A stretch of DNA of 22,633 bases from an uncultured virus (IMG/VR IMGVR_UViG_3300044637_002122) (taxonomy: Duplodnaviria; Heunggongvirae; Uroviricota; Caudoviricetes), in the IMG/VR virus record IMGVR_UViG_3300044637_002122; one strand, 5' to 3'. Made by a program: the position numbers and the translations under genes. Below the pieces are notes generated by a model. The model searched no databases and was not told the origin of the DNA. It saw only the letters and a program-made list of their open reading frames with translations. Position 1 is the stretch's first letter. Every line of letters starts with the position of its first letter. Below are positions 1 to 22,633 of the stretch, one piece after another.

Positions 1-2
1 CC

Positions 3-122
3 GTGATGGTGCTCAGCAAGATGGGCGTCCGCCATCGGTTCACGCGGCGAGGCGCCGGCTGGATCAACAAGGGCTGGTCGCTGCTGCCTGGCAGCCAGTA
101 CCGGCAGAACCCGGAGTTCTGA
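3..122 (+). CDS. 3' end of a hypothetical phage protein (likely truncated by the window edge)
   Basis: Open frame VMVLSKMGVRHRF...QNPEF* with GC3-rich codons; its TGA overlaps the ATG at 122. Confidence 0.5.
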   Translation: MMVLSKMGVRHRFTRRGAGWINKGWSLLPGSQYRQNPEF

Positions 123-361
123 TGATCTACGTCACCATCGAGACCCTCAAGGGCGGCCGGAAAGTGATCCGCCGCTCATGGGGCGGGACCAAGGCCTTCG
201 CGACACACGCGGCCGCCAACCGCAACACCAACATTTTCTTGGCTGCCGGCTGGAAGGCTGAGACCAAGTCCTTCGTCGACATCCCCGCCGCAGAGGCCTT
301 CGTGGCCGCGCACAACGCCACCCTCGTCACGGCGCGAGCGCGCGCCAAGGAGTACGCATGA
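122..361 (+). CDS. hypothetical phage protein
   Basis: 79 aa; stop/start overlaps on both sides; coding-like codon usage. Confidence 0.7.
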   Translation: MIYVTIETLKGGRKVIRRSWGGTKAFATHAAANRNTNIFLAAGWKAETKSFVDIPAAEAFVAAHNATLVTARARAKEYA

Positions 362-735
362 AGACCATCATCACGGCCCTGCTCGTCTCGGCCATCAGCA
401 ACCCGGTCATAAAGACCGAGGGAGGGGCCACCTTCGAAATCCTGGCCGACACGTCGGTGACTCGCGTCAACGATCTCGGAGCGACGCAGACGTCCTCGAT
501 CGTCGTCTTCACTCCAGCCGGCGGAAAGCCGACCGCAAAGGTCGCTGGAGTCCTCGGCTGCGGCAGCGGCAGCGGCGTGATCGTGCTGTTCGACCTGGCC
601 CACAACGTCGAGAGCGGGCCTCACAGCTGGCGCGCCGGCGGCCCCAGGGTGTTCGACGGCGTGGCCGAGGCTGCATGCTCCTCTGCCGCCCTCAATGCCA
701 ACAGGCTCCTGCGCGGCCGCGGAGGCATGGTGTGA
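358..735 (+). CDS. hypothetical exported protein
   Basis: ATGA overlap, AGGAG RBS, signal-peptide-like N-terminus MKTIITALLVSA. Confidence 0.7.
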   Translation: MKTIITALLVSAISNPVIKTEGGATFEILADTSVTRVNDLGATQTSSIVVFTPAGGKPTAKVAGVLGCGSGSGVIVLFDLAHNVESGPHSWRAGGPRVFDGVAEAACSSAALNANRLLRGRGGMV

Positions 736-1133
736 CTCGCAGGCGCTCCAGCAACGACGGATGCCTGAGCCCGCAGCGCAGCATCCTCGGCATCAGTCCA
801 GGGCTGCGGCGCAGCCTGTTGGCCAGCTTGCCGCCGACACCAAGGCCTGAGAAGACCCCCAAGAAGCCGGACGGTCGTCGCGGCGCCCCGCGCATCAAGG
901 AGCCGGACGAGGTGGTGCTGGAGGTGCGCCGCCTATGGGAGCAGGGCGGCCTGTCTCTGATGCAGATCAAGATCCACCTCTCCGCGCTTGGCGTGGAGAT
1001 CGACCGAGAGCGGATCCGCAATCTGTGCAACTACACTACGCGCTCGCACCTGGTCCCGCAGGCTGGTGCGTCGGCCTACTTCCCAACCCAGCAGGAGAAC
1101 CCATGCACGACCTCAACACCATCAACCGGCTGA
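732..1133 (+). CDS. hypothetical protein, possible HTH DNA-binding domain
   Basis: GTG at 732 overlaps the upstream TGA, GGAGG RBS; segment VLEVRRLWEQGGLSLMQIK...RERIRNL is HTH-like. Confidence 0.6.
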   Translation: MTRRRSSNDGCLSPQRSILGISPGLRRSLLASLPPTPRPEKTPKKPDGRRGAPRIKEPDEVVLEVRRLWEQGGLSLMQIKIHLSALGVEIDRERIRNLCNYTTRSHLVPQAGASAYFPTQQENPCTTSTPSTG

Positions 1134-1327
1134 ACAGAGAGCACTGGGCGGCCAACGCCGCAGCAGCCGCCAAGGCCGCCGGCCAGCACTTCATCGCCAA
1201 GTACGACGGGCTTCACCTCGTCGACGGCGAGGCGGTCGCCGGCGCCGAAGCGGCTGCCGCGCGCCGAGACGACCTGGCCAAGGCGGCGATGATCGGCGAG
1301 ACCTTCAAGGTGATCGCGCCGCACTGA
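1103..1327 (+). CDS. hypothetical phage protein
   Basis: AGGAG RBS before ATG 1103 (MHDLNTINRLN...); converges on and overlaps the - strand operon end. Confidence 0.7.
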   Translation: MHDLNTINRLNREHWAANAAAAAKAAGQHFIAKYDGLHLVDGEAVAGAEAAAARRDDLAKAAMIGETFKVIAPH

Positions 1328-1820
1328 ACGCGGCGATCCGCTCGAGCGCCCACCTGGCCGCCTCTCGGTCTCTCGACCTGGCCAGGATGTCGGCGGCGAG
1401 AGCCTCCAGCGCGGCGACCTGCCGCCCGAAAGCCGCCTCATGGGCGGCTTCTTTCTGCGCGGCCGATGCGGAGCCGGAGTCGAGCCACGCATGGCACGAC
1501 CAGCACGCCCAGACGGCGCCGACGGCGTCGCTGGCCTTCAGGGCCCCGCCCTTGCCGTGGATGGACCTGTTGCTGTGCGCCAGGACCGTCGTGGCCGGAT
1601 CGGCGCAGCAGACGCCCGGCAGGGCCATCATGCATGGCCGGCCGCGGGCCAGGTCGCGGTACGCCTGGCTGCGGTCCACGCCGGCCTTGGGCACCGGCCG
1701 AGGCGGCGTGATGAGTGCTGCCGACGCCTGCGCCGGCGCGCGCGGCCGCGGCGTGTAGTCGATCTGCTTGGCCTCGCGGCGCGGCGGGGCCTTGGGCTTG
1801 AGGCCAGAGCGCCTCAGCAT
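1305..1820 (-). CDS. DUF1364 / YbcO-like putative nuclease
   Basis: Motifs RGRPC...PGVC...TTVLAH...GKG..LKASD...WACWSCH. Confidence 0.8.
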   Translation of the reverse strand: MLRRSGLKPKAPPRREAKQIDYTPRPRAPAQASAALITPPRPVPKAGVDRSQAYRDLARGRPCMMALPGVCCADPATTVLAHSNRSIHGKGGALKASDAVGAVWACWSCHAWLDSGSASAAQKEAAHEAAFGRQVAALEALAADILARSRDREAARWALERIAAFSAARSP

Positions 1821-2200
1821 CTCAATCCGAGGTAGTTTTGGATGGCTTCCGCGGCCCTCGTCCAGTCGTCAAACCACTCTGCGCGATGACCGGCAAGCCG
1901 CATCGCCTCAAGCCAAGCCCGCTGCTTGGCGCTGGGCTTCTCTCCTGGGGCCTTCATTTCTAGCCAGAATGATCCGAAGCCTTGGCGGCGAAGCGGCAGC
2001 AGCAGATCGCTCACACCAGCCTTTGCCCCCTCGGCCTTCAGGCGCGCGGCCTCGCGTGGGTTGCGCTTTCCACCCATGGGGATTGCCAGCAACAGGTCCC
2101 CAACGGTGGACCCCGGGGCCACATCATCCGCCGCGGGCAGCTTTACAGCGTTTGCCCAGGCAACAAGAGCGACTTGGTGCTCGTGCTCAACGTGCCGCAC
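1814..2200 (-). CDS. VRR-NUC domain nuclease
   Basis: EHEHQ...AIPMGGKR...LKAEG.KAGVSDL...LEMK...S.KQ..W motif set. Confidence 0.85.
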   Translation of the reverse strand: MRHVEHEHQVALVAWANAVKLPAADDVAPGSTVGDLLLAIPMGGKRNPREAARLKAEGAKAGVSDLLLPLRRQGFGSFWLEMKAPGEKPSAKQRAWLEAMRLAGHRAEWFDDWTRAAEAIQNYLGLRC

Positions 2201-2876
2201 GATTGGCCCCCCGCGTCGTCAGAGCCCTCTCAATGGGCCACCCGCTGGACAGGCGGTCGCGCAGCGACTCTCGGCTTATGCCAAGCTCGTTCGCCCAATC
2301 CGTCACCGTCATCTTCCTTCCGTCGAACTCGTAGACTCGAGTCCAGCTGGGGCGGTTTGTCGACTGCTCCTTTGGCGTCGCCCATCGACAGTTTCCGGGC
2401 TCATAGTTGCCGTCGTTGTTGATTCTGTCGAGCGAGTGGACTGGGCTTGGCTTCGGACCCATGTCACTCAGAAACGCCTCGAAGCTGCGAAGCCATCTGT
2501 CGCACATGCGAATGCCGCGACCTCCCCACTCAGAGAACCGCGGATGGCTTTTCCGGTAGCAGCGAGCCTTAGCCTGACACCAGGCGCTGTACTCTGGCGA
2601 CTTAGAGAGGCCGTGTCTCCTCATGCGTGCGCTGGATAAAGCCCTCATTGCGCAGCCGCAGCTGTAAACGGATCCGCTCAGCACGTTCCTGTACGAGATG
2701 AGCTTCAATGACCCGCAGTCACACCGGAAGAGCGTCTTTACATCGCCCGGCTTGCGCGACTCCTCGACAGTCAACATCCCGAACCTAGCGCCAAGTACGA
2801 TGTCGTTGGCGCCGCCGAGGCGCGGTGCCTGCTTCTCCATGGCGCGCGGCTTAGGCGGCAGGCCCGTTGAGCGCAC
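2187..2876 (-). CDS. HNH homing-endonuclease-like protein (start could be ATG 2840)
   Basis: CDCG...SCGC, GGRGI.MCDRW..SFEAFL.DMG, SLDRINNDGNYEPGNCRWAT. Confidence 0.85.
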   Translation of the reverse strand: MRSTGLPPKPRAMEKQAPRLGGANDIVLGARFGMLTVEESRKPGDVKTLFRCDCGSLKLISYRNVLSGSVYSCGCAMRALSSARMRRHGLSKSPEYSAWCQAKARCYRKSHPRFSEWGGRGIRMCDRWLRSFEAFLSDMGPKPSPVHSLDRINNDGNYEPGNCRWATPKEQSTNRPSWTRVYEFDGRKMTVTDWANELGISRESLRDRLSSGWPIERALTTRGANRAAR

Positions 2877-3135
2877 GTTCTACGGAGGTGCTGGCCTTGA
2901 AGATGGCCGCGCGGCGCGGGGGCACGATTACGGGCTCGCCGGTGCGGATGTTCCGGGCCTTCTTCTCGCCACGACTGGAGACGACCAGCTTGCCCAGGCC
3001 GAACAGGAAGACCTCGGAGCCCTCGGACAGCGCCTCTCGGGCAGCGTCCGCGGCGGCGTCCAGCACCGACCGCGCAACATCCTGGCTGCACCCAGCATCG
3101 GATGCGACCCGGGCAATCAACTCGTTCTTCTTCAT
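2851..3135 (-). CDS. HU/IHF family DNA-binding protein
   Basis: MKKNELIARVA...GLGKL...R.EKKARNIRTGE.VIVP.RRAAIFKAS. Confidence 0.9.
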   Translation of the reverse strand: MKKNELIARVASDAGCSQDVARSVLDAAADAAREALSEGSEVFLFGLGKLVVSSRGEKKARNIRTGEPVIVPPRRAAIFKASTSVERALNGPAA

Positions 3136-3138
3136 AGG

Positions 3139-3151
3139 CAACAGAAAGTTG
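3139..3151. promoter_or_regulatory. palindromic operator CAAC-N5-GTTG just downstream of an extended -10 (TGcTATAAG, - strand) of the HU gene
   Basis: CAACAGAAAGTTG; the same motif recurs at other promoter-like sites. Confidence 0.6.
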
Positions 3152-3173
3152 TGTTGCCCGCTTATAGCACAGC

Positions 3174-3644
3174 TCAGTCGAACTCGAGCACCTGGTCTAC
3201 GTAGCGCCGAAGCCCCTCATCGGTCACGCTGGTGCCCACGAGGACCTTCTGCAGCAGCACGTTGATCACCTCGCTGTAGAGCTTCTCGAAGCCATCCTCG
3301 TCCAAGCCCGCGAACGAGATCGTCTTCGGCTCCAGGCGCATCTCTCCGGAGATGGTCCAGACCGGCTCGTAGTGGCCGGCCATGATCTGCACCTCCCTGC
3401 GGAAGCGATCGAACGTGGTCACCACCTCGCGGCCGCGCCACACGCGCTCTGGCATAAGCTCGCGCCATACGCCGTAGGCGTAGTTCAGCAAGGCCATGTA
3501 CTTGCGATGAAACTTGGGGTTCCTGACGCGGTTGATCTTGACGCGCAAGACGGCGCCGGTCTTGATCGAGCGAAGCGCTTCTTCAGCCGCCTCCTCCATC
3601 GGGATCAGCGCGCCTCGCGGGCCCTTTTGAACGAGGATCTCCAT
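3174..3644 (-). CDS. DUF1367 family protein
   Basis: RNPKFHRKYMALL...FDRFR..V.I.AGHY...PKTISFA.LDEDGFEKLY. Confidence 0.85.
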   Translation of the reverse strand: MEILVQKGPRGALIPMEEAAEEALRSIKTGAVLRVKINRVRNPKFHRKYMALLNYAYGVWRELMPERVWRGREVVTTFDRFRREVQIMAGHYEPVWTISGEMRLEPKTISFAGLDEDGFEKLYSEVINVLLQKVLVGTSVTDEGLRRYVDQVLEFD

Positions 3645-3846
3645 CGATCACCTCCAGTAGCTTGATCCCGTCGTACTCACTACGATCAACGAGTACCGCT
3701 CCGACAGCGCCACCGACACAGACAGCCACCAGAACCTTCTGACGCCCGACCTCGGTCCACACTCCAATACCGCCAAGCGGCGCAGCCTTGGCGGCCTTGT
3801 CGCAGGCCGCAGCAACCGCCTCGGCAAGCGCATCAGGCCTCGACAC
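3583..3846 (-). CDS. hypothetical protein
   Basis: 87 aa filling the gap in the operon and overlapping both neighbours. Confidence 0.55.
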   Translation of the reverse strand: MSRPDALAEAVAAACDKAAKAAPLGGIGVWTEVGRQKVLVAVCVGGAVGAVLVDRSEYDGIKLLEVIDGDPRSKGPARRADPDGGGG

Positions 3847-4123
3847 CGCTTGACTTCAGCTTCGCGTCCGCCATCCCGAACGGCCGCTTCGGCTGGACGG
3901 CATACCTAGCCTGAGGGGCGCGAACGCCATCGACATCCACGAAGTCGATGATGTAGATCACCCCATGCTCGCGGCCGCGCAGGATGTAGTTGTAGATGGT
4001 GTCCGGCTTGTAGCCAGTGGCCTCAATCAGCTCGGCCGCAGTCATGGGCCGCGGCAACAGCAGCGCCATCGTGGCGAAGAGCTTTCCAATGAATCCGGCC
4101 GGAGCCGCATGCGGTGTGGTCAA
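3833..4123 (-). CDS. winged-HTH-like hypothetical protein
   Basis: TTG start overlapping the DnaC stop, AAGGAG RBS; PMTAAELIEATGYKPDTIYNYI. Confidence 0.65.
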   Translation of the reverse strand: MTTPHAAPAGFIGKLFATMALLLPRPMTAAELIEATGYKPDTIYNYILRGREHGVIYIIDFVDVDGVRAPQARYAVQPKRPFGMADAKLKSSGVEA

Positions 4124-4932
4124 GACTGACTCCTTGCTTTCGGTCTGTAGCTCTCCCAGTTGCACTGCACCCATCGAGAGGTCTCGCGCAGTCGGTCGAA
4201 GAGGCGGTCCCCGATCGCGGCCTGCATGGCCTGGTGGTCGAGGTTCGTGAGCAGGATCGTGGGAGCGCAGTCGCGGTAGCGGCCGTCCAGCACGTCGTAG
4301 AGGACCTGGTGCTCGTTGTCTGTGCCCGACTGCACTCCGATCTCGTCCAGCACCAGCAGGTCCAGGTTGCGCAGGCTGTCGATCATCTGGCCGGTGCTCA
4401 TCGGCGAGTCGCGCCGCCAGGTGTCGCGCACGCCGCGCACGACGTCGCTGACGGTGGCGTAGAGCGCCGATCGCAGCGGGCTGATGTGCTGGATGATCGC
4501 GGCGGCCAGGTGGCTCTTGCCTGTGCCCATGCCGCCGGCGAGCGTCAGCCCGGTGCCGACCTTGCGGTGCTCGGCGAAGTCCTCGGCATAGGACCGGCAG
4601 ATGCTTAGGGCCAATCGTTGCTTCTCGGTGTCTGCCGCGTAGGTTTCGAAGGTTTTGCCAACGAACCGCTTCGGCACGCGGGCCACGGAGAGGGCCTTGG
4701 CGGCTTCGTCGGCGTCGCGCGAGGCTCGGTCCAGCTGGCGCTGGCGATCGGCATCCGAGGCGGCCTGGCGGGCCTTCTCGGCCTCACACTGCGGGCACGC
4801 GGAGAAGCGGTCCTTGCCGCCGATGCTCCATGCCCTGGCCCGGTACTCGCCGTGGGCTGGACACGTCGCCACCGTGTCGCGGCCAGCCAAGCCTCCGAGC
4901 AGCTGGCCGACGGGCTTAGAGGATGCGTCCAT
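4120..4932 (-). CDS. DnaC/IstB-like AAA+ helicase loader
   Basis: Zn motif CPAH..CPQC, Walker A GGMGTGKS, Walker B LLVLDE, R.FDRL. Confidence 0.9.
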   Translation of the reverse strand: MDASSKPVGQLLGGLAGRDTVATCPAHGEYRARAWSIGGKDRFSACPQCEAEKARQAASDADRQRQLDRASRDADEAAKALSVARVPKRFVGKTFETYAADTEKQRLALSICRSYAEDFAEHRKVGTGLTLAGGMGTGKSHLAAAIIQHISPLRSALYATVSDVVRGVRDTWRRDSPMSTGQMIDSLRNLDLLVLDEIGVQSGTDNEHQVLYDVLDGRYRDCAPTILLTNLDHQAMQAAIGDRLFDRLRETSRWVQCNWESYRPKARSQS

Positions 4933-5752
4933 CTTCGCCGATCCCTTCTTCGTAGTTCATGCCGGCGATGGACTTCGAGGAGCCGGGTTTGGTTCCGCTG
5001 CTGATCCAATTCTCCGAATACCTCTCCTTGGGGCCGAAGAACGTCGCCGCGTGCATGACGAAGCGGGGCTCCTTGCGCTCTGCAACGCACCACGCCGCGT
5101 AGCGAGAAACAGCGGCCAAGAGCGCTTCTGCCGGCACCCCCTCCTTGAGCCGGGCGCCCCACGCCATGAACGCCGCCTTCTTGCTGCCGCCAGACTCAGG
5201 GTATGCATCCCATGCAGCCTCGAACTCTGGCGAGTACCCGCCGCGCGAGACTGTCTTTTTCCCCGAAGGGGAAGATGAAGATGAAGAAGAAGATGAAGGG
5301 GGGGGTTCTAAGGGGGGTTCTTTGGCGATCTCGAAGGGGGGTTCAGACCCCCCCTTATCGGAAGGCGGGCGCCCCCCTTTTGCGCCATGCTCTGCCCCCT
5401 TGTATCCGTGATGGGCGCCCTCCTTGCCGCCCTCCGCTCGGCGATTCCTGATGTCTTCGTCTCGCACCATGCGGCGGCTGAAGAAGGCGCCATCATCCGA
5501 GGTCGAGACAACGCCGGCCGACAGAAGCTCGTCCAGCAGCTCCTGGCACTCAGCCGCAGAGACCCCGACAAGACGCCCGATCTGCGCGGCTGTCATCGGG
5601 CGGCCGTTGATCATCAGGTGGCCATAGGGCTCACACTCGTGCGCAATGCAGAGCATGTTTACCCATAGGCCCTGCGCGGCTAGGCTGCAAGATTGCAAGG
5701 CTGCATCCTTCCTCCAGTCGGCTGGATAGAACTGAAAAGCGGGCCGCTTCAT
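4916..5752 (-). CDS. phage replication initiator protein
   Basis: KRPAFQFYPADW N-terminus, low-complexity linker, FEAAWDAYP...SKKAAF.AW...HAATFFGP C-terminus; directly upstream of the DnaC-like gene. Confidence 0.85.
   Translation of the reverse strand: MKRPAFQFYPADWRKDAALQSCSLAAQGLWVNMLCIAHECEPYGHLMINGRPMTAAQIGRLVGVSAAECQELLDELLSAGVVSTSDDGAFFSRRMVRDEDIRNRRAEGGKEGAHHGYKGAEHGAKGGRPPSDKGGSEPPFEIAKEPPLEPPPSSSSSSSSSPSGKKTVSRGGYSPEFEAAWDAYPESGGSKKAAFMAWGARLKEGVPAEALLAAVSRYAAWCVAERKEPRFVMHAATFFGPKERYSENWISSGTKPGSSKSIAGMNYEEGIGEDGRIL
5296..5401. repeat. iteron-like repeats, putative replication origin inside the initiator gene
   Basis: AAGGGGGG(GG)TTC at 5296, 5310, 5334; inverted CCCCC(C)TT copies at about 5346, 5371, 5394. 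Confidence 0.55.
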
Positions 5753-6258
5753 GCCGGCTCCTTGGGGACGCAGAACCGCGCATGGTCAAGGATTGGCCAA
5801 GACAAGCCCTGGCCCGACCAGTGGCGGGCGTCTTGCAACTCCGGGTGAACAAACCGAGGCCTCGGGTCCAAAGAGCACTCGTCTTCATCGTGCCAGGGGT
5901 TGAAGTTGAACCAGCCCTCAGACCCAAGCTCAAGCATGGTGTGCACATCGCCACCGACCGCCACAGCCGCAGGGTGCCGCATGATGGCAAGAGCCAGCCA
6001 GTTGGCGCTCTTGCACCGAAAGAACTCGCGCTGCTGGTTGTGGCGAAACATTGACAGGTCGGTGTGCAGCGTCCGCTCCATCGGCTCGGCGTCCGAGACG
6101 TATGCGTACGCAAGCAATCGAAACGGTGACGGGCAGGCTGTGGCCCTGTAGAGCTCCTCGCACCTGGTGCGAGGATCTCGAACGGTGTGGCCGATTTTGT
6201 ATAGGCCCGGCATCGCTTGGTTCCTGAGTGCGTACAGGAAACCGTCTTTCCTACTCAT
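5749..6258 (-). CDS. T5orf172 / GIY-YIG domain protein
   Basis: GFLYAL.N.AMPGLYKIG.T...P..R..EL...T..P.PF...ER.LH.......REFF. Confidence 0.85.
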   Translation of the reverse strand: MSRKDGFLYALRNQAMPGLYKIGHTVRDPRTRCEELYRATACPSPFRLLAYAYVSDAEPMERTLHTDLSMFRHNQQREFFRCKSANWLALAIMRHPAAVAVGGDVHTMLELGSEGWFNFNPWHDEDECSLDPRPRFVHPELQDARHWSGQGLSWPILDHARFCVPKEPA

Positions 6259-6266
6259 AGATCACT

Positions 6267-6350
6267 TTCTGCCCACTGGTGGGGGCGCTTGGCCCCGCCA
6301 CGGTGGAACGACGGTGCTCTTGCGAGCATCGCCCCCACCAGTGGGCAGAA
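6267..6350 (-). ncRNA. C4-like antisense RNA (three-way junction)
   Basis: Perfect 21-bp closing stem 6267-6287/6330-6350; inner TGCTC-GCAA-GAGCA GNRA hairpin on the - strand; second hairpin with TTCCACCG loop; 7-nt complements found just upstream. Confidence 0.6.
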
Positions 6351-6431
6351 CCACCGTTGCGTCGGCGTTGCCTCTGATCGCCTGCCGACATCAGCACCCA
6401 CTCTCTCGGCCAAGTTCGAGTGGGCGCGCGG

Positions 6432-6453
6432 ATTCTAGATCAACTTTTTGTTG
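6432..6453 (-). promoter_or_regulatory. putative promoter (-10 TAGAAT) with CAAC-N5-GTTG operator
   Basis: CAACTTTTTGTTG at 6441-6453; TAGAAT on the - strand at 6437-6432. Confidence 0.55.
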
Positions 6454-6958
6454 GCGCCAGCAGCCAGCACCGATACCCGCCAACGACCATGTCATCGCCG
6501 CCGAGCTGCGCGACGACGAGCCTCCCGTCGCGCTGTAGCTCAACGGTGCGCCGGGCCACCTGCACGACCGTGAGGCCGGAGCGCGCCGCGATCTCTGCGG
6601 TGCTCAGTGGCTGGGTGTCGCTGCAGATCCTCAGGATCCGTTGCGAGTGCGAGCCGGCGAATGCCGAGGCGCGCTCGGCCGCAGCCATGCTCGTGCCGGG
6701 GTCGTGCGCGCGGACGCGCAGGCGAGCGTCGTTGTCGACGGGCGTTGATGAGTGCTGCGCGTCGGGCTCGGCCGGCGGGCGCCAGCCAAGGCAGATCAAG
6801 GCGTCGCGCACGGCCTTGTCGCGCAGACTGATAACCATGCGGGCGTGCCGCGTCTCGACCTCGCGCCTGGGCCAGACGCTGGCCTTATCGATCTCCTCGA
6901 TCTCGATGGTCTGAGCCGCGAAGTTCACCTTGGGCGTGATGATCGTCTCGATCTTCAT
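6440..6958 (-). CDS. protein with C-terminal winged-HTH
   Basis: R.HDPGTS..AA...LSTAEIAARSGL....VARR..EL.R.G. Confidence 0.7.
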   Translation of the reverse strand: MKIETIITPKVNFAAQTIEIEEIDKASVWPRREVETRHARMVISLRDKAVRDALICLGWRPPAEPDAQHSSTPVDNDARLRVRAHDPGTSMAAAERASAFAGSHSQRILRICSDTQPLSTAEIAARSGLTVVQVARRTVELQRDGRLVVAQLGGDDMVVGGYRCWLLAPTKS

Positions 6959-7314
6959 GCCGCACCCTTCGTGACCGCGGTCACGCGGACACCAAGCCAG
7001 CCAAGACGCTCGGCCAACGCGCGGGCGGCGGCGGCCGCGGCCTCCGTCTCGTAGGGCTTCGAGCGAACCTTGGTGGGCCTCGTGTCCCGCATGAAGCGGT
7101 CAAGGTCCCACGGCAGCGGGGCCCTGCCCTGCCCACGAAGGCGCTCACCGAGTTGGTCGTGCGCAACACGACCAGCCTCGATCTGCTCCCGCGGGTAGCC
7201 CGTCACCAGCCAGCCCTTGTGAAAGACCTCTTGTTGTCTGCGGGGTTGCCGCTTGGCCTCCTTGCCCCCGGAGAGCGCCGGAATCGGCTGCCCAAGGTGG
7301 TTCACAAACTCCAT
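6955..7314 (-). CDS. hypothetical protein divergent from the repressor
   Basis: AAGGAG RBS before ATG 7314 (MEFVNHLGQ); ATGA overlap with the next gene. Confidence 0.7.
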   Translation of the reverse strand: MEFVNHLGQPIPALSGGKEAKRQPRRQQEVFHKGWLVTGYPREQIEAGRVAHDQLGERLRGQGRAPLPWDLDRFMRDTRPTKVRSKPYETEAAAAAARALAERLGWLGVRVTAVTKGAA

Positions 7315-7408
7315 TCGATCTCCTTGTAGTTGCGACCTCATTGTAGTCAACAAAAAGTTCGCTTGCCAACAGAACATGAGGTTGGCACCCTTCGAACAGG
7401 AGGGAACA
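7315..7408. promoter_or_regulatory. divergent control region with two near-consensus operators
   Basis: AT-richer gap; CAACAAAAAGTTC 7348-7360 and GAACATGAGGTTG 7372-7384. Confidence 0.55.
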
Positions 7409-7870
7409 ATGAAGATCAAGGATCAAATTCGCGCTAGGCGCGAGCAGCAGGGTATGAGCATCACCCAGCTTGCCGGCGACCTCGGCGTGAGCGACCAGGC
7501 TGTTAGGTACTGGGAGGCCGGTCGCAGCAACCCGGGAAAGAAGATCGCTCAGCGCTTGGAAGAGCGGCTCTCATTCCAGTTGGACTGGACGGAGGGCGCC
7601 AGGCACTCGGGTGACAGACAGACGATGAACGCCCTCATCGACCAGCAGGACATTGACCTCCTGTTGGTCATCTGCAGGCTGCCATTCGACGCGAAGACCC
7701 TGATCGGGGAGTTCGCGCGGATGCACCTTCGGGCCCTGGAGGGACGAGTAGTAGAGACCCGGGAGACCACCTCGCCAGTGCCGCCATTCCTAGAGCGCAA
7801 GCAGGAGCTGAGAAGTGCCAGATCGAAGAGTGAACAAGCCCACAATCGCAATCGCAGAAAGACGGGCTGA
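7409..7870 (+). CDS. XRE-family HTH repressor
   Basis: AGGAGG RBS; IRARREQQGMSITQLAGDLGVSDQAVRYWEAGRSNP. Confidence 0.85.
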   Translation: MKIKDQIRARREQQGMSITQLAGDLGVSDQAVRYWEAGRSNPGKKIAQRLEERLSFQLDWTEGARHSGDRQTMNALIDQQDIDLLLVICRLPFDAKTLIGEFARMHLRALEGRVVETRETTSPVPPFLERKQELRSARSKSEQAHNRNRRKTG

Positions 7871-8057
7871 TGCAGCAACCATCGCGCAGCTGACGAAGCT
7901 GCTGGATGACGCAAAAAGGGGGGACCTTTCTGGGGCCATTGTGGCCGCGCACTACGGCGGCCGCGAGTATGCATACATGGGATCTGGGTCACTGTGCCAG
8001 GACCCGCGGCTCGGGCTGCACGCGGCACTGACCCTTGCCAAAAAAATGTTGCCTTAG
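7815..8057 (+). CDS. hypothetical protein
   Basis: AGGAG 7 nt before GTG 7815; 80 aa overlapping the repressor 3' end. Confidence 0.65.
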   Translation: MPDRRVNKPTIAIAERRADAATIAQLTKLLDDAKRGDLSGAIVAAHYGGREYAYMGSGSLCQDPRLGLHAALTLAKKMLP

Positions 8058-8076
8058 CAACCGAAGAGTGTATAGT
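8039..8076 (+). promoter_or_regulatory. sigma70-type promoter with overlapping operator variant
   Basis: TTGCCT (8049-8054), 16 nt, TATAGT (8071-8076); A-tract upstream; CAAAAAAATGTTG at 8039-8051. Confidence 0.65.
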
Positions 8077-8081
8077 CACGC

Positions 8082-9343
8082 CGTCCGTTGCGAACCGCGC
8101 AGTGCACGCGCATCCGCCGATGGCGGGCTCCTTGTGGGGATGCTGGGTCCCTAAGTGCACACCAGCGGGCTCTGACAAAGCCAAGGCGGTAGGACCGCTC
8201 AGAGCAGCCTCAAGGGTTGCCCAGCCGGGTGGAAAGCCCGACACCCTCTCGGCTTGCCATGGCCCGCGGAGGCCCAGCGAGAGTTGCGACAATCGCCGGC
8301 TCTGAAGCGGGTATCAACGTGGCAAGCCGAGAGGGTGACGCGTCAAGTGCCGGGAACCGTAAGATCAGGTCCGGCTGCAAAAACGCATGGGCTACCTCGA
8401 CGCGCCCCTCAACGAGACCAGCCCGGTGGCCCCGGGATACTGCAGTCATGTCCGCAGACTGCAGGAAGTGAATCAGGCGTAGCTGCCTGTACGAAAAATG
8501 CGGATGGTGTTGGCGCTGCGCCAACAGAGGATGCAAGTTGCGTGGAGCCTGATGGCGTTGAAGCGATGACAGCGACGCAGCACTATCAACGGAACTTTTA
8601 AGACGGCCTGCCGTCAGACAGGAGCAGCGGCAACACGCAGTCTGCCAGCATGAGCTGTGGCGCCCTTCGGTGGGCAGCGCCCGAAAGGGTGGCCTAGCGA
8701 GCAACAGCGCAAGAACATCTGCGTGACCACCCCGGGAGAGTAGCGGGGACTTTCAGATCATCCGGGGCCGCAATTTCTAAGCGCGCGGCAAACAGCAAGT
8801 AAGCGCCTGTTGGACTCAGGCGGGAAGAGTGCAGATCGTCGGGCATGCGGCAGTGAAATGCGGCTCGGCGACTAGGGGCCGCCCTATGTAGCGGCACCCC
8901 GGAGTGGCGCCCGGGCGGATGATCTGAGGGTGGACCGGGGTAGTGACCCGGCGCTGAAGCAGTAGGCGGCTCCGAGGCCTGTGTAAGTACTGGAGCACTG
9001 GCGCGATCACAAAGCGCTTCCACCCTCAACTTTCAGATCAGCGGCGACGCTTGCGCCACACAGGAACGAATGCAGCCCTACTCCACAGTGAACCTGTGGG
9101 CTGCCCGCTGATCTGAGAGTCGCACAGTAAGTGCGGTGCCGCGGGAAACCGGCCGCGCGCGTTGAGCGCGTCGTGCCAGAAGGCCCTCCTTCACAACGGG
9201 GGCGGACGAATGGACACAGGCGGATCGGAGCCAGCTCCCTGCGACTCTCAACCATCAGGCGTGCGCCCGTCTCGGAAAGGGCCAGCAGCGATGCGCAACC
9301 TCCGGCGCTACCCCGGAGCCGTGATGCTCGGGTGCACGCCTGA
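8082..9343 (+). ncRNA. large structured non-coding RNA, or array of RNA modules, of unknown family
   Basis: No convincing ORF; successive 10-20 bp closing helices with G-U pairs on the + strand enclosing multibranch hairpins. Confidence 0.65.
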
Positions 9344-9434
9344 GGGTGCGTAGTTTCAGCGGGAGAACCCGAGCGGTGAGCCGCGGCTCATGTCATGCAC
9401 GGAGACGGTGGTTCGAATCCATCCGCACCCACCA
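9344..9434 (+). tRNA. atypical tRNA-like element with expanded anticodon loop (identity undetermined)
   Basis: Acceptor GGGTGCG/CGCACCC plus A-CCA; D arm GTTT/GAAC; T arm GGTGG-TTCGAAT-CCATC; 22-nt anticodon loop. Confidence 0.7.
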
Positions 9435-9485
9435 TCAAACAACAGGAGACAGACATGCGATTGTGACCAACTACCGGAGCAATCC

Positions 9486-9683
9486 ATGTCTCGCACAACG
9501 CACCACCACCGTCGCCGCTTTACCGAGCGCGGCCACGGCCTGTGGCACCACTTCTGCGACGAAGTGCCGGCGCGCGCCAAGTCCAGGGCGCTCGAGCGCC
9601 TGGCGGTTCGCACGCAGGACCTAGACGATGTCGACGCGGTGCGCTGGCCCCGCGGCCGCAAGCCGTTTTCGTACTACTACTGA
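9486..9683 (+). CDS. hypothetical basic protein
   Basis: GGAG RBS; MSRTTHHHRRR...PFSYYY. Confidence 0.65.
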   Translation: MSRTTHHHRRRFTERGHGLWHHFCDEVPARAKSRALERLAVRTQDLDDVDAVRWPRGRKPFSYYY

Positions 9684-9686
9684 CGC

Positions 9687-9959
9687 ATGCCCAAGTCATC
9701 CCCCGCCAAGCTGAGCAGCCAAGCCGAGCGCAACGCCCGCCCCGAAGAGGTGGCCAAGCGCGTGGCCTACAACCGCAACCGCCGGGAGGCGATCGCCGAG
9801 GGGCGGGTGAAGGTCGGCGACGGCAAGGAGCTGGACCACAAGAAGCCGCTCGACAAGGGCGGCGCCGACACGCGGAGCAACCTGCGCGCGGTGGACGCCA
9901 GCACCAACCGCGCGTGGCGCCGCAGCCACCCCGAGATGTACACCAAGGCAAAGAAGTAG
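9687..9959 (+). CDS. small HNH endonuclease-like protein
   Basis: ELDHKKPLDKGG....SNLR......NR. Confidence 0.75.
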   Translation: MPKSSPAKLSSQAERNARPEEVAKRVAYNRNRREAIAEGRVKVGDGKELDHKKPLDKGGADTRSNLRAVDASTNRAWRRSHPEMYTKAKK

Positions 9960-9970
9960 GGTTTGTCCTG

Positions 9971-9998
9971 ATGCAACAACACTTTGTTGTTGCAGAAT
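9971..9998 (+). promoter_or_regulatory. operator CAAC-N5-GTTG in a putative promoter
   Basis: CAACACTTTGTTG 9977-9989 inside the palindrome GCAACAACA-CTT-TGTTGTTGC; CAGAAT -10-like at 9993-9998. Confidence 0.55.
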
Positions 9999-10022
9999 GA
10001 GGGCTTCGCAACAGGAGCCCGC

Positions 10023-10205
10023 ATGAGCATCTTCACCCACCTCCTCGCACTCTGGGTCGGCGTCTGCGTCGGCTTCGGCTTGTTCGCCATCCTGGCTGCC
10101 GGCCGCCGCGCCGACGATGCCGCCGACGGCGCTGCGCGCGCCATCGAGGCCGACCGCGAGTGGTTCAAGCACGCCACCCGCACCCGCTCGCGCGGCCCGG
10201 GCTAA
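10023..10205 (+). CDS. small membrane protein
   Basis: AGGAG RBS; hydrophobic LLALWVGVCVGFGLFAILAAG. Confidence 0.7.
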   Translation: MSIFTHLLALWVGVCVGFGLFAILAAGRRADDAADGAARAIEADREWFKHATRTRSRGPG

Positions 10206-10213
10206 ATTACTTG

Positions 10214-10241
10214 TTGCGTTCCCAACAACTGGTTGTACAAT
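10214..10241 (+). promoter_or_regulatory. sigma70-type promoter with operator in the spacer
   Basis: TTGCGT, 16 nt, TACAAT; CAACAACTGGTTG at 10223-10235. Confidence 0.65.
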
Positions 10242-10268
10242 TCGTTGTCGCAACAAGGAGTCCAACAC

Positions 10269-11516
10269 ATGGAAGTCGCTCAAGACGCCGCCGCAGAGGT
10301 GGCCACCGAAGTCGTCGATTCGCAGCCCGGCGGGCAGCTGGACATCAAGCGCCTGAACCTCACCGACCTGGCGCTGGCGCAGTTCGGGGACTGGCAGTCC
10401 GCGGTCTCGTCGGTCAAGACCAGCCTGGCGGCGACGGTCATGGATCTGTCCAACGCCTCCCGCATCGACGAAGCGAAGAGCCTGCGCTGGCGCCTGGTCG
10501 GACAGCCGCGCGCAGACGTGCGCCGCATCAGCAAGGACCTCAAGTCCAAGCTGGCCGCGACAAGCAAGTCCATCGGCCAGGCCGAGGAGCAGATCGTGGC
10601 GGCCTACGACGAGGCCGAGCAACTCATCACCCCGCGCATCGAGGCCGCAGAGGCTGAGATCGAGCGCGTGCGCCGCGAGAAGGAGGAGGCCGAGCGCGCT
10701 CGCGTGGCGGCCATCCGCGAGAAGATCAACACGATCTTCGCGCAGCCCGCGGCCTGCGTCGGCCTGCCGTCCGGCGAGATCGAGCTGTCGATCGTCGGCG
10801 TCGAGGTCGTGGCCGCCGACAAGGCATCCTTTGAGGAGTTCCAGGCCGAGGCTGAGGCCGCCGCCGGGGTGGTGCTGGCGAAGCTCCGCGCCATGCTCGA
10901 GGCCGCCCGGGCGGCAGAGGCCGAGGCCGAGCGCCTGCGCCTGGAGGCCGAGCGCCTGGCCGCCGAGCGCGCCGAGCTCGAGCGCCAGCGCGCCGAGCTT
11001 GCCGCCGCGCAGGCCGCAGCCAAGGCCGCCGAAGAGGCCGCTGCGGCGGCGCGGCGCGCCCAGGAGGAGGCGGCGGCGGCCGAGGCCAAGCGCATCGAAG
11101 GCGAGCGCCTGGCCGCCGAAGAGGCCGCGCGCCGCGAGATCGAAGAGCGCCGACTGGCCGCAGAGCGCGAAGCCCAGGCCCAGCGCGACCAGCTGGCCGC
11201 CGAGCGCGCCGAGCTGCGCCGCCGCGAGGAAGAGATCGAAGCTCAGGCCCGCGCGCGCCAGGAGGAAATCGATCGCCAAGAGTCCGAGCGCCTCGAGGTC
11301 CTGCGCAAGGCCGCCCAGGAAGACGCCTTCGCCGCCGAGCGCGCGGCCGCCGCTGCGCAGGCCGCCACCGAGCCCGCGCAGAAGGTGCGCCCGGCGGACG
11401 CCACCATCACCGCCGCCATGGCCAAGGCCTTCAAGGTCGAGCCGATGGTGGCCGCCGAGTGGCTGGGCTCGTACGACGCGATGGCCGAGATCGAGCGCAT
11501 CAAGTCCTCGTCCTGA
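10269..11516 (+). CDS. long coiled-coil protein of the recombination module
   Basis: AAGGAG RBS; Ala/Glu/Arg-rich helical repeats; position upstream of the annealing protein. Confidence 0.75.
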   Translation: MEVAQDAAAEVATEVVDSQPGGQLDIKRLNLTDLALAQFGDWQSAVSSVKTSLAATVMDLSNASRIDEAKSLRWRLVGQPRADVRRISKDLKSKLAATSKSIGQAEEQIVAAYDEAEQLITPRIEAAEAEIERVRREKEEAERARVAAIREKINTIFAQPAACVGLPSGEIELSIVGVEVVAADKASFEEFQAEAEAAAGVVLAKLRAMLEAARAAEAEAERLRLEAERLAAERAELERQRAELAAAQAAAKAAEEAAAAARRAQEEAAAAEAKRIEGERLAAEEAARREIEERRLAAEREAQAQRDQLAAERAELRRREEEIEAQARARQEEIDRQESERLEVLRKAAQEDAFAAERAAAAAQAATEPAQKVRPADATITAAMAKAFKVEPMVAAEWLGSYDAMAEIERIKSSS

Positions 11517-11536
11517 ACACCAACAAGGAGATCAGC

Positions 11537-12349
11537 ATGTCTGAAATTCTCGAGCTGGAGCCTCAGCAAGGCCCATCCGGAGCCACCCCCCAAGGGCAGC
11601 TCGCCACACAAGCCGCCAGCCCCGCTGTGCTACTGCAGATCGCAGTGGCGCAGGGTGCGGACCTCGATCGTCTGGAGCGCCTGATGGCGCTGCAAGAGCG
11701 GTGGGAGGCCAACGAGGCCAAGAAGGCCTTCGACGATGGCATGGCCGCGTTCAAGGGCGAGGCCGTGGAGATCATCAAGCGCAAGCTCGTCGACTTCACG
11801 ACGCAGAAGGGGCGCACGACCTACAAGCACGCCGAACTGTCGGACGTGGTTGAAGCCGTCGCCGGCCCGCTGTCCAAGCACGGCTTCTCGTGGAAGTGGT
11901 CCATGAAGCAGGAGCGCGACTGGCTCGAGGTGACCTGCGTGCTGACGCACAAGGCCGGGCACAGCGAGTCGGTGACGCTCGGCGCTGCGCCGGACCAGAG
12001 CGGCGGCAAGAACAGCATCCAGGCCGTCATCAGCACCAAGACCTACCTCGAGCGGCACACGCTCAAGGCCATCACTGGCGTCGCCGAGAAGGGCGATGAC
12101 GACGACGGCCAGGGCGCGGAGCCGTTGCCGGATCCGCTGGAGGTGTGGTCTGGGCGAGCGGCCCTGGCGCAGACGATCGAGGAGCTCCAGGCGGTCTCTC
12201 GCGACGGCCAAAAGCACTTCCGCGGTGCCGGCGACGTCGAGGCCTACAAGCTCTTCGCGAGCGCCGTGCAGGCTCGCGGGGCCGCCCTGCGCGCCGCCGA
12301 GGCCGCACAGCCCAGCGCCTCTGCCGGCGTCGCCGGGGGGCAGCAATGA
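11537..12349 (+). CDS. ERF-family single-strand annealing protein
   Basis: ADLDRLERLM.LQERWE...YKHAEL..V...V...LSKHG...VTC.L.H.AGHSE...KNSIQA..S..TY.ER.TL. Confidence 0.85.
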   Translation: MSEILELEPQQGPSGATPQGQLATQAASPAVLLQIAVAQGADLDRLERLMALQERWEANEAKKAFDDGMAAFKGEAVEIIKRKLVDFTTQKGRTTYKHAELSDVVEAVAGPLSKHGFSWKWSMKQERDWLEVTCVLTHKAGHSESVTLGAAPDQSGGKNSIQAVISTKTYLERHTLKAITGVAEKGDDDDGQGAEPLPDPLEVWSGRAALAQTIEELQAVSRDGQKHFRGAGDVEAYKLFASAVQARGAALRAAEAAQPSASAGVAGGQQ

Positions 12350-13059
12350 GGCCCCTCAAGCTGCGCGCCTCCTCGGTCGGCAAGATCATGACCGAGCCCA
12401 AGACGCCGAAGGAGGGCCCGCTCTCCGTTGGCGCCAAGACCTACATTCGCCAGCTCTCCGCGCAGGACATCCTCGGGATCGCGTTCGAGATCTCCAGCAA
12501 GGAGATGGAGAAGGGCATCCTCGTCGAGGATGAGGCGATCGCGACCGTCGGCAGGGTCAAGGGCCTTGATCTGCGCAAGAACTCCGAGCGCCGAGAGGAC
12601 GAGTTCTTCACCGGCGAGTGCGACGTCTTCCACGCGCCGACGCGCGAGGGGCGGGACACGAAGTGCGCCTGGTCGGCGGCCACGTTCCCCATCTCCATCG
12701 TCGACTGCGAGGACAAGGCCTACGAGTACCAGATGCGGACCTACATGCGCCTCTGGGATGCGCCGCGCTGGCACGTCGACTACGTGCTGGTCGACACGCC
12801 GGCCGACCTGATTCGCTACGAGCCGCTTGCTCTGCACATCGTCAGCCACATTCCGGAACATCACCGCGTTACGACGTGGACGGTGACGCGCGACCTCGAG
12901 ATCGAAGCGCGGATGGTCGAGAAGGTGAAGGCGGCGCGGCTGTACTACGCCGAGGTCGTTGCCGAGTTCGATCGCACGCACAGGACGGCGGCTGCCGCCA
13001 AGGAAGAGCTGCTCCGCCAGGCGGAGGCGAGGCTCGCTGCGACGATGGCGCCCGGCTGA
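12346..13059 (+). CDS. YqaJ / lambda-exonuclease-like protein
   Basis: RASSVGKIMT, MEKG..VED, TGECD...DTKC.W, YEYQ...YM.L. Confidence 0.8.
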   Translation: MRPLKLRASSVGKIMTEPKTPKEGPLSVGAKTYIRQLSAQDILGIAFEISSKEMEKGILVEDEAIATVGRVKGLDLRKNSERREDEFFTGECDVFHAPTREGRDTKCAWSAATFPISIVDCEDKAYEYQMRTYMRLWDAPRWHVDYVLVDTPADLIRYEPLALHIVSHIPEHHRVTTWTVTRDLEIEARMVEKVKAARLYYAEVVAEFDRTHRTAAAAKEELLRQAEARLAATMAPG

Positions 13060-13168
13060 AATTTGCGGCCAAGGTGCGCGAACTGGAGAACTTTTTCCGC
13101 GCACCCTTCTCCAAGGACAAGCTGCTGGCGGCCGCCTAGCAGCGTTTCAACCACAGACGAAAGGCAAC

Positions 13169-13351
13169 ATGACCAAGACCACCACCCCGCGCCTGAAGAA
13201 GGGCGCAGCCGTGAACTACCGCGCGCGCAAGACCACCGGCTCCGGCAAGATCGCCGCCGTGCGCGACACGGCGCGCGGCCCGTGGTACGACGTGAAGACC
13301 AGCGACGGCAAGACCGTCAGCTGCCGCGCAGGCCAGCTGGAGCTGGTGTGA
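13169..13351 (+). CDS. small basic beta-rich (SH3/Tudor-like) protein
   Basis: AAAGG RBS; LKKG..V.Y......SGKI......GPWYDVK. Confidence 0.65.
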   Translation: MTKTTTPRLKKGAAVNYRARKTTGSGKIAAVRDTARGPWYDVKTSDGKTVSCRAGQLELV

Positions 13352-13524
13352 ACGGCCGGCGGGCGAAGGCGCTCCGCCGTATGGCGGAAGACATGACCCC
13401 GCCGGCATTCCCCGATCGCGACATCGTCGCGAGTCCTGGCAGCAGGACGACGGCCTGGAACTCGCCGCGCTCAGAGCGTGGTGCGTACCGGGCCCTCAAG
13501 AAGGCCGACCGGCGCATCAAGTAA
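13348..13524 (+). CDS. hypothetical basic protein
   Basis: GTGA overlap; [10 protein letters not shown]...RGAYRALKK. Confidence 0.6.
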
Positions 13525-13540
13525 CCACACGGGAATCAAC

Positions 13541-14041
13541 ATGTCATCTGTGAACAAGGTCATCGTCGTCGGCTACGCCGGCAAGGACGCCGAGACGCGG
13601 TACGCGCCCAGCGGCTCCGCCATCACGAACGCAACCATCGCCACCAGCCGCAGCTGGAAGGACAAGACCACCGGCGAGAAGCAGGAAGAAACCGAGTGGC
13701 ATCGCATCGTCTTCTACGACCGCTTGGCCGAGATCGCCGGCGAGTACATCAAGAAGGGTCAGCTCGCTTACGTCGAGGGCCGCCTGAAGACGCGCAAGTG
13801 GACCGACAAGGACGGCGTCGAGAAGTACACCACCGAGATCATCGCCGACCAGCTGCGCCTGCTGGGCGGCCGCGGCGAGCGCTCCGACGCCGGCGGCGAT
13901 CAGCGCGGCGGCCATAGCGCTGCGCCCGCGCCGCGTGGTGCGCCGCAGACCCGCGGCGCGGCGCCCTCGCCTGCGCCGCGCCAGGCGCCGCAGCGTGGTG
14001 GGCACGCGTTCGACGACATCGACAACGACATCCCTTTCTAG
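13541..14041 (+). CDS. ssb: single-stranded DNA-binding protein
   Basis: SVNKVIVVG...TEWHRIV..., [14 protein letters not shown], acidic tail DDIDNDIPF. Confidence 0.95.
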
Positions 14042-14217
14042 AGCGGGTCCGCCGACTCTTCTACCACCCAGAGTCGGACTGCTACATCGAGTCTCGAGAC
14101 GCACAAGAGTGCGCCGAGCTCGAGGTTGCTGACAGCGGCCTAGTCGTCGAGGTGACGGGCATCGACCACCACGAACACGAGCACAGCCGGCGCGCCGGCA
14201 GAAAGAAGGAGATGTGA
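14032..14217 (+). other. putative -1 frameshift site and start-less 59-codon extension of ssb
   Basis: C_CCT_TTC heptamer immediately before TAG; downstream hairpin; -1 frame open to a TGA that overlaps the next start. Confidence 0.55.
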
Positions 14218-14801
14218 GCATCACGCAAGAGGCCCCGCGGGGCCGCCTGATCGCGCTGTGCGGGCTGAAGACCGCGGGCAAGAGCGTCGTCGCCGAGCAG
14301 CTGACTGCCAACCTGCCGGCCGGCCGCGTCCGGTTCTCTGGCCCCCTCAAGGACATGCTCCGCGTGCTGGGCCTGAACGACGCCGAGATCGAGGGCCACC
14401 TCAAGGAGGAGTCGAGCGACAAGCTCTGCGGCCAGACGCCCCGACACGCGATGGTCACCCTCGGCACCGAATGGGGTCGCGAGATGATCGGAGAAGACAT
14501 CTGGGTGCGCGCCTGGGAGAACTCCGTCAAGGCGCACCTGGCCAACGGCGTCGACATCATCACCGAGGACCTGCGCTTCGAGAACGAGTACGAGGCCGTG
14601 CGCCGGCTGGGCGGCATGGTCATCCGCATCGAGCGCCCGGGCTTGGTTGCGAGCGATCACCCGAGCGAGCAGTTCGCGCAGTCGATGATCGCCGACACCG
14701 TGGTGCACAACGACGGCGATCTCAAGACGCTGCAGACCTATTCGCGCACCCGGCTCATCGCGGAGATCGGGGGCTTCTTCTCGCTGGGCCCGCTCGCATG
14801 A
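14214..14801 (+). CDS. deoxynucleoside monophosphate kinase
   Basis: P-loop G...AGKS, FSGPLK.ML, TPR.AM.TLGTEWGR, DLRFENE. Confidence 0.9.
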   Translation: MSITQEAPRGRLIALCGLKTAGKSVVAEQLTANLPAGRVRFSGPLKDMLRVLGLNDAEIEGHLKEESSDKLCGQTPRHAMVTLGTEWGREMIGEDIWVRAWENSVKAHLANGVDIITEDLRFENEYEAVRRLGGMVIRIERPGLVASDHPSEQFAQSMIADTVVHNDGDLKTLQTYSRTRLIAEIGGFFSLGPLA

Positions 14802-15358
14802 AGTCAGACGACCACCTCTACGAGGGTCGCGTCGGCGACTGGATGCGGACGCGGTCTGGCGGCCGGTTCTACCCGCAGGACGTCAGGCCAGGCGACATCA
14901 AGCCGCTCGACATCGCATCCGGCTTGGCGCGCGAGTGCCGCTACGGCGGCCAGATCAGCGGCTGGTTCACGGTGGCAGAGCACAGCATCCTTGTGGCGGG
15001 CCTGCTGCCGCCGCATCTGCGCTTCGCTGGCCTGATGCACGACGCACCGGAGGGCCTGATCAGGGACATGACGCGCCCCAACAAGCGCGCCCTCCCCGAC
15101 TACCAGAAGCTGGAGGACGAAGTCTGGGCGGCCATCGCGGCGACTTACGGCCTCGACCTCGAGCTCGACCCACTCATCAAGCAGGCCGACAACGACGTGC
15201 TTCTCGCCGAGCGCAGCGTGTTCTACCCCAACGACTACACCAAGTGGGACATCCGCGGCACCGCGGCCGATGTCGAGATCCGTCAGCTCAACCCCTGGGA
15301 GGCCGAGTCGGCCTTCCTCAACCTCTTCCACGAACTCACAGAAGGAGCTTTCAAGTGA
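14798..15358 (+). CDS. HD-domain phosphohydrolase (YfbR-like)
   Basis: DIA.GLA..CRYGG....FTVAEHS, LMHDAPE....D...P.K, KQAD. Confidence 0.85.
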   Translation: MKSDDHLYEGRVGDWMRTRSGGRFYPQDVRPGDIKPLDIASGLARECRYGGQISGWFTVAEHSILVAGLLPPHLRFAGLMHDAPEGLIRDMTRPNKRALPDYQKLEDEVWAAIAATYGLDLELDPLIKQADNDVLLAERSVFYPNDYTKWDIRGTAADVEIRQLNPWEAESAFLNLFHELTEGAFK

Positions 15359-16095
15359 CGTCAGATGGCGTCGCCTCGTCGGATGGGGCGCGGCGGCAGA
15401 GCCGTCTGCTCAAGTCATCGGATGAAGCCATGCTTGGCCGCAGGTTTGGCCGACTTGCTGTTGTGGAGCGCGCGGTTGGCGGCGGGAAACAAGACAGATG
15501 GTGGTGCGCCTGCGACTGCGGTGGCGAAACGGTGTCTTTTGGTTTCTCCCTAAGGGGAGGTCAGTCCAAGTCCTGTGGTTGCGTGGCGGCCGAGAAAGCA
15601 AAGCAGAGGTGGTCTGATCCGGCGACGAGGGCGCAACTGCTGGCCTCCTTGCCAACACCCAAGATCAAGCGCCACAGCATGTCAAAGCACCAAGCATATG
15701 GCGCTTGGTCGGGCATGAAACAGCGTTGCCTCAACAAGAAGAACGAGTGGTATCCGGAGTACGGTGGCCGCGGCATTGGCATCGACGAGCGCTGGATGTC
15801 ATTCGATGCCTTCTGGGAGGACATGGGCCCTTCGTGGCGAGCGGGAATGAGTCTTGGCAGGGTAGACAATGGCCGTGGCTACAACAAAGAAAACTGCCGC
15901 TGGGAAACGAGTGCGCAGCAAATGTCAAACACGCGAGCAAACGTGTACATCGCGACGCCGCTTGGTCACATGACACTCTCCGAGGCGGCTCGCACCTATC
16001 GACTGTCGCCAGGCTGCATCAAGTACAGGATGTCTGTCGGCATGAAAGACGAAGACCTAATTAAACCATCGCAAAGGAAGAACCATGACCAGTAG
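15355..16095 (+). CDS. HNH homing-endonuclease-like protein
   Basis: GRRFGRL.V, C.CDCG...KSCGC, MKQRC.N....Y..YGGRGI, R.DN..GY...NCRW; lower GC than neighbours. Confidence 0.85.
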   Translation: MTSDGVASSDGARRQSRLLKSSDEAMLGRRFGRLAVVERAVGGGKQDRWWCACDCGGETVSFGFSLRGGQSKSCGCVAAEKAKQRWSDPATRAQLLASLPTPKIKRHSMSKHQAYGAWSGMKQRCLNKKNEWYPEYGGRGIGIDERWMSFDAFWEDMGPSWRAGMSLGRVDNGRGYNKENCRWETSAQQMSNTRANVYIATPLGHMTLSEAARTYRLSPGCIKYRMSVGMKDEDLIKPSQRKNHDQ

Positions 16096-16540
16096 CTATC
16101 AACAGACCGCATCTTGGCTTCGTGCGTGCGGCAAGAAGCCGGGGAACAAGGACCACCTGCGCGTCGCCGTTGGCGTCACGATTGAGGAGTTTGTGGAGTT
16201 CCTGCGCACCATCAGCTTGGTGAGCAACACCGGGATTACATCAAACGCTCTGGTGGAGGTGGCTTTCCACTTGGAGGCGTGCGCAGAGGTTCTCAAAACC
16301 GGCGCCGCGCAAGTCGAGATCCATGACCGGGCCGAGTGCCTGGATGCCTTGTGCGACCTGGAGGTGACCATCAACGGCATCGCCTACATGGCGGGCATGA
16401 ACAAGGAAGAAGGGGATCGCCGCACGATCGAGTCGAACTGGTCCAAGTTCAACGAAGACGGCACCCCCGTCATCCTGGAGGGCGGGAAGATCGGCAAGTC
16501 CGATCGCTTCAAGCCCGCCGACTACAGCGACCTAGTGTGA
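16085..16540 (+). CDS. MazG-like / PRA-PH nucleotide pyrophosphohydrolase
   Basis: IEEF.E, E.LDALCD..VT..G, SNWSKF...G.P.....GKI.K. Confidence 0.8.
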   Translation: MTSSYQQTASWLRACGKKPGNKDHLRVAVGVTIEEFVEFLRTISLVSNTGITSNALVEVAFHLEACAEVLKTGAAQVEIHDRAECLDALCDLEVTINGIAYMAGMNKEEGDRRTIESNWSKFNEDGTPVILEGGKIGKSDRFKPADYSDLV

Positions 16541-16731
16541 TCGCGCCAGCCCCTCACGGCTCGACGGTCACCAACTTCAGTGGCCGCACGCGCCCTTGCT
16601 CGAAGTGCAGCGAAGAGCGCCCGCTTGAGGGCGGCGTTGAGCGCGGCAACGGCAAGTGGCACTGCGGCCGCTGCTGGCGCGGGTTCGCCATGCGCCCCAA
16701 GAAGAAGCAACCAACCGAAAGGACCACATGA
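16537..16731 (+). CDS. small zinc-finger protein
   Basis: GTGA overlap; CSKC...WHCGRC. Confidence 0.65.
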   Translation: MIAPAPHGSTVTNFSGRTRPCSKCSEERPLEGGVERGNGKWHCGRCWRGFAMRPKKKQPTERTT

Positions 16732-17129
16732 ACCAGCAAACCATCACGGTGCCCGCCATCTCGCGGGCCCTGCACTACATCCCCGTCGATAGCGACGATC
16801 TGGCCACGATGATCCGCCGCGACTGCCAGCCGCTGCACGCGACTGTCATCATGGTGCTCGACGAGCGCACGGTGAACCTGGCCATCATCGACCACGACGG
16901 CATGTTCCACACCCGCATCGGCGTGCGGCTGGTGCACCCGGGCGACGAGCTGCCGGGCGGCAGCTACGCGGTCTGGCCTGCGGGGACCCGCGAGAGCTAC
17001 GCGGCCCCGGCGAGCGTCAGCTTTGCCCCGGCGCCGCGGGGCGATTCGCTCATCAGCCCGCTACTGGCCGACGCCCTGGCCAGCGCGCCGCCGGCACCGG
17101 CGCCATCTCCGGCGCTGGCCAACGACTGA
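16728..17129 (+). CDS. hypothetical phage protein
   Basis: AAAGGA RBS and ATGA overlap. Confidence 0.7.
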   Translation: MNQQTITVPAISRALHYIPVDSDDLATMIRRDCQPLHATVIMVLDERTVNLAIIDHDGMFHTRIGVRLVHPGDELPGGSYAVWPAGTRESYAAPASVSFAPAPRGDSLISPLLADALASAPPAPAPSPALAND

Positions 17130-17139
17130 AGCCAGCGCG

Positions 17140-17394
17140 ATGCTGACCCACCTCGCTCTGATGTCCATCTACCAGGCGCCAGCGGTGCGCCTGGAGTTGG
17201 TGTGCGAGGACTACTTCGGCCTCTCGATCGAAGAGGCCATGAGACGGGCGGCTCGCAACGAGCTGCCCGTTCCCGTCTTCAGGCTCAACAACAGCCGCAA
17301 GGCGCCGCTGATGGTGTCGTGCGCGGATCTGGGGGCGCATATCGACAAGCAACGCGCTGCTGCTGCGGAGCTCTGGGAGCGGTCGCGCGTGTGA
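17140..17394 (+). CDS. PrtN-family protein, probable excisionase/RDF
   Basis: T..ALM..Y..P.V.LE.VC.DYF.......R......LP.PVFRL..S.KAP..V...DL...ID..R. Confidence 0.8.
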   Translation: MLTHLALMSIYQAPAVRLELVCEDYFGLSIEEAMRRAARNELPVPVFRLNNSRKAPLMVSCADLGAHIDKQRAAAAELWERSRV

Positions 17395-17469
17395 TGCACC
17401 CGGGGCTTGCAACACGCAGCCCCTCCTCATCGAATCCGCAGGCGAATCAACTGCTTGCGAGCCCCTGCT

Positions 17470-17578
17470 TCCAGTCCATCATCGGGGCAATGGCGAAGGC
17501 CCATGGCCCAGGATTGCGCCCAAGGCCTTGATTCTGCTCAGCTTTTTGCGCCAGCGGCGGCGCGACCTCTTGTTTCAT
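17470..17578 (-). other. attP core with replacement 5' end of dusA
   Basis: - strand reads MKQEV...WAFAIAPMMDW, matching the DusA N-terminal F.VAPMMDW motif, then diverges; divergent from int. Confidence 0.75.
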
Positions 17579-17661
17579 TCCCGTGCATTCCGGTGGGTTT
17601 CTGCGCGATGTTGTGACAACCCGTCGCAGCATGCAGCTGCAGCAGCAACAGGAGATGCAAC

Positions 17662-18726
17662 ATGCCGACAATCGTGCGAAGGGGCGACTCGTTCCTGTGC
17701 CAGGTCAGGGTACAGCGCAACGGGGTCAAGGTGTTTAGCGAGTCCAAGACGTTCCCGACAAGCGAGCGGGCCTTGGCATGGGGCAGGCGCCTCGAGGCCG
17801 AGCTCCAAGAGCGCGGCGCGACCAGTGTCTCGACACGCCATCTGACCGTCGGGCAGCTGGTGCTGAAGCACCTGGCCTACCAGCGGTCGCTGCGCGAGGT
17901 TGGGCGATCCTCTATCCACACGCACGAGTCGATAGCCCAGGCCTTTCACAACGTCGGCGTCAACCAGCTGACGGCCAAGCGGGTGGTCGACTATGCGCGC
18001 AGGCGGGCCGCGGAGGGCGCTGCGCCGGCAACGATCGCCGCAGAGCTCTCGCCGGTGCGTGCAGCCTTCCACGCGGCCCCGCACGCCCACGGGATCCGCC
18101 TGGAGACGGACGAGATCGACACCGCTCTGCGCAAGCTGCGCGAGATGGGCCTATCCGGCCGCGGGCGCCACGCCGGCCGGGCCATGACGGCCGCCGAGGA
18201 GGCCGCCCTGAGGGCCGAGTTCGCCAGGCAGCGGGTACACCACCAGGCCGTGATCGACATGGTCCTGTGGCTCGATCTGGCCTTGTCGTTGCCGCGCCGG
18301 CTGTCGGAGCTGGCCAGGCTGCGCTGGGCCGACGTGAACCTCGACCGCGGGATCATCGTCATCCGCGACGTCAAGCACCCCAGGCGCAAGGTCGGCAACG
18401 ATCAGGAGGTGCCGCTGCTGCCGACAGCGCGCGCGGCCATAGCCCGGGCGCCCAAGGTCGACGAGATGATCTTGCCGTGGCTGCCCGGAAGCGTGGCCGC
18501 GGCCTTTGAGCGGGCCCGCGATCGCATCGCCGAGACTGGCATGCCCGGCATCAAGGGCCTGCGGACGCACGACATGCGCGCCACGGGCATCAGCCGGCTG
18601 CTAAAGGCCGGGCTGCCCATCCCGCAGGTGGCCATGATCTCGGGGCACACGAACTGGCAGCAGGTGGCCAGGTACGCGCGGCTGACGGCAGAAGATGTGC
18701 ACGAGTCCTGGGCAAAGCTCAGGTAG
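17662..18726 (+). CDS. int: tyrosine integrase, dusA-associated type
   Basis: AGGAG RBS; catalytic R (PRRLSEL), K (VKHP), HDMR, SGH, Y (ARY). Confidence 0.9.
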   Translation: MPTIVRRGDSFLCQVRVQRNGVKVFSESKTFPTSERALAWGRRLEAELQERGATSVSTRHLTVGQLVLKHLAYQRSLREVGRSSIHTHESIAQAFHNVGVNQLTAKRVVDYARRRAAEGAAPATIAAELSPVRAAFHAAPHAHGIRLETDEIDTALRKLREMGLSGRGRHAGRAMTAAEEAALRAEFARQRVHHQAVIDMVLWLDLALSLPRRLSELARLRWADVNLDRGIIVIRDVKHPRRKVGNDQEVPLLPTARAAIARAPKVDEMILPWLPGSVAAAFERARDRIAETGMPGIKGLRTHDMRATGISRLLKAGLPIPQVAMISGHTNWQQVARYARLTAEDVHESWAKLR

Positions 18727-18734
18727 ATTCGGTG

Positions 18735-18881
18735 ATGCTTCTGCTCTTTGTTGTGTTTGGCCTGTACTGCGTCTGGGTGGCCAAGGCGCCCGAGGAGGCC
18801 GTCAGATTCGGCCTTGTGGCAATGTGGGTCGCCCTTGCTGGCGGGTGCGCTGTTTCGGTGGTGAGTGCTGTGATGCGTTGA
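18735..18881 (+). CDS. small two-TM membrane protein (below the ORF-track cutoff)
   Basis: MLLLFVVFGLYCVWVAKAPEEAVRFGLVAMWVALAGGCAVSVVSAVMR; fills the int-HNH gap; weak RBS. Confidence 0.45.
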   Translation: MLLLFVVFGLYCVWVAKAPEEAVRFGLVAMWVALAGGCAVSVVSAVMR

Positions 18882-18898
18882 CACTGGTATAACTCGGC

Positions 18899-19414
18899 AT
18901 GCCAAAGACTGTCGAGTACCCTTCAAGAGAGCGCCTGCTGGAGGCGCTGGAATACAACCCAGAGACCGGCCGCCTCACTTGGCGGCGCAACGTCTCAAGC
19001 ACTGGCCGCGCCGGCAGCGAAGCTGGCTGCAGGCAGCGCTCCGGGTACACCGTTGTGCGCCTGGACAAGAGGCTGCTGCTGGCGCACCGCGTGATCTGGA
19101 TCATGATGACCGGCGAGCGACCGCCGGAGTGCATCGACCACGTCAATCACATCAAGAGCGACAACAGGTGGGCCAACCTGCGGCGCTCAGACAAGGTTGA
19201 GAACGGCCAGAACCGGCGCGGCGCCCAGGTCAACAACCTGAGCACCGGCTGCCGCAACGTCTACTTCCTCGGACGCGGCAATCGCCAGTGGTTTGTTCAG
19301 ATCCAGGTGCCGGGCGGCAGGGTTCGCAAGGCCTTCTACACGCTTCTCGATGCCGCATGCTTCGCGCAGTCCGCGCGTCTCAAGCTGCACGCCGGCCATC
19401 CGCTCAACGCGTAG
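18899..19414 (+). CDS. HNH endonuclease with AP2-like C-terminus
   Basis: LEYNPETG...AHRVIW....G......IDH.N....DNR..NLR. Confidence 0.85.
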   Translation: MPKTVEYPSRERLLEALEYNPETGRLTWRRNVSSTGRAGSEAGCRQRSGYTVVRLDKRLLLAHRVIWIMMTGERPPECIDHVNHIKSDNRWANLRRSDKVENGQNRRGAQVNNLSTGCRNVYFLGRGNRQWFVQIQVPGGRVRKAFYTLLDAACFAQSARLKLHAGHPLNA

Positions 19415-22400
19415 CGCCGAGCGCCTCGACGGCCCGGTTCAGAGACGCCATCCGCGCCGTGATGCGCTCCTCGATGGCGCGCACCTGGTCGCGGGGCGCG
19501 CCCTCCTTCACCAGTCGCGACTTCTCCTTGCGCAGCTTGGAGATGTCGCGCTCGGCTCGGTTGGCCTGCGCAATGAGGTAGGCGTCAGGCCTGGATGCCC
19601 GCAGCTGCGCGGCTTCCGAGGCCTTGCCGTCCTGCTGCAGGCCCTTGATCTCCGTCTCCAGCTCGTTGAGGCGCTTCACGTTGCCGTAGAAGTTCGAGCC
19701 CTCGCTTGCCTGGCTGGCCGTGTTGCCACCGAAGCGGCCGACCAGCGGGACCTTGAAGATAGGCAGCTCTTCGCCCGTCACCGTGGCGGTGATGGTCTGC
19801 TCGAGCTTTGAGATCTCGCGGCCGACGCCGCCAGTCAGCTGGCCGATGAGGTAGTCGACCTGGTCTGGCGAAGGACTGATCGCCCCAGCCACGTAGTCGT
19901 TGCCGCCGGTGAGTGTGTTGACGCCCTTCGCGATGGCGATGGCCCAAGAGGTCGCGGTGTCGCGCGCCAGGGCGTGCCCCGGCGTCGCAGGGTTCATCGA
20001 CTCGCGCGTGATCGGGCGGCCCTGCCAGTCGCGGTTCTCCGTCAGCGCAACCAGCGGGTCCAGCGCGGTGGGTGCGATGGTCTGCATCGACATGCCAGCG
20101 TTGCCGATCGGGTTGAAGGCGTCAGCGAACATGCCGAGCATGCCGACGACACGCTCGGGCGTCTTGTCGAGTCCACCCATGGCCCACTCCGTGGCGACGC
20201 GGCCAATGTTGGGCAGAACGTGCAGGCCCAGCGGCATCGGTATGGACACGTAGCGACCATCGAACGTCGGGATGATGATCGATCGCTCGCGCATGAACTG
20301 CGGCGGGTCGTCTTCGCCGTAGCCCGCCGCCGCCAGGGCCAGGGCCTGCATCACGCCGATCATCACACCGCCGGCGACGATGCGCTTGCCGACGCGAGAA
20401 AGGCGCAAGGTCTTGATCTGCCCAGGCTCCATCGTGAACAGCAGTTCGCCGAGGCGAGCGGTGCCGGCAGATGCTGCGTTGTAAAACGCAAACAAGGCGC
20501 CGGCCTGTTGCGCTACTTGTCCCTTGCGATTGAAGTTAACACTGGCGTTTTTTGCTAGAGAGGCAGCATTTTCAATGGACATGCCGGACTCTTTCGCCAC
20601 CTTGTAGACGGCGAGCCGCATCGAGTTTTCCAGCGTCTCGTTGTAATCCGAAAGGGCCTGGAAGCCAGCCCTCACAACCTTCGATGCCTTCGACACCGGC
20701 ACCTTCAGCACGCCGTTGGCGGTGAAGACCTTGCCCAGCTTCGAGTCCATCCAGTAGTCGGGATTGATGGCCGAGCGGATGTCGTCGGCGCGGTCCTTGC
20801 TGTCGGCGAACATCTGACGGAAGCCGGTCTGCGCGCCGACGCTCTGGAACTCGTCCCACAGCTTCTGCCGCTCGGTGTCCAGCTTGCCGCTGCGCAGGTT
20901 CGTCCAGATGGCCTTGGTCATGCCCCAGGCTTCTTTCGCCACCTGCGACTGCTTGCCGTCCAGCGGGGTGCCATTCAGGTTGATGAGCACGTTCTGGAAG
21001 TCGCGGATGAAGTTCACGACACCGAAGACGGGGTTCCACTGGGTAGAAATCGCGGCGAAGTACCGAGTCACCACGGCGCTGGCGCCCAGCAGCCCCTCCA
21101 GCCGATCCATCTCCAGGTTCTTCATCACGGCCGCCGTCCGCATGGCCCGCGCGTTGCCCTCGTTGAAGATGACTGCGTGCTCCTTGACCGACCCGTCCTC
21201 CTCGCGGAACTTGGCCACGACGACGTTGGGCCGCATCTTGTACATCGGGTCCGGCCGCTGCACGACGACGCCCTTCTTGGGGTCGTAGGTCGGCGTGGTC
21301 GGCGCCAGGTCGACGGTCCAGAAGTCCCTGTTCTCGTTGTCGCGCGCCAGGTTCACCAGCGCCTGGCCGACACGGTTCTTCTCGCCGCGCACGATCACGC
21401 GCTCTCGCTGCATGGCGATGTTGGCGAAGACGTCGACGACCTTCTTGGTCGAGCCGGTGCGGCTCTTCACCTCGCGGCCCTTGATGCTGTAGCCCTGGCC
21501 AGATCCCAGGCGCTGCGGGGCGTCGCCGTCGTCCTCGCGCATAAGCGGCACGTAGTGCTGGAACATCTCGCCCCAGCCCTTGACGGTGTCGCGGCTCTCG
21601 AGCTCGTAGTCGACCATCAGCTGGCGCGTCTTGGCCAGGATCTTGTCGACCATGGCGGCGACGGCCTCGAGGTGGGCCTTCTTGTCTGCCGCGAGGTCGG
21701 ACATGTACTGCTGCGCGAGCGCGGTGTCGAGGCCGGACCCGCCGTCCTGCAGGAGCGGGCTGTCGGGGTTGCGCTCGGCGATGAGCCGGTTCGCCTCTGG
21801 CGCGTGGCGCGCGTGCAGGTACTCGTCCAGCTCCTCGAGCGTCAGGCCGCGCTTGGCCATCTCCTCGGTCAAGGGCTCGAGCTCGCGCTTGGTGAAGTCC
21901 TGCGTGCGCTTCGCGGCGCGGCCGTGGAAGAGCTCTTCGCGGAGGTAGGTGTTGGCGTCCTCGCTGATCTGCTTGCCGGCCTCCTGGATGGCCTGCTGCA
22001 CGCGCAGGAGGTCGACCTGGCGGTTCTGCATCTTGTAGACCACGTCGTCGAACTTCGACGCGCCAGGGCTCTCCCAGTTGCGCGCGGCGCTGGAGAGGAT
22101 GCTGGGGTCGGTCTCGTCGTAGCTGCCGTCGTTGCCGATGGCGGATTTGATCTGGGTCGGCCAGAACGCGACATAGACCTTTGTGTCGAGCTCGGATGCC
22201 ATGTCATCTGAGCCAGCAATGCCGTCGTACCCCATTGACTGGAGTCGCTCGCGAACCTCCGCGGAGTCGGTCTCCCCGCGTGCGATGGCCCTGGCCATTG
22301 GGTCCCAAACAGACTTCGGCGCCGGGTTCTGAAGCGACAGATAGACCGGCATCAGCACATCGCCGTATTGCTCGGCTTCGTACGGGCTGGATGTGAAGTA

Positions 22401-22633
22401 AAAGCCTTCTGCGATGGCGGAAAAGCCGTCGACCATTCTCGGGTCAAACTTGGAGAAGTCGTCTCCAGTCCCGTGATACACGACGCGCGGCACGCCGCCG
22501 GCGCGGCCGGAAGCGGTGACCTTGCTGCGCTTGAACCAGGCCCTGAACTCCGGCGTCTCGGTGCGCGGGTCGCGCTCGCGGCTCAGCCGCGCATCGCCTG
22601 CCCCCGACTTATCAACCACCACCTTGGCCGGGA
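19404..22633 (-). CDS. large polyvalent (putative virion-injected) protein, 3' part; ART-PolyVal-like and LPD38-like domains
   Basis: Frame is open to the window edge; VYHGT...GFYFT...MPVYL...GYDGI...F.PTQIKSA; C-terminal RERSIIIP....YVSIPMP.G...LP. Confidence 0.8.
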   Translation of the reverse strand, partial: PAKVVVDKSGAGDARLSRERDPRTETPEFRAWFKRSKVTASGRAGGVPRVVYHGTGDDFSKFDPRMVDGFSAIAEGFYFTSSPYEAEQYGDVLMPVYLSLQNPAPKSVWDPMARAIARGETDSAEVRERLQSMGYDGIAGSDDMASELDTKVYVAFWPTQIKSAIGNDGSYDETDPSILSSAARNWESPGASKFDDVVYKMQNRQVDLLRVQQAIQEAGKQISEDANTYLREELFHGRAAKRTQDFTKRELEPLTEEMAKRGLTLEELDEYLHARHAPEANRLIAERNPDSPLLQDGGSGLDTALAQQYMSDLAADKKAHLEAVAAMVDKILAKTRQLMVDYELESRDTVKGWGEMFQHYVPLMREDDGDAPQRLGSGQGYSIKGREVKSRTGSTKKVVDVFANIAMQRERVIVRGEKNRVGQALVNLARDNENRDFWTVDLAPTTPTYDPKKGVVVQRPDPMYKMRPNVVVAKFREEDGSVKEHAVIFNEGNARAMRTAAVMKNLEMDRLEGLLGASAVVTRYFAAISTQWNPVFGVVNFIRDFQNVLINLNGTPLDGKQSQVAKEAWGMTKAIWTNLRSGKLDTERQKLWDEFQSVGAQTGFRQMFADSKDRADDIRSAINPDYWMDSKLGKVFTANGVLKVPVSKASKVVRAGFQALSDYNETLENSMRLAVYKVAKESGMSIENAASLAKNASVNFNRKGQVAQQAGALFAFYNAASAGTARLGELLFTMEPGQIKTLRLSRVGKRIVAGGVMIGVMQALALAAAGYGEDDPPQFMRERSIIIPTFDGRYVSIPMPLGLHVLPNIGRVATEWAMGGLDKTPERVVGMLGMFADAFNPIGNAGMSMQTIAPTALDPLVALTENRDWQGRPITRESMNPATPGHALARDTATSWAIAIAKGVNTLTGGNDYVAGAISPSPDQVDYLIGQLTGGVGREISKLEQTITATVTGEELPIFKVPLVGRFGGNTASQASEGSNFYGNVKRLNELETEIKGLQQDGKASEAAQLRASRPDAYLIAQANRAERDISKLRKEKSRLVKEGAPRDQVRAIEERITARMASLNRAVEALGATR

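Follow-up and report, generated by a model that had tools for sequence, protein, structure and literature searches.

What does a 1.35-kb stretch of interlocking helices encode in the early region of a phage genome? The DNA analysed here (22,633 nt, hereafter the window) is early-region sequence from a lake phage of temperate, lambda-like type, and the array at 8082-9434 lies between a CI-like repressor gene with an operator-flanked promoter and an exo/SSB/integrase operon. Phage-encoded non-coding RNAs are poorly catalogued. A preliminary description of the window had proposed one non-coding RNA array of interlocking helices downstream of a good promoter, acting as a precursor of small RNAs or as a folding relay for antitermination. 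The flanking features are listed below.

7410..7870, + strand: CI-like HTH repressor gene (Pfam HTH_3, 2.7e-12; PHROG repressor families)
7815..8057, + strand: 80-aa ORF, function unassigned, its 3' end overlapping a promoter-like site
8049..8076, + strand: promoter-like site TTGCCT-16-TATAGT, 9/12 matches
9486..9683, + strand: 65-aa ORF, the first after the array, with an Arg/His-rich N-terminus (from the ORF list)

The repressor gene has GGAGGG ahead of its ATG at 7410, and divergent promoter-like sites lie close by at 7340-7369 (- strand) and 7382-7410 (+ strand). The promoter described upstream of the array is present at 8049-8076; it is overlapped by a palindrome, GTTGCCTTAGCAAC (8048-8061), whose half-sites are similar to half-sites between the divergent promoters, and it may be under repressor control. 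The 80-aa ORF found no match in Pfam or PHROG. Two IMG/VR contigs encode relatives that are 99% identical to it and two metagenome contigs encode relatives at 61%; a metagenome scan with it led to two short contigs bearing a leader of ~190 nt with a terminator-like hairpin at its end and no array. The 65-aa ORF, likewise without a PHROG or Pfam match, is ~74% identical at the nucleotide level in G001, the closest relative of the phage, and a scan of genome contigs with it returned only two weak partial matches. No terminator-like site was found on the + strand between 7000 and 10500.

We considered whether the stretch hides protein-coding genes, as ORFs of 82-164 aa are present on both strands. 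GC3 periodicity is absent across 7900-9450, while the genome's genes show GC3 of 0.8-0.95; the interval 8058-9485 is without coding signal, the five internal ORFs of the array gave no PHROG match, and the natural variants are shaped by structure rather than by codons. Hidden genes are therefore scarcely conceivable, in agreement with the earlier view that the stretch has no credible ORF.

All nine helices of the chain proposed earlier are present in the sequence (all on the + strand):

8239-8261/8318-8340, + strand: 21 Watson-Crick pairs and 1 G-U of 23
8331-8335/8406-8410 plus 8339-8344/8399-8404, + strand: helix with an internal loop between the two parts
8503-8512/8578-8587, + strand: 10 bp including 2 G-U, read directly from the sequence
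8749-8764/8916-8931, + strand: helix present
8925-8934/9019-9028, + strand: 10/10 paired
9029-9044/9105-9120, + strand: 15 Watson-Crick pairs and 1 G-U
9114-9124/9240-9250, + strand: 11/11 paired
9251-9269/9329-9347, + strand: 17 Watson-Crick pairs, 1 G-U and 1 mismatch
9344-9350/9424-9430, + strand: acceptor stem, 7/7 paired

When loops of 30-220 nt are allowed, 6 perfect stems reach 10 bp or more in the array, whereas 300 dinucleotide shuffles have a mean of 0.36 (maximum 3) and 28 other segments of the window a mean of 0.75 (maximum 4); for stems of at least 12 bp the count is 3 against 0.03 expected. At four junctions (8331-8337, 8925-8931, 9114-9120 and 9344-9347) a GAGRGT motif belongs to two helices, so that neighbouring helices compete for the linker, as had been proposed. 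Across the 22.6-kb window, TGAGRGT occurs at six sites, five of them within 8925-9347. The helices divide the array into the following parts, for which fold z scores refer to module registers picked from the helices themselves.

8082..8164, + strand: 5' leader with small hairpins, GUGCAC...GUGCAC then ACCA (from the sequence; ~98% identical in G001)
8239..8340, + strand: hairpin A0, closing helix of 21-23 bp, interior of 56-60 nt (z -7.85)
8331..8414, + strand: module B0, closing stem GAGGG..CGCGUC/GACGCG..CCCUC, three inner hairpins, then AAC (z -2.61)
8503..8589, + strand: module closed by GAUGGUGUUG/CAGCACUAUC, 10 bp with 2 G-U, then AAC (read from the sequence)
8727..8748, + strand: small hairpin h, CCCCGG-GAGAGUAG-CGGGG, directly 5' of A1 (identical in G001)
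8749..8931, + strand: hairpin A1, ACUUUCAGAUCAUCCG / CGGAUGAUCUGAGGGU, structured interior of 151 nt (z -3.01)
8925..9030, + strand: module B1, 10-bp closing stem and four hairpins (z -2.73; homologs in G002 and G003)
9029..9120, + strand: hairpin A2, ACUUUCAGAUCAGCGG / CCGCUGAUCUGAGAGU, interior of 60 nt (z -5.27)
9114..9254, + strand: module B2, 11-bp closing stem UGAGAGUCGCA/UGCGACUCUCA, then ACCA (z -1.97; 94% identical in G001)
9251..9347, + strand: hairpin A3, ACCAUCAGGCGUGCGCCCG / CGGGUGCACGCCUGAGGGU, interior of 59 nt (z -2.77)
9344..9434, + strand: tRNA-like element with a 7-bp acceptor, D arm, T arm, ACCA end and aberrant anticodon region (z -1.48)

Two kinds of unit alternate in this chain. 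The A units are long hairpins of the form 5' AC-Y-W-UCA... / ...UGA-K-R-GU 3' that enclose 40-170 nt of cargo, and the B units are tRNA-shaped, with a closing stem of 10-11 bp that has UGAKRGU in its 5' strand and ACYNUCA in its 3' strand. Because the closing helices of both kinds use the same UGAKRGU, the linkers are alternately complementary: each UGAKRGU could pair with sequence behind it and lengthen an A hairpin, or with sequence ahead of it and so close a B module. A0 and B0, for instance, have 8331-8340 in common. The chain ends in the tRNA-like element in the window and in a true tRNA in its nearest relative.

Unregistered 150-nt sliding windows on the + strand gave a mean z of -0.63 inside the array and -0.91 outside, i.e. 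no extra stability inside, and the full-length MFE is nearly equal for the two strands (-646.6 versus -635.3 kcal/mol). The leader hairpin at 8102-8164, singled out in the preliminary description, is not unusually stable (z +0.98). The chain helices contain 5 G-U, 0 A-C and 4 other mismatches, which bears out the proposal that G-U deviations on the + strand point to selection at the RNA level. Natural variants change single helix positions at 9021, 9087 and 9153, each time giving a G-U pair on the + strand; three other changes (9215, 9219 and, taken alone, 8966) disrupt weakly predicted pairs, that at 8966 being compensated in G002.

Comparative evidence is strongest for module B1, which has homologs with exact module boundaries in G002 and G003, two phages unrelated to the window. 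Across the three phages 99% of the cells in its 33 pairs are paired, 8 of the 33 pairs are compensatory, and every helix is supported; none of 500 shuffles reached this compensatory count, and slid controls gave 0-1. The 12 differences between the window and G002 consist of 10 compensatory changes and 2 in loops. B1 in the window has the 10-bp closing stem, the four hairpins and the loops GUAGUGA, GAARCAGYA and GAUCACAAA; the first and last of these are mutually complementary (GUGA/UCAC), and such a pair of complementary hairpin loops is found in both B1 and B3, a second module described below. The covariance model R1 scores window 8922-9033 at 138.6 bits, this B1 being one of its three seed sequences, and independent support for membership comes from the compensatory pattern.

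Other modules can be compared within the phage's own lineage. In G001, the interior of A1 is 97% identical, and its inner closing helix is different in sequence and still complementary. In the variant X5, 9087 A>G retains an inner pair of A2 as G-U, and in B2 the pair 9156/9170 changes from C-G to A-U while 9153 C>T gives U-G. The covariation check suggested in the preliminary description thus came out strongly in three cases: B1, the closing helix of A1 when compared with G001, and the interlock of hairpin and module in the wider family (see below). The array helices are real and maintained by compensatory change. For most of the 1.35 kb, comparative support is slight or absent, since the relatives of the modules other than B1 are confined to the phage's own lineage. 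Isolate phages gave no match in blastn with 7900-9600 or in megablast with the whole window, and blastn of the window array against all other collected loci matched at B1 only. Pattern scans for A-type arms recovered only the window's own virus, and 8 of 11 stretches from a scan for the two-loop B1 pattern were chance matches in AT-rich coding DNA. Among 80 viral loci with relatives of the downstream 90-aa protein, blastn found no RNA homolog, and tRNAs were absent in the 60 that were scanned for them; GC3 scans of these loci carry no information below 60% GC.

The relatives also reveal how the array varies. The G001 array is a mosaic relative to the window, an X7 contig has 66 nt in place of 8246-9108, and B1 is the only stretch common to the window and G002. 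Close relatives have from 2 to more than 8 modules, and the breakpoints of exchanges and deletions fall at or in linkers and helices. Modules are thus swapped or deleted as units at linkers in natural variants. This aspect escaped the preliminary description: modules are exchanged, B1 occurs in unrelated phages, and the array is a chain of independently folding exchangeable cassettes, neither a single large RNA fold nor a coding region.

To follow the cassettes beyond this lineage, we used the last module of G001, named B3, for which the model R2 was built here. B3 is defined by a closing stem, a 5' hairpin with a GGCUGA loop and a 3' hairpin CCGG-AGAUCAGCR-CCGG. It is absent from the window (R2, E up to 10, default filters); the module at 8503-8589 is B3-like in appearance, yet was undetected by R2. 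We found B3 in 43 contigs of viruses and in 44 records of isolate phages, with R2 members in G001, G003 (two copies), mEp460 (74.9 bits) and Klebsiella phage 6991 (81.2 bits). Of 5426 complete E. coli genomes, 1773 have an unannotated match to B3 plus its terminator-like hairpin, and in 586 the match covers 80% or more of that stretch. Small 'hypothetical protein' calls overlie such elements in at least two phage records. Counterparts of other window parts accompany B3: hairpins of the h kind are found 5' of the A hairpin in many B3 loci, and an A3 counterpart (ACCAUCACGCAUG.../...CGUGAUGGU) is present in G001, G002 and many B3 loci.

We define the A-B interlock as an arrangement in which the last ~7 nt of a hairpin's 3' arm double as the start of the next closing stem, both partners having a complementary heptamer. 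It is found at the window junctions 8331, 8925, 9114 and 9344 and also in G001, G002 and G003. At 30 of 39 B3 loci, the last 7 nt of the upstream hairpin are likewise part of the module's closing stem; these 30 hairpins have at least 13 of 15 pairs and end in the module's own UGAUGGU, and 10 are perfect with inner arms that differ in sequence. In the second G003 copy the linker triple is altered jointly to CAACAAA/UUUGUUG/CAACAAA. The A helices of the 30 loci contain 66 G-U against 17 A-C, G-U being scored as paired. Conservation of the A-B interlock extends to dozens of phages. Searches of the literature, both for the conserved B3 sequence and by topic, found nothing relevant and no description of such arrays. 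The array is a variable cassette chain that belongs to an RNA system widespread in phages and so far unannotated, rather than a single RNA family of 1.35 kb.

The mobility of the cassettes raises the question of whether they act as DNA, i.e. whether the hairpins are folded single-strand recombination sites analogous to attC, with modules captured and shuffled and the RNA folds secondary. The position of the breakpoints at linkers and helices, the scatter of cassettes across many genomic contexts (B3 cassettes adjoin baseplate, terminase, lysis, integrase and replication genes) and the conserved outer 7 nt with inner stems that vary yet stay paired would all suit such sites. On the other hand, G-U exceeds A-C only on the + strand, the internal hairpins and loop-loop pair of the B modules covary though a recombination site has no need of them, the B3 loci have no recombinase in common, and the linkers ACYNUCA / UGAKRGU do not fit the attC cores GTTRRRY/RYYYAAC. 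We regard this explanation as improbable.

The tRNA-like end requires separate consideration, as alternate modules had been said to resemble tRNAs at their 3' ends. ACCA follows only three stems, and ACCATCA is common across the window (12 sites). Real tRNA arms are found in the last element alone, with an acceptor GGGUGCG/CGCACCC followed by ACCA and a T arm GGUGG-UUCGAAU-CCAUC of the UUCRANY type. The element fails both tRNA models. A tRNA would have an anticodon stem of 5 bp and a loop of 7 nt, whereas ARAGORN calls tRNA-??? here, the loop having 8 nt and the anticodon 4 bases; the element has no Rfam tRNA match (tRNA-Sec scores 17.3 bits, its gathering score being 47), and the cloverleaf is not retained in the MFE. 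G001 has a true tRNA-Gly(TCC) in the same place, and 9329-9438 carries no variant letters in X5 or X7.

No Rfam family accounts for the array, in line with the preliminary description, which recognised none: the whole window gave no match at gathering threshold to Rfam 15 (4227 models), and at E<=10 only chance-level rows (tRNA-Sec 17.3/47 and sX14 16.5/80 bits, and eukaryotic or archaeal families). The G003 array had the same outcome, with no family match, and nine family loci showed only tRNAs and one Burkholderiales-2 motif above threshold. Several other candidates were rejected: CRISPR-repeat mimics and ToxI-type repeats, as there are no short tandem units; GOLLD or ROOL membership, as no Rfam family reaches its gathering score; clustering of Dam sites, with 8 GATC against a rough estimate of ~5; and an integron attC array, as the sole recombinase in the window is a phage-type integrase (17662-18726) and the linkers are ACYNUCA / UGAKRGU.

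Real tRNAs do accompany the cassettes. A tRNA-like (CAU) element stands at the head of the G002 cassette, tRNAs lie directly 3' of B3 in L131, G001 and G003, and in L124 a tRNA is located within the hairpin. tRNA genes therefore adjoin or lie within such cassettes. Of the 44 family loci, only ~7 have a tRNA call no more than 1.8 kb away. Could the array then be a decayed phage tRNA gene cluster with recombination scars, functionless today? The broken anticodon arm of the tRNA-like element, the 31-nt match of its T arm and 3' acceptor to a tRNA-Tyr-like contig, and the likeness of B closing stems to its acceptor (GGGUGGA/UCCACCC versus GGGUGCG/CGCACCC) could be read this way. Decay, however, would not keep every B1 helix by compensatory change across unrelated phages, leave the B1 loops invariant or retain the interlock in dozens of phages, and the inner modules have no Rfam tRNA signal at E up to 10. 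A decayed cluster is very improbable.

Another reading is a cis-acting leader, in which the alternative linker pairings would form a co-transcriptional switch on early-left read-through, processing or stability, by antitermination or attenuation in place of lambda nutL/N. The array lies directly 3' of an operator-flanked early promoter and 5' of the early operon. In mEp460 a hairpin, B3 and a terminator-like hairpin with a U run occupy the same slot, flanked by the repressor gene on one side and the early-left genes on the other, as does B3 in G001. The distant relatives of the 80-aa ORF have a ~190-nt leader that ends in a terminator-like hairpin, the three-way complementarity has the classic attenuator layout and covaries, and no N gene is recognisable, just the Arg-rich 65-aa ORF that follows. 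Against this, the + strand from 7000 to 10500 lacks a terminator-like site, close relatives vary from 2 to more than 8 modules, and B3 cassettes lie beside genes as different as those for baseplate and lysis. The G002 cassette is solitary; its neighbour is a convergent gene, with the 3' end towards the cassette, and a promoter-like stretch was read by eye. We consider a leader function unlikely, and the antitermination relay proposed earlier is weakened by the solitary G002 cassette and by the many unrelated gene contexts.

The explanation that we favor, with about even confidence, is that 8082-9434 forms the untranslated first part of a repressor-controlled early transcript and serves as a polycistronic precursor, from which nucleases that process host tRNA and rRNA would release tRNA-shaped small RNAs. 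During transcription the A helix would be the first to form, and the emerging 3' strand of the B module would then capture the shared linker from it. The B pairing is all Watson-Crick, whereas the outer A pairing contains G-U pairs or mismatches. Such a takeover would leave the AU-richer ACUUUCA/ACCAUCA segment single-stranded. RNase P might cut at the acceptor-like stems, RNase E at the freed linkers and RNase III on the 16-23 bp helices, and maturation would yield discrete stable small RNAs. These could work in trans, and their probable target would be conserved machinery of the host for handling tRNA-shaped RNA. The earlier interpretation is supported in part, namely as a non-coding, + strand, RNA-level array with each module closed by a long helix.

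A broader reading is offered tentatively. Proteobacterial tailed phages as different as E. coli lambdoids and lake phages may share an undescribed RNA cassette system of kissing-loop tRNA-shaped modules, cargo hairpins (some with a real tRNA inside) and heptamer linkers able to close the neighbour on either side, in which two-register folding is coupled to host tRNA processing. Such a system might release a variable set of tRNA mimics directed at conserved host machinery, e.g. decoys against tRNA-directed defences, with cassettes moving between phages as units. If the cassettes are nuclease-released tRNA-shaped RNAs, they would be candidates for a general phage strategy against host tRNA-handling machinery or tRNA-targeting defences. 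A 1.4-kb unexplained stretch is now framed testably as a structured RNA cassette chain, its architecture connects to unannotated elements of well-studied phages, and the three-way complementarity of its linkers, being conserved, makes for an unusual folding device. The covariance models R1 and R2 can now be used for annotation.

Several known systems resemble parts of this array. sRNA-17 of E. coli K1 RS218 is a 193-nt RNA detected by Northern blot from an mEp460-like prophage; its authors report no Rfam match and treat it as a single ArcA-regulated sRNA, not a family (PMC7719688). As a discrete RNA from a comparable region it favours the precursor reading. It is a prophage-borne non-coding RNA, and as mEp460 carries B3 in the repressor/early-left slot, the B3 stretch is a candidate for sRNA-17. 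The window differs in having no B3, in an array 3-7 times longer with other modules, and in its tRNA-like end.

In the dicBF operon of prophage Qin, the small RNA DicF is cut by host RNases from a repressor-controlled early transcript, which resembles the excision proposed here. The array, however, has no Hfq-type seed or terminator, is an interlocked multi-module chain and has no Rfam match (which speaks to DicF if it is in Rfam 15). The T4 tRNA gene cluster yields the stable RNAs C and D (species 1 and 2), co-transcribed and matured with tRNAs; the likeness considered here is that of structured non-tRNA RNAs alongside phage tRNAs, and T4 is not known to have alternately complementary linkers. 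The immunity RNAs C4 of P1/P7 and CI of P4 are processed by RNase P and complementary to up- and downstream sites of the same transcript. They share with the array the immunity-region position and the three-way complementarity, which here closes modules and apparently does not mask ribosome sites or cause termination; again there is no Rfam match. The HK022 antiterminator RNA put consists of two specific stem-loops just 3' of pL/pR that act on RNA polymerase. GOLLD and ROOL often lie near tRNA genes, and GOLLD was first found in lake metagenomes. Both are large phage-associated non-coding RNAs (PMC12286853). The array differs from them in that its cassettes are exchangeable and form a chain of varying make-up, where a single conserved fold would be expected.

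Integron attC sites, finally, are hairpins with conserved 7-nt outer cores (RYYYAAC / GTTRRRY) and an IntI integrase nearby. The array resembles them in its conserved outer 7 nt, variable paired stems, variable centre and arrangement in arrays with exchangeable cargo. It has different cores and no integron integrase, and its G-U bias points to RNA.

The window covers the early region of a temperate phage of the lambda-like kind (~65% G+C), and the runs containing the stretch are lake-water metagenomes (DNA). Its main features are arranged as follows.

Gene order around the array
On the - strand: NinB, DnaC-like loader, replication initiator and T5orf172 protein
7340-7410: divergent promoter-like sites
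7410-7870, + strand: CI-like HTH repressor
7815-8057, + strand: 80-aa ORF, with the array coming next
3' of the array, + strand: 65-aa Arg/His-rich ORF, then exonuclease, SSB, dNMP kinase, HNH endonucleases and integrase

The 65-aa ORF (9486-9683), the first after the array, gave no family match; its Arg/His-rich N-terminus (TTHHHRRRF...) recalls the arginine-rich RNA-binding motif of lambda N-type antiterminators. Four HNH-type endonuclease genes are clear (1305-1820, 2187-2876, 14935-16095 and 18899-19414) and one is weak (9687-9959), an unusually high number for 22 kb that agrees with the mosaicism of the region. At 19404-22622 (- strand), an ORF extending past the window encodes a giant polyvalent protein, of which the C-terminal 1072 aa lie inside and carry ART-PolyVal and LPD38 domains. 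Distant relatives of the 80-aa ORF on two metagenome contigs (L089 1110-1330; L090 1480-1690) are accompanied by a promoter-like region, ~190 nt leading to a hairpin and U run, followed by small genes; a short leader stands there where the window has the array.

All helices claimed in the preliminary description were found in the sequence. The region 8082-9440 holds 6 perfect Watson-Crick stems of at least 10 bp (loops of 30-220 nt), compared with a mean of 0.36 (maximum 3) in 300 dinucleotide shuffles and of 0.75 (maximum 4) in 28 other equal-length window segments; for stems of at least 12 bp, the count is 3 against 0.03 expected. The GAG(G/A)GT motif is recurrent as reported, with 5 of the 6 TGAGRGT sites of the window lying within 8925-9347, and the noted leaning of deviations toward G-U was borne out, the chain helices comprising 106 Watson-Crick pairs, 5 G-U, 0 A-C and 4 other mismatches. 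Folding in 150-nt sliding windows on the + strand gave no stability gain (mean z -0.63 inside the array vs -0.91 outside), full-length MFE was similar for both strands, and the first small hairpin was not unusually stable (z +0.98). Folds in module register gave z values from -1.5 to -7.9, which are not independent because the registers were picked from the helices. GC3 periodicity, strong in the flanking genes, is gone between ~7900 and 9450, in keeping with the claimed lack of a credible ORF. The five internal ORFs tested had 0 PHROG matches, and we give hidden coding genes almost no weight as an explanation.

Long hairpins (A units) and tRNA-shaped modules (B units) alternate along the array. 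An A unit is exemplified by the long hairpin ACUUUCAGAUCAGCGG / CCGCUGAUCUGAGAGU. A B unit contains several hairpins, and its closing stem begins with UGAGRGU, as in A, and ends in ACYCUCA followed by AAC or ACCA. Since A and B stems use the same UGAGRGU, one heptamer is complementary to both the upstream and the downstream heptamers.

Layout of the array
8082-9434, + strand: leader, A0, B0, less regular part, hairpin h, A1, B1, A2, B2, A3, tRNA-like element
8415-8745: less regular part, including an extra GAUGGUG...CACUAUC-closed module (8503-8589)
9344-9434: tRNA-like element with good acceptor stem, D arm, T arm and ACCA end; aberrant anticodon region

For the tRNA-like end, ARAGORN returned 'tRNA-???', and the Rfam tRNA-Sec model scored 17.3 bits (gathering score 47). 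A 122-nt contig from a run matching the stretch (X5), with the look of a class II tRNA-Tyr (loop CUGUAAAUC), matches 9405-9435 over 31 nt with 1 mismatch. This match spans the T arm and 3' acceptor of the element and hints at its source. Two short motifs recur across modules, CCGGCKCUGAAGC (8296-8308, 8948-8960) and AGAUCAG (8355-8368, 8753-8760, 9033-9040), the latter being also the loop of the 3' hairpin of the B3 family; they are possible common tertiary-contact or protein-binding motifs.

The array is a chain of exchangeable cassettes. The nearest record, virus G001 (53% of sampled words in common), matches the window at 98.8% identity as far as 8170 and is similar again past 9432. Between these flanks lies a ~1.1-kb mosaic sharing 8721-8761, 8764-8828 and 9115-9268, with other modules elsewhere, and a genuine tRNA-Gly(TCC) ends the array at the position of the tRNA-like element. 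Contigs from other lake runs carry 66 nt in place of 8246-9108, a variant of 8524-9449 with 17 changes, or B1 by itself in a foreign context. Such exchanges could also be read as cassette recombination at the DNA level, a role that we hold to be improbable. In A1 of G001, the interior is 97% identical, whereas the inner closing helix is wholly different yet complementary.

Natural variants bear on the pairing as well. At 9156/9170 a C-G pair becomes A-U, and changes at 9021, 9087 and 9153 each leave a G-U pair on the + strand; those at 9215 and 9219 disrupt pairs whose prediction is weak, and the remainder fall mostly in predicted loops. B1 (8925-9030) occurs with identical boundaries in two unrelated viruses, the 17.9-kb contig G002, where it is the sole part in common with the window, and G003, a complete 82-kb phage with terminal repeats. 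The proposed covariation was found in this 3-sequence alignment: 33 pairs are 99% paired, and 8 are changed on both sides, at least one in each of 5 helices (0/500 shuffles as high; slid controls 0-1). Of the 12 differences that separate B1 of the window from that of G002, 10 are compensatory and 2 lie in loops. The loops are invariant among the three sequences, and GUAGUGA and GAUCACAAA are complementary to each other, which suggests a putative tRNA-like elbow. The array might alternatively consist of decayed tRNA genes, as its tRNA-like end could indicate; next to the compensatory changes in B1, we consider this quite remote.

B3, the last module of G001, is also present in G003. Its 28-nt 3' signature was found in 43 IMG/VR contigs, and 44 isolate phage records carry B3-like sequence, including mEp460, Stx-converting, Klebsiella, Pseudomonas and Erwinia phages. 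Among 5426 complete E. coli genomes, 1773 match the B3 of mEp460 with its terminator-like hairpin (586 do so along 80% or more of its length), and the 8 listed matches all fall on sequence lacking an annotated feature. Outside the search pattern, the 5' half of B3 hardly varies, its hairpin stem shows covariation at 3/5 pairs, and a loop-loop pair at a pattern-free position is G-C in 25, G-U in 2, A-U in 1 and U-A in 1. A covariance model from 30 B3 sequences (R2) found non-seed members in mEp460 (74.9 bits), Klebsiella phage 6991 (81.2 bits) and a second G003 copy (L106 9274-9392; 53.2 bits), whose closing stem is fully changed (UUUGUUG/CAACAAA) and whose 3' hairpin stem is changed. R2 had 0 matches in the window, which is therefore not a B3 carrier; the common ground is architecture, slot and the B1 paralog, the mEp460 cassette likewise lying between the repressor gene and the early-left genes. 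Small opposite-strand 'hypothetical protein' CDSs span the RNA cassette in mEp460 (mEp460_037, L156 2103-2471; mEp460_036, L156 2513-2656) and phage 6991 (6991_0048, L157 1979-2095), and are probably mis-calls over structured RNA.

Of the 39 B3 loci whose upstream sequence was long enough, 30 have an upstream hairpin of at least 13/15 pairs ending in the same UGAUGGU that opens the closing stem of the module; pairing is perfect in 10. The inner arms vary in sequence by locus with complementarity kept. The helices contain 66 G-U vs 17 A-C, an excess that is biased because scoring took G-U as paired. In the second G003 copy, the three partners read CAACAAA / UUUGUUG / CAACAAA. The interlock in 30/39 loci and this jointly changed triple indicate that the three-way complementarity itself is maintained. 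A small CCCGG-AAAGAC-GGGG-type hairpin usually lies 5' of the A hairpin, with its window counterpart at 8727-8748.

tRNA genes follow B3 by a few nt in G001, L131 and G003, the second G003 copy ending 5 nt ahead of the tRNA-Asn that heads a three-tRNA cluster; at locus L124 a tRNA lies inside the hairpin, and the G002 cassette is headed by a cloverleaf with anticodon loop CUCAUAA. With a tRNA call within 1.8 kb at ~7 of 44 loci, the link is a frequent abutment and no rule. A Burkholderiales-2 RNA motif (RF02917, 76.9 bits) at L124 2088-2162, ~300 nt from the B3 cassette, may indicate to which order the host of that virus belongs. The G002 cassette has a promoter-like stretch upstream, identified by eye, and its far end reaches the 3' end of a convergent gene. 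A cis-acting switch controlling the downstream operon would suit the slot in the window; B3 cassettes neighbor repressor, integrase, terminase, lysis, baseplate and replication genes, and we regard such a switch as unlikely.

Most likely, the array is the first part transcribed from the early promoter and serves as a polycistronic precursor from which tRNA-shaped and hairpin small RNAs derive. The chain would fold in a set order, RNase P, E or III would free the small RNAs, and these would act in trans on conserved host machinery. We infer these steps from the acceptor-like stems, embedded tRNAs, 16-23 bp helices, stand-alone cassettes and B3 conservation, which is extreme across hosts of 48-66% G+C. 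One report describes sRNA-17 of E. coli K1 as a 193-nt RNA, detected by Northern blot, from an mEp460-like prophage and without an Rfam match (PMC7719688); as described there, it agrees with the small-RNA precursor reading and is a candidate for the B3 stretch.

No family in Rfam 15 matched, and neither the architecture nor the conserved sequence was found described in the literature search. That the array is part of a distinct, widespread two-register cassette system is a tentative proposal. The window represents an expanded form of the 'phage early-transcript small-RNA cassette', a kind already known, and our results reach GC-rich lake phages, the B1 module and the conserved interlock.
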